A stretch of DNA of 63,877 nucleotides, the filler included, from Reticulomyxa filosa (lineage: Eukaryota > Protista > Foraminifera), in the NCBI GenBank assembly GCA_000512085.1. It is 23 parts of 23 records of this genome, joined end to end, with 100 filler letters (N's around TTAATTAATTAA, not from the genome) between each part and the next. Parts side by side here need not be neighbours in the genome. Positions count along the whole stretch, not along the records: positions 17,933 to 20,750 come from ASPP01021763.1; 22 more parts are not named here. The stretch is one strand, 5' to 3'. This document shows positions 1-63,877 of this stretch, piece by piece. The notes below the pieces were generated by a model. It saw only the letters and a list, made by a program, of their open reading frames with translations. It ran no database searches and was not told the DNA's origin. How positions within the stretch are numbered: position 1 is the first letter of the stretch; each line of letters begins with the position of its first letter. Made by a program: the position numbers and the translations under genes.

Positions 1-4
1 AAAA

Positions 5-52
<48 letters not shown>

Positions 53-82
53 TATCTATATGTATAAAATATTTTTAATCAA

Positions 83-3000
83 CTTTGTGAAAGGTTCCAA
101 TCGAATCAAAAAATACAAAACAATGGCAGCACATGAGTAGTGACTTCCGTAATGCCATGGAGGCGCCTTGCCAGTGGGATCATCCCACGTTTCGAATCGT
201 TCTTTGAATTCCGACGCTCTGGGCTCTGTTTGCGCACCCATTGGTTTGGACAAGTCTCGATATATCAAGGGATTGGTCAAATTGAGCACCTCACTTTCGT
301 AGTCGCGCAAAATCCACGGAAAGACAGGGTACTGAGTGATATCGTTGTAAGAGCGTCCGGCCAGCGTATTTAAAAACATCAAGTACGCAAAATTTGACAT
401 GTGTCCATTCTCCCAGCGCCGTGTCACCACACTGATATTGTCCGCAGTCCTGCCTAGCGTTTCCGCCACCATTTGGAATCTCGTGCGTTGTTGTGCGGCT
501 TGGATGTGGTGCAATGTATCGCTGGTTTGGTGACTTGTGATCGTTTTCAAATTTTGCATTTCCGACTGTTGGTTCTTGCGTTGCCGTCTTTGCAGAAAAG
601 AGTCTGCATTTTGTACTTCTTCAAACACGAGATCTCTTTCACTGCAGAGCAAATATACACCACAAACAAATTCTTTGTCATTTGTTTCCGTTTCATTTTT
701 TATTTATTTATTTATTTTATGTTTTTTTTTTTTTTTTTTAAAAAAAAAGGAACTTGCGCTTAGGGAAAATAAGCAAAAAGTTGGAGCCATTCAATAAAAA
801 GAATTCAATGGCGATTTGTTGCAATTGGTACTGACGCTTATATACTTCTCGCAGACTGTCATAGGTATATCGCAATGGCTCTTTGTTTTCGTGCAGTCCG
901 TCGAATTCCGTCAGTTCCATGTGATTCGTGGCCTCTCCGCCTTTGTGTTTGTCCACGACGAGTTTGCCCTTGTTTTTGCTGTTGGATACGTCTCGCAAGT
1001 CAGCGTCGTCTGCGTCAATGGCAGTATTGCTTTTGATGGAGGGGAGATAGTCCATCATCGTTCGAATCTTTTTTACGGTGAGCAAGGGGCCCAGTTCGGG
1101 TTCATTCATGTCGAAAGTGGTGGTGAAGGCCACCTGGTTTTGCAGATTGGGTTCGATTTCTTTCAATTCCCCGGTTTCGGGCGCGATGCGAATGCGATAG
1201 AAGAAGTACATGGCCGTGCGACAAAGCAAGACAATGCCATGGTCTTCGTTCAGTCCGCTCATGGTGCTGCAGTTGTACGTGCGTTTGGGATCAAAGACAT
1301 CTCCAGGCGCCAATACCCGGGATATGCGATCGACAATGCCCAGCGTCCCTTCGTCTTTGTGTGTACCCGCGTCGGCTGTGTCTTTGTCCTGTTCAAATGG
1401 CAATAGATTGCCAAGGGTGTAATCTTCCTGTTGCGTGTTCTTTTCGTCGCTATCGACAAAGTCATCCAAATGATATTCCTCAATCCATTTACCATGATCC
1501 GCACCAGCCTCATCATTGCCAACATCGCCATAGTCATCATTGTCCTCGTCGTCGTCCTCCTCTTCTTTGGCTGCTTTCCTCTTTGGCACGACTTTTTTCT
1601 TCGCCTCGTTATGTTGGTTGCTGCGATGGTTCAGGAGTTGCGACGAGGTGGTCGATTTGCTGTTGGATCGCACCTGACTATCTTGATTGGTCAAGAACAA
1701 GTGTGTCTCAAATTTGTGTTCGTTGTTTTCCTCGTCTTCTTCTTCTTCTTCTTCTTCTTCTTCGTCCTCAGTTCGAGGAGGTGGAGGTGTGACCGCAGTG
1801 AACCCGCTTTCGCCATGAGTGTCTTCCTCCAATTCCTCTTGCTCGTGTTTTCTGTCAGCACGTTCAACGTGGGCGCATTCTTCAACAGACTCTGGATTTG
1901 GCCGGGAAGGAATGCCAACGACTCTTGTCCTCGATGCTGCGCCTTGGGTCGAGGGACGCGTGACTTGACCTGCGACGTGCGTTTGCGCAGGGTCGAGTTT
2001 TTGCGATTGCGATTCACCTTAGCGCCTTGATGGACCATTGCGAATTGGTCATCGTCTTCGTCGTACTCATCTTTGAACTGCTCCTCTTCCTCCTCGTCCT
2101 CGTCCTCCACCTCAATTTCAATTCCGACGTCATCGCCGTCCTCGTGTTCTATCGTCTCCAGGCCGTCCACTTCCGACGTTTCTTCGGCGTGCTTGAATTC
2201 GTTGGGCTCGACAAACTCTTGATCCTCTGTCGACGATCCGATGGACTTTTCCAGCGACGTTTCGTCGACATTGCTGCTTTCGTCCTCTCCAGATGAAAAC
2301 ACACTGTTCACTTTGTTTTGACTGTCGTTGGACAAAAGGGCTAGCGAATATCGACTTCGGGTTTTATTGTTTGGCGTCGTCAATGCATTCAGTTTTCGCT
2401 TTTGTGCTTTTTGCTTGTTTTTGCGGCGATAATAGCTGTCGTGGATCGAGTAGTACTCTTGCATGAATCTTTGCATCGACTCGAGCTTTGACAACAGGTC
2501 GATAAACTGACGTCGATTCGCTTTGTAAATGCGGATAAATTCTGTGTGACGCTTCAGAATCTTACGCATGCGATGTGGGCCTTCCACAAAGTCAATACAC
2601 CACGCTTCGTCCCAAGGCAGGCTTGCCATTTGCAACCACAATGCGCTTTGCACTCGTAACTTCAACACAATCAATTCGAACCACTTGTTTCGACTAAACA
2701 AATCACGATAATAAAACTGCTGCTGTCTCGCCAATTGTCTGGCGTGCTCGATCGATTGTAAGTCTTTCACGATCACAGCGCCACCGCTGCCGTACATCAC
2801 ATTCATTGGAATCAACTTCAACTTGCCTTCGTATATCAATACATTCTCGTGCTGTGTCTTGGCCTGGATCCGATCCTTTTCGAATTTCTCTCGCAACGTC
2901 GCCTTCTCATTCACGTATCGTTCGTTCCATACTTTGCCAAATATGTTTTGGAATGTCGTCTGCGCTTTCGCGAGGCCGCCCTTTCTCAACCATTGCAAAA

Positions 3001-6000
3001 ATAGCGATCGCTTAGTGATAATCAGTCGTAGCTTCTCATTCAACTCCGACTCCTTGCTCAAGAAACGAGCCAAGAAATGAGACTGATACATTAATACGCA
3101 GTCCCATACACTCAAGCAGTGTTGCACCAATCGCTCCTTTGTCTGGGATAAATTGGTCTTGTCGCCATATCTCGCCACATCTGTCAATAGTTTGGTTAAC
3201 ACTTGCATCAATCCCAAAAAGAAAAAGTCGGGTTCGCTCATATCCGTAAAAAATAGTACCTATCATTTAACAAAGCAAAAAGCAATATATACATACATAT
3301 ATGTATATATGTACATATATATGTACATATATATGTAATGCCAATGACTCAAAACTTGTTGATATTCAATAACCAATGGCAATAATTTCTCCAAGTGTCT
3401 ATTCTTATTTGCAAGTTCCAAAGACTTGTGCAAGAAGAAAATTAAGACGGATTGCACTGCTTTGCGACATGTGTTGTACAAGGTTTCCAAATCTTGATAG
3501 GACGACGCGCGTTCTTCGTTTTGTGTGTTTTCTTCTTCATCTTTGGCCATTCGATCGTCCAATGCCGATTTGCAGGCTTGCAAGATCTCCAAAAGTCGTC
3601 GTGCAATTTTCGACGGCGGTGGAATTTGCTCCAAATACGAGTTATTTTTGTCCGAGCCATAGGTTCCAATTTCCGAGGTTTGATGAGCATGCTTCGCGAA
3701 TTGCTCGTTTGTACCTATCTTCCCATCCACGGCTTTGACCGGTCCATGCCGGGGTGACACTGGCGGATTTGTTTGAATGGTCATGGCTTTGCTTCGCAAT
3801 TGCACAATCTCGGCCAAATTGCCACTGAACGAATGACGTCTTTCTTTCCTCCAGTGCGGTTTTTCTGCCTGCACAATCGCCGGCGGATTGGGCGATGCCG
3901 ACGGAGAAGGGACTTCCGTGTTCCCGGTCAATACCGAAAGCTTCCTGGCAACGTGAGTATGTCGACGAACTGGCTTTGCTTTCTTTTTTTCAATTGTCGC
4001 TTTTCGTGGCAACAAATAAAATGCAAAGTAATTTTGCAATGTCAGCGAACAGATTTCGACCAAATGAAGAATATTGCTTGCAAACATTAAATTGTTTAGG
4101 AGTGATTCTATTCAACATCCAATTACTTTTCTTTTTTTTTTTTTTTTTTGAAAAAAAAACACAAACATTGTACTCAACGTTTGTCACTAAGGACTTGCAG
4201 CCTCTGCAGGAAACTACACACCATTTTCACACAATAAAATTGAATCAACTTTTTTTGTTCGTCGGGCTGCTGGTCTTTTCGAATGCGTCGAATTGGAAAT
4301 GCCTTTATTTTTTATTTTATTATATGTATGCATATTATGTTGTTATTATTGTTTGTTTTTTTTTTTTTTTTTTTTTTGAGAAAAACTATACAAAATAACT
4401 CTTAAAATTCGATCGAACAATGGGTACACTTTATGTTTATGGATTCTCTCTTCCAACAATTTGGTCAATAACGATGCGATCACATTGTCCAACTCTGGAA
4501 TTGTTGTTGGCACTAAATATAAAGATAAACGAGCGTTGTTAAATCCTCCGCGAGGTATCCATTGGTTGATCATTTTGGCGTATCCAATGTCAAACAAAAC
4601 GGACACAAGGAACTCGATATGTGCACTTTCGTCTCCTAAGAATTCATCCCGTATTAACTTATTGCTTTTCAATCCTTGCCACAAAAAGGTGATTGCTACA
4701 ACGCCATAGCCAATGTCGATATTATGTCCGGCAATGGCTAGTTGAACGTAGTCATGAATGACGGACAATAACAATGGCAATGTGCGTTCAATATATTTGG
4801 ATTGGAATTCATTTGTCCGCACCACTTGAAATAAGTCGCCGAGAGATCGTAACGTAAAAGGTAGCTGCGGTCGTGTGTTGACTGCACTGCACTTTAATGG
4901 CTCCATTCCAAATATCAAGCTAAACAAGAAGATCCACACTCGCGGATGTGGCTCCAATCTTGGTAATAACAATGCAAGGATTTGAAATCCACTCATATCC
5001 TTTTTTTTTTTTAAAAAAAAAATTTAAAAAAATGTGTCAAAGTTAAGAACAATTCAAACAAGAGATCTTTTTTTTTTTTTATTTGTTTTTTTTTTTCTCA
5101 CGTAACACTGAATGTCTCCATGTAATGATCCACAGTAACCAATATTTTATTTAAAACACATAACGCTGCTCTGTTGACTTGTCCGCCCAATGCGGGAGAT
5201 AACAGTTTTGCAAACCAGAAGATGTTCAATTTGTCACACATGCGAGCAAAATTGGTTGAAAAATCGGCGTCAATCAGCACCTGAGGCAGCTGTCCATTGC
5301 TCATATCTGTGGAAAGTGCGAGTTTGTGTTCGTCGTTTCCATTTTCGTTGTCATTGGTGTTACTCTTGCTATATTCGTTACGGTCATTCTCGATTTCATA
5401 TTTTTTTGGAGTGAGGCTACTTCGAGCATTGCTTTTGAGGCGCTTTCGAAAGTTACTTTTGAGCGAAGACGTAACCTCACTTGAACTGTTATTCGTGGTA
5501 TGCGTTGGCATATCTTTTCGTGGTGACACGACAGCATTCGTTCGATTACCTTCATATGCACTTTTGACGTGGATCATATTATTGTGCACGTAGACGTAGA
5601 AAATTTTCATAAACTCAACCACAATGTCGGCATGCCTCATGGATCCTTCGGTTTGATGCCATATCCATGTTGTACGTGAGTCTTTTTTGTCAGGACTTGC
5701 GTTATTATTATTATTATTATTACTATTATTATTATTATTATTACTCGTATTATTTGTGTTCAATGTATTGTCATTATTGCCGCGATTGGTTTCGACTTTG
5801 GAATTTTTTACACTGCGCTTTTGTCGTCCAACGGTCAAATCGTCTCGAATTTTATTTGGCTCGGCCTTTCCTTTGATCAACTGTACTCTCTCATGACCAC
5901 GAGAATAGTATTGGGTATACTCATACTCCACTTCCATGGCGCAGTTGACAAGAAAAGCCGCAATCAATTGCAACTCTTCATCCCGGAAATTTTCCATGAC

Positions 6001-9000
6001 CAGGCGCTCCACAAATTGAAACATTGCCGCCTTTGTTTTGGTGTTGACTTGTCGATGTGACAATATATACAAAACGTCGTCCATTGCTTCTAAATCTCGC
6101 AATCTCATGGCATTCCACTTTCTCGAGCTCAAAGACGAAACCATTTTGGAATGGGGCGTCACAGGCAGGCCTCCAATTCGACTCAACTCCAAAGTCTTTT
6201 GCATGCCCTCCATACTCACAATGGAAGGGCCCGTCATGCACAGTTCCATCAGCCATCCATACAACGCACATTGGATCGAAGTCGACACGTGACTCCAAAT
6301 TTGGAAATCCAATATCACATATTTCATTATCAGCGTATTGGCGAGTAGGACCTCTTCTCTGATGAAACGTGCACTGCTGGAAAACTCTCCGCTTTTCACT
6401 CCGGGTTCGCTATCTTTAAAGATGGAATTGGCATTTCCACTTCCTTGCAAATAGCGTCGTTCAATCACCATGGGCAATTCGAACAATGACAATCCCTGTT
6501 GGTGTAGATTGATGTGGTCCAAGCCCATGGACACATCATCCGTAATGACTCCACTCAAGCTGTCATTGCCAGTGGGACTCGCCAACGAATCACTCATCAT
6601 ACTCTCCACGGTGCTGTGCTTGAATGACAAGGTCGAGTCCACAGGTATGGTCTCTAAGGCACGACTGTTGTTCAAGGTACGCAGACGACTGGAACTTGCA
6701 CCCATCGAATTTTCGACTCCACTCAATAGCTCCGCATTCTTTGTCGGCGCTGGTAATACTGCCTCAATTCTTTTTTTATAAGAAGATTGTGGGGAGCCAA
6801 TGTGATTATACAAAGCAATTTCGGGCTCTGAGATCCGAACTTCGCGAGTGAAATTTCGACTTCGTGCAAGATATTCGACAATCGACTTTGGAATGGTGTT
6901 GGTTACCATGGATATTAATATTGGAACGAGGTCGGCAGTGATCAAATCGCTCTTTTCTCTCAATATATTCCCGAGCATTTCATAGCCTCCAATTCTGGCC
7001 ATATCCATTAGATTTTTCGGATTGTTCGCCAAAAAGGTCGCCAAGATGGCAATATGGTCGGTCATTGCCTTTGCCGAATGGGCACGTGACAAGAATCCAA
7101 ACAAGTTTTCAACGCCGCCGACATAACGAATGGCATCTTCCAATGCAATTGGTCGAATACATGTGACCCCTCCGTTTAAGTATGCGTAAGGTCCTTGGTG
7201 CGTAATTGGGACGTTCAAATCATGAGACGTGTTTTTGATAATTCCACCAGGAGAACGGAGTCCGGCAATATTTACAATCTCTTCCAATGGAGACGTCTCA
7301 ACGGCACTGGCATCCAATAGGAAAGGCGACAATTCCTCCGGCTCCAAATCCGCACGATTGGAAAGCAAAATTCGGCGCGCTTCGGAGAAAGGGTAATGCG
7401 AATGTGGATGGAATGAACACGCAATAGGCGGCAAGAGATCAATTCGATTTGGATAATGACTGATTTTCTCTTCATTCTCTTGGATGTAAGGCACTCCACG
7501 AGCGGCATGAAACGTGCCTCCATAATCTGTCCCCACGTCAAATATGGTTTCCACTTGTTTTTGCGCCAACACGCCAGCAAAGACAAAGAAAGGTCCAATC
7601 CACCATACCAACGAGGCCACCACTCGTTCTTGTTTCAACAAATGCTGCGAATCAACTCCGATCGTAAGTTTGCAGTCGCAAGGTTGGAGTATAGGCGCAT
7701 AGATAATTTTATGTGACACCACTTCTTGTTTCTCTTTTTCCGATTTGCTGTCGGTTGCTTCACTACTGTCCTCACGTTCTGCGTTCTTTGGAGCCAATTT
7801 TTTTTTTTCATTTTTCGTTGCATTACTTTTGTCTTGATCTTTTTTTTTCAATAAAATCGTTTCGTGAAAGTGCTTGCATTTGATGCCGTTCACGTAGAGC
7901 AACACGTCAAATGTTTGCTTGTTTTTGTTTTTTACGTTGGCCACGGTCGTTGCTAACAATTGAAATGTCACGCACAGATGGTACCACCGATGATATTGCA
8001 GCTTCACATCTGAACATATCAAATAATCATTGGGCTCTTGATTGGCCAATTTGATTACCATACTGCCATTGCCACAATGATAGCGCATTTCCATTATATT
8101 CACCGATGAATTGCTCTTCGAAATATTGCACAGCAGCAACTCCGAATTCACTTTACTCCCGCTGCGCAAGTTGAACCAAAATGCCAACGAAAACCCTTTC
8201 TCCGGTATGATGTTGAAATGCGATTGTCCGGCCATTTTTATGCATGCGATGCGATGGCTGTGCGACTCAAACTCAAAAAACGGGAACTTGTGCTCGCCGC
8301 TCAAAAATTGGAGCACGTGACGATAGCGCTCATTGTGTTCGCGCGCCCAAGTGAACATTGTATTCAATTCCGCAGGCGATAAGCGATGCGTGCCAAGTTC
8401 TTTGAATATGTATTGTGTTTGCAATTTGATAAAATAAGAAACAAAGAGAGTGAGGGAAGAAATTATATACAAATATATATACAAATATATATATATATAT
8501 ATAAATGTATATATTTATATATGTATATGTACATACCAACAATAAACTGATTCAAGGCTCTACGCAGTGGAGATTTACTAGGTGACTCCAAAACTTCGGA
8601 ATATAGATCATATACATGTTGAATTGTCCCTTGCTATTATGTTTTAATATGTGTAATGTCAAGACAATTATGATAAACAGACAAACAAAACAAACAACAA
8701 CACGCAATGCAAAACATACCTCTGTCAACAGTTGCTTATTTCTTAACAATAAACATTTTTCTCCATTGATTTCGGTGACAGACAAGTTAATCAAGGAGAG
8801 CAATTTTTCGAAAATGTGCAATTGGAACTGCTCGGGACATAAACTAAGTATTTTCAAAATGACCAAGAGAGCCTCTGGATTTTTGATAAAAAGCGAGTCC
8901 GAGTCTCGGAACCCAAGTTGGTCGTCATCATTGTCATTCCAGTTGGGATCATAAAAACTGTGGGTAATGGAATATTCTTTTTCTTTCTGATTTCGATGGA

Positions 9001-11089
9001 GTCCACCTTCTCCTCCACCTTTGGCTTCGTGCGCTTTTTTTGCAGCAAAACTCATTGTTTCGGAATAATCGATTTTGTGACTATTGGTGGTGTTGGATTC
9101 CAGATGTATCTCTTCCATTGCCAAATCAAACAGTATTCGAAACAGGGTTTTGCAATGCGGCGACTTCAACACGCCGGTGACAATAAGTGCATCAGCAATG
9201 CTGTTCCACGAAGAGAACCAAAAATAAGCGCGATTTCTCGGATGATTTTTAATAATGGAAATGATGACGATGAAAGACTTTTCAATCAAATCTATTGCCA
9301 ATTGCGACGTGTGTTCGTCACAGTCTGGCCAGAGCGAGTCCAAGGACGTAGACAAACTCAGTACCGTCGTAAAGCCTCCAAGTTCGTGCCACGAATTCTT
9401 TATGTTGGTGGCCGCGGCATTCGAGTCGTTCATCATTTGTCGCAGCGCCTCCAGTATATTCAGCCGATACTCGTACGAGTCTTTCTCCGCGTTCAACGAA
9501 GCCAAGATTTCGCTCACCGATTCTTCGTCCATTTGGTTCCGAATCACTTTTATCGCGGCTTCGACATGGGAAGGAGATTTTAGCAGCGTGTATACCGCGC
9601 GGTTGCAGCGCTTTTGTCGAAACAGCTATAACAAGTACATGTCATTGGAATGAGAAGAGATACATATACATATATGTATATATGTATATATGTATATGTG
9701 TACATAGACAATATTTATTCACGCAACTTTACAGTTTTCCTCATTGTCTCGAAGAAGGTTCAACAGGGTATCCATGGCCAATACATAGATGTCGTGATGG
9801 TTGAACAGAGAAGCTACGACTTCCTTGCCAATTGTTAGAATATGGTTCATTCGAATATTGTCCAAAAAAGGCCATTCGCAGTGTTTATTATTAATTGAGG
9901 GGAAAAAAGAGTTGCACATGAGCATAAATAAAATATAATATTTATATTTACGTATATGATATACTACAAACATCAAATGTTTTGGATGAAAAAATAGTCT
10001 TAACTTGTTTCAATTCATTCAAATAGTTGCGGATGGTATATCGTTGCATTTCGTCTTGCACTCCCAGTTCATGCTTGAGCCATTCATCGTCCTTGACGGT
10101 CAACAAAACTTGGCCCGTGATTTGAAGTTTTTCGAGTGTGTCGTGAAACCGGTTGGCAAATTTGCCACTGTCAATGGTGTCGAACCATTGGATCACATCT
10201 TGCGTTTGCCACTGCTTAATGTCGGTGGTGGTGTAGGACGTATCCATTATGATGGTTATGCGTTTCGCAAAGGCTTCGTTCGGACTCGTCAGCACAGGTA
10301 AGGCGCCCTGCATACGTCGAGATAAGCGTTCGATGTGATCCATCAAAGTTTCGACTACGCCAATGGCTCGAAACGCTCGTCTGCAATGCAACCAAGTGAA
10401 TACAAACATACTTTTTTTAAAAAAAAAAATTAATATATATATATATATGTACATATATATGTGTATATGTTTATATATTGAAACTTGTAAGGTGGCTTTT
10501 CGATAATAATTTTTTTGATCGTTTGCAAAAGCAAGGAAAGCATATCTTTATCGCAACTGGTTTGCTGCAGCAAATGCTTAAAGGTACTCAATTCGATCAA
10601 CGGTGGCGAGTCAGCATCGACACTTTGAATGACAAACTCCAAAATGGATACAACTTTTTTCCGCTCTTCTTGTCCCACTGTGGGCATGCGTAATAGCAAT
10701 GGGGCGATGGCGTGCAAGTCGATGATGAACTGTACATTCGAAGCTTGGTACATGATTATCAAAATACGTGTCAAAATCTCCATTCTCGTCCAGCGACTCA
10801 TTGTCGCACTATACACCTTTTCCAAAATCAAAAATGCAAGTTTACTTCGAACGCGCATGGTAGTGCTCTGACCTGTCGCGATATTGCTGTTGCTATTTTC
10901 GGAGGCCAATGTTGTGTTTGTGTCTGGCAATTTGTTGCTGTTTTTTTCCGATTCATGTTTATTTGACGTGTGTCCAGTTTTATTTGCATTATTGTTCATA
11001 TTGTTATTGGTGTTGTTACTCGTATTGTTATTAGTGATATTGTTATTATTGCCATTATTGTTATTATTGTTATTATTGCTATTATTGTT
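83..11089 (-). CDS. Large multi-exon BEACH-domain protein, WDFY3/ALFY-LvsA-SPIRRIG-like, truncated at both ends
   Basis: BEACH motifs [39 protein letters not shown] and HYGSHYS (about 83-440). PH-like segment with [22 protein letters not shown] motif at about 2570. ConA/LamG-like segment (FSLAFWF...WYHLCVT, about 7550-8250). Helical ARM-like exons. GT-AG intron 642-753 read in phase. One frameshift between about 1830 and 2020. Confidence 0.93.
9990..10235 (-). other. SAM domain within an exon of the BEACH gene
   Basis: [54 protein letters not shown] fits the SAM consensus W...DV..WL...F....I.G..LL.L....L..LGI. Confidence 0.85.
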
Positions 11090-11189
11090 NNNNNNNNNNN
11101 NNNNNNNNNNNNNNNNNNNNNNNNNNNNNNNNNTTAATTAATTAANNNNNNNNNNNNNNNNNNNNNNNNNNNNNNNNNNNNNNNNNNNN
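11090..11189. other. Artificial contig spacer (44 N + TTAATTAATTAA + 44 N), first of 22
   Basis: An identical 100-bp spacer with stops in all six frames starts at 11090, 17833, 20751, 22728, 24310, 25968, 27410, 29714, 31454, 32554, 35915, 37195, 40059, 42461, 44168, 49206, 51390, 54935, 58058, 59450, 61607 and 62722. Genes are cut off at these points. Confidence 0.99.
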
Positions 11190-11219
11190 CACACACACAC
11201 ACACACAAACACACAACAT

Positions 11220-12813
11220 GTACAATTTCAATTTGTGCACGCACGCGCGAGTTTGTTTGCATACCAGCAGCAATAGATTTCAATACTTCGTCCTCAGAAA
11301 GAGCAATTCCAAGTGCAGTCTCTAGAAACGTGTTGATTTCGCTTGTATTCAGTCGAGTGCTGCTGCGCACGTCAAATATGACTCCATTCAAAGGCACTCC
11401 CATTTTCAAACTAAGCAAAAACTCGTAATATTTTGGATTGCCAGTGATGGCTTCGTTTTCTAAGAGATTTGACTGCTTCATTTTGGCTATATGTATGTGT
11501 TATATCGGGGAAAAAGAAAAGCCACAGGCAAAATGAAAGGAAGTAAGTTTATATTGTCCCTTCCTCCCTATTGCCCTTCTCTCACTCTTCACATACAAGC
11601 TTGAATTCGCAAGACGTCCGATGGGGTCTTCTTCATGGTTACATCCACGGGCACAGGAGCTGGTGCTGGAGGATCATTGGGATTACTCGGATTGGCGACA
11701 ATAGGAGGTTGTTGTGTCTCTTCGCCTATCAGGAGAGGTAGCAATCGAACTTGTCCGCGTAGTTTGGCGAATTGAACGACATCTTGCGTGGCGTTGTTTT
11801 TGAGCGTGATATCCGCTTTGAACTCAATCAACACTCGGATACACTCATCAAAGCCTCCACGACCAATGGCGTGATGCAAAGCAGTCCATCCCTCCTATCT
11901 CAATTGTGACACCACACAAGTTCAAGCTAACTGCACCTACCAAGAACAAGAACAAGAATAAGAATATTTTGACCTAAATGCAAAACAAAAACACAAATAC
12001 AAAACTGAGTCTTTTTGATCCACATTGGCTTTGAGTTCGCACAGTTTTTGCACATTCAAGGGTAGATTGTTATCCACTGCAATCATCAACGGGGTGTGGG
12101 CTGCAGAGGCTGTTTCATTCACGGAGATACCTTTGTTCACCAAATATTCGATGGAGTCGAGTCCTCCAGTTCGCTCCGCAACATGATGCAAGATCGTCCT
12201 GCCATTATAATCTTTCGCCATTAAGTTGACTCTCGGTCCATGCACTGGATGTTCAAGAATCAGTTCCAGTCGCCGCTTCGTCGAAAGGCCAGTGCTAGAG
12301 TTTTTCGCAGCTTCCATCAACACCGTAAAGCCCAAGTTATTAGTTGTGTTTATGTCCGTCACCCTGTCCAAGTACAGTTTCCACACTTCTTCATCACTAC
12401 AATTAACACTCGCTGCTAACAAATGCATTGGAGACGATACATTCTTTATATATACAATACACACATATTCACATTATGTATATACATATATACATACATA
12501 TATATATATTTATGTGTGTACATAATATTGCTAATAGCAATATTTGATTTAACAGGAAATATACAAAGAAAGAAGGGGGAGAGGGGGAGAGAAAAAAAAA
12601 AAGTGGACATACCCCCTGCATGTCGAGGATCGCACCATTTTGAATCAATAACTTGGCAGCAGCCCACTCATTGGCGGCTGTAGCAAAATGTAAACAAGTT
12701 TGCATTTGAGTATTTGTTTCATTAATTCCCATCGTACTTCGTTTCAAAGCTAGTTTTAATCCTTCCCAATCGTGGTTTTGTGCGAACGTGATCAACAGTC
12801 GTTTCATTTCCAA
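11220..12813 (-). CDS. Ankyrin-repeat region (multi-exon), probably the C-terminal part of the membrane protein at 12814-14544
   Basis: Ankyrin motifs QTCLHFA, SSPMHLLA, GFTVLMEAA, GRTILHHVA, HTPLMIAV and WTALHHAI spread over exons separated by AT-rich introns. Confidence 0.9.
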
Positions 12814-14544
12814 AGGGTTTTTTTTTTTCCGTCACAAAACGACGTCCTCGCAATCTCAGATAATATAACGAAGAGAACACCCAACAAATCCATGCAAATA
12901 CATACATGCTTTTGTACACATGGTTGTCAAATAATTCACTCCATCTGATGGTGTGATTTGATTTATGGAAACAGAGGGAGGGGAGGGGAGGGGAGGTTAT
13001 TTTCAAGTTGTGTGTATGGGTGTGTTTCTCAAATAAAATGAAAAAAAAAAAATTTGTGATTTTGTTGTTGTTGTTGTTGTTGTTAAAAAACGGTTGCGTG
13101 TTTGTTCATTCTCAACGGATAGCCATTTCGATTGATACATAGTTTGCACTGCTTGGAAGAGACGTTTTGGCCTTTGAAAGAAGTAAGAATGACCAGCAGA
13201 AGAAGCGTTTCCCATTGATGCATCCAAAAAATGCGGTCTATTGATCGTCGTTCGATTCGAAACATATTGAGGCAACACAAAGCACCGCAAATCCAATACG
13301 TGAGACCATAAATCACAAGTTCCGCTGGATTCGGTCGCGTCGGGGTTTCCAAATCTGGGGAATGGCTCAAGTTGGGTAACACGAACAGATTCGATACTAA
13401 ACCGCTCCATTGCGCTCCAAAATAGCCACGATAAAATAAGTAACATGTATGAAGTGCCAATAACCCTTTTTAATTACATGTGTGGAATATTGTACTTATA
13501 TATATATATATATATATACACAATAAAATATAAATATAAATATGTATATATGTAATGTAACACGTTATGTTGTTATATAAAACAACACACACACGTATAC
13601 GCGCGCACACAAAACAAAAAAGACGTGAAAACATACCAACTGTAATGATCATTACACTGTTGCCCAAGAAGATCCAGAACAACGCAAAAGTTAGAAAGCG
13701 ACCCCACATTTCGCAATTGCGGAACATGAACTTGACCCTTCCTCCTTCTTCATTTCGACCGTAGATGTCATCTACCAGCTCGTCATCGAATGAATCCATT
13801 AAGTTGACCACATTACATATTCCGATCAATGTTGCCACCAGCGGCAACACCACATACACACTACTCTTGTGCATATATGGCGCATACGTCAATAAATACG
13901 TCACCGACAAAAATAATTGTGGGATACTTTGGTAATGCAATTCCAAGCTAAGTAACCAGCTTAAGCTCTACTTTGATTTAACATGCATACATATTTATTT
14001 ATATATGGTATAATTTTTTTTTTTTTTTTTTGTTATCTGTTTGCTTTAAAAAGTAGTATACGTAGGACCAGTTATCACAGCTTCCCCCCTTTTTTTTTTT
14101 TTTTTTTTTAAACATACACAAACAGAAATGAACTGCACAAGTTTTAAGATCGTTGGAATGTGCGATATATATTTCAAAAACATAATTTAAACCCAATAAT
14201 TGCAACAAAGGCTGAAAAGTGTAAAAATACTTGCTGTGTATGAGCTCAATGCAAGAGACGATCCGGTACAATCCAAACACAATTACGGATAACAACAACA
14301 GCAATTCAAACGAAATATGATTTGACCCGGCTGAACCCCAAAATGACGGCTTTGACGTGTTATCGTAGTAATAACCATTCTTGTGTGCTGCCCATAAGAC
14401 TAGTATAAAACCAAGGATCAATGACTCATGAGCAAATGAAAGTATGCAATTTATATATCGAAGACTGAAGAAGCGCTCACAATAGCTCCTATGACTTTTA
14501 CTCTTTTTTTTTTTTTTTTTTTTTTTATGTTTGGCAATTGCCAT
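12814..14544 (-). CDS. Multi-pass membrane protein, XK-related (Xkr)-like
   Basis: Several hydrophobic helices over four exons. LELHYQSIPQLFL resembles the XK-family E...ESxPQLxLQ motif. Intron 12945-13116 joins NGYP to WSELFDN...YVFAWICWVFSSLYY in phase. Confidence 0.6.
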
Positions 14545-15313
14545 AACTCCATCAAAAAGATTTCATACACATGGATATATGCTGTTTTAGTAATACAAGC
14601 TCCACTTTGTCACATTCACCTTACCTGACGCTGTGCTTCAATAGACGACAGGATAAGAATAATAACATAAAATCCAAAATATCCACACGTTACATACAAT
14701 GGCACAAGTTCGTCCATTTCTGTGTCAGCCGCTCGTCCAACAGTCAACCTTTTTCAAATATATATAATATAACCGTCTTTCTATCCGCTATGTCTGACGT
14801 AATAAGATGAGAATATCACGGGTCAACTGTTTTTTAAGTACAACAACAAAAAACTCATGTCCAATATGGACACTCTTAAATTTTCCATATACACGCTTTC
14901 TCTCTTCACAAAAATTAATTCTTATATTTAATTTTTACAAAGGCGAGTATTTGTCATTCATAGATTATTACAGCATATTTAAAAGTAAACAAAAAAAAAA
15001 GGATCAACAACGCATTTTCAGCAAATCTTCAGCACAGTTCTGTACAGGAAAGGGCTGTACATTGATTTCACTATGAATATTGTATTGTTACACTTATGTA
15101 GACGTTTGTTTACATCAGCATGTGAATAAACACAGCAATGCCAATAATATAACCTTGTAATCGATCAGATTCGTAACTTGGATTTCCGTTTGTTTGATAA
15201 CTAAAGGGGGGGGATTGGAGGAGAAAAGCGCTTTAATTTTCGATAGAAATTCCAAGAGAAGTGAATTGTACAATCTAAAAATTGTTTCAAGTTTTCGTTT
15301 GTTTATATGATAG

Positions 15314-16029
15314 TCTGAATCATGAGTTGCGACGCTGAAGCATATTCGAAGTTCGCTTACTGTTTACACAGTCAAGCGTTTTGCAGCAGTTGTATGCCAT
15401 GTTTTCTTGCAAGTACGTCGCATTTTGCATTGATAAACGAAACCTTTGCTCGGAGTTGTGATGATCAAGCATATCAAGACTGTAAGATTCATTGCAAAAA
15501 CCCATCTTCCTTCACGAACTGTAGTCCATGTAAGTGTATTGGAATATTGTCTGGAAAAAATTGGAAAACAAACCCTTTCAGCTTTTGATTTTTGGAAAAA
15601 AAAAAAAAAAAAAAAAAATGTGAAAAAAATGGTGAATCCAATATCCAAAGGTAAAGTAACACAACATGAGATAACACTGGAATGTAAAAACGGTCGAATA
15701 TTGTTGCAATGGGCATACATGTCAGTAAACAACTCCCGAACTTGTTCTTTGAACCTTATCAATGCAATGTTACCTTATTGCAACGGCCTTAGTCAATGCA
15801 AGTATGACATCAGTCATGACACCACGACACTACAGTCCGCATGCGGCAATAATACGGACATAACTGTTGAAGTGGGAGCCTTTTGTTTCGTGATCAAACA
15901 TATGCGCAAGCTCTTCTCTTCCTCCTTCCCTTCTGTCTTCTCTCTACATGCAAAAGTGCTCTGCACTATGCAATATTACAAAAATAAACACAAATGAAAT
16001 GACCATTACATATATATGTACATATGTAC

Positions 16030-16060
<31 letters not shown>

Positions 16061-16609
16061 TGTATATATTTTATAAAAAAATAAAAAGGCAATGACATGG
16101 CACTGAGCTCACATCCGACAGACATATGTGTGAACAGTGAAGACTTGTGGATGATACCCACAGTGGTAGGGTCCACCGTACTTGCCTTTTGTATTCTCAT
16201 GGCGTTGATCGGATATCTAACGTATAACCGCTGGTGGTACCGCGTATGGAGACGCCTGCGTAGCCAATCGATCACGATAGGCCCGTTCAAGGGACCCAAT
16301 CGAACAGAGCTTCCGCCAATGTCGTCGCCCAAAACCATCCAATTGGTGCGAGTGCCCAGTCACGTGTTGAACGCACCAATCGCGACCGAGTCGGCCAACG
16401 ACGTTCCAATCGGCGAGACGTACAGCGTGTTGCAGACCGACACAAAGCGTGAGTTTGTCATGGAACCTGGAGGCTATCGTCCGATTCAAGTACCTATGGA
16501 ATTGCATATGGCCAATAGTACCTCTTCGCCACCTATTGCGATATCAAGCAAGTCAAAGCCGGATCATCTTAGTAGCTATTATGGCAGTAACAACAACAAT
16601 AATAAAAGC

Positions 16610-16662
<53 letters not shown>

Positions 16663-17700
16663 CAACAATGAGATGGAGGAAAAATATCCATCATCAACGA
16701 CAACCAATGAAATCAAAAAAATAGACGCTAGCAAGGTAAGCAACAATGTTACAAAAACTGTACGTAGCACTGGCATGGCGGAAATCAAGTACGATGAAAT
16801 AAAAATGGATCTTCAACTTGCGCCGATTCAAAATATTGGCACTGTGTTCAAGGCACGTTGGAACGGCATGGACGTCGCTTGTAAGAAATATGCACAAGAA
16901 AACGTCGACCCCAATCGCGCCATGCAATTTGTGAAGGAAATGAATATCTTCAACCAACGCTTCAAACATCCGCATTTGGTTCAGTACTACGGCTACTGCT
17001 CCAACCCCTTTGCTCTTGTGATGGAGTATATCGAAGGCATTTCCGCTCGCGACTATCTCCAACACGACAAGCCCGAGTCCACGCAACTATCCATGTCGAC
17101 CGTGTCTTAATCGCCAAACAAGCTGCCGAAGGTATTCGCTATTTGCACCACAATGGCCTATTGCACGGAAACATTGCCGCGCGAAACTTGCTCATCAAAG
17201 ACAGATCCACCGAGCCAAAAAAAGAATTGAAAGTTATTGTCACTGACTATGGTGCTAATCGAACGTTGTACGAAGTCGTTTATTCGACTGTTTACAATAG
17301 TGGCAAAGTTTTGATTTACAAAAATTTAAATTGTCATATTTTTATATGTAAACATATACATATAAATATATATGTATTTATATACATATAGCCATTGAAA
17401 TGGATGGCACCAGAAGCGCTGTCAGACAGTAAGTTTACAAGCAAGTCAGATGTATATTCATTCGGTATAACACTATGGGAATTGCTGACTGGAAGAGAGC
17501 CTTATGAAGATGATGACCCAGTGCACACCGCATTGGACATATTGGTCAAAACAAAACGACCAAAATTGTTTGACACAATCCATCCCAAAATGCAAAAATT
17601 GTTGAAAAGATGTTGGAACACGAATCCCAGTAAAAGGCCAGAATTTTCTGAAATTATCCATGTTTTGTCCAAGTTTATTGATCGTTTACAAAAAGAATAA
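15314..17700 (+). CDS. Single-pass receptor tyrosine-kinase-like pseudokinase with a Cys-rich/SUEL-lectin-like ectodomain; frameshifted; 5' end uncertain
   Basis: Cys-rich exons (about 15320-15529 and 15651-15870), TM helix IPTVVGSTVLAFCILMALIGYLTY, poly-Asn linker. Kinase motifs DVACK, HPHLVQYYG, HGNIAARN, DYG, PLKWMAPE and SDVYSFG. Intron 17308-17391. Frame breaks at about 16105 and 17097. Confidence 0.85.
16586..16670 (+). repeat. (AAT)n/(AAC)n coding microsatellite (poly-Asn)
   Basis: Direct trinucleotide repeat. Similar tracts occur at about 5700-5760, 11000-11089 and 21595-21730. Confidence 0.9.
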
Positions 17701-17801
17701 CAGTTTTGTTTTTGTCTTTGTTTTTTGTTGATTGAACTCCAATCAATTTTCTCCTCCCCCTTTTATTATTCACATCTGTGTGCGTGTATGCAATTTTCTT
17801 T

Positions 17802-17832
<31 letters not shown>

Positions 17833-18060
17833 NNNNNNNNNNNNNNNNNNNNNNNNNNNNNNNNNNNNNNNNNNNNTTAATTAATTAANNNNNNNNNNNN
17901 NNNNNNNNNNNNNNNNNNNNNNNNNNNNNNNNAAAAAAAAAAACTAAGTTAAAAAAAAATCGCTTGTCTTTAAAAAAAACGGAGTTGTTTATTATAACAG
18001 TACTGGATTTGTGATTGTGAATTTCCAACTCATCGTGTTCACCAGACAAGACAAAAGCTA

Positions 18061-19998
18061 ATGTCATCAGTATATGTTCTTTTAGTTGGCTCCACCGGAG
18101 TGGGGAAGTCTGCACACGTTCGGTTATTGACAGGGAATACAAGTGTGGTAGTGAGTAACGGAGCACAGTCGTGCACGACGCAGATGTCTGTGTATGCCGG
18201 CAGTGACGGCTACAACTACATTGATACTGTCGGTGCAGAGGACAGCAGAAACCTGAGCGACGCGTACGTGTTAAACCAAGCGCAAAGAGATTTGTACAAG
18301 CGCAAGGTGAAACAAGTGAAGGTGATATGGATCTCCAATCCGAACGAACGAGAGTCATCCACGATTCAGAGGCAAGCCAAATACATTGGAGCCATCGATA
18401 AAGATATTTGGAAATCGGTTTTGGTTGTTATCAGAGAGCCTGGTTTCCAACTGGAAAGCAAAGGCCAAGGCATTCAAACGGCAATTAGAGAGTATTCCAA
18501 TACAAGCGACATCATTACAGTTCCTGTTATTGGCTACTTAAACATTGATTGGGTCAAAGACTCCCCAGAGTACATTTTGCACTTAGGTTAAACATTAAAA
18601 AAAAGTATCAAACCTTTGTAACAGTAAACGATTGTATGTGTATATACATACATGTATATATTTTATTTTTTTTGGAGCCAGTATTGATGACTCCAAAAAA
18701 TACGTATGACTGAAAACAGATACAGAAACAAGAACTAAGCTTGGTTATCTCAAATCGAATGAAGTTCGGAGTCTGGTGATGAAGAAATTGAACGAGTTGC
18801 AAACAACGGAGCTCCACTTTGAAGAGAAGAAATGCAAAAATTGCAGTTTGATAGGCGATCCTCGGTTTTCGGACGACGTCAGCTGCCACTTGCTTGCAAC
18901 GAAGGTGCACAAAAACGGAGTGGAGCCAAAGCAAGTGCATTTCGGCACGAAAAAGGCAATTCATGCATCGAACTACGATTTGGAATGGTATCATCCAGAC
19001 GACTCGTTAGTTCACCCAGGAAACAAAGAAAAATTTCACGACAAATCGACTCGCACTGAAACGCAGCACAGCAAAGAAATGTATCTTGAACATGAGACGA
19101 CACAGACGAGACAAACAGTGGTTGATGTCAAACGACGACATCGAGGAACAAAGCTTGTATCCTGTTGTCCCACGAACTATTACACTTGTATCCGGCCAAG
19201 TTAAACATTTGATCTGATAATCTTAGAATTTGTTGAACATATGTCTGCACGTGCAAAAAAAAAAAATAATTACATACCTCCCCACAGAACACGGTTTTGG
19301 ATCCTTATCTTTTCTTTTTCCTTGTGGCGCCTGTAAGCAACATTTTACGCGTAATGATGCTGCGCATAGATGTGGCAATTGTAGAAAAATTATTTCATAC
19401 AACGTGTGGAAGTAACTCAGGTGTGAACATGTGCACCTATTGCAATCAACGAATCGATTCGGAGGGATGCGACTTTGAGATGGTGCATGTTGACGTCCAT
19501 ATTTGCTGTGGCAAATCTAAAGGATCCATTGGATGTTTAAGAAAATGCTCTTCTTGCAGACAAACCTTGGATAAACGTGGATGCACGAGCCAGACGTGGC
19601 ATGTATGTTGCGAAGGAGATGAAAAAAGCGAGGGCTGCTGCTACAGATGGAATTGTTGTCAAACCAATATTACTTCAACTACGAAAGGCTGCAAACTTAA
19701 ATGTTGCAGCGGAGAGCCAGGCTCAAAGGGATGCAAACAACGGTATTCGTGCTGCAAGCAACCTCTTGGCTCTGAAAAGGCATGCAAGGAAGAATGGACG
19801 TGCTGCAGCCAAATAGATCCGACTCCTGGCTGTAAGTTGCAATGGCCATGTTGCCAAGCAATCGTGTCTTTGTACAGTCCAAATGACGAAAAAAGCGCTT
19901 GTCAACAAGTTTGTAAAATTTGTGGAGGCATATGGGGCAAATCTGATGGTTGCACCAATGCGGCCAAACACGAGTTCGAAGAAAAAATTGACTCATAA
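18061..19998 (+). CDS. TRAFAC-class P-loop GTPase (AIG1/MMR_HSR1-like) with a His-repeat and Cys-repeat putative zinc-binding tail
   Basis: G1 GSTGVGKS, G2 SCT and G3 DTVG. Introns 18587-18719 and 19200-19287 both begin GTTAAACATT and both join in phase. One extra base in the A-run at about 19385. C-terminal W/Y-x-CC-x5-14-G/A-C repeats. Confidence 0.85.
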
Positions 19999-20937
19999 TA
20001 TTACTCTTTTATTTTATTTTTTAGTAACTATATCTTTTTTTCCGTTTTGCATTTGTTCAAAAAAACGAAAATGAATAATACTTATGACAAGCAAAATCAG
20101 AAAATGATTGCACATGTTAGTCATTTTACTTTTGACAATATTTTTTTAAGAGTGTGGGAATTCCCTTGAAACATGGAAAAACATCTTTGTGTAAAACAAA
20201 GTTGAAATTTTTCAGTATCCACTTTATTTTGTGCTTTTGGCCAATTTTAAATACTACTGACTTTTGGGTTAAAGTGTGTTTAACTGCAGCGACAAGACGC
20301 GGAATGCAATACAATTTCTCTAAGCTGTGCAGATTTTTAATTGTGTTGCAATTATTCCAAGCAAACATGTCATATCATTAAAAAGATAAAATAAAAAAAT
20401 AAGAGAATAAACTCAAGCACAGTCAAATTTTTTTTCCCCCCTCTCCCTTTTCTATCAAAAAAAAAAGCCAGAACCAAAATGAACCACATTACCTTTTTAA
20501 ATGTGAAAAGCCCCAGTAGAAGATTAGGTGTGTATGTTTGGTTTAATCAAAAAAGAAAAATTTGTGAAAAGAAAACCCTCATTAATTCGCAGAGCCTACC
20601 AAAAAAAGATGAATCGAAATACACTTAAATTTAGAAATAAAATTAAAAATGATTTGTGAAAGAAAAGCAAAAAAAAAACAAAACAAAGCCCGATCATCAA
20701 CAATGCCAAGTCATATACTTTCCTCCCGCTTCCCGCCTTCACACACACACNNNNNNNNNNNNNNNNNNNNNNNNNNNNNNNNNNNNNNNNNNNNTTAATT
20801 AATTAANNNNNNNNNNNNNNNNNNNNNNNNNNNNNNNNNNNNNNNNNNNNAAAAAAAAAAAAAGACCTAAAACTTGAATTTAAAAAATTTTTTTGTTTGT
20901 TTGGCGTTCCCCCTTTCCCCTTCGTCCACGGAAATAG

Positions 20938-21669
20938 CTGTACAATAAATTACTTTCCAATGATAATGATGATGATGACGATGATAACGATGATGAAGAC
21001 GATGAAGATGACGATGATGGCGACACAACAAAGAACAGATTGGCAAAGTCAGAGGACAAGGTAAGTTGTGTGTGTTGGACTATGTGTTGCGTGTTGTTCC
21101 GAGAACAAATTACGTACAAATAAATGGGATTGGGGGGGGGGGGAAAAAAACAGTCGGATACGCCACCATTGCCAGGGAATTTGGACACAAGTCCATTGAG
21201 TGAAAAGAAGATCAAAAAAACAAAAGACGACAAGAAAAGCGAAAGTGGTAAAACGAGTGAGCGAAAAGAAAAGACGGGGAAAAACTTGGAACGAACATTG
21301 CCCGTGGCGGAGCCAGTAAAGCGACCATTGACAGTGTCCCCCAGTGACTCTGGGCCAAAGATAGCAAAACGAATTGATTTTGACTTGGAAGACAAAGCGA
21401 AGCGATCGGCCGTGTCACAAAGTGCAAACGCATTACCAAACTCAATGAAGCTGCTTCGTCCGCACGGCGAAGGCGCGCGATCTTTTGCACGCGATGCCAC
21501 AGGTCCCATTATGACCCACTTGCAAGCAATTAGCAAAGAAGACGAGCATCGACCGCAACTGGCTCACAAGCCAAAAACTACTGACGACAATCATGATAAT
21601 GACAATGATGACAATGATGACAATGATGACAATGATGACGATGACGATAACAATAATAATGTTAATAAC

Positions 21670-21701
<32 letters not shown>

Positions 21702-22707
21702 TAACAATAACAATGACAATGATAACACTTACAACTTTGTGGTTGATGAAAAGAAGTCGTCTCGAAATGAAAATCGAACCAAAAATGTATCCAATCGCTG
21801 GAATGCCAATGACAACGGCCATCTACGTCCACCGTCGAGCAATTACGTGATGTCTTTGCTGCCGCGCAACAGTGACAGTGCGACGACTGGCAACGCACAC
21901 AAAACAATGGTCACTTCGGTGCCTGCGCAGCAGTCGTCGTTGCGCAGTTCTTGGCACGACATCTCATCACTTCAACCTACAAGCACTGTCAGTCGCACGT
22001 CCAAGCCAGCCATTATCTATCCGCAGTTGCAACACAAAGAAAAGCAATCACTGCAAAAGCAAAAGCAAAAGCAACATCATGAAGAACAAAAGATCCAGAA
22101 GAAGAAGAAGAAGAAGAAGAACAAGTAGGGACGAAAGAACCAAATGAGGAGCAACAAGGGCAATTTAACGAAGAAAAAAGAGGAAATGAAGAAGAGGAAG
22201 AAGAGGAAGAAGAGGAAGATGAAGAAAGGGAAAACAAAGCAGTAACACGACAGAAAAAAAAGGAACAAAAAAAAAACAAAAGCAAAAACCAAAAAAGCAA
22301 CATGTGCAATACGATGACAATAACAATACAAAAGCAAGTGGCTTTTATGCAAGGCTGTCGCACAGATTTACCCAACTCTTTTTTGTACGTGTTTTTTTTT
22401 GTTTGTTTGTTTGTTTTTTTTGCTTATTGTTTTGTTGGACTGGAAACGGATTCCACATCCGTGAATAAGTGTCATTTTGTTTTTGTATTGTTTTTGAATG
22501 AGTTGTGGAATTGCAGTGCCTGAAATGGAAAAAATTGACGGTGACACTGTTGCTTGCCCTTGCAATCGTCGTGGCGATATTTGCAGTGTTTTCTCGATCT
22601 TACTTCGCCGACACGAGATACTGCGACAATGGCACGTTCCAATTTATTGACGGCACACCCGTTCCTTCTTGTATTACTTGTCCGTATCACGGAAAATGTG
22701 TCGGGGG
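20938..22707 (+). CDS. MAN1/Src1/Heh1-like inner nuclear membrane protein (partial)
   Basis: Long low-complexity D/N/E/K-rich region, then TM helix LTVTLLLALAIVVAIFAVF, then YCDNG...SCITCPYHGKCVGG, which matches the CxPCPxHxxCxxG start of the MSC domain. Frame slips in A-runs at about 22090 and 22270. Confidence 0.6.
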
Positions 22708-22827
22708 TAAGTCTTTTTTTTTTTTTTNNNNNNNNNNNNNNNNNNNNNNNNNNNNNNNNNNNNNNNNNNNNTTAATTAATTAANNNNNNNNNNNNNNNNN
22801 NNNNNNNNNNNNNNNNNNNNNNNNNNN

Positions 22828-23527
22828 TATCTTCATTATATTCAATTGATAATCCTTTCTTCATGCAAAACAACAGCATTTGATAATTTTTTATATTTTT
22901 TTCTTCATTTTTGTTTATCATTTCTTGTTCTTTTCTATTTTCTGAATTTGATATAAAGCAATGATAAACAATAATACCAGTTGGTAAAGTGCTATGCTTA
23001 ATAAATTGATATGTATTTAAATCAAACACACTAATATTATTAATTAAATAAGTGATAAATAATAAATTATTGTTGCTTCCACCAATCACTGCACGCGCTC
23101 CAATATATTTATCTTGATTTCTTCCAATGATAATTGGATGATTGTTATTGTTTATGAAAGGAATCCATTGATTATAATTATTAAATTCATTTGATTTGTT
23201 TAATATATTATTCCAAACACTTATATATTTCATCACCAATGTATGTTTATTTTTTCCATTATGAGCAGATCCAAAAGACAATAAAGTAATTTGGTTGATG
23301 TCTTTATTGTTGTTATCTACCAGTTTCACCACACAGTGTCCATGTAATTTAACATGACTTGGATAATCACAGATAAACTTGTATTCGTTTTTGATCGTAT
23401 GATAAGAATAACAAGATCTTTTGTTCCAACCTCCACAAATGAGGAGTTCGTGTTTGTATAGCACACATTGAGAGTGAGAAAGTGGAGTAGGCAACTCCTT
23501 CAAAGTTTGAAAGGTTTGATTTTTCAT
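22828..23527 (-). CDS. Kelch-like beta-propeller protein of a lineage-expanded family (3' truncated)
   Basis: FQTLKELPTPLSHSQCVLYKHELLICGG...CYSYH, HCVV and AVIGGSNNNLLFI. A decayed paralog lies at about 52500-52670. Confidence 0.75.
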
Positions 23528-24583
23528 GTTGTTGATGATAATGAACTATGAAGTAGTTAGATTTTTTTAAAAGGGGGAAGGACATGAAAAAGTCTTCATT
23601 TTAAGGTATTTGATAATCTAGTAAAAAAAAATTAAAATCAATACTCATAAACAAAGCTAATAATTACACTGACGAACGTTGTTAGTTTTCGATGATAAAA
23701 TGTGAAAACTTTTTTTAGAGTCGACAAATCAATGTTTTATCATTGTTGCATACGCATACAATTGCTGATGAGAATATAGAGTAGAAGACTTTATAACAGT
23801 ATCCTTTTTTAAAATGAGGAAAACTGTTGAGTTTAGTACAAAACAAGAGACGTGCACACAATAATAATATATCAATCAAGACATTTGCTACTTTATATTT
23901 CTTCCACATTCGACATCAGTCAACAGTCAAGACATTGGCCATTTGATTTGTTTGTATATGAATAGATTTTAGTTGTTAATTTTCCGATAATACTTTAAAA
24001 CTTCATCTCAGGGTAAAAATTATAAATTCATTGTTGCCACATAATAAAAATTTGACTTTGTAAATTATTGTCAAATGAAATAACATGAGAAAATCTTTTT
24101 TTGATATTTTTCCTGGAATGATATCCTTTTTTTAACAAAAAGGTTGAATGATACACCATAACATAATGATTGGGTTATTCTTTTCTAAATGACAAAAAGA
24201 ATACACAATACAATTTCAAAATAACACATTTTCTAATTTGTGTACAACTTTTCTCATCCCTTCTTTTCCCTTTTTAACAATTTTTAGCATTTTCAATCTT
24301 AATCTCTTGNNNNNNNNNNNNNNNNNNNNNNNNNNNNNNNNNNNNNNNNNNNNTTAATTAATTAANNNNNNNNNNNNNNNNNNNNNNNNNNNNNNNNNNN
24401 NNNNNNNNNTCAACCAACTTCACTTACTCTTTTGCTTTGTTTTCTTCTTTGGTTGCGTTATTCGTCTTTCTTTTATTTAATTTACTTTTGTTTTATCGAA
24501 CATTGGTTTCTCGAGCAAAACCATTTTCGTATTACATTTAGTACACTTCTTCCAGCTGACGTCCCACATATGTGTATATAAAC

Positions 24584-25200
24584 TTAAACAAATTTTCTTT
24601 GTTGAAAGATGATGTCATAACCAGTGGTGTGTTGATTTTCTAGACAATAGCATTCATTACTTTTTTTGTTGCAAATTTTTGTACTAATATCTTGCAACAT
24701 TTGCTTAAATAGATAGTCAATTTTATATTTTGATTTGACAACATTTTTCATGCGTTCGCTCAGCAAGCTACTTGATATACTTTTGTAGTTGACCAAATCA
24801 TTAAAAATCCATTATATTTATTAATGTTTTTACGAAGTTTTGAAATTGAATTTTACTTGCTCAATGAACTCATTCACATCATCTTCTGTCATTTTTGGAA
24901 ATGGATTGCATGCAACTTCATAATTCAATTCCTGTTCAAACAATTGCTTCAAATTACTCAAATCTTTATTTTTCACATTTGGAAGATTACGCTAAATCGC
25001 AATTTTCAGTATATTCACTGATTGCAATCATCAACAATGCACTTTTTATGATTTTCATTTTGCCAAGTATTACTGAAATCCAAATAATTTTAAATGTGGG
25101 TTCCCGGTTTTCAAATTCCTTTTTCATTGCTTCATCTGATTCAATAATGTTATTCTAATTGCAGTCTTACATTTTCATTATTCATAATTTGGGAATCTTT
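24584..25200 (-). pseudogene. Decayed caspase/metacaspase-like (peptidase C14-like) gene
   Basis: Across frameshifts it reads IIKSALLMIAISEY...NLPNVKNKDLSNLKQLFEQELNY...MTEDDVNEFIEQV...KLRKNINKYNG, the first strand and helices of a caspase fold, then FLMIWSTT...KQMLQDI...YDIIFQQRK. It has multiple frameshifts and stops. Confidence 0.65.
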
Positions 25201-26339
25201 TGGTTCCAAACAATTATAACTTTGGCGAAGAAGCTCTTCAAAATGCCAAAGCTTTCATTTTTATCAATTTTTTCTTTCGTCCACTATCACATATGCTGTC
25301 AACTGTTTTTATGTTTTGTTATTATAATTTAAACACAAAAAAACAACAGTAAAGAGAAGACTATTTATTAACTTTCCCTTCTTTGTTGTCTTCGTTGTCC
25401 TGTTTTTTACTCTCCTTCTGCCACTTTCAACTGATCCTCTTTTTCTGTATCTTCTTTGCTCAACTGGGCTGAAGTAATAGTATCTTGACTTTGTTCAAGA
25501 TCGACAAGTGAAGTGGGAAAATTATCCTGACTCTGAAAAGAAGTTATGATACCCATGTTCTGATGAAGTTAACAAGCGGGGTGGAAGATGAAAGGGAGCT
25601 GAGCTATTAATGTTTTGACCTTGTCTTTCACGTATTTCAGGGGGTTCTTGTACTATTATTTGATTACCCATGTTGTTGACGCTGAGGAACTATTTAGTCC
25701 AAATTTTTTAGAAAAAGCTATCTCTGAAAAACTGGAAAGCGCAACAAAAACTTGGTTTTGTTTTGAGATTCAGCTATCAATAGAAAAAAATGTATTGAGT
25801 GTTTGGAAATAACCAAAGAATAAACTGATAGTAGTACACAAAGACGTGTGTGTGTGTGGAAGTGAATTATTCAAAGGGAAATATTTGTAATTATCTTCTA
25901 AACATTTTCAAAAAACTGTTTTAAACGAGAGAGACCCTTTTGTTTTGGAGAAGGAAAAAAAAAAAAANNNNNNNNNNNNNNNNNNNNNNNNNNNNNNNNN
26001 NNNNNNNNNNNTTAATTAATTAANNNNNNNNNNNNNNNNNNNNNNNNNNNNNNNNNNNNNNNNNNNNTTTTTTTTTTTCTTTTGTGTGTAGGGCAGGGTA
26101 ACATAAGACACTTTGACATTGACGGACGGGGGGAACCTATTTACACACATGAAACACAAAACACTTGAACATATTAATAAACAGATAAAAAAATAAAACA
26201 AACATTTGTTTCTCCTTTCGGAGACGGGGTTGTTTCTACCCCGTATTCTTCTTTTCTTTGCATGGCATTGGGTAGGTGGACTATATTGTAAACATCACCC
26301 AATCATATTTATAAGTTAAACAAACAAAAAAACTAAAGG

Positions 26340-27409
26340 TTTACCTTCTCTTTGCATTTGGAATTGCAATGGCCGCTCGCATCGCGTATCACAACCACAA
26401 GTATTCATTTGTCGCTGTCACTATCTTCCAACCATTTGCGCAATTTTCATCGCTTAATTTCATAACATGTGCTATACATAATCAACAAAAAAAAAAATAA
26501 TGATCATTATTGCAACGACTATAAAATAAAATAAATAAAAGTAACTTGTCGACATCACAAAACATAACCAACGTTTGCATTTGCAGTGGACCATTTACGG
26601 CGTTGATATTATCATCAAATAATTTGCGCGACATTTTGAATATGATTATGAGTAACTTTGTGGATTTGAATGCGAGCCATTTTGTATAGATAGTGCGAGA
26701 CAGTTTGGTTTGTGGCATAAGTGCCATTGAGTACCACGCCTAGGAAAAAGAAGCGCTGCTTTGCATAAAAGAGTCTGGGCAATCACGACAGACTTGCAAT
26801 TCAATTGCTCGTCGTATACGTTATCGCCCAAATTCTCGTATGCTACAACAGCACTTCTGTCGCCTTAAAGGCATCATTTGGCCATCACGACAGCGTTTCT
26901 GTCACACTTTCTACCAGCAATAACATCTGGTATGACAATGTGTAAGTGTCCATCGTATTAATCCATTCTTCACTTGGCAATGTCATCGCATACTCGCACA
27001 TACTTTTGTGATCTGCTTTATCATACGATCTATACCTTAAATTTTTTTTTTTGTTACGTTTTTTTTAATAAAAAAAAAGTAAAAAAAAAACAAAAACTGA
27101 ACATTGCAGTTTGAACAACATTTGCAAGACGGATGGTGAAGTTTTTGTATCGGCATCAAGAATTTGCATTTGATGTTGGACTTCGCACGAACGCACCATT
27201 GGATATCTCTTGGACTTGATATTGAGATCACTGAATGACATACTTGCTGCGACAATCTATAGCATTGATTGAAGATTTCTACATTCGCGCCAATGTGACA
27301 TATGCAATAATTGATTGATAATAATATCCTCAATTCTATGCTAGATCCTGATCGCTTGTGCAATTTATAATCTCCATTTGATGGTGTCTTGCTTGCCATT
27401 ACGTCTACC
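26340..27409 (-). pseudogene. Degenerate coding-like sequence, family not identified
   Basis: Protein-like stretches (HRIEDIIINQLLHMSHWRECRNLQ; YDKADHKSMCEYAMTL) are interrupted by stops and intron-like T/A runs. Confidence 0.35.
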
Positions 27410-29813
27410 NNNNNNNNNNNNNNNNNNNNNNNNNNNNNNNNNNNNNNNNNNNNTTAATTAATTAANNNNNNNNNNNNNNNNNNNNNNNNNNNNNNNNNNN
27501 NNNNNNNNNGACAAACACATCAACCATCAAACCAATCATCACATCAACTATCGCACAAATCATCAACAAAATATCATAACACAAATTGGAAATATAGGTG
27601 CAGCAGATCAAATTCATGTGCATCCAATCACTTGATTTTTTTAAAAAAATTAAGTCACTAGATGTTGTGACCTTGCACTACAGTTACTTTCATTATTTTT
27701 CTTTCAATTAAAAAAAAGATATAGAGAAGTATGTAAAAAAACTTTGATAACAATAAAATGACAATTGTTTCAATTATATAATTTTTTTAAAAATACAATA
27801 GACAGCACGTTATGACTACCAGAGAAACTGATTTGCTTAAGTCAAAGCCTACGTAGGCAAGACAATGCAAGCATAAACGATGGGGTTATTGACGATGCTT
27901 GTGTGGAAAGTGGCAAAAATGATATTGTCGATATCATGAATGGCACTGATGTTGATGGCATTGTATTACGTTGGCTGGGGCGATCATTCAATATATTATC
28001 ACTAATCTCAAATTGCGTCAATTTGCCGGCGCGTTGCTCAACAATCGAGCATGACGAACTCGATTGCCGCACAAAAAGCCCCTTACGTGGAAGGGCAAAA
28101 ATGCCATCTCACCCCAACGACTGCGCATTGCGCAACAAAAAAAAAAGGCCATCTGATCACTGTCAATCTGACAAGGCCAATTGGTACGTCAAACATTTTT
28201 TAACATACGTATATATGTACATGCACGAAAACAATGTATGATTTTTTTTTCAATATTGTATACCACATATAAAAAATAACATAGAGCAATAACGCAATGA
28301 CAACGACGACAATGACAAGCAGAAACGGGGTAGAATCCACCCATGTCTCCGAAAGGAGCAAAAGAGGTTTGTTTTATCTTTTTTTTATAAAAATATATCA
28401 AGCTGATGTGTGTTTGTGTATAGGGATCCTCCGTCCACCAAAACTGTTAACTGTTCGCACCCTTCACTCAACATACACACACAAAAATAATGGGGTCGAA
28501 GACCACCCGGCCTACGATAAAAATAAAAGCGGTATGTTGTATTTATATATTTATATATTTTTATCGACATAATGTGAGTGTACGTTTGTAATACATAGGA
28601 ATTCCCCCGCATAAAGAAAAAAATTTGCATTTATATTTTTGTCGCTCCATCCATACATAAACAAAAAAAAATGTTGACTTTGCCCACAGTAGGAAAAATT
28701 TGAAATGTGAGCTTTAGCTCCAACTAATAGGTATTTATATTTTGTGTATATTAAAAATTTAAAAAATAATTTTTTTGTGTGTTTGTACAGGTGCAACCAG
28801 GACACAACGGTTTTTTTATTGAAGAAGTTGCAGAAAGGGGGAGGAAAAAAACAGTGGAAAAATGTATAAAAAATATTAGAAAAAAAATGTATAAAAAGGG
28901 GAGTGGAAAATTTATGAATAAAAAGAAGGGGAAAAAAGAAGGAATTAGGAAAAAAATATTATATGATAATAAAAGAAAAAAAATTTAAAAAAGTTGTTGA
29001 AAAATAAGAAAATAATGAATAAATAAAAAGATTGATAAAAAAAGAAAAAAAAAAAAAGAAAAAAAGAGAAGATGAAAAAGAAAATAGAAAAAAATGATAA
29101 AACAAAAAAATTGAAACTTTATTTTTTTTAAGTGTGGAGCTATTATCCGGTGGATCTCAACAAAAAGTTAAGTAAAATAAATACATATTTTTTTTTTATA
29201 TTGACTTGTTTAAAATAAAAAAATAGTAATGGGAAGAGATTGCAGCGACGGATTATCAGTGACAAATTCAGTATAAAAAAAAACGATCTCACATTATATG
29301 CTCTTCTAACTTTCCATGATATCACTGTGTGTTTCCACAATTTCTTTTTTGTAACAATAAAATAAGCTTTTTTTTTTACATATAAGCAGTATACGTGGAT
29401 GAACCTTGAAGCCTTAGTGCCTGTGCAATCAAGAGATGGATTATAATCAAAAGACATGGATGGATGGGTTGAAATAATTAGAATGGATATTTCAATGTCA
29501 CTGAGACTTACAGTTCATTGTAATTTAAAATATTTTTAAAAAAACAAATCAAAAACAAACAGAAAGTTGATATTAAGATACATTATTTGTAATATACAGA
29601 CTTTGCGAACTGAACTAAAATCGTTGGCATTTTTGGGAACTGGAGTGTATTGCAAAGTGAAATCATATCCATAATGAAGCCTTCACATTGCGCCAAAATC
29701 ATTTTGCATGTGANNNNNNNNNNNNNNNNNNNNNNNNNNNNNNNNNNNNNNNNNNNNTTAATTAATTAANNNNNNNNNNNNNNNNNNNNNNNNNNNNNNN
29801 NNNNNNNNNNNNN

Positions 29814-30133
29814 CATGGATTGGACTATTTTGATTTGTATTTGATTCATTCAGGTGAAAATCTTAATCAATTTATTGTTTATATAGCAAAATAAAAAAGC
29901 TTTTTTTGGAAAAAAGGTATGTCAAACTATGGATTGACTCATTTGCAGGCGTTAGAGAAAGTAGGCCTCCCTTTGCCTGCGGTGAATCAGATTGAGTTAT
30001 ACCATTGGCTTTAATAGAAATTATAAAATATTGCCGAAGCAAAAATATTGGTGTTGATGCATATTCGCATTTGACCAAAGGACAAATGTTGAAAAAACCA
30101 AATCAACATTTGCAAGAAATGATTGACCGCTGA
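29814..30133 (+). pseudogene. Aldo/keto reductase fragment
   Basis: GLDYFDLYLIHS, GMSNYGLTHL, PAVNQIEL and YCRSKNIGVDAYSHL are AKR motifs. The frame is broken by stops and deletions. Confidence 0.85.
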
Positions 30134-32029
30134 AATTTTCTCAAAAGTTGAAGTATATAAAAGCAAAATAAATTTATTAGTTATACATCATATGAAGCCT
30201 ACAAAATGTTGATATTAAATAAAGAAGATAAGCAGCAGTAATTTTTGAGAAATTCAGAAAGGACTGCAAATTAAGTATGATATTGAAATAAATAGAAATT
30301 AGTATGTTTAAATTCGTAGAAGACAAAGCATATAATAAAATGAAATTATATCAATACAAAAGAGATTTATGTTTATTGACATTAATAAAATTATATTATA
30401 CGTTGGATGTAACTGCCACAAATGTAAAACCAAGAGAACTAAAGAATACATATTTAAGAAGATCAGATTATTAAAAGAAATTTAAGTAAAAAATAGACAA
30501 TTTAAATTAAATATAAAAAATTCGAACTTGAAAAATGAGCAGAAAAAGAACTCATAATTTAAAAGTTTAGATTAACGAAATGTGTTTAAAATTTAATTAA
30601 AAACTATTGTTTATTGTTTCAGTTTTTAGTTTTGTTTTACTTTTAAGTGCGATTTTCCGTTATGATAAACTCCGGTTTTTAAGCAAACTTTACGTTTCAG
30701 TTTAAGTGAAAAAGTAAATTATTTGATATACTAGTTAGTTTTTGATAATTTTCTACTTTAAATATAAATTTAAATGTTTATTGGAACTTTGAGTCTATTT
30801 AAAGACAAAAGCGATACTCCAGAAAAGAAAAAACTTAAATTTTATAATCCGTTTTTCAATTTTAATTACTAAAAATTCGGACAATACGAGAATGCAAATA
30901 ATTATTGATTTGTGCGAAAGTTCTCCAGAAGGTAAAGAAGTAGATATATTTGTAGATGATAATATCACGAATACAGTAAAGAGATGATTTTAGGATTAAA
31001 GACTAGAATTGTTAATATGATTGTCTGCGAGTTTAGCATTTGGTGTTATTTGTCAATGATAAATAAAGTGGCAATACCTGGAAAAGGATCATTTAAAGAT
31101 AAGGTAACATCAGCAAACAAAAAGAATAGATAAAAGTACTAAAAAATAATTTAGTTCTAGCACAATGATTTTTAAATGTTGCCTGTAAAATAAGAAATAC
31201 TAATAAGAATATTGGATTGGTGATTTACTAGGTTATGATTTTATAATAATAAAGAAATAAAGTTAGCTTATTTACATACTTGCGTAATACCTTATATTAA
31301 CACTATCTGACGACTGTCCAAATCCAAACGCAACGCGTACGTCTTTCCAAAGTGTCGCACGTGTAGTTTTCGTTGTTTGAGAGTCACAAGGACAATAATA
31401 CTCAAATGTTGAGATATAGAGTGAATAATGAGTTGTGGAAGGATTATCTTGGANNNNNNNNNNNNNNNNNNNNNNNNNNNNNNNNNNNNNNNNNNNNTTA
31501 ATTAATTAANNNNNNNNNNNNNNNNNNNNNNNNNNNNNNNNNNNNNNNNNNNNTTTTTCTTAGCACCGACTATAAATCAGTTGATTGCATATTACAACAT
31601 GCAGTTATCAATTTTTTTTTCAAAGACACAAGTGAACCAAATTGACATATTTACATATTTTTGGTTTGAATTTTCAAAATATTACAATTCAGAAATATTT
31701 TGCTATGAATATACTTTGATTAGGAGGATGTCAGATGAGCTGGAGAAGGACTACATTATTTTTAAAAAATCAAAAGAAGCAACAATTGAACGAAAAAACA
31801 AAAAAATTTGAGGCAAGTATCAAATACTTGCAATGCAACAAACTTGACGTTGTTTGGCTCCACTTCACCTTGCTCGCTGACACCGCACAACCGACACTTT
31901 CCAATTACTCGACCAGACAGATATTTGATTCTTGGGAGGCCTATGTTATATACGTGTGTGTGTTGATTAACATTAAATCTTTCAATCACATTATAAAAAA
32001 AAAAATATTATAACTTGGAACATAGGTTG

Positions 32030-32553
32030 CGCATTTAACACGATAAAATCAGCCCACCACTTTCAAAATGTTTGATTTTCTTTCAACCAATAATGACCTT
32101 CCTGATTCAACATATTGGATTCCGTCAGCAACAATTCGACTATGTTGTTGCAGTACATGAAAATAATAAAAATGGCGACAACATCAGTCGATACTGCTGC
32201 TATTTTGCTGGCGATCACTGCAGCATCAATGGCAATGCAAGCAACAACAATTTGTCCATCTGCAATCCAACTTCACGTAGTACACGTCCATTTGTACACC
32301 TTTAATACCTATTCAAAAATTTCAAACACATATCACATACACAAATAATCAAATATACGTATAAAGATATTACGTCGAATATGTACATAAAAAAACCTTT
32401 TTAAGCAATGGATCCAAGTACGATTATAACATGAAAGAGGACATTCGCACAAATGACAACAGAATAACAGCGACTCTTTGATTCTTGTGTCCAAATGCGC
32501 ACTTTGATTTCAACGACAATGCCTCCATCAAGTATCCATTATTTTGAGCGACT
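32030..32553 (+). pseudogene. Interrupted coding-like or repeat-family sequence, unidentified
   Basis: A plausible reading (FDYVVAVHENNKNGDNISRYCCYF...FKNFKHISH) is interrupted by stops. Confidence 0.25.
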
Positions 32554-33028
32554 NNNNNNNNNNNNNNNNNNNNNNNNNNNNNNNNNNNNNNNNNNNNTTA
32601 ATTAATTAANNNNNNNNNNNNNNNNNNNNNNNNNNNNNNNNNNNNNNNNNNNNTTTTTTTTTTTTTTGAAAAATCGACGAATGCACTACTCTTGTCCTTT
32701 TTCTTTCTCACTTTTTACTCTGTCGTGTAGTACGTAATCATCCCTCTCTTTTTTTATTCTTTGTGTTTTCTCTGTTAGTCTTTAAGCTTCCCGGTTCCCA
32801 GGAAGAAAAAGACAACTTTTTTTTTTTGGTCTTGAAAAAATTTTTAAGAATCCCTGCCACTTTTGCGTGAGGTTCACACCCCAAATTGCACTTAAAAAAA
32901 AAAAAAAAAAAAAGAACAACTCAGGCTTCAAAGCCGAACACAATGTCATAAAATGAGAAATTTGATAACTTAGAACAAATGGCTTTTTTTTTTTTTTTTA
33001 ATATGTATAGAGTCGTAAAAAAAAAAAA

Positions 33029-34625
33029 TTAGTAAAAAGACATGGAACTATGAAACAACTGAGCTAAAGTGTCCTTGTTAACGGGGGAAGGAGACAGTCC
33101 AAGGACTCGTTGTTGAGGCAAAGCGCCTTCGACTAAGGTGGGGATATCGGAGGTGGAGAATCCACATTCGGACAATCCGTCCGGAATGCCAAGTGTTTGC
33201 ATGAAGAAGAGGATGCGATCTCGTAATCGATTGGCGACGAGATGAACATGATCGGGATGAAGCGAGTCATCGGTGGAAGGAAAAGAGGTGGGATCGGCGC
33301 CAAGCCAAATGGCGGCCTGTTGATGGCGCAAGGGATTGGAGGGACAAGTGAAAGAAAAGACGGAGGGAGCAGTTAGCACGACACTAACGCCGTGAGGAAT
33401 AATGGGATGTCCCAAGGCATGATAATCACGAAAGACATACTTTCGATGATGGTTGAGTCCACTAATGGGATAGGACATGCCGTGACATAGATGAACACCA
33501 GCAGTGCCAAAGCCCATTCCAGCAAAGCACGAAGCATATTGCATTTGCGTGCGTGCTTGCGTATCCTCAGGATCTTGCGCAGCACGAACAAAGTACTGTT
33601 GGATGATCGGTAATGCGACACCACACCAAATGTCGGCAATGGGATTGGCACCTTGATATGCAGGACGTTGAGAAGGATTGAGAGGACGTGGAGATCTTTC
33701 GTTGAATGGTATGGCCGTATACGATTCCAAAGCATGACACAATACATCAAACCCACTGCTAATCACCACTCCTGGTGGCTGGTACATCACGTGGTCACTG
33801 TCAATTAAACCAAGTGTCGGCGTCAAATATCGATGTCCGATCCCTGTCTTAAAATTCTTCTCTTCGATGTCAAATATTATCACACCCGTCGTTTCACTAC
33901 CCGTCCCACTCGTCGTCGGAATTGCTATCAACGGCTTCATCTTCTTTGTTGGAACCATACCCTTGCCTATCGGCACATTTATAAAGTCTTCAAAATTATT
34001 TTCGGGATGACTGCTATACAGATTCCCTGCCTTGGCCGTGTCCATTACACTCCCGCCACCCACTGCCACTATTCCATCGTACGCTTTTTTTCTCACAAAT
34101 TCAATGCAATGCTTCAAACTTTTATCCGTTGGCTCCACTCGAACTTGATCGTATACATCAAACTCCAGACCTTCTTTATGTAACGCCTTTCATTTATATA
34201 CATATATATATGCATATATGTATATACATATATATGTATATATATGTATATGTATATGCATATTTATACTTACATTTATTTAATCGTCTCCTTATTTTAT
34301 ATACATATATATATATATATATTATTCATACCTCCACTGTTGTCAATACCGGACGCAACTTTGCCATTCTTTCATCCGTTATTACACATATCTTCTTACA
34401 ACCCATATTCTTCAAATCCATCCCCACCTCCTTTGTCACTCCTCCACCGAACCGTAGATTCGATGACTTAAACTCAAACGCGTAGTCTTTTGTCGTCTTC
34501 GCACTGCTCCCTACTTTACAATGTGACGCTTTGTGCCAACCACAACTTGACCCATGTGCCGCACAAAACGTATTCTCATTGAAATATCTTAATGTTCGTA
34601 ACACTTCGCTTCGTGACCGATACAT
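33029..34625 (-). CDS. ADHFE1: Hydroxyacid-oxoacid transhydrogenase (iron-containing ADH family), probably mitochondrial
   Basis: DYAFEFKSSNLRFGGGVTKEVGMDL, AVGGGSVMDTAK, IPTTSGTGSETTG, FDVLCHALESYTA, GVHLCHGMSYPISG and PHGVSV. Intron 34187-34331 is in phase. The gene is complete. Confidence 0.95.
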
Positions 34626-34911
34626 TTTATTTTTTTTTTTTAAATTAATTTGTTGATGTTGAACGCTCTTTTTCAAACGCTTAAAGTTAGTGATCACTGT
34701 TGATTAAATTCGAAGATAAACTAGATTGCTCAAAATAGTTCAATATTGTGTCAAATTGCTTGCATTTTATGTGTTTACAAAAAAAAACGAGGATTTACAA
34801 ACGTGTGCTATCAATACCTTGCGAAGGCAGGATTGAGAAACGGGCACCTCTTGCACTGTGAAAGAAAAAAAGGAAAATTGCGAAATACCGCAGTGAACGA
34901 AGGGGAAAAAT

Positions 34912-35365
34912 ATGTGGTCAATGATGTCTGGTGTTGAAATCCACTCAATGTCACTGCTACTCCTACTCTTGCTCTTAGTTCGAGCAGTGTACAGCGCGAA
35001 CTACAATACGATCCAGGTCCAGGACCTTGGAACGTCGTACAAAATAGTGAGCCAAAACATTTCAGTGGAGATAACGAAATCGAATCCGATGACGAGCATT
35101 GTGAACGCCGGCAATGAGGTGTCAATGCGAATTCCATCCTTGGGATATAGTGATTGGTACGCATACGATTTTCAGAGCATAAATCATCAGATTTACGAGG
35201 GGTACGAATTTCGAACGGGGACGGATATACACAACTACGCGGCAGTGTCGATATTGCAATACACGTTATCGACCGACAGCAAGAGTGTGTCATTCGTCAT
35301 GAGCACGAATGAAAACACAAATGCAAGGCTGACCTTGACATTGAGTCGATTCGAGTACGTTTATC

Positions 35366-35396
<31 letters not shown>

Positions 35397-35914
35397 ATTT
35401 TTGTTTTCACTTATGAAGGAGCTTGAAAGAGAATATATATATATATAAATACATATGTATATACATAACGTATACAAAAAAAAAAAATGTATATCTTATT
35501 CTACTATTGGGAAAATGAAAGGACGGCAAACTTCAACATGGCACTGAGAATAGACAACACGAATGTCGAAGCGAAACACTTGCATAGTCACGTGATCGTG
35601 AGCATAGCGCCGACAGACTTTATCTATGGGTTTGGAGCACGCTACAACTCGATCAACCAAAATGGCAACCGGTTGTACTGTTGGTGTGAAGACGGCGGAT
35701 GGGACATGACCAACTTGTATGTCAACTTCGAAGCCGATCTGAGACTGCCGAAGCTCAATGACGTCAGCACGTACTTCCCAATGCCGTGGTTCTTCACCGA
35801 CCAAGGCTACGGGGTTTGGGTTAACACCACGTTCCAAACGCACTTTGACATTGGCAAGTCGTTTCAACAGCAGCTCATTATCGAGCAAGAAATGAATGAA
35901 TTTGAGTTTATTTG
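34912..35914 (+). CDS. Secreted glycoside hydrolase family 31-like protein, N-terminal part
   Basis: Signal peptide [31 protein letters not shown]...STYFPMPWFFTDQGYGVWVN is typical of the GH31 N-terminal beta-domain. Truncated by the contig end. Confidence 0.8.
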
Positions 35915-36034
35915 NNNNNNNNNNNNNNNNNNNNNNNNNNNNNNNNNNNNNNNNNNNNTTAATTAATTAANNNNNNNNNNNNNNNNNNNNNNNNNNNNNN
36001 NNNNNNNNNNNNNNAAAAAAAAAAAAAAAAAGTA

Positions 36035-36642
36035 ATTCGACCTCGCGTCGATGGATGGCCTACTCTTGGGTGCAAGAATTAGTTGGAAATTTCACATCGT
36101 GTTTGCCGAAAACCCAATGGAGAAAGCTTGTGTTTCCGATCTCTGGCAGTGCATCACACAATGCCAAGATTCACACGCATGGCAATGTCGATGGCCATGA
36201 CTCCATCCTGAGCACAATGCATGAGATGCGAGATGCATCGACTATTGTTTTAACCAAGCAACAGCAACAATGCCGAAGTACGACTCCAGTCATCCATATG
36301 TTGGCTTTGTTCAATGCAATGCAAAATCGCATTCAAACGCGACTTTCAATTGTCACACAATGCCAACATCTGGCCAAATGTCATTCTCATGTCCCCGAGC
36401 TGTCTCACGCCCTCCATGTCAAACCAAACAATTCCATTGATTCCTTTGTTGTTTGTACCTGTCCTGACGAATTCAAGGTATCTATACTATATATGTACAT
36501 ATACATATACATATATGTATAATGTATATATTGAATGAAATATATCTTTTATATAGAAATTCGGGGAACACATTCGAGACCATTCCAACTATGCAAAAGT
36601 GAAACTGTCACGTGGAAAAAGTTAACTAAAATATATATGTAC

Positions 36643-36674
<32 letters not shown>

Positions 36675-37097
36675 GCATATACATACTCCAACAATTAAAT
36701 AAATGCTCACTTCAAATGCAAAAACCAAGTAAGTTTAACTGCCATTGCTGAAATATCTCCTGCTTATCCTGATGACATCCCCGAGTTTCGAGTGACCATT
36801 AGTTTGGACGCACCAAAGACAAGTCATGGACGGGAGGGACTCCATTCGAATAATACTCATGACCATGTCAACAATGACAATGCAGAAAATAGAGATGGTA
36901 CGAGTGCGTTCGATCTCCATCTTCGCAATATCAAACATATGGAGGCGGCTGTCAACACTCAATTTGGCTATGTGACTGAACACAATTGCGTGTACTTGTT
37001 CTCCCTTATGCTGTACAAGCTACAGCTTTGCTTTGACCTTTACTGTGATGCGCTGTTGCAGCCTAATCACACGTCCGATCCGCTGCAATTCGATCAG
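36035..37097 (+). CDS. THOC5: THO complex subunit 5 (FMIP) homolog, internal/C-terminal exons
   Basis: AYSWVQELVG, NRIQTRLSIVTQ, TAIAEISPAYPDDIPEF and NIKHMEAAVN...LMLYKLQLCFDLY parallel the recalled THOC5 motifs PYLWVQKLGG, RVQSRLALHKQ, VVLNPGY..IPPVF and NIRAMEGEVN...QLQRLCVLLDVY. Confidence 0.75.
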
Positions 37098-37380
37098 GTT
37101 TGCTTCTTTGTTCGATTTCTATCGTGCTATACTTTATATAATAATCCACTCCATTTTTTTAATTGCTATTCTTCTTCTTCTTCTTCTTCTTCTTNNNNNN
37201 NNNNNNNNNNNNNNNNNNNNNNNNNNNNNNNNNNNNNNTTAATTAATTAANNNNNNNNNNNNNNNNNNNNNNNNNNNNNNNNNNNNNNNNNNNNTTTTTT
37301 TTTTTTTTTCCTTCCTCCTCCATTGCATCCCTTGTCTCCCTCCCTTTTCTGTCAATCTACTCCCTTCTTTCAATCCACAG

Positions 37381-37660
37381 ACTCATACCGCAAAATATTT
37401 ACATTGGAAGATCAGAATCTATTATTAGACATACTGGACACATCTGGACAAGAAGAATTTGCCTCGTTGCAAGACTCATGGATACGTACACGAGATGCAT
37501 TTTTGTTTGTGATTGCATACGGCCCTGAATATTTTTTCAAATCTTGGAACTTCACACTGCATTACATTGACAAATTGCTCAAGTCAACCAATGGCAATCT
37601 CGCCTCTCTGCCAATTGTTATTACAGCTACTCGAATTGACGAATTCCCACCAAATCAATA
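37381..37660 (+). CDS. Ras-family small GTPase, internal exon
   Basis: DSYRK...LLDILDTSGQEEF covers switch I/G3, preceded by a CAG acceptor. The G4 position reads TRID. Confidence 0.85.
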
Positions 37661-37727
37661 TGTTTTGTGTGATATCTGCTACTGCCTTTCCAAAAAAAAA
37701 AAAAAAGCAAAAAATCTTGCACCCTTG

Positions 37728-37764
<37 letters not shown>

Positions 37765-37768
37765 TGGG

Positions 37769-37799
<31 letters not shown>

Positions 37800-37855
37800 A
37801 ATATGTAATTTCTTTTTTTTTAAAAAAAAAAAAAAAAAAAAAGTTAAAAAGAAAC

Positions 37856-38433
37856 TTGAATAAATTGACCAATCCAAACAATTCAACAACTATGCCAATG
37901 AATGTCCATCCGAAGACAACCAAAAATGTCCCCCCGAAATAGCCGATGGTACCAATGAGTCTTCTTTTTCGAAAAAAAAACTTCATTGTGCGATTTAAGC
38001 CCATCACAAATACTAACCCTATTAAAAATAATACCTATGTAATCATATGCGTATGAGACATTTTGCAGAACGAGATCTTTTAGAGAAGGAACACAATTTT
38101 CTTTTTGGTTGCAATGTTTTTAACATACTCAAAAAAAAATAAACAAATACAATGTGTTCAAGTCATAACATTTCCAAGTGCAAGTAATGCTCTGTCGAAA
38201 AAGAATATCATCCCCAAACATAAAAATAATATGCCAAGGACTGTTAGCACTAACCCGATTTCTATTTCGTGATTTTTTTTTTATTTTACTTTTTTTGGCA
38301 GAGTTCAAGATCCAATCTTCAACACAAAACAAACACGGATGCACGTTTGTTAGGTTACAACCCCAAACTTTCTTTTGAACCACTTACTCCTATTTTCTGC
38401 AATGATACTTTCCAGTGATGAAATGGATACCAT
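37856..38433 (-). CDS. GOT1: Vesicle transport protein Got1/GOLT1 (last exon missing)
   Basis: Three in-phase exons read MVSISSLESIIAENRK-IGLVLTVLGILFLCLGMIFFFDRALLALGN-VLFLIGLVFVMGLNRTMKFF...IGIVVELFGLVNLF. Confidence 0.92.
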
Positions 38434-38820
38434 GCTTATATTGTTGTTTGTCTATTATTATGATAATATTTTATTTTTTTTTTAGTGTTTAAATAATTGA
38501 TTATCGAGGACTTATAAATCCTCCAACACCCCAAGTCAACACAAAAACTTAAAGAAACAAACCCGTATAATCTCGATTAACCATGGAATGGTAATACAAT
38601 GAAACATTTACTTTGCTTTTACTTGCAAATACGCGCTTCCAATTTTTTCTTCCGGTGCAAAACTTTATTCTGGATAAACATTTCCTTTTGTGACTAGCCT
38701 CACATGTAATAATCCAAAAGAAAGGGGATACGAAACAAAGACAGCAGAAGACGTTTTCCGGTGTACTTTAAAAAAAAAAAAAGGGGGAGGAAACAAAAAA
38801 AAAAAGTAATTGAAAATAGG

Positions 38821-39800
38821 AATGGACACTCCAGCAGATCCATTGACACACGTTGATATTATCCAAGCGATCCTTCGCTGTTGGTTTTCAACAGATTTGA
38901 AAAACGTAAAGGACTTCGCAACTTTTCCGTACACATTGACAAAGTTAATATCGGATTATTCAGTAGCGAAAGACGGAAGTTTGATAGTCCGAGCGGGGGA
39001 AAGGAAAGAATTGTTGTTATCATCGACAAAAAATTACTTTGAATTTGAGGAGATAATATTGGAGTCGAAAGGTACACTAACAGTATTGTATGCTCCAAAT
39101 GGCAAGACAAAAGGGAGAGAGTCATCAAAAAGTAAGACAAAGCCGTCATCATCATCGTCATCATCATCATCATCAAAAAAAGAAAGTAATACAGAAAAAG
39201 AGAGTGTCTTGTATGAAAATCTTCCCGTCCTTTCTGTCATCATCAAATGTTTTGGCAATGTGAAATTTTGCAAAAACAGTGATATGGATGTTGGTGGCAC
39301 AAAGCATCGCATAGACAGTTGCAATGTGTATTTGCAATGTTGGAAAGATATTATTTGGAATGAAAATTCTGGCATTATCGCATGTGGAAGAGCCCCAACG
39401 GATCAACAAAGAAGAGATCACATTCGAGGAGGTCATGGTGGAAATGTCTATTTGAATTGTCGTCGGTACTATGCATATGTGTGAATATATTATATATATA
39501 TGTATATATACATATATACATATACATATATGCATATGTATATATGTTAATTTTGTAACATACAAATAATAAAAGTTTGCGAATGTACGACAATACATTT
39601 ATATTGGTGTACCGAGGTGAATGGTTTGCCAATTCTCAGATGGATGAAATCGATGACAGTGAACAGTGGAATATTAATGGTATGAATGTAAGTCGCAATG
39701 GCAGTGTGCGAATTGAAACTGCATACAGCAGTGAGTTTTATCCTGATATTTCAGTCTATGATCTCAAAGGACCAAAAGTTTTTTTTTCATTGCATTGTTA
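38821..39800 (+). CDS. Hypothetical protein with beta-rich/Gly-containing segments
   Basis: A 224-aa ORF plus a downstream exon (GEWFANSQ...GSVRIE) after a TA-repeat intron. No family recognised. Confidence 0.6.
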
Positions 39801-40719
39801 AACATTCACCTTTTTTTTTTTTTTTTTTTTTTTTCTCTCTCTTCCACCTCCCCTGCTGCTGTTCTCTTTTTTTTTTTTTCGTTCTTTTTTTTTTTCTGTC
39901 CCCCCCCCTTTTTTTTTTTCATCTTTCTATACTATTTCCTCAATTAAAAAAAAAATACATTCGCAAAAATAAATAATTCTCCCACCATATTTTACTATTT
40001 GGAACGTGCTAGTGAACAAAAAAAAAAAAAAAAAAAAAAAATTTTTTTTTTTTTTTTTNNNNNNNNNNNNNNNNNNNNNNNNNNNNNNNNNNNNNNNNNN
40101 NNTTAATTAATTAANNNNNNNNNNNNNNNNNNNNNNNNNNNNNNNNNNNNNNNNNNNNTTTTTTTCTTTTTCTTAAAATCACTTTAAATACAATTTCAAA
40201 AAAAAAAAGTACTATGATTAAAATCATAGTACTTTGAATATTCTGTAAAAAGGACAATCTCTTAAACCAAAAAAAAAAAAAAAAAAACAAGTGAAACAAT
40301 ATTATTTCTTTTGCTCAAATGATTACTTTTTAAAGTAAAAAAATATTTGGTCGCGACATTAGTCATTTCTCTTTTAAGGAATGTCACTCCAAAGTTTTTA
40401 GTAATGACGAAATTTTTAATTTGCAGTAGATCCTGAAAAAGAGATGAGATTTTATTATCATGAATATTCAATAATTGCAAAAGTTCCTTCCTTTTTTTCT
40501 TTCTGTCTTCAAATCAAAAACAGAAGGATGAATTAATGTTACAAAAATTTCATTCTAATCTAGAGCAAGTAAAAACTTGCCCTGTTTAGATGATAAATCA
40601 TGGTCTCTGCAAGAGCAACATGATTACTACAATCTAAAGAAACAGCAATCCACGCTTTGTGCATCAAAGATTTTTACAATAAAGTACTTTGAAAAAGCAG
40701 CATACAAACTCATTAAACT

Positions 40720-41060
40720 TATAATTTATATTCAAACAATTACCATTAAATTTGGATGGAACAAACTTATTGTTAAATACGTTAAGTTTTTATTTTATTA
40801 GATAACAAATTTACAATTTAAACGGCAGCCAACTTTTTCATATTGGAGATATTTCAGTCATCATCCAAATTGCTCAAAACTTTTACACTTTTGTGAATAG
40901 TATTGATTGCACCACATTCGATGGTGATCAATTCATTTGTTTTGAATTAGACGGTGAAACAGTCCATTTATAGAATGTAGAAAATAATGAATCAATCCAA
41001 TCATCCAATAGATTATCATTACATGACAAAACCATTCGTTTTTGGGATATCGAAGAATAA
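40720..41060 (+). pseudogene. WD40 family remnant
   Basis: SSSKLLKTF, IDCTTFDGDQFIC and DKTIRFWDI match the same family as 52760-53550. It has deletions and stops. Confidence 0.7.
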
Positions 41061-41476
41061 AGTTGCACCAATATATTTGAATGATCTCTACCAAAAGACA
41101 ATAAAGTGGTTCCATTGTAGTTATTTACTAGCTTTATACAACAGCTTGGACACTCACAGTAAGCTTGTTTTATTGAGTATATAGCGCATATTGAGTTGAC
41201 GCAACTAGATTTTTTTAAAATTGAGATATGAAAAAGAGTTTCCCTTTTAGAAAAGTACAAAAAATTCAAAAATTTTATTTAGTGGCTTTAGAATTTTTGT
41301 TTAGTTTATTCAGATTCTTTCTTAAGAATACAGTATTCTTTACAAACTTTATCGAACACTATCTTCCATCTTTATTTTTAATTCAAATTTTTGTAATTGT
41401 TTTTTAAAAAGAAGCACCTCTTTGAACAATTGTTTAAAAAATTTCAAATCTTTTTTAGTGCAATAGTAAAAGAGGT

Positions 41477-42361
41477 TTATACCACTTTCCATAATCGAAT
41501 TGTGTCATCATTAGATAATGACACAATAGTATTTTCATCGTGTGAAATATCAAATACTTTTATTTCTTCAGAATGTCCTTCCAGCTGTTGTATTTCCACT
41601 CCAAATTCCATGTCCCACAAGCGCATAGTATTATCTTTACAGCATATTAATATCATTTGCCCAGACGAAAAATATTTCTCTTTTATTGGAGGAAAACATA
41701 TTCCCCATTGTTTTACTTTAGTTCCAGACATTACATCCCATAGCGCAATTGTTTCACCTTCTAAACAAGATACAATAGATAAACCATCAGGAGAAAATTG
41801 TGCAGTCCGTGCAAACAAATTTTTCCATGCTATGTCTGTTGTTTTATTGGATATAATGTCAAAGGTAATTATTCTATAATCTGCTGTTGCCACAAAGATT
41901 TTGTGATTATTTGGTAAAATTCTTGCATCCAAAATACAATTGCTATCACGCAGTACTTTAATCAATTTTTCAGATTGTATATCCCAAATTCTTGCCGTTA
42001 TAATACTAGATGCTACTATTATCTTTTTATCTGATGAAAACTGTACACTTCTTATGCTATTACGTGAATAATCTTCAAATCTTTTTATTTCATTGCATGA
42101 ACTTACATCCCATAATCGAATTGTTTTGTCTTTTGAACACGACACAATCATAGTCCCGTCATGTGAGAATTGTGCATCATTTACGCAACCTGAATGTCCT
42201 TTTATTTCTTTAATGTCAGAAATGTTTGAGTTAGTGCTCCATAGTTGAATAGTACTATCTTTTAAAGATAATACAATTTTTGTGCCATCAGGAGAAAATC
42301 TTACACTGTTTATTTGATTGGTGTGTACGTTGAATAGTCCACATTGCTTGAAATATTTATG
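41477..42361 (-). CDS. WD40-repeat protein, terminal exon
   Basis: Open frame with repeated GHS...QFSxDG..IVSCS.DKTIRLWD units. Confidence 0.92.
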   Translation of the reverse strand, partial: HKYFKQCGLFNVHTNQINSVRFSPDGTKIVLSLKDSTIQLWSTNSNISDIKEIKGHSGCVNDAQFSHDGTMIVSCSKDKTIRLWDVSSCNEIKRFEDYSRNSIRSVQFSSDKKIIVASSIITARIWDIQSEKLIKVLRDSNCILDARILPNNHKIFVATADYRIITFDIISNKTTDIAWKNLFARTAQFSPDGLSIVSCLEGETIALWDVMSGTKVKQWGICFPPIKEKYFSSGQMILICCKDNTMRLWDMEFGVEIQQLEGHSEEIKVFDISHDENTIVSLSNDDTIRLWKVV

Positions 42362-42592
42362 CTATATATTTTGTGTGTGTTAAATGTAAAAATAAAATAA
42401 AAAAAAAATATACATATATATATATATATATATATGTGTATATGTTCCTATTCTATTTTTNNNNNNNNNNNNNNNNNNNNNNNNNNNNNNNNNNNNNNNN
42501 NNNNTTAATTAATTAANNNNNNNNNNNNNNNNNNNNNNNNNNNNNNNNNNNNNNNNNNNNAAATGAACTTTTAAAAAAAAAAAAAAAAAAAG

Positions 42593-42877
42593 AATCGATA
42601 ATTCCAGAAAACACATTGTCAATGGCTCTTCGTTGGGGCGACAAATGCTATCAAACTGAAAGCACAGCAGACCGCAACCGCCAAGGTAATTTTGTAATTC
42701 CACCCGAAATGGGATGTCCCAATGTGGAACAGTACATGGCGGTGGCCGAGACATTGAGAGCGTTGAAGCCGAATGTGGACACGATAATACTCACAAGCGA
42801 GAGTGCAGAGGTAATCGACAGCATCTTTCGGTACTTTGAACTCGTTAACAATGTCACCACTTCCATTGAATCAAACC

Positions 42878-42908
<31 letters not shown>

Positions 42909-43467
42909 TAACGCAAGACGTTTGTACTCGAATTGGACATTTATTTTAAATATCAAAGACCTGCACATTGGCGTCGGCATTTTGGACAAATTCTTGGCAC
43001 ATCATCAAAGTCAATTCAACAGTAGCAGCGACTACTATTACAATGGGATGGTTGGAATGCTATCTTCGTTTTATCTGCAAATGCTTGCCAAATACTACAC
43101 TTTACTCGAGTTCAGCAAATGGAGCGACAGCATTTGGCTGTTTGCCTACGAACTCCAATGTCTGCCCAAAATGCTGCAGGCCTCCTCTTTGCCTTATGTC
43201 AGCTACACTGGCGAAAGACAATGCATCGAACTTCGGCCTCAAAATCTCAAACAACACGAAGACTTTCCCGTCTTCGTCAACGTCATTTACGACGAACACC
43301 TCCTTCAGGATGGTCTTCGCCAAATTGTCGAGCCCAATCGCACCGGTCCTGTCCACATTCGTGACTTTACTCGGTCTTTGAGACTCACACACAGATGGGA
43401 CTTGCGCTGTGAGCGATGGAAAACCAATGAACGATCTTACAAATATGCCGAGGCAGACTCTAATTGA
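42593..43467 (+). CDS. Fucosyltransferase-like (GT23/O-FucT superfamily) C-terminal exon
   Basis: SMALRWGDKC resembles HxRxGDK, IILTSES resembles FLAT(D/E)D, and AKYYTLLEFSKWS resembles FVGTxSSxF. Confidence 0.55.
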
Positions 43468-43758
43468 GTCCATCTGGCCTCTTCCTTTTTTTTTTTTTTT
43501 AAAAAAAAAACAACATTACAAGACTAATTGTAGCTACACAAACTTTAACTTTCATTTTCAAAATGTAAACGATATATCTGTTCCAAAAAAAAAAATTACA
43601 CCTTTTTTGTGATTTAAGATTTCTTTTTCCATTTAAAAAAAAAAAGTACAATCTCCAAATATACGGCGTAAACAGTAAACAAAAATTTCCTTGAACCACG
43701 CGCGAACAAGTTCTCTCCCCCTTTTTATTTTTATTTTTTATAATCTATTGCTTAACAA

Positions 43759-44043
43759 ATGGCCTCCGAGACAGAAACCAAAGATGATCCGGAATCACTT
43801 CGGAAAGGTCAATCCCAGTAACTAACTCCTTTTCGTTGGTTCTTTTCCCCTTGGTTTAGAACGTGGACGCCACGGAGGACACAGAATTACAATAAATAAC
43901 ATAATATTGTAATAGACATAAAGCTATTGCAAAATTTGTTAGCACAGCGAATGGAACAGTTGGACTTGGTTCATAATGAAAACGAGAGAGTACATGCCCA
44001 GATGAAAAACATGCAGGAGTCAATGCAATCCAGTCAATCCAAC
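43759..44043 (+). CDS. Coiled-coil protein, first two exons
   Basis: MASETETKDDPESLRK-D-IKLLQNLLAQRMEQLDLVHNENERVHAQMKNMQ, with in-phase GT-AG intron and heptad-like character. Confidence 0.55.
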
Positions 44044-44351
44044 GTAAGTTTTGTTTGCGTGCAGAGGGGATTGAATTTAAAAAAAAGGGACACAATGAAG
44101 ACCGAAAGAGGAAAGAGGAACCATACAAGGATAGAACAATACAAAAAAAAAAAAAAAAAAAGGATTANNNNNNNNNNNNNNNNNNNNNNNNNNNNNNNNN
44201 NNNNNNNNNNNTTAATTAATTAANNNNNNNNNNNNNNNNNNNNNNNNNNNNNNNNNNNNNNNNNNNNAAAAAAAAAAAAAAAAGAAAAGATTAGAGCCAA
44301 TAGGAAGAAGAGAGGGAAAGAGAAAAAAAAAAGAGTTGTGCAAAACGTAAC

Positions 44352-46422
44352 AAGATCGCCAACTTTGGCACCTTCAATTTTTCGTATCCATTCGTCCGAA
44401 TACGGTTCAAATGTGCCATCGTCTTTCTCCCACTATTTTGTGTTGTAGTATTGTTCGTTGTGGAGAAGAGTGCAATAAAATAACAAACAAGTATCCTCCT
44501 TACCTCCCACACAATGTTCCAATTGTTGTTGTGACTTGCATCACTCCTTTCCCTTTTGTCATTCTTTTGATTGGCATTTGACTCTTTTTTCTCTTGAAAT
44601 CAATCATAACATTAAGTTGTTTTTTTTTTTAAAGACGATCAAAAAAAAAGGAGAGAGAGAGAGAGAACTGCGGACTGCAGACAGATCAGTCCTGCGTACG
44701 ACTCGAACACCGTCATTGGAAGTATTAATTTGCCTTGCATCTGTCCTACTACTTTTCTTCACAACGTATCTAATGCTTCCTAACATAAATGGTACCTAAT
44801 TTGTTGTGTTTGTGATTGTTGCTCTACACAAACACAGGACAAAATAAAACAAGCATACCTCAGTTCCAAGAGGCGCTGCTTCAATAGCATTGGACAAACT
44901 TTCGTCGTACGGTTGAAACTTGAGATCATCGAAGCGCCACTCCCTTTTGTTGGATGTCATTCTTTTTTTTTTTTGATATTGTACAAAGCACAAATGGAAC
45001 ATATAACAAAAAAATGCGATACCATACAAAGGTTTTCGGGACTACATTAGAATCATGTGAGGAATTGTATTTCAAGTCGTCATTGTTAATGGCCGAAGTC
45101 GCTCTTACATTTGTGCTTGTATTCGTATTTTTTTTTACATCTGTGTTTGCATTTGCGTCTATAATTGGTAGTTTATGTTGTATTTCACATTGTCTATGTT
45201 GTATGTCTTTTGTTGTTGTTGTTTTTTTTTTTTTTTTTCTGTTTGTCCCATCCTCTGTCTATCTATCTATCTTCTCAATTTGCTACTTGTTTATAAAGAC
45301 AAAGCATGAATCGTGAACCGGTGTGAAGAGGTTGTCTGCATACTACAGTCTTTCCTTGTGCGGACACTTGGATGCCATTCGACAAGTCCAATTTCAGAAT
45401 CTCATATTCTTCCTTTTCAATCGCTATTGCTATCTTTTTTTGAAAAACTATTATCAGGGAGTGTCAGCAGCAAAAGGAGAGAAAGCCAACAAAATCAACA
45501 CAAAACTTTTGCGCCAATGTCGGCCGATTCAATCTTTTTGCTCACATCCGGCGTATACGTTTGAAAGGTGCCATCTGCCATCAACCACTGCCATGTTGGC
45601 ATTTGTGGAAGAGAAGAAGAGGAAGAAGGAACGAATGATGAAGTAGTAGTCGTAGTAGTAAAGGGGGCTATTTGATGGAACAATTGGTCCTGCGTTTCAT
45701 CAATACTCTGAATTTTGCTCACTGGCTCTAAACAGTCAGAAACCAACACAAAAAAAATATTCGATATATAATGACGGCAAACACACAATTAACGGACAAT
45801 TGCATTTGCGAGTCACCAATAACTTTGTGGCGGTATCTTGGATTTATAATAGCCGATCTGTTCAATGGCACGGTTGGGTGGGTCTCTCGTCAGTACAGCG
45901 CTTGTGTTCTTCAACATCTCTTCCAACGCCGAATAAATAAAGTCCTGGGCCTTTTCAAACATTATTACAAGATGTACAAGGCGTGTCTGAGCTTTGGACA
46001 ACCAATTTCTCACACAGATGCAAGCCACTTAACATCCGAGTTGCTGCATTCAAGCGTAAAGCAGTCCGTGTGTTTAGAATACGTGTGAATGAAGTGCCAC
46101 TGATCGGGAAGCATTTGACATAACCATTGTTTCCATTTTCGATCAAAGTCCTTAGGTGGCTTTTATTATTTTTTGTTAGTACTGTTACCTTGTATTGTTG
46201 TGTACAGAACCATCACTCTTTCCTACATCCCATTGCAATGGCAAGGAGAGAGAGAGAGAGAGTGTCCTCAACTAAGTTGAACAAGGTCACACAGCAGGCT
46301 GGTTGGACATGTTCGTATGAGCAATCCTTGCCAAATCGACAACCTTGGACAGAATTGGCGTGCTTACAATATTTTTTCAAATTATCATTGTGTTTTGAAC
46401 GAAAAGTTACGTTGGACATCAT
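44352..46422 (-). CDS. CCCH zinc finger plus tandem WWE-domain protein (3' truncated)
   Basis: CKHANSVQGCRFGKDCSYEH is a CCCH finger. Three WWE-like units: WQWLMADGTFQTYTPDVSKKIE, WRFDDLKFQPYDESLSNAIE...RQINTSNDGVRVVRR and WEKDDGTFEPYSDEWIRKIE. Frame break at about 46030. Confidence 0.78.
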
Positions 46423-46985
46423 GCAAGGCAACACAATTTCCACTTAACGGTTTACCTGTTTCACACGTTTGAAAGGTGAAACCAAACGTGAAGTGTCGCA
46501 CAAAGTAATTTGTAAGATTTTGTTTTAAATTGGATATTTATTGTACAATTTTAAAGAAATCCTTAACGCAAGACATTAATTAATCGATTAAGCACTTAAA
46601 ATAATGACTTTCCTCAGAAGTAGTAGTGTGGTGATAATATTTGATTTTAAATGTGGAATCTTTGTGAATATAGAAATTGGATTTTTGATGGCATTCTGTG
46701 TTGGCAAAATATTTGAACATGAAAAACTTTTATAATAAATAATTCTTGCTTTCTTTTTCCAAATTTGAAAATTATGTTCAGAAATGATTATTATTCTCAA
46801 AACTGAACCATTTTAAATTTTCAGTACTGAAGGTTGTATAAAATAATCCAAAGAACGCAACAATGTTTTTTCTCACATGTTATTTTAAATTTTTTTGTCA
46901 GATAAAATTTGCGCGTTTGAAAACGAAAGAAAACGAGTAGACGATGATGAAAAAAAAAAACTTGCTAAAAAAAATTTTCTTGCAA

Positions 46986-47193
46986 ATGGAGACAGAAGAA
47001 ACCGAGATATATAACGGTTGGCTGTATTATTTGGCAGGAAAAGAATGGGAGCAATGTTATTTTGTCTTGTATAACAATCGAACACTCCACAAATATGATA
47101 CCTTGCAAAGTAAGCAACAAAAGCAACCAAAGAAGATAATTCATTTGGTGAATATCAGTCGTGTTCATCGCCTGGCGAACAACGAGCAGCAAA

Positions 47194-47225
<32 letters not shown>

Positions 47226-49062
47226 TGAAGAGAGCCAAGAGAAAGAGGATGAGGGATTCGGTGGTGATGAGGATGAAGTGGAAGAACCAGAAAAGGGAAA
47301 AGAAGGTAATGTGATAGACAAACGCAAGCAATTTTTGATGTCAAAGAAAACCCTTTCGGATCGAGGATTGGTGAGTCGACCACCACCCAAAAGAGAGGAA
47401 AAAAATAAAGAAGATAAAAAGATGAAATCACCAAAAGGAGTGATTGAAAAAAAGACATCGTTGCCAGAGGCGATGTTAGTGAATGAATTAAAAAAGAAGT
47501 TGAGTGAAAAGAGAAATGCTCCAGTTTCACCGCCACCACCACCGTCAATCACAACACCAACAATGGCAACGACATCAATGATAAAAAAGCCAAAGCCGAC
47601 CTCAAGTTCGGCGTCGACATCGGCATCGTCATCTCCGAGGATGCCATCGAGAAAGTCATTGAGTGGAATTGAGAAGAGAGATACGAGTAATTCAGGACTC
47701 GCAAAGAACAAACAAGTGAATGATAAGCCAGAGATTGGAGGATATAATAAGGCATTTTCCTCCCGTTTGTTGCGCCGAGAGGATGACTCCACCAATAATA
47801 GTCATTACAATACCAATGACAGCGACAATGAGTTTGAAGATGAGCACGATAGCAAAGGAAATGGAGCAATGCGAGAAAAGAGATCAGCGAAAGTCAAACA
47901 TGCAATAGCCAGTGATTGGACATGGACAGTGAAAACTGAGTTGAATTTGCGAACTGCTGCGAAGTTGAATGTTGATAAAGACAAGCACTTTCAAACTCCG
48001 TTAAAAAGTGCCCACAAAACAACACCGCTACCTGCTCTACCTTCTCAACCATCTCAACCATCTCAACCATCTCATGTATTATCATCATTATCATCATCAT
48101 CATCTTCTTCTTCTTCTTCTTCTTCTTCAACATCTTCTTCTTCTTCATCTTCCTCACATCCACCTCCCCCTCCTCCTCCTCCTCCACCTCCACCAATATC
48201 ATCATCGTCTCCATCATCATCACCATCATCATCGTCACCTCCATCACCTCCTCCTCCTCCTCCTCCTCCGGCATCCTCATCCAAGACTGCAATATCGGCA
48301 TCCTCGTCGCCACGGTCGAAAAAGGCACCCCCTTTGGCACGTCCGAAATCACCCTTGCAAGAGTCACTGCGACTGGCCAAGTCGTCCACCAACTTGCTTC
48401 AATTGGAAAAGGAAGACGCGAAGCGACTCGCAGAGATTCCTTATCACAAGCCCTGCATGTTTGAAATACAACAGCCTTGCGAGGTCCATGTGTTTGGGTG
48501 TGACGATGGTTCCGTCATGAACGAGTGGCTGCGATGGCTCAAGCACTACGCCGTGGGCAAAGTCATTTTCAGCGGCTGGCTGACTAAACAAGGTGGCAGA
48601 ATCAAGTCTTTGAAACGAAGATATTTCCTTTTGTATGATACTCTACTGCTTTATTACTTCAAAGACGAAAGGAGCGGAGATTCTTTACCACTTGGACAAA
48701 TTGACTTAGGTTTTTTTTTTTGTTTCAACATATTTCTGTCTTCTTTATATGAGTACATGTTCTTCTAATATAAATATATGTATTTACATATGTATATGTA
48801 CGTCACACGTCATATACGCATATGCACTTCGTTCCTATGCAATATGTTTTGGTTGGGGTGGTGGATGTATTTGTTTGTTTTGCTTTTTTTTTGTTTGTTT
48901 GTTTGTGTTTTGTTTTTTTTGGAATAACCGCAAACAAAACACGACAGGAAAAATGTTATATGTTACACAAAAAAAATACCCTGGTAGTAATACTTACAAC
49001 TCTATTGAATTGAAAACCCGAGATCGCTTGTGGGTGTTTGTTGCAGACACTGAACGAGAGAG
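46986..49062 (+). CDS. Tandem PH-domain protein; first PH is split by a long Pro/Ser-rich insert (3' truncated)
   Basis: YNGWLYY...WEQCYFVLY...IIHL, then an insert, then FEIQQPCEVHVFGCDDGSVMNEWLRWL. Second PH is FSGWLTKQGGRIKSLKRRYFLL...PLGQIDL. Frameshift in the AG/A repeats at about 47190-47225. Confidence 0.85.
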
Positions 49063-49174
49063 TGTTTGTCTCTTGCTTGTGTATATTTATGTATATGTAC
49101 ATATGTATACGTATTTATTTATTTATATGCTGCGTTGCTTGTGTCTGTGTATATATTTAAAAATGAACAAATCC

Positions 49175-49205
<31 letters not shown>

Positions 49206-49568
49206 NNNNNNNNNNNNNNNNNNNNNNNNNNNNNNNNNNNNNNNNNNNNTTAATTAATTAANNNNNNNNNNNNNNNNNNNNNNNNNNNNNNNNNNNNNNN
49301 NNNNNAGAGCTAATCAACAACAGAACCGATTTAAAAGCAGAAAATCCATCCAATTTTAAAATCATGGACATAAATTATCAATGCATTAACAATGACCAAA
49401 AACTTCGAAATGCATTCGAGACTTCTCCCACTAATCTTTTCATTCATTTCATTGACGGTTTTGTATTTTTATAAAAAAGAGATATTTTCTTGAAAAAAAA
49501 TAAAAATGAATTGAAAATGCAAATAATCAGAAGATGATGAAGAAAAACAAGATATCGAAAACATTGAA

Positions 49569-51279
49569 TTGGATCAAAATAAACCGTGGAATGAAGCAAA
49601 TATGGTAGCTCATACATTAATCGAGGAAATGATTGAAGAGGCAGAAAAAGGAATTGTGATTGTCTCAACCAGTTTTAATCAGTTTGCAAGACCAAATGAT
49701 CGATGGTTTTTTCAACACGTTCCTTTTACAATGATGATTAATCAAGATAAGTATATTAGAAATAAAAGAGAAGTTCCACCATATGTCGTTTATGCATTTT
49801 GTTCAGAAAATATCACATTTGATAATGTTATAATCGATGGATGTGTTTATGTTGTTGATTGTGTCATTGATGGAACTGATTATGTTCACATTACTAAACA
49901 TATTTTCCATACCAGAAAATCTGTTATTCGTTATAATTTCCAACCACCTGTTTTCACTGTCTTATGGCCCATTGATTTTAACAGCCTTTTTCAATCAGTA
50001 AACAATTTATGTCAGAACTCAAATTTTGATGAGGCAATTTCATTGCTTCGTTTTATACTTTGTGCTAAATTGCAAACACCGAATAAGTCTGACATTCAAC
50101 TCGCATACTGTTTTGTCTGGTTCTCACAAGTATTTATTGCAAAAAAAGATTTTGACAGATCAATTGTATACAATAAGAAAGCGTTGAGAATAAGATTAGA
50201 TAAATTGGGACCAGATCACATTGATGTTGGTAATGTGTACTATACATTGGCGATTGCTTATAACGAGAAAGGGGAATACGATAAAGCATCTGATTGTCAC
50301 CAACAAGCGCTGGAAATTCGGTTAAAAAATTTAGGCGATAATCACAGTGATGTTGCCATGTCTTACGACAGTTTGGGAAGAGTCTATCATATGAAAGCAA
50401 AATATGACCAAGCATGTGAACTTCACGAAAAAGCATTGGACATTTACTCGAAACAATTGGATGGAAATCAAATAAATATTTCCATGTGTTACTGTCACTT
50501 GGGAAACGCTCTTCGTGAAAAAGGAGAATATGTTAAATCAATTGAATATCATGAAAAAGACTTAAAAATTTCATTAGAACAATTAGGCGAAGATCACATA
50601 GATTATGGAAAGTCGATGTTTTGGTTGGGGATGGTATATTTTGAAATAGAAGAATACGAAACATCGATAGGATATCTTGAACAGGCATTGGATATTCAAT
50701 TAAGGAAACTTGGTAAAAAATATACTTGTTGCAATATCATTGAGTGAATTGGGATTGATGTGGATAAAAGGAAAAATGCAAATAAACAAAGCTAAAGAGT
50801 ATGTCGACAAAGCTTTGGAAATTTTGAACGATGATAAGAACAATAGCTTTGATTTAGAGCTTGCAAAATCTTATGATGTTCTGGGATTGATATTGGAAAA
50901 GAGTGAAAAATATGAAGAAGCAATTCAATATTTTGAAAAATCATTGGAAATTAAATTTAAAAAAGCTTGTGATCATCCTCGTATCGGTTGGTCTTTCCAT
51001 TATTTGGCAAGTGTATTTAAAAATAAGAATAATTTGAATAAATCAATTGAATATGGAGAAAAAGCTTTGGAATTGAGATTAAATAAATTAGATCGTGATC
51101 ATCCATACGTTGGCGAATCTTATGTTCTTTTAGGAGATATTTATCTTGCAAGAGGAAATAAAACTAAAGCAAAAGAATGTTATGAAAATGCACTCCAGAT
51201 TTTTAATACAAGGTTTGGTGAACAACATCAAAAGACAGTGCGTGTGAGATTGATATTGGAACATATCAATGAAGTTTGA
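49569..51279 (+). CDS. TPR-repeat protein (kinesin-light-chain/TPR_12-like expanded family), frameshifted
   Basis: 42-aa repeats such as KALRIRLDKLGPDHIDVGNVY. Two overlapping ORFs are joined by a slip in the A6 run at 50715-50720. Confidence 0.9.
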
Positions 51280-52499
51280 TTATCTATTGTTTAATTATAT
51301 TTAGTCACAGATAATAATAAAAATAAAACAAAAAAAAAGAAGGATAAAAGTGTACAATGGTGGGAAGAAAAAGATGAAAATAATAAAGANNNNNNNNNNN
51401 NNNNNNNNNNNNNNNNNNNNNNNNNNNNNNNNNTTAATTAATTAANNNNNNNNNNNNNNNNNNNNNNNNNNNNNNNNNNNNNNNNNNNNTGAAAATATCT
51501 AGTCTTGTTCACTTCTCCTTTTTTCTATTTTTGATATCTTTTTGCCAATCCTATGGAAACACTAGTTAAGAAATGGAAACAATGAAATAATTAGTCAAAA
51601 GAGAGATCATCTATGGATCGAACGAGTGTCGGGCTATGAGAAGACTGGTAAGGTTTTTTTATTCAACGTTTTTTATACTTTTTGACAGAACTGCAAGCAC
51701 AATTGTCATTGATGTTTTTGTTTGATTGGTGCTACATTGTCGGCTTATTCCTTTTTTTTGTCTTGTTAAGATTTGCTGTTGATACTCCACCACGACACAA
51801 TACATTATCATGAATTCGCCATCAAATATTTCCGAATTTGTTTAGAGTTGCGTAAACATAGAATATGCGCTCAGTTCCCCTTTCTTACGTATGTGAACGC
51901 CAGATAAATATTGTTATCATTAAGTAAACCACCCCAAATTCCAATACATGGCAAATAAAGAGCCATCCAACAAACCAGAGAATGACATTAACAAAATCTG
52001 AGGGGTTAAATGGTCTAACATCCGGTCAACTATTGCCCAAAAAAAGGGCTCAAGAGAAAAGCAACACTTTGGTTCATTAATTAAAATTTTTAACCACTTG
52101 AATTTTTTCTTATTTACTTTATTCCTTTTCTGGAAAGAGTTTTTTGTAAACGACGCAAAAATTTTCATTCTCTTTTTGTGGTAACTGATAAAATCCACTT
52201 TTTATATTCTTAGAAAAACCTGAAGACAAATGCCAATAAAAAATACAATCTATTTACAAAAAATCGGGCTTTCCCACCACGTTGTATCACAAAAAAAAAA
52301 TTAGATTTGATTTTCAACTTAAAACTTATTCTTATCAAATTACACTAACTACAAAAATTGGAACTAAGTTTTTTTCATTATCAAAAAAAAAATCCTTGAT
52401 AGGTTTTTTTTATGGAAAAAAACTCTTCAAAATTGACATTACATAAATTGTGATAGTTATTGTCAAAAATATTCCAAGGAAGACAAAACTTTTCTTAAT

Positions 52500-52670
52500 G
52501 ATAATATGCGATAAACTGTTGGTGATCGTATTCAAATTAAGTCATTGAGTATGATAAAAATAACAAGCTCTTAAATCTACCTCCACAAACGAGGATTTCG
52601 TGCTTGTGTAGACACATTGGGAGTCAGGAAGCAGAGTAGGCAACTCCTTCAAAGTTTGAAAGATTTGAAA
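52500..52670 (-). pseudogene. Kelch-like family 5' remnant
   Basis: FQTLKELPTLLPDSQCV has nearly the same DNA as 23460-23520, then decays. Confidence 0.75.
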
Positions 52671-52759
52671 GTTTTTGTTAAAAACCCTTCTTCGTTGTTT
52701 TTGAGATAAAAAAGTTCAAAGTTTTTCATCTTATATCATTCAAAAAGATCTCAAGAGAA

Positions 52760-53550
52760 ATGACTACCCTTAGAAACGAAAAAGTGATGCCACAATAAGC
52801 CTCTTTTCAATCTTTCTAGAAGCTGGTTTTGTATTGTATTTGCAATTGAACAGAAGAGGATATCCAAAAAGTTATCCAATATTGGATCCAAACATTAAAC
52901 ATTAAATTAGGATGGATTAAAGATTTCGACCGACTTATCATTAAATATGTTAAGTTGTTTCTTTTGTCATATTCAATGGATAATATTTATTCATATTTAC
53001 AATTTAACACATGCAACTAACTTCTTTATATTTGAGATGTTTCATTCATCATCCAAATTACTCAAGACTTTCACTGGACATATTAATCAATAAATAGTAT
53101 TGATTACTTCACATCCAATAGTAATCAGTTAATTTGTTCTGGATCAAATGACAACACAATTCGTGTATGGGATGTAGAGACCACAAAACAAATTCAATCA
53201 TTCGATAGACATTCAGGTTATGTGTATTGTGCGAAATTTTCACAATATCATCATTATAACAATTGTCGTAGTGTCATTTGTTCTTCATACCACGATAAAA
53301 CGATTCGTTTTTGGGATTTCAAAGATAATCAACAATTGCAAGTATTATATGAACATACAGGTTGGATTGGTCCAATTGAATTTTTAGATATTTGTGTTCT
53401 GGATCATCTGACACAACTATTCGCTTACGGATGTTGAAATATCCAAATGATTACATGTTTTCAATGGACATGAAAATTCTGTCCGGTGTGTCGATATTTC
53501 GCCACTACAAAGCAATAGCAATAATAAAAGGAATAATATTGTTATATAGT
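52760..53550 (+). pseudogene. WD40 family pseudogene
   Basis: IKLGWIKDFDRLIIKY, SSSKLLKTFTGH, ICSGSNDNTIRVWDVE and DKTIRFWD, with frameshifts and stops. Confidence 0.85.
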
Positions 53551-54636
53551 TACTTTTCCTTTGGGCCCATCTGGTAGCGTTAAAATAATTTTAATGTGAG
53601 ATAGATTATTTGATAAAGTAAAAAGGGAATTTTTGCTATCTCTCATACAAATGCTTTCTATGTTAAGCTTTCAGAGTTTATTCGTCCAATCACTCAAAAA
53701 TTTATTCGGATTATTTTTGTTTCAAGTGTAATAAAAGGAAAGTAAAATGATATTAAATTTGTTTGATTTGATTAAACACAAGCATTGAAAGATTTGTTCT
53801 ATTTACTTTGGTTGAAAAAATTCAAAAAAGCTGCGTTCAATGTTTTTAAAAAATTCAAAAGTATAATTGATGAAAAATAACAAAATCAATTACAAAACAT
53901 TTGAAGCATTGTGTTTTTTTTCATTACAAATTAATGCATGATATTTTATAAAATTTTACTCAAACCAACACTTAAATAATTATTCAAGATTGAGTTCGGA
54001 TGGATCAATAATTTGTTATCATATGTTGAATACATTCTAGTGTACAACAACAATTCAAATTTGACATAGTAAAGTATGAATTGTGTGTAAAACATCAAAT
54101 ATTTTTGTTCTTTATCAAAGAAAATGTACACCCTGCTGAGGACAGTTTAATCAATTTTTCTTTTCGAAAACACGAAAAACTGAAATTATTTTAGACAGTC
54201 AACATCTTTGCGCAAAAGCATAATATCCAGTTTCTTGATTATTACAATTAATTATTGGAAAGAGAAAATTGAACAAGAAGCCAATCTGGACAATCGTCCC
54301 TTGTGTTTTCATCAACACATATCAAAGTAAATTAAAATAAAGATGTTGAAAAAACATTATTCAGTATATTTAATGTTGTGTATTTGGCAATGTTTCGAAG
54401 GAAAAATTTGAAAGAGATTACAAATCATCAAAAAAGGAAAGTATTGAAAGTAAATTATTGGAGAAAGTATTCTTATTAACCTGACTCAATGAATTTTTTT
54501 TGAAGAAAAGACTTTAAAGACATTGACAAGGGTTTGTTTTGATTTCCATTTCAATTTATTCAATTTAAAATTTGGATTATTGTCAACTCTTTTCACTAAA
54601 AAAAAATGATAAATCAAAAACTTCATTCATATAAGT

Positions 54637-54934
54637 TCATCCCCAAACATAAATTGAGCCATTAGCTAAACCATAACATAAGTTAAAACAAATATTAACA
54701 TTTGATTTTTGTTCATTGTTATTTATTTTTCTTTTTAATTCTATAAATTTAAGACATACTACTCCATCTACTTTCATCACATGCAATTCATTCTTATTTG
54801 ATCGAATATCCCAAAAACGAATTGTATTATCATCTGCTCCGGAACATATCACATTTGAATTACAACTACTATTTTTTATTACAAATGGTGAATATTCAAC
54901 AGCACGAACCCAGTCTGTATGTCCATTGAACACT
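54637..54934 (-). CDS. WD40 protein C-terminus (partial)
   Basis: FNGHTDWVRAVEYSP...ICSGADDNTIRFWDIRSNK...IYVWG then stop. Confidence 0.88.
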
Positions 54935-55120
54935 NNNNNNNNNNNNNNNNNNNNNNNNNNNNNNNNNNNNNNNNNNNNTTAATTAATTAANNNNNNNNNN
55001 NNNNNNNNNNNNNNNNNNNNNNNNNNNNNNNNNNAAAAAAAAAAAAAGTTCAGACATAAGTGAACAAAAAAAGTTTGTAGTATACGTTTGTAGGTGTTGA
55101 ATATAAAGTTTGAAACAAAC

Positions 55121-55813
55121 CTGTCTTTGTGAATCATTGAAATAAGCAGGCACAGTGATCACAGCATTTTTAACGGGCTCCTTCAAAAAGGCTTCGGCAA
55201 TGGATTTCATTTCGGCTAAAATCATAGCCGCGATTTGTTCGGGATGAAAGATGTGTGTTTCGGATTGCCATTCCACCTGAAAAGCGGGCTTGTTTTTAAA
55301 CGAGGGCAGTTCTTCCATTCTTTCTTCGTTGCTTTCGGCCGTCACTAGCAGTGACGATGACGACGTGTTTAGGTTGTCCTTCGTCGCTATTACTCGAAAC
55401 GGCCAACGGTTTATATCCCTTTGCACTACCTCCTCGTTAAATTTTCTCCCAATCAAACGCTTCGATTCAAATATTGTGTTCGTTGGATTCTCCGTTGCTT
55501 GGTTTTTCGCTGGCAATCCTACCAGTCGTTCCGATGCCGTAAATGCCACCACTGAGGGCGTTATACGATCACCGTACTGGTTGGGAATTATATGAACTTC
55601 TTTGTTCTAATTTTTTTTTTTTTTTTTTGCCAAAGTCCTTCCATATTCCTTATCAGAAGGAACTTTTTTTTCTCTTTTCCACCCTCCCCATGTATTTGCT
55701 ATTTTAAACTATCTTACTTTCCATACGGCGACACAACTATATGATGTCCCAAGATCGATCCCTATGGTATAATTGCTGCTTTCTGATTCCACATTTTTTT
55801 GTTCGGAAGCCAT
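55121..55813 (-). CDS. HSP70: HSP70 family protein, N-terminal NBD exons
   Basis: [40 protein letters not shown] and [15 protein letters not shown], with one intron. Confidence 0.95.
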
Positions 55814-56534
55814 GGTTGCTTATTTCAATTTTTTTAACTCCCCCCAAAAGTGAACGACGTTTTCAGCTTTGCTTGAGTTGAATTCTTAGCGTTTTTCAAA
55901 ATTAATAGACCTTGTTGTTGGCACTGAAATTTGAAACTTTTTCGAACAGTAACCATTGTTGATGAAAATAATACAAATCCAAGAAGAAAAGAAGGAGAGA
56001 AAAAAATAAGTAATATTTTTTCACAAATGGAATCCACCCTGTCATTGGAAAAGAAGAAGGGAAAAAAAAATAAATTGATAGAGAGAGAGAGAGAAAAAAA
56101 CAAGTTAGTACAATTCGCCCGTGGCACACACACACACAATTAAAAAAGTGAGAATACGAACACAAGAAAGAAAAATGGACATTCACAAAAAAACGAAAAA
56201 AACACAAAAAAAATTGGGAAAAGCAAAGAAAAAGATCATCCAAAACACAAACCGAAAAATTCAACACGTCGTGTTATTGGAGAAGAAGAAGAAGAAGAAG
56301 AAGAAAAACCTGTAAATGGGTGAGGCTTAGAAGAACATTAAAAAAATATTTTTAGTTAAAAAAAAAAAAAAGAAAAATAATATTTCATTTCCATGATCTG
56401 AGTGTTAAAAAAGTTACAACAAACATCCACAATAAGTTACAGCGAGGAATAAACACAGTTAAAACAGTCGATTGAAAACGAAAGCAAAGAAAACATCCTT
56501 TCTCTCATATATTTGCGTGGATACACTTTTGTGA

Positions 56535-57997
56535 TTAGAAGTAAGTGGGTTGTTGTATATCATTTATCTTTGGCTGTCGTGCAGGTGAAACACGAGTGTT
56601 ACTTGGATCGACCATCATTGCATTTGGCGATAATCTCTTGCTTTGCTGCTGACTGAGGACCGGGACAGTGTTAAATTCGGTACGAACAAGTACCCTGCCG
56701 CCTTGGTTCATCAGCTCGTCCTCATGTTCATTGATGCGTAATGGATTTGTAAGGAGTTTGTTTTTTTTTTGCCTTTGGATTTGCCTTTCTCCTTGTCTTT
56801 ACTTTTGCTCTTGGTCTTATAGCCAATATTGTTGTTGTTATTGTTATTGTTATTGTTGCTATTGATGCTGTTGTTGATGCTGATGTTGATGTTGTTGGTT
56901 TGATAATTGCTGTCATTGATTTTGTTGGATTGAAGGAAGGGTAGTGGAACAGTGTTGAGATTCAAATTGGACAAGTCGTGATAATAGGGCTGATTAGGAG
57001 GAGCGGCATTGCCGGTGGGATTGGGGACACTGGACAGCGGAGAATCTAATGAAAGACGATACTGTACGGCAGTGGGATTGGCTTGCAAATGAGAGCGAGA
57101 TTGGGACCGAGCTTGTGATTGGGTTTGGGGTTGGGGTTGGGGTTGAAGTCGAGATGTCTTTGTTGTTCTTGGTGGTGCTGGAGAGGGTGAAGCAGAGAGA
57201 GGAAGAGATGGAAATGCCATTGGAGTGGGGGAAGCTGTTCCCATAATCGATGGAATTGGAGACGGTGAGGCACCTTTTCACGAACACACAATAATAATAC
57301 GATATACATTTATACACATACATATATACAATATCATATATACAATATCATATATACAATATCATATATACAATATCATATATATTGTATATATGTATGT
57401 ATAAAATAAATAACCATCGCAAGCAAATGCAGGTGTCAAAGTCTTGCTATTCATCAAAGTGATTGACGTTCGACTGTACATATTTTGGAATTGTTTTTGA
57501 ATTTGATTGGTGACAGTAGAATGAATGGGTGCTGGAAGCCATAACGACCCGTTGGTGCCCGCCAATTGCAAATGGATGCAAGGTAACCTCGTTAATTCAT
57601 ACATAATTTGGTACTGATATTCCAATTCCTCGCACCATTCATTGCGCTGTTGGAGATTCGCACAACGAAATCGCAAGTACTTGCTGCGCATTTTACTTTT
57701 TTTCAGCACCGCGTCTTTCCTTGACCGACCCGCATTTTGATCCCGATACAATAGGTCACAGTGATCATTCCACTGCAAATTGCCAAGATAATTTGGCGCA
57801 CTTTTCTTGTCAATCGTATGCAGATAGAACTGAGTGTCGTTTTGTTCATCGCGAATCACTTTGTGAATGCACGCCAAAGACAGCACCAAATGTCATGTTG
57901 CAGTGTGTCTTGTACATTTTGTGGGTTTATGAATTCGTCAAATAAAAACAAATTGAAGTCCATTGCCAATACATATTTTTTCGTCCATAATGTCTTC
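56535..57997 (-). CDS. PH-domain protein with a Pro/Gln/Asn-rich tail (5' truncated, frameshifted)
   Basis: LWTKKYVLAMDFNLFLF...FYLHT...LRFRCANLQQRNEWCEEL is PH-like. Frame slips at about 57893 and in the A-run at about 56765. Confidence 0.7.
57321..57384. repeat. 14-bp tandem repeat (CATATATACAATAT, about 4.5 copies) in an intron
   Basis: Perfect repeat units are directly visible. Confidence 0.9.
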
Positions 57998-58179
57998 TAT
58001 CATAATTCAAAACAAAACAAATAAAAGACACACATATTTTGTTTTCCAAAAAAAAAANNNNNNNNNNNNNNNNNNNNNNNNNNNNNNNNNNNNNNNNNNN
58101 NTTAATTAATTAANNNNNNNNNNNNNNNNNNNNNNNNNNNNNNNNNNNNNNNNNNNNATGGTAAAATTTTGAAATAGCA

Positions 58180-58488
58180 AGATCTGGGGAAGTAGACAAA
58201 AAATCATTGTTGGTTCGAAATTTTCCTTTTGACAGTGAAGCGGAAGACATTGAAAACGCCTTGCGAGCAGTGTTGAACGAAAATCTCCCGGAAGAAGATG
58301 TGCAAAAAGTGAGAGTATTTGTCCCAAAGTTGGAAACGGGAAAAGCCAAAAGCTTCGCTTTTGTCAACTGTCAGGATGAAAATACAGCAGCCACACTTCT
58401 TGAAGCGTTTCAAGGAAAAGAGTTCCTTGGTCGCCAATTGCAGTCGTTATATGCCTTCCAACGACCACCAAGAAACCCAACATACTAA
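58180..58488 (+). CDS. RRM-domain protein, C-terminal exon
   Basis: RNP2 LLVRNFP and RNP1 KSFAFVNC; ends with TAA. Confidence 0.88.
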   Translation, partial: RSGEVDKKSLLVRNFPFDSEAEDIENALRAVLNENLPEEDVQKVRVFVPKLETGKAKSFAFVNCQDENTAATLLEAFQGKEFLGRQLQSLYAFQRPPRNPTY

Positions 58489-59028
58489 AGACTTTTTAAA
58501 AAGGAATTCCATTCGCGGTAGTGTATGTTGAACTTTGTTGTTTTTTTGTTTTTTTTGGTGCAAAGAGAGCGAAAATTGCAAGGGATTAAAGGGAATGGGA
58601 TTGCCTAAGTGTAAACCAGTACAGTTTGAAAGATTGATTCGTCAGTTTTTTTTCCTGCTATTGTGTTATTACTTTTTTTACAATCTTGTTTTATTCAGAT
58701 TCATCAATGTAAAATTGATTCTGTCCTTTTTAGAAATAAACAAAAAAATGGGCTTTTTTAATTTTTCATTTATTCTTTTTTTTTGATTTGGCTTTCTACA
58801 CGACCAAAGAACCAAAAGATAAGAGTTTTTATAAGGTGAAAAAGGCTTGTAACTGAAACTAAATTTTATTAAATCCGATTTAATTTACTTATAGCATGTG
58901 CTCATTAAGTGACAAATGCTCACAACGCAAAACAAATTGTAAAACAATGTTTTATGAAAGTTCAACCCCTCTCAGACCAGACTAAAAAAAACCATTTATA
59001 TCCCGTTATAACTCAATTACTAGATTAA

Positions 59029-59362
59029 ATGTCCAGACAAGCTCCCAATCAAGGTTTTTTCTTTTTTTTTTGTTGCTTCAAGGTAAAAACATTAGCAAAA
59101 CAATTTTTTGACAGATCCGTCAACACTTTCCAGATGGATATTAAAAGAGCAACAAAAATATCCCAAAGCTAAAGGCGACCTAACTTTGCTGCTTAACTCT
59201 ATCCAATTGGCTTGCAAAATCATCACTAATGCAGCCAAGGGTGCAGGCATATATAACTTGTACGGCGTAACTGGTGATGAAAACAAATCAGGCGACATTG
59301 TGAAAAAACTTGACGTGTTCGCTAATGATTCTATGATCAACGCAATTTCGTTCACAGGAAAA
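59029..59362 (+). CDS. FBP: Fructose-1,6-bisphosphatase class I, N-terminal part
   Basis: TLSRWIL...GDLTLLLNSIQLACKII...GIYNLYG...NKSGDIVKKLDVFAND. Confidence 0.93.
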
Positions 59363-60506
59363 GTAATTTTTATTTTTTTTTCTCGCTTCTTTCTCAAGTG
59401 TCTACTCTTTTCATACAAGGAAGCAAAAAAAAAAAAAAAAAAAAAAAAANNNNNNNNNNNNNNNNNNNNNNNNNNNNNNNNNNNNNNNNNNNNTTAATTA
59501 ATTAANNNNNNNNNNNNNNNNNNNNNNNNNNNNNNNNNNNNNNNNNNNNTTTTTTTTTTTGGATTGTTGTTTCTCATGGTTTTGAAGATGTGAAGATATA
59601 TAAATATTGAAAAAAAAGCAGTGGCAAATATTGTTGAATATAAAGAATTTTTTTTATAGCTACAAAAAAACAAACTTGGTTTCAGATTTGTATGCGTTTC
59701 TATAATTTATTGAAACAATTTTGAGTATAATTTACTTATTTTTGATAAAATTTTTTCGTGAGGAATACTATCCATGCTTTCTGTGTCCATTCGAGATAGA
59801 TGCTCAAAATTGTTTAAAAAATATACATATATATGCGGGAAATTGATGTCAAAGTTGATCATTTGTAATGTACAATCAACGCACGTTTGCGTGGTTATTT
59901 CAATATCTTTTTCCTTTCTCTTCAGGAAATACTTGTACATGATCGTTTTTCTGTGAAATCTCTTGTTCCAACATTTCATAATGTGCCATATGTCATACTC
60001 CTGAAGACGATTTGGTTTTGTAAACCGTTCTTCGCTTTCAAGAAAGACAGTGGGGAAGATTTAGCGTAAGACATTTGTGTGACAACAATCTTGTCATTCA
60101 ATATCATCGCTTTTGCTTTTTTTAAAAAATAATAAACAATGGACTTTTCGATGATCGTGCAAGGGACATCGATTAGTTGTTCTTTTATTTTACTTTTTTA
60201 ACAAAAGATTGATTTCCAATTCTTTTTTCTTCAACGGTCTGAAGGAGATACTTGCTTATAATTATTAAATGAATTTTTTAAATTTTTTATTTATGTTTTG
60301 TTAGTACGCTTTCAGAAAGTTTAAATTTTTCATCATCACTGTTTGAACTATTTTTTAATCTAAAAAAGTTTTTGTTCATTGAAATATTAGCAATTTTTTC
60401 TAAAAATATCTAATTGTGCATAAAACAAGATTTTTATTTTGACAGGGGGTTTGTAAAAACAAAAAGAACTAATATTTTATTTTTAAAACATTTCAATTCA
60501 AACAAG

Positions 60507-61543
60507 GAGAACAAACTGATGCAATCGAAATTAGACGAAGTAAAAGATGATGGTCTAAGTGGTAGAAATGATACCAAGAATAATATTGATATTGAAGATA
60601 TCAAATTTACTTACAAAAAAAGAGGATTTAGAAGCATAAAAAGAAAAAATTTTTACAAGAAAAGAAAACAGCTTAAGAAAAAGGTGGAGCAATTTCATCA
60701 AATTGATTCAACGATGATAAAAGCGACAAAATTGCAACCACTAACAGAGGAACAAAAAATTGTTGTTCAAAAAACATTTGACAAAGCTAAAAAGAACGAA
60801 AAAGCTTTAATTGTTGATGGAGAATATGGGAAGTTTGATTGGAAGTGACATTTTGTTGTTAACACCAAGGAAATGGTTGAACGACGAAATAATAAATTAC
60901 TATGCTGCGATGCTTGGAAAGCGGTCCAATAGTGGAGAATGCAAGAGCAGCGTAGTATTGCTAAATTCTTTTTTTTATACCAAGTTGGCGGGCAATGGAT
61001 ATAACTATAGCGCTGTCAGTCGATGGACGAAGACTGATCAGGTATAACTTTGTTATTATATTTGTATATATATATTTTTATTATGTTATAATATACAAAA
61101 TAGCTACATAGAAGATACCTTTCCAAAAATGTCAAAACAATTTTTGACTTGGAAAAGGTTATCTTTCCAATCAATATCAAGGATCATTGGATTTGTGGCT
61201 GTATCAATATCAAAAAGAAGAGAATTGAATTCCATTGTTCGATGGGGTCTGATTGCGGAGATCTTTATGTTATTTTAAAAAGATATATTGAAGATGAAAT
61301 AAACATAAACAATTATCAATTAACGAAACTTGGAGTTATCATGTGCCAACCGACGTTCCTTTACAAGATAATAATCTTGATTGTGGTGTATTTACATGTA
61401 TGTTCATGTATTGTTTATGTAATGACATCACTACTGACTTTGCACAAGGAGATATTGCCAATTTCAGATTAAAAATTGCATATGAGATAATAACAAATAA
61501 ATTGTTTGATGATGTCTTTATTTTTTTTTTCTTGAATAAATAA
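60507..61543 (+). pseudogene. Ulp1/SENP (peptidase C48) SUMO-protease-like gene with two frameshifts
   Basis: WLNDEIINYY, NSFFYTKL, VSRWTK, IFPINIKDHW and PLQDNNLDCGVF. Frame breaks at about 60835 and 61302. The Asp position reads FHCSMG. Confidence 0.85.
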
Positions 61544-61706
61544 TTTCAATTGTACAGCCCACGTAAAAGTCCTAAGTGCATCATAACATAGTTTTTTTTT
61601 TCACTTNNNNNNNNNNNNNNNNNNNNNNNNNNNNNNNNNNNNNNNNNNNNTTAATTAATTAANNNNNNNNNNNNNNNNNNNNNNNNNNNNNNNNNNNNNN
61701 NNNNNN

Positions 61707-61949
61707 GGCCAGCGCCGCATTGCTCTCGACAACCTCGCCGCCGACCGGCGCGTAGATGTCGGACGCCGCCTTCACCGATTCGACGACGGCACAGGCTTCG
61801 CCCTTGGCGACCGTGCGGCCCGCGGCGGGCACGTCGACGAACACCACGTCGCCCAGCTGCTCCTGGGCATACTGGGTGATGCCGATCGTGCCGACATCGC
61901 CCTCGACGCGGATCCACTCGTGCTCTTCGGTGTACTTGGTCTCGGCCAT
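61707..61949 (-). CDS. gcvH: Bacterial glycine cleavage system H protein (3' truncated)
   Basis: [26 protein letters not shown] and the lipoyl-Lys motif [14 protein letters not shown]. Confidence 0.97.
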
Positions 61950-61955
61950 CTTGAT

Positions 61956-61960
61956 CTCCT
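61956..61960 (-). promoter_or_regulatory. Shine-Dalgarno AGGAG for gcvH overlapping the gcvT stop
   Basis: Minus strand reads GGT TAG GAG ATCAAG ATG, with AGGAG 6 nt before the ATG. Confidence 0.8.
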
Positions 61961-62721
61961 AACCGCGGTAGTAGGCGTGTTTGACGAAAGGCATGGGCAC
62001 GATCTCGGCCGGCACGGGCTTGCCGCGCACCATGAGATCGACCTTGGTCCCGTTGGCTGACTGGCTGCGCTCGACGTAGCCCATGGCGACGGCGCGCCCG
62101 AGGGTCGGCGAGAAGCCGCCCGAGGTGACGGTGCCGACGGTCTTGCCGTCGATCACGATCTCGGCGCCCTCGCGCGCGATCGCCTTTCCTTCCGGCAGCA
62201 GGCCGACCCGCTTGCGCGTCGAGCCCTCGGCGATCTGCTTCTGGACGACCGCGGCGCCGGGGAACCCGCCCTGCACGCGACGCTCCTTGCCGACACTCCA
62301 CAGCAGCACCGCTTCGACGGGCGTGGTGGTCATGTCGATGTCGTGGCCATAGAGGCAGAGCCCGCCCTCGAGCCGGAGCGAATCGCGGGCGCCCAGTCCG
62401 ATCGGCTTGACCTCGGGATGGCTGAGCAGCGTGCGCGCGATGGCGTCGGTCTGCTCGGCCGGCGTCGAGATCTCGTAGCCGTCGCCGCCGGTGTAGCCCG
62501 AGCGCGTAACGTAGCAGCGTGCGCCGTCGATCTCGACATAGGCGCCGGTCATGAACTTCATGGTGGCGACCTGCGGCACCAGCCGCGACAGCACCGCCGA
62601 CGCCTGCGGTCCCTGCAGGGCGAGAAGCCCGCGCGAAAACATCGGCTCGACCTCGCAGGTCGCCGAGAGATGCTTCTGCATGTGCGCCAGGTCGGCGTCC
62701 TTGCAGGCCGCATTGATGACG
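61959..62721 (-). CDS. gcvT: Bacterial glycine cleavage system T protein (aminomethyltransferase), 5' truncated
   Basis: LALQGP, TRSGYTGGDGYEI, GLGARDSLRLEGGLCLYGHD, VTSGGFSPTL and MPFV..AYYRG. Strong GC3 bias and no introns. Confidence 0.97.
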
Positions 62722-62821
62722 NNNNNNNNNNNNNNNNNNNNNNNNNNNNNNNNNNNNNNNNNNNNTTAATTAATTAANNNNNNNNNNNNNNNNNNNNNNN
62801 NNNNNNNNNNNNNNNNNNNNN

Positions 62822-63030
62822 TTGATAATACAATTCGTTTTTGGGATATTCAATCAAATAAGAATCAATTGTATGTAATTAAAGTGGATGATGGAGATGG
62901 AGGAATAATTTTTTTGAAGTCTTTACAATTAAAAAAGAATGAAAAGAAGAGAAAAATCAATGGTGATATTGGTTGTGGTATTAATTTATGTTACGATTTA
63001 CACGATGGTTTTATCCGTATCTGGGGATAG
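62822..63030 (+). CDS. WD40 protein C-terminus (partial), paralog of 54637-54934
   Basis: DNTIRFWDIQSNKNQLYVI...NLCY...IRIWG then stop. Confidence 0.8.
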
Positions 63031-63877
63031 GAAGACATCTTGTTGGATGATCAATATTTTCATTTATACTCTTAATCATCGTGCTGATTCTTCACTTTCA
63101 AAATTGACTTTATAATAAAATGTATTAAACAAGATGTTGAGACAAAATCATACAACTGTGGTGTGTTATTCAAATTCAAATACTTAAGCTTAAACAAACA
63201 AAACACATTAATGTCAAAACAAAATTGAAACTATGTCTTTAAAATCTTTAATAAGTTTTGGAAATTTGAACTTATAAAATCGATAAAAATGGACTCGTTT
63301 TGTCGAATTAAGATAAAATTGAAAATAGGTTTGATTAATGGATGAATCACGACGATGAAACGCTCCTGTTTGAATAGTGCATATATTTGTTTTTGTATAA
63401 GTGCTTGTTCAAATGCTATTCAATTTATACCTCTTCATATGGAACCTTCAATTGTTTCGAGAGTAAATTCATCAATTCTGAGTGACTGGGAATATGCTGT
63501 AATTATTCATTCAATGCAATTGATTTACTATCACCTTTTACTTTGTTTGTACTTCCACACATTGTACATTTCTTTGAATTAAATGACATGGTCAATGCTT
63601 TACAATCGGTAACACATTTCTCTCACAAAAAAAAAAAAAAACTTATTACTTTCATCACCAATCATTGTCTCTAATCTGATTACATTTTTAATATACCCTT
63701 TACCTATTCTTTATTTTAAATAAAATTTAAATAATTCTATTGAAAATATGATTGCATCAAATCACTTTCATCAATTCTTCAATAGATTATGATGTTTAAC
63801 AAATGAAAAAAGCATTATGATCAACCACTAAATTTAAAATACAAAAATCACGAACAAATAAAAGAAAAAAAAAAAAG

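What the first reader, a model, noticed from the sequence alone, without database searches (positions are those of the whole stretch)
18061..19998. GTPase carrying a putative zinc-zipped antiparallel hairpin (nine His paired with nine Cys3 units)
Seen: after the G domain come a CKNC...CH knuckle and then nine His residues (KVH, QVH, AIH, WYH, LVH, KFH, TQH, LEH, RRH) spaced 7-10 aa apart, with 16 aa before the last. A Cys-rich middle follows, then nine 3-Cys units (CTYC..GC, CC..GC, CSSC..GC, then six CC..G/AC) and a final self-contained CKIC..GC..H. Known: the Btk-type zinc motif is one His plus W-x-CC-x(n)-GC. Inference: the Btk motifs are nested, so each His on the outgoing strand completes a Cys3His site on the returning strand, giving a long zinc-stapled stalk. 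The long LEH-RRH spacer mirrors the long spacer between the first two Cys units, as an antiparallel register predicts. AIG1/GIMAP-like GTPases often act in immunity or membrane remodelling, so this may be a GTPase with a rigid sensor arm. I do not recall this architecture being described.
Basis: partly seen in the sequence, partly recalled or inferred. Interest (0 to 1): 0.78.

Follow-up and report, generated by a model that had tools for sequence, protein, structure and literature searches.

The report
GTPase with extensible zinc-zipped stalk
A foraminifer gene belongs to an apparently undescribed family of eukaryotic GTPases whose histidine and cysteine repeats change in number together and are predicted to zip into a zinc-stapled arm of adjustable length, which likely holds a swappable membrane- or target-contacting tip far from the enzyme.

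Summary
The three-exon gene (96% identical over 135 aa to Reticulomyxa filosa RFI_01593) encodes a Toc34/GIMAP-like G domain, a CxxC..CH knuckle, a His ladder, a C1-like tip and a Cys3 ladder. In 56 complete homologs (foraminifera, glomeromycote fungi, unnamed records) His count tracks Cys3-unit count (r=0.91; contrasts r=0.85). Spacings match only in the antiparallel register. Facing residues carry opposite charges (49 opposite, 3 like), including four pairs in this protein. A predicted stalk's only structural match is RAR1 CHORD2 (weak, Z 2.7). One correction: the last unit is not self-contained. It takes the knuckle His, and the final His closes the knuckle, as in CHORD: 10 rungs plus one basal site. 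Relatives have 2-16 rungs and varied tips, often hydrophobic. Zinc binding, the membrane role and the status of the reading-frame break (error, lesion or 40-nt intron) are untested. No description was found in the papers searched.

The parts
17933..20750 (.). Contig holding the gene; flanked by N-run/ttaattaattaa/N-run spacers, so neighbouring window genes are not shown to be linked
   Evidence: contig length 2818 equals that listed for P0001
18061..18586 (+). Exon 1: G domain, residues 1-175
   Evidence: Pfam MMR_HSR1 E 3e-6, above cut-off
18088..18111 (+). G1 P-loop GSTGVGKS
18175..18177 (+). G2 Thr39 (T in 49 of 50 aligned homologs)
18223..18234 (+). G3 DTVG
18349..18351 (+). Arg97 after strand 4, candidate arginine finger (R in 40, K in 5 of 50 homologs)
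   Evidence: equivalence to the Toc/GIMAP finger is inferred
18433..18435 (+). Arg125 at the G4 position (Lys in 47 of 50 homologs; no conserved Asp follows)
18587..18719 (+). Intron 1, 133 nt, phase 1
18720..19199 (+). Exon 2: last G-domain helix, knuckle, His ladder, start of tip
18833..18889 (+). Basal knuckle C214, C217, C231 (predicted site closed by H563) and H232 (predicted rung 0)
   Evidence: invariant C, C, C, H in alignments
18887..19141 (+). Outgoing His ladder H232-H316, ten His
19142..19431 (+). Tip: unassigned C324-C325, then C1-like finger (C332, H337, C348, C351, C364, C367, H372, C375), spanning intron 2 and the frame break
19200..19287 (+). Intron 2, 88 nt, phase 1
19385..19389 (+). 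A5 run at which the reading frame changes (assembly error or lesion)
19381..19420 (+). Alternative solution to the break: possible 40-nt GT..CAG intron, 33% GC; would drop H372 and C375 and leave both ladders intact
   Evidence: untested
19432..19953 (+). Returning Cys3 ladder, ten units, C384-C557
19969..19971 (+). Terminal H563 (H-E-F), predicted fourth ligand of the basal knuckle
   Evidence: CHORD pattern
19996..19998 (+). Stop codon TAA

Best explanation
The gene encodes a Toc34/GIMAP-like GTPase followed by ten His and ten Cys3 units that are predicted to pair in antiparallel order into a CHORD-type hairpin of 11 zinc sites, which likely holds a C1-like tip about 25-30 nm from the G domain so that the protein would dock on a membrane or target by its tip and switch by GTP-dependent dimerisation. 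Shown: gene structure, motifs, family, co-variation of counts, spacings and charges. Strongly inferred (about 0.9): His k binds zinc with the k-th Cys3 unit from the end (H232 with C544/547/557 ... H316 with C384/387/396) and C214/217/231 close on H563. The stalk grows or shrinks by gaining or losing matched half-rungs on both strands, giving 2-16 rungs in relatives. Weakly inferred (about 0.45): the stalk is a spacer or ruler and the tip an exchangeable payload (hydrophobic Gly-rich hairpin, amphipathic segment, short aromatic/basic turn, or zinc finger) that contacts a membrane or membrane-bound target. The G domains would then dimerise head to head, with Arg97 acting in trans, as in Toc34, GIMAPs and some septins. 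The role would be membrane remodelling or cell-autonomous defence. The length comes from CHORD's 54 A for two zinc sites and from 84 extended residues; it is an estimate.
For: Counts: ladder His vs Cys3 units r=0.91, slope 0.94, 56 homologs; 25 equal, 17 with one extra His; partial r 0.84 given segment length, His highest of 20 residue types. Independent contrasts r=0.85, 54 contrasts; 26 of 31 informative ones same sign. Spacing: r=0.56 in antiparallel register (268 pairs), 0.08-0.22 at offsets of 1-2, -0.09 parallel, 0 of 2000 shuffles reach it. Charge: His-3 vs Cys3+3 r=-0.43 over 217 rungs, best of 72 position pairs, 0 of 500 within-protein shuffles reach it, -0.10 to +0.12 at offsets; 49 of 52 both-charged pairs are opposite. 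In this protein all four both-charged pairs are opposite: K254/E504, E264/R487, E279/R455, K313/E399. Basal His: C-terminal only in 31, N-terminal only in 19, both 2, neither 4 of 56. AF2 models of homologs: pLDDT 79 and 80, short strands on both arms, confidence highest at the base on both arms. Only Z>=2 match of the stalk model among 48,161 chains is RAR1 CHORD2: Z 2.7, rmsd 3.2, 44 aligned, model 46..202 on chain 169..221, so distant outgoing and returning segments fall in one CHORD-sized unit. G domain: Toc33 Z 15.5, Era-like 14.7, GIMAP7 14.5; Foldseek top ranks Toc34 and GIMAP7. Tips: 16 hydrophobic, 19 short, 18 other, 4 zinc finger of 57. Arginine fingers and G-dimers in paraseptins (PMC10996617, PMC5084822; passages).
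Against: No zinc, GTPase, dimer or membrane data. The window's own spliced protein was not folded and model contacts could not be read. His exceed units in 30 of 56 homologs (by 2-4 in 13), so some His are not ligands or the parser errs. The spacing signal weakens when the innermost rung is dropped (family r=0.25, 83 of 2000 shuffles; this protein r=0.61, p=0.11). Charge statistics use rungs pre-filtered for spacing and are not corrected for relatedness. The N-terminal His swap is one clade, so one event. The CHORD match is weak and Foldseek found nothing for the stalk. Only 16 of 57 tips are clearly hydrophobic and this protein's is not. G4 lacks the Asp, so guanine specificity is not established. 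This copy may be broken.
Confidence: 0.6

Rival explanations
1. The nested stalk is real but is a protein-binding scaffold, like CHORD domains on Hsp90 and Sgt1, with no membrane role.
For: The only structural match is a protein-interaction domain; rung surfaces carry recurring Tyr/Trp (context counts); 19 of 57 tips are short turns.
Against: The Hsp90-contacting His188-Asp189 loop of RAR1 has no conserved counterpart in the tips. Rung number varies 2-16 between relatives, which suits a spacer better than a fixed interface. 16 tips are long hydrophobic segments.
Confidence: 0.2
2. The stalk is a zinc store or metal/redox sensor whose loading controls the GTPase.
For: At least 11 Cys3His sites per chain; the basal site can use an N-terminal His and so clamp the G domain in one clade.
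Against: Precise antiparallel register and cross-strand charge pairs point to a fixed structure; the model does not explain the varied tips.
Confidence: 0.1
3. Cys units fold locally (metallothionein-like clusters or disulfides) and the His tract is a separate element.
For: His exceed units in 30 of 56 homologs; no direct contact map was read.
Against: Counts, spacings and charges match only in reverse order; each unit has three Cys; the protein starts directly at the P-loop strand with no signal peptide.
Confidence: 0.05
4. Separate question, status of this copy: the frame break is a real lesion and this copy is a pseudogene (about 0.25), against a homopolymer assembly error (about 0.5) or a 40-nt intron at 19381-19420 (about 0.25).
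For: As assembled the frame stops at 377 aa; a second copy 96% identical exists, so redundancy is possible.
Against: Only one break, in an A5 run; 202 codons after it are open with all ten units. Read-through gives C-x2-C-x4-H-x2-C, and 0.4% of 200,000 shuffles of the 40-mer give such an H-x2-C. An HMM of five homolog tips scores read-through and intron forms alike (14.8 bits each), so the intron is not excluded.
Confidence: 0.25

Closest known systems
CHORD domain (RAR1, CHORDC1, melusin; Pfam PF04968; PDB 2xcm)
   Same: Same nested ligand order: Cys3 closed by a returning His, and an outgoing His with CC..C (C159/164/178/H218 and H181/C196/197/213, PMC2935968 passages); elongated shape; only Z>=2 structural match.
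   Different: CHORD has two zinc sites. Here the second site is repeated in nested order 10 times (2-16 in relatives), a domain is inserted at the turn, the whole is fused to a GTPase, the Hsp90-binding loop is absent and Pfam CHORD is not matched.
Btk-type zinc motif (Tec kinases; Pfam PF00779, recalled)
   Same: H-P on one strand and aromatic-x-CC-x(7-10)-GC on the other (context; motif recalled). A CHORD-Btk relationship is the title of Kaur and Subramanian 2018, PMID 29390068 (seen only as a reference line).
   Different: In Btk the His and Cys are joined by one short hairpin; here partners lie 70-310 residues apart. No Pfam BTK hit.
Paraseptin GTPases: Toc33/Toc34 and AIG1/GIMAP
   Same: Best fold matches, best PDB profile hit GIMAP4, AIG1-type Atlas neighbours under 0.9; conserved Arg after strand 4.
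   Different: No G4 Asp; AIG1 score 13.5 bits against cut-off 27; the helical extension and C-terminal anchor are replaced by a zinc stalk that returns to the G domain.
Bacterial dynamin-like protein BDLP (works-like analogy)
   Same: G domain, long out-and-back stalk, membrane-inserting paddle at the tip (PMC5084822 passages).
   Different: BDLP's stalk is a hinged helical bundle; this one is a predicted beta-hairpin with zinc staples and variable length. Membrane insertion is not shown here.
DnaJ-type Cys-rich zinc hairpin (recalled, no call)
   Same: Nested zinc sites along an out-and-back hairpin.
   Different: Cys4 CxxCxGxG sites, usually two; no His ladder.

Membership tests
CHORD domain | Basal Cys3 site closed by a returning His | tested here: met
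   C214, C217, C231 and H563; Cys invariant; an H-x-hydrophobic motif at the C- or N-terminus in 52 of 56. Met as a pattern; binding is inferred.
CHORD domain | Second site: outgoing His with returning CC..C | tested here: met
   present ten times instead of once
CHORD domain | Match to the Pfam CHORD profile | tested here: not met
   No CHORD hit for 4 window pieces (E<=1), 20 full-length homologs (E<=0.01) or 2 stalk fragments (E<=2)
CHORD domain | Fold similarity to solved CHORD | tested here: inconclusive
   2xcm_F Z 2.7, rmsd 3.2, 44 aligned, sole Z>=2 row; homolog model, weak score
CHORD domain | Hsp90-contacting His-Asp loop at the hairpin turn | tested here: not met
   RAR1 H188/D189; 57 tips show no such conserved pair on inspection
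CHORD domain | Zinc binding | not testable with these tools
   Needs metal analysis
Btk-type zinc motif | His and CC..C within one contiguous 25-30 residue motif (recalled) | tested here: not met
   Partners are 70-310 residues apart; only H316-C324-C325-C332 could be read so; no Pfam BTK hit
AIG1/GIMAP/Toc34 GTPases | G1, G2 Thr and G3 DxxG motifs | tested here: met
AIG1/GIMAP/Toc34 GTPases | G-domain fold nearest Toc34/GIMAP | tested here: met
   Homolog P0029 model: (an Era-like protein ties with GIMAP7)
AIG1/GIMAP/Toc34 GTPases | Pfam AIG1 gathering score | tested here: not met
   13.5 bits vs 27 for exon 1; reached by 1 of 20 homologs (P0027, 27.1)
AIG1/GIMAP/Toc34 GTPases | Arginine finger after strand 4 | tested here: inconclusive
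   Arg in 40 of 50 homologs and Arg97 here; residue-level equivalence to Toc/GIMAP was not aligned and rests on recall
AIG1/GIMAP/Toc34 GTPases | G4 motif with guanine-binding Asp (GIMAP type, recalled) | tested here: not met
   Lys in 47 of 50, no conserved Asp
AIG1/GIMAP/Toc34 GTPases | GTP-dependent head-to-head dimer | not tested
C1 domain | H-x12-C-x2-C-x13/14-C-x2-C-x4-H-x2-C-x7-C (recalled) | tested here: inconclusive
   Relaxed pattern (x10, x12, x8) fits only the read-through form; its last Cys (C384) is claimed by rung 9; Pfam C1_2 below cut-off for 2 of 4 homolog tips (E 0.011, 0.035) and no C1 hit for window pieces
C1 domain | Diacylglycerol or lipid binding | not testable with these tools
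   Needs assay

The most novel reading that the evidence does not exclude
An undescribed eukaryotic GTPase family uses a nested repeat, in which every unit is built from two halves far apart in sequence, as a zinc ruler of 2-16 rungs (roughly 5-45 nm). It is lengthened by matched gains on both strands and carries interchangeable membrane-inserting or sensing tips: a dynamin-like machine whose stalk is a zinc zipper instead of a helical bundle, likely used in defence or membrane remodelling.
Probability: 0.4. Interest if true: 0.85.

Novelty: new variant of a known kind. Interest (0 to 1): 0.72.

Why it matters
Most repeat proteins add units head to tail. Here each added unit needs a matched change on two distant strands, and the family shows this happening repeatedly (2-16 rungs between relatives). 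That makes it a natural test case for how nested repeats evolve and a candidate modular metal-stapled rod of tunable length. It also defines a GTPase family in foraminifera and mycorrhizal fungi that databases label only 'G domain-containing', with clear tests for zinc count, length and tip function.

Tried and rejected
No whole genome held. No sequencing run was listed, so the break and splicing were not checked against reads. Word-index searches: G domain against longer proteins found none of 553 candidates; a long stalk as query found only itself among 388, so whether the ladder occurs on non-GTPase proteins is open. PDB sequence searches of stalk pieces gave nothing meaningful; Foldseek of the stalk model none at E<=0.001. 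Atlas: no usable hit for exon 2; only generic AIG1-type clusters under 0.9 for P0027. Locus scans: the alignment was too divergent for prokaryote and viral collections, so these were not searched; P0047 found no relative in metagenome contigs. A careful tree did not finish; quick and FastTree trees were used. Rejected: separate genes; self-contained last unit; parallel or shifted registers; linkage to the upstream kinase (spacer between contigs). Literature: 10 searches listed no paper on this architecture; two wanted papers were not held.

Full report
Setting. The window is a chain of contigs joined by N/ttaattaattaa/N spacers. The gene sits alone on the contig 17933-20750. Its exon-1 fragment (P0001, 135 aa) clusters with Reticulomyxa filosa RFI_01593 and differs from it at a few residues, so the source is very likely this foraminifer, with a second near-identical copy annotated as the same fragment.

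Gene model. ATG 18061, introns 18587-18719 and 19200-19287, both GT..AG, phase 1 and AT-rich. As assembled the spliced frame stops at 377 aa; read through with X at the A5 run 19385-19389 it gives 571 aa. Seven single-ORF homologs used as tblastn queries match the exons in order, and one matches the short third-frame segment 19317-19379. Several homologs are full-length entries from foraminiferan EukProt sets (Nonionella, Bolivina, Elphidium), so GTPase and Cys-rich part are one protein. The break could be an error, a lesion or a 40-nt intron 19381-19420. Read-through yields a C1-like C-x2-C-x4-H-x2-C that 0.4% of 200,000 shuffles give, but an HMM of five homolog tips scores both forms 14.8 bits. 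No reads were listed. Both ladders are intact under either reading.

Family. phmmer with exon 1 found 180 representatives at E<=0.001 among 1.84 billion; the best 150 were returned, 64 of them with the knuckle pattern. A profile search added 18 proteins. Named members are from foraminifera and glomeromycote fungi (Diversispora, Rhizophagus, Entrophospora, Paraglomus); many are unnamed and the full range was not established. Pfam recognises only the G domain in 20 of 20 full-length members scanned.

Test 1, counts. Of 170 proteins then held, 56 had P-loop, knuckle and a terminal CxxC unit and were parsed by fixed rules. Ladder His against Cys3 units: r=0.91, slope 0.94; difference -1 in 1, 0 in 25, +1 in 17, +2 to +4 in 13. 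With segment length held, His gives partial r 0.84, the highest of 20 residue types (Pro 0.49, Tyr 0.36, both part of the Y-H-P rung motif). Independent contrasts on a G-domain tree of 55 proteins: r=0.85, against 0.42 for segment length. The parser has errors: it ran into the tip of the window protein (13 and 11; by eye 10 and 10) and under-counted a few members. These were left in.

Test 2, spacing. His gaps against linkers between units, counted from the base: r=0.56 (268 pairs), 0.08-0.22 at offsets, -0.09 in parallel order; 0 of 2000 within-protein and 0 of 2000 rank-matched shuffles reach the centred values. Without the innermost rung r falls to 0.25 (83 of 2000). In this protein r=0.92 over 9 pairs (shuffle p 0.011) and 0.61 without the long innermost pair.

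Test 3, contacts. Over 217 rungs from 55 homologs, kept where spacing was consistent, 72 position pairs were tested for charge correlation. The strongest were His-3 with Cys3+3 (-0.43) and His-2 with Cys3+2 (-0.29), the mirror pattern of antiparallel strands. The signal is lost at offsets and in parallel order, is negative at each of ranks 1-7, and 0 of 500 within-protein shuffles reach it. Of 52 both-charged pairs 49 are opposite. The window protein, not used in this statistic, has four both-charged pairs, all opposite, with K/E and E/R polarity both used. One is at the RRH/CTYC rung. Relatedness is not corrected for here.

Test 4, the base. CHORD binds one zinc with three early Cys and a returning His, and the other with an early His and CC..C (PMC2935968, passages). 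The same order fits here: C214/217/231 with H563, and H232 with C544/547/557. In homologs an H-x-hydrophobic motif is C-terminal only in 31, N-terminal only in 19, both in 2, neither in 4 of 56 (two counted as N-only also end in a bare His). The N-terminal form is one clade, so this is one swap, not 19. It still shows the knuckle needs a fourth ligand from a chain end.

Test 5, models. AF2 of P0029 (pLDDT 79) and of the natural stalk-only fragment P0169 (pLDDT 80) gives short strands on both arms, with confidence highest at the base and lowest at the tip. Foldseek finds nothing for the stalk. VIA-align finds one chain at Z>=2 of 48,161, RAR1 CHORD2, with model residues 46..202 on chain residues 169..221. 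The score is weak, but the ranges imply a fold-back and fit the predicted register. Contacts could not be read, and the window's own arms were not co-folded.

G domain and tip. The fold is nearest Toc33/34 and GIMAP7. G1-G3 are intact, an Arg after strand 4 is conserved (40 of 50) and G4 lacks the Asp. Paraseptins have arginine fingers and form G-dimers (PMC10996617, PMC5084822; passages); that Arg97 is this finger is inferred. Tips vary: 16 hydrophobic, 19 short, 18 other, 4 zinc finger of 57 by rule. Two of four homolog finger tips match Pfam C1_2 below cut-off. Here C332, H337, C348, C351, C364, C367, H372 and C375 could hold two zinc; C324-C325 are unexplained.

Mechanism. The architecture is strongly inferred: 10 rungs and one basal site forming a rod of about 25-30 nm. 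The function is a weaker inference: the rod spaces an exchangeable tip from a GTPase that would dimerise once tips are docked, like BDLP's paddle and stalk but built from zinc and beta-strands. Rivals are a protein-binding scaffold and a metal sensor.

Novelty. Ten full-text searches (listings only, except passages of PMC2935968, PMC12129344, PMC10996617 and PMC5084822) listed nothing on this architecture. Kaur and Subramanian 2018 on CHORD and Btk fingers was not held; it or its supplement could mention extended CHORDs, and subscription journals were not searched. No supplements were read. Earlier scan notes list two-zinc CHORD-like modules elsewhere but no ladder on a GTPase. Verdict: a new variant of the CHORD principle on an apparently undescribed GTPase family; interest 0.72.

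Noticed in passing
window 16085-17700 (+): Gene on the previous contig with a predicted transmembrane segment and a protein kinase domain, split by an intron near 17300-17391; a spacer separates it from the GTPase gene.
   Followed up: no
window 22772-23545 (-): 257-aa open frame resembling the Kelch-repeat proteins common in this organism (resemblance recalled, not tested).
   Followed up: no
window 19163-19168: C324-C325 have no assigned partner; H316-C324-C325-C332 could form a local Btk-like site, or the pair could be lipid-modified (speculation).
   Followed up: partly
P0012, P0029, P0032, P0033, P0046 and relatives: One clade lost the C-terminal His and has an H-x-F/W motif before the G domain, so the basal zinc site would clamp the N-terminus across the G domain.
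   Followed up: yes
P0018, P0023, P0042: Members without the basal knuckle that keep His and Cys3 ladders; P0018 has three of each.
   Followed up: partly
P0052, P0158, P0165, P0012, P0062 tips: A recurring R-x-x-x-G-I-F-[ST]-[LF]-G-L-like amphipathic tip segment in distant members.
   Followed up: no
P0002, P0003, P0033, P0151: At least four further R. filosa copies (RFI_36924, RFI_13310, RFI_35830, RFI_01593), three annotated as fragments that end at or near the exon-1 boundary.
   Followed up: partly
P0005 and other 800-4354 aa hits: Very long proteins with several related G-domain stretches and no zinc stalk.
   Followed up: no
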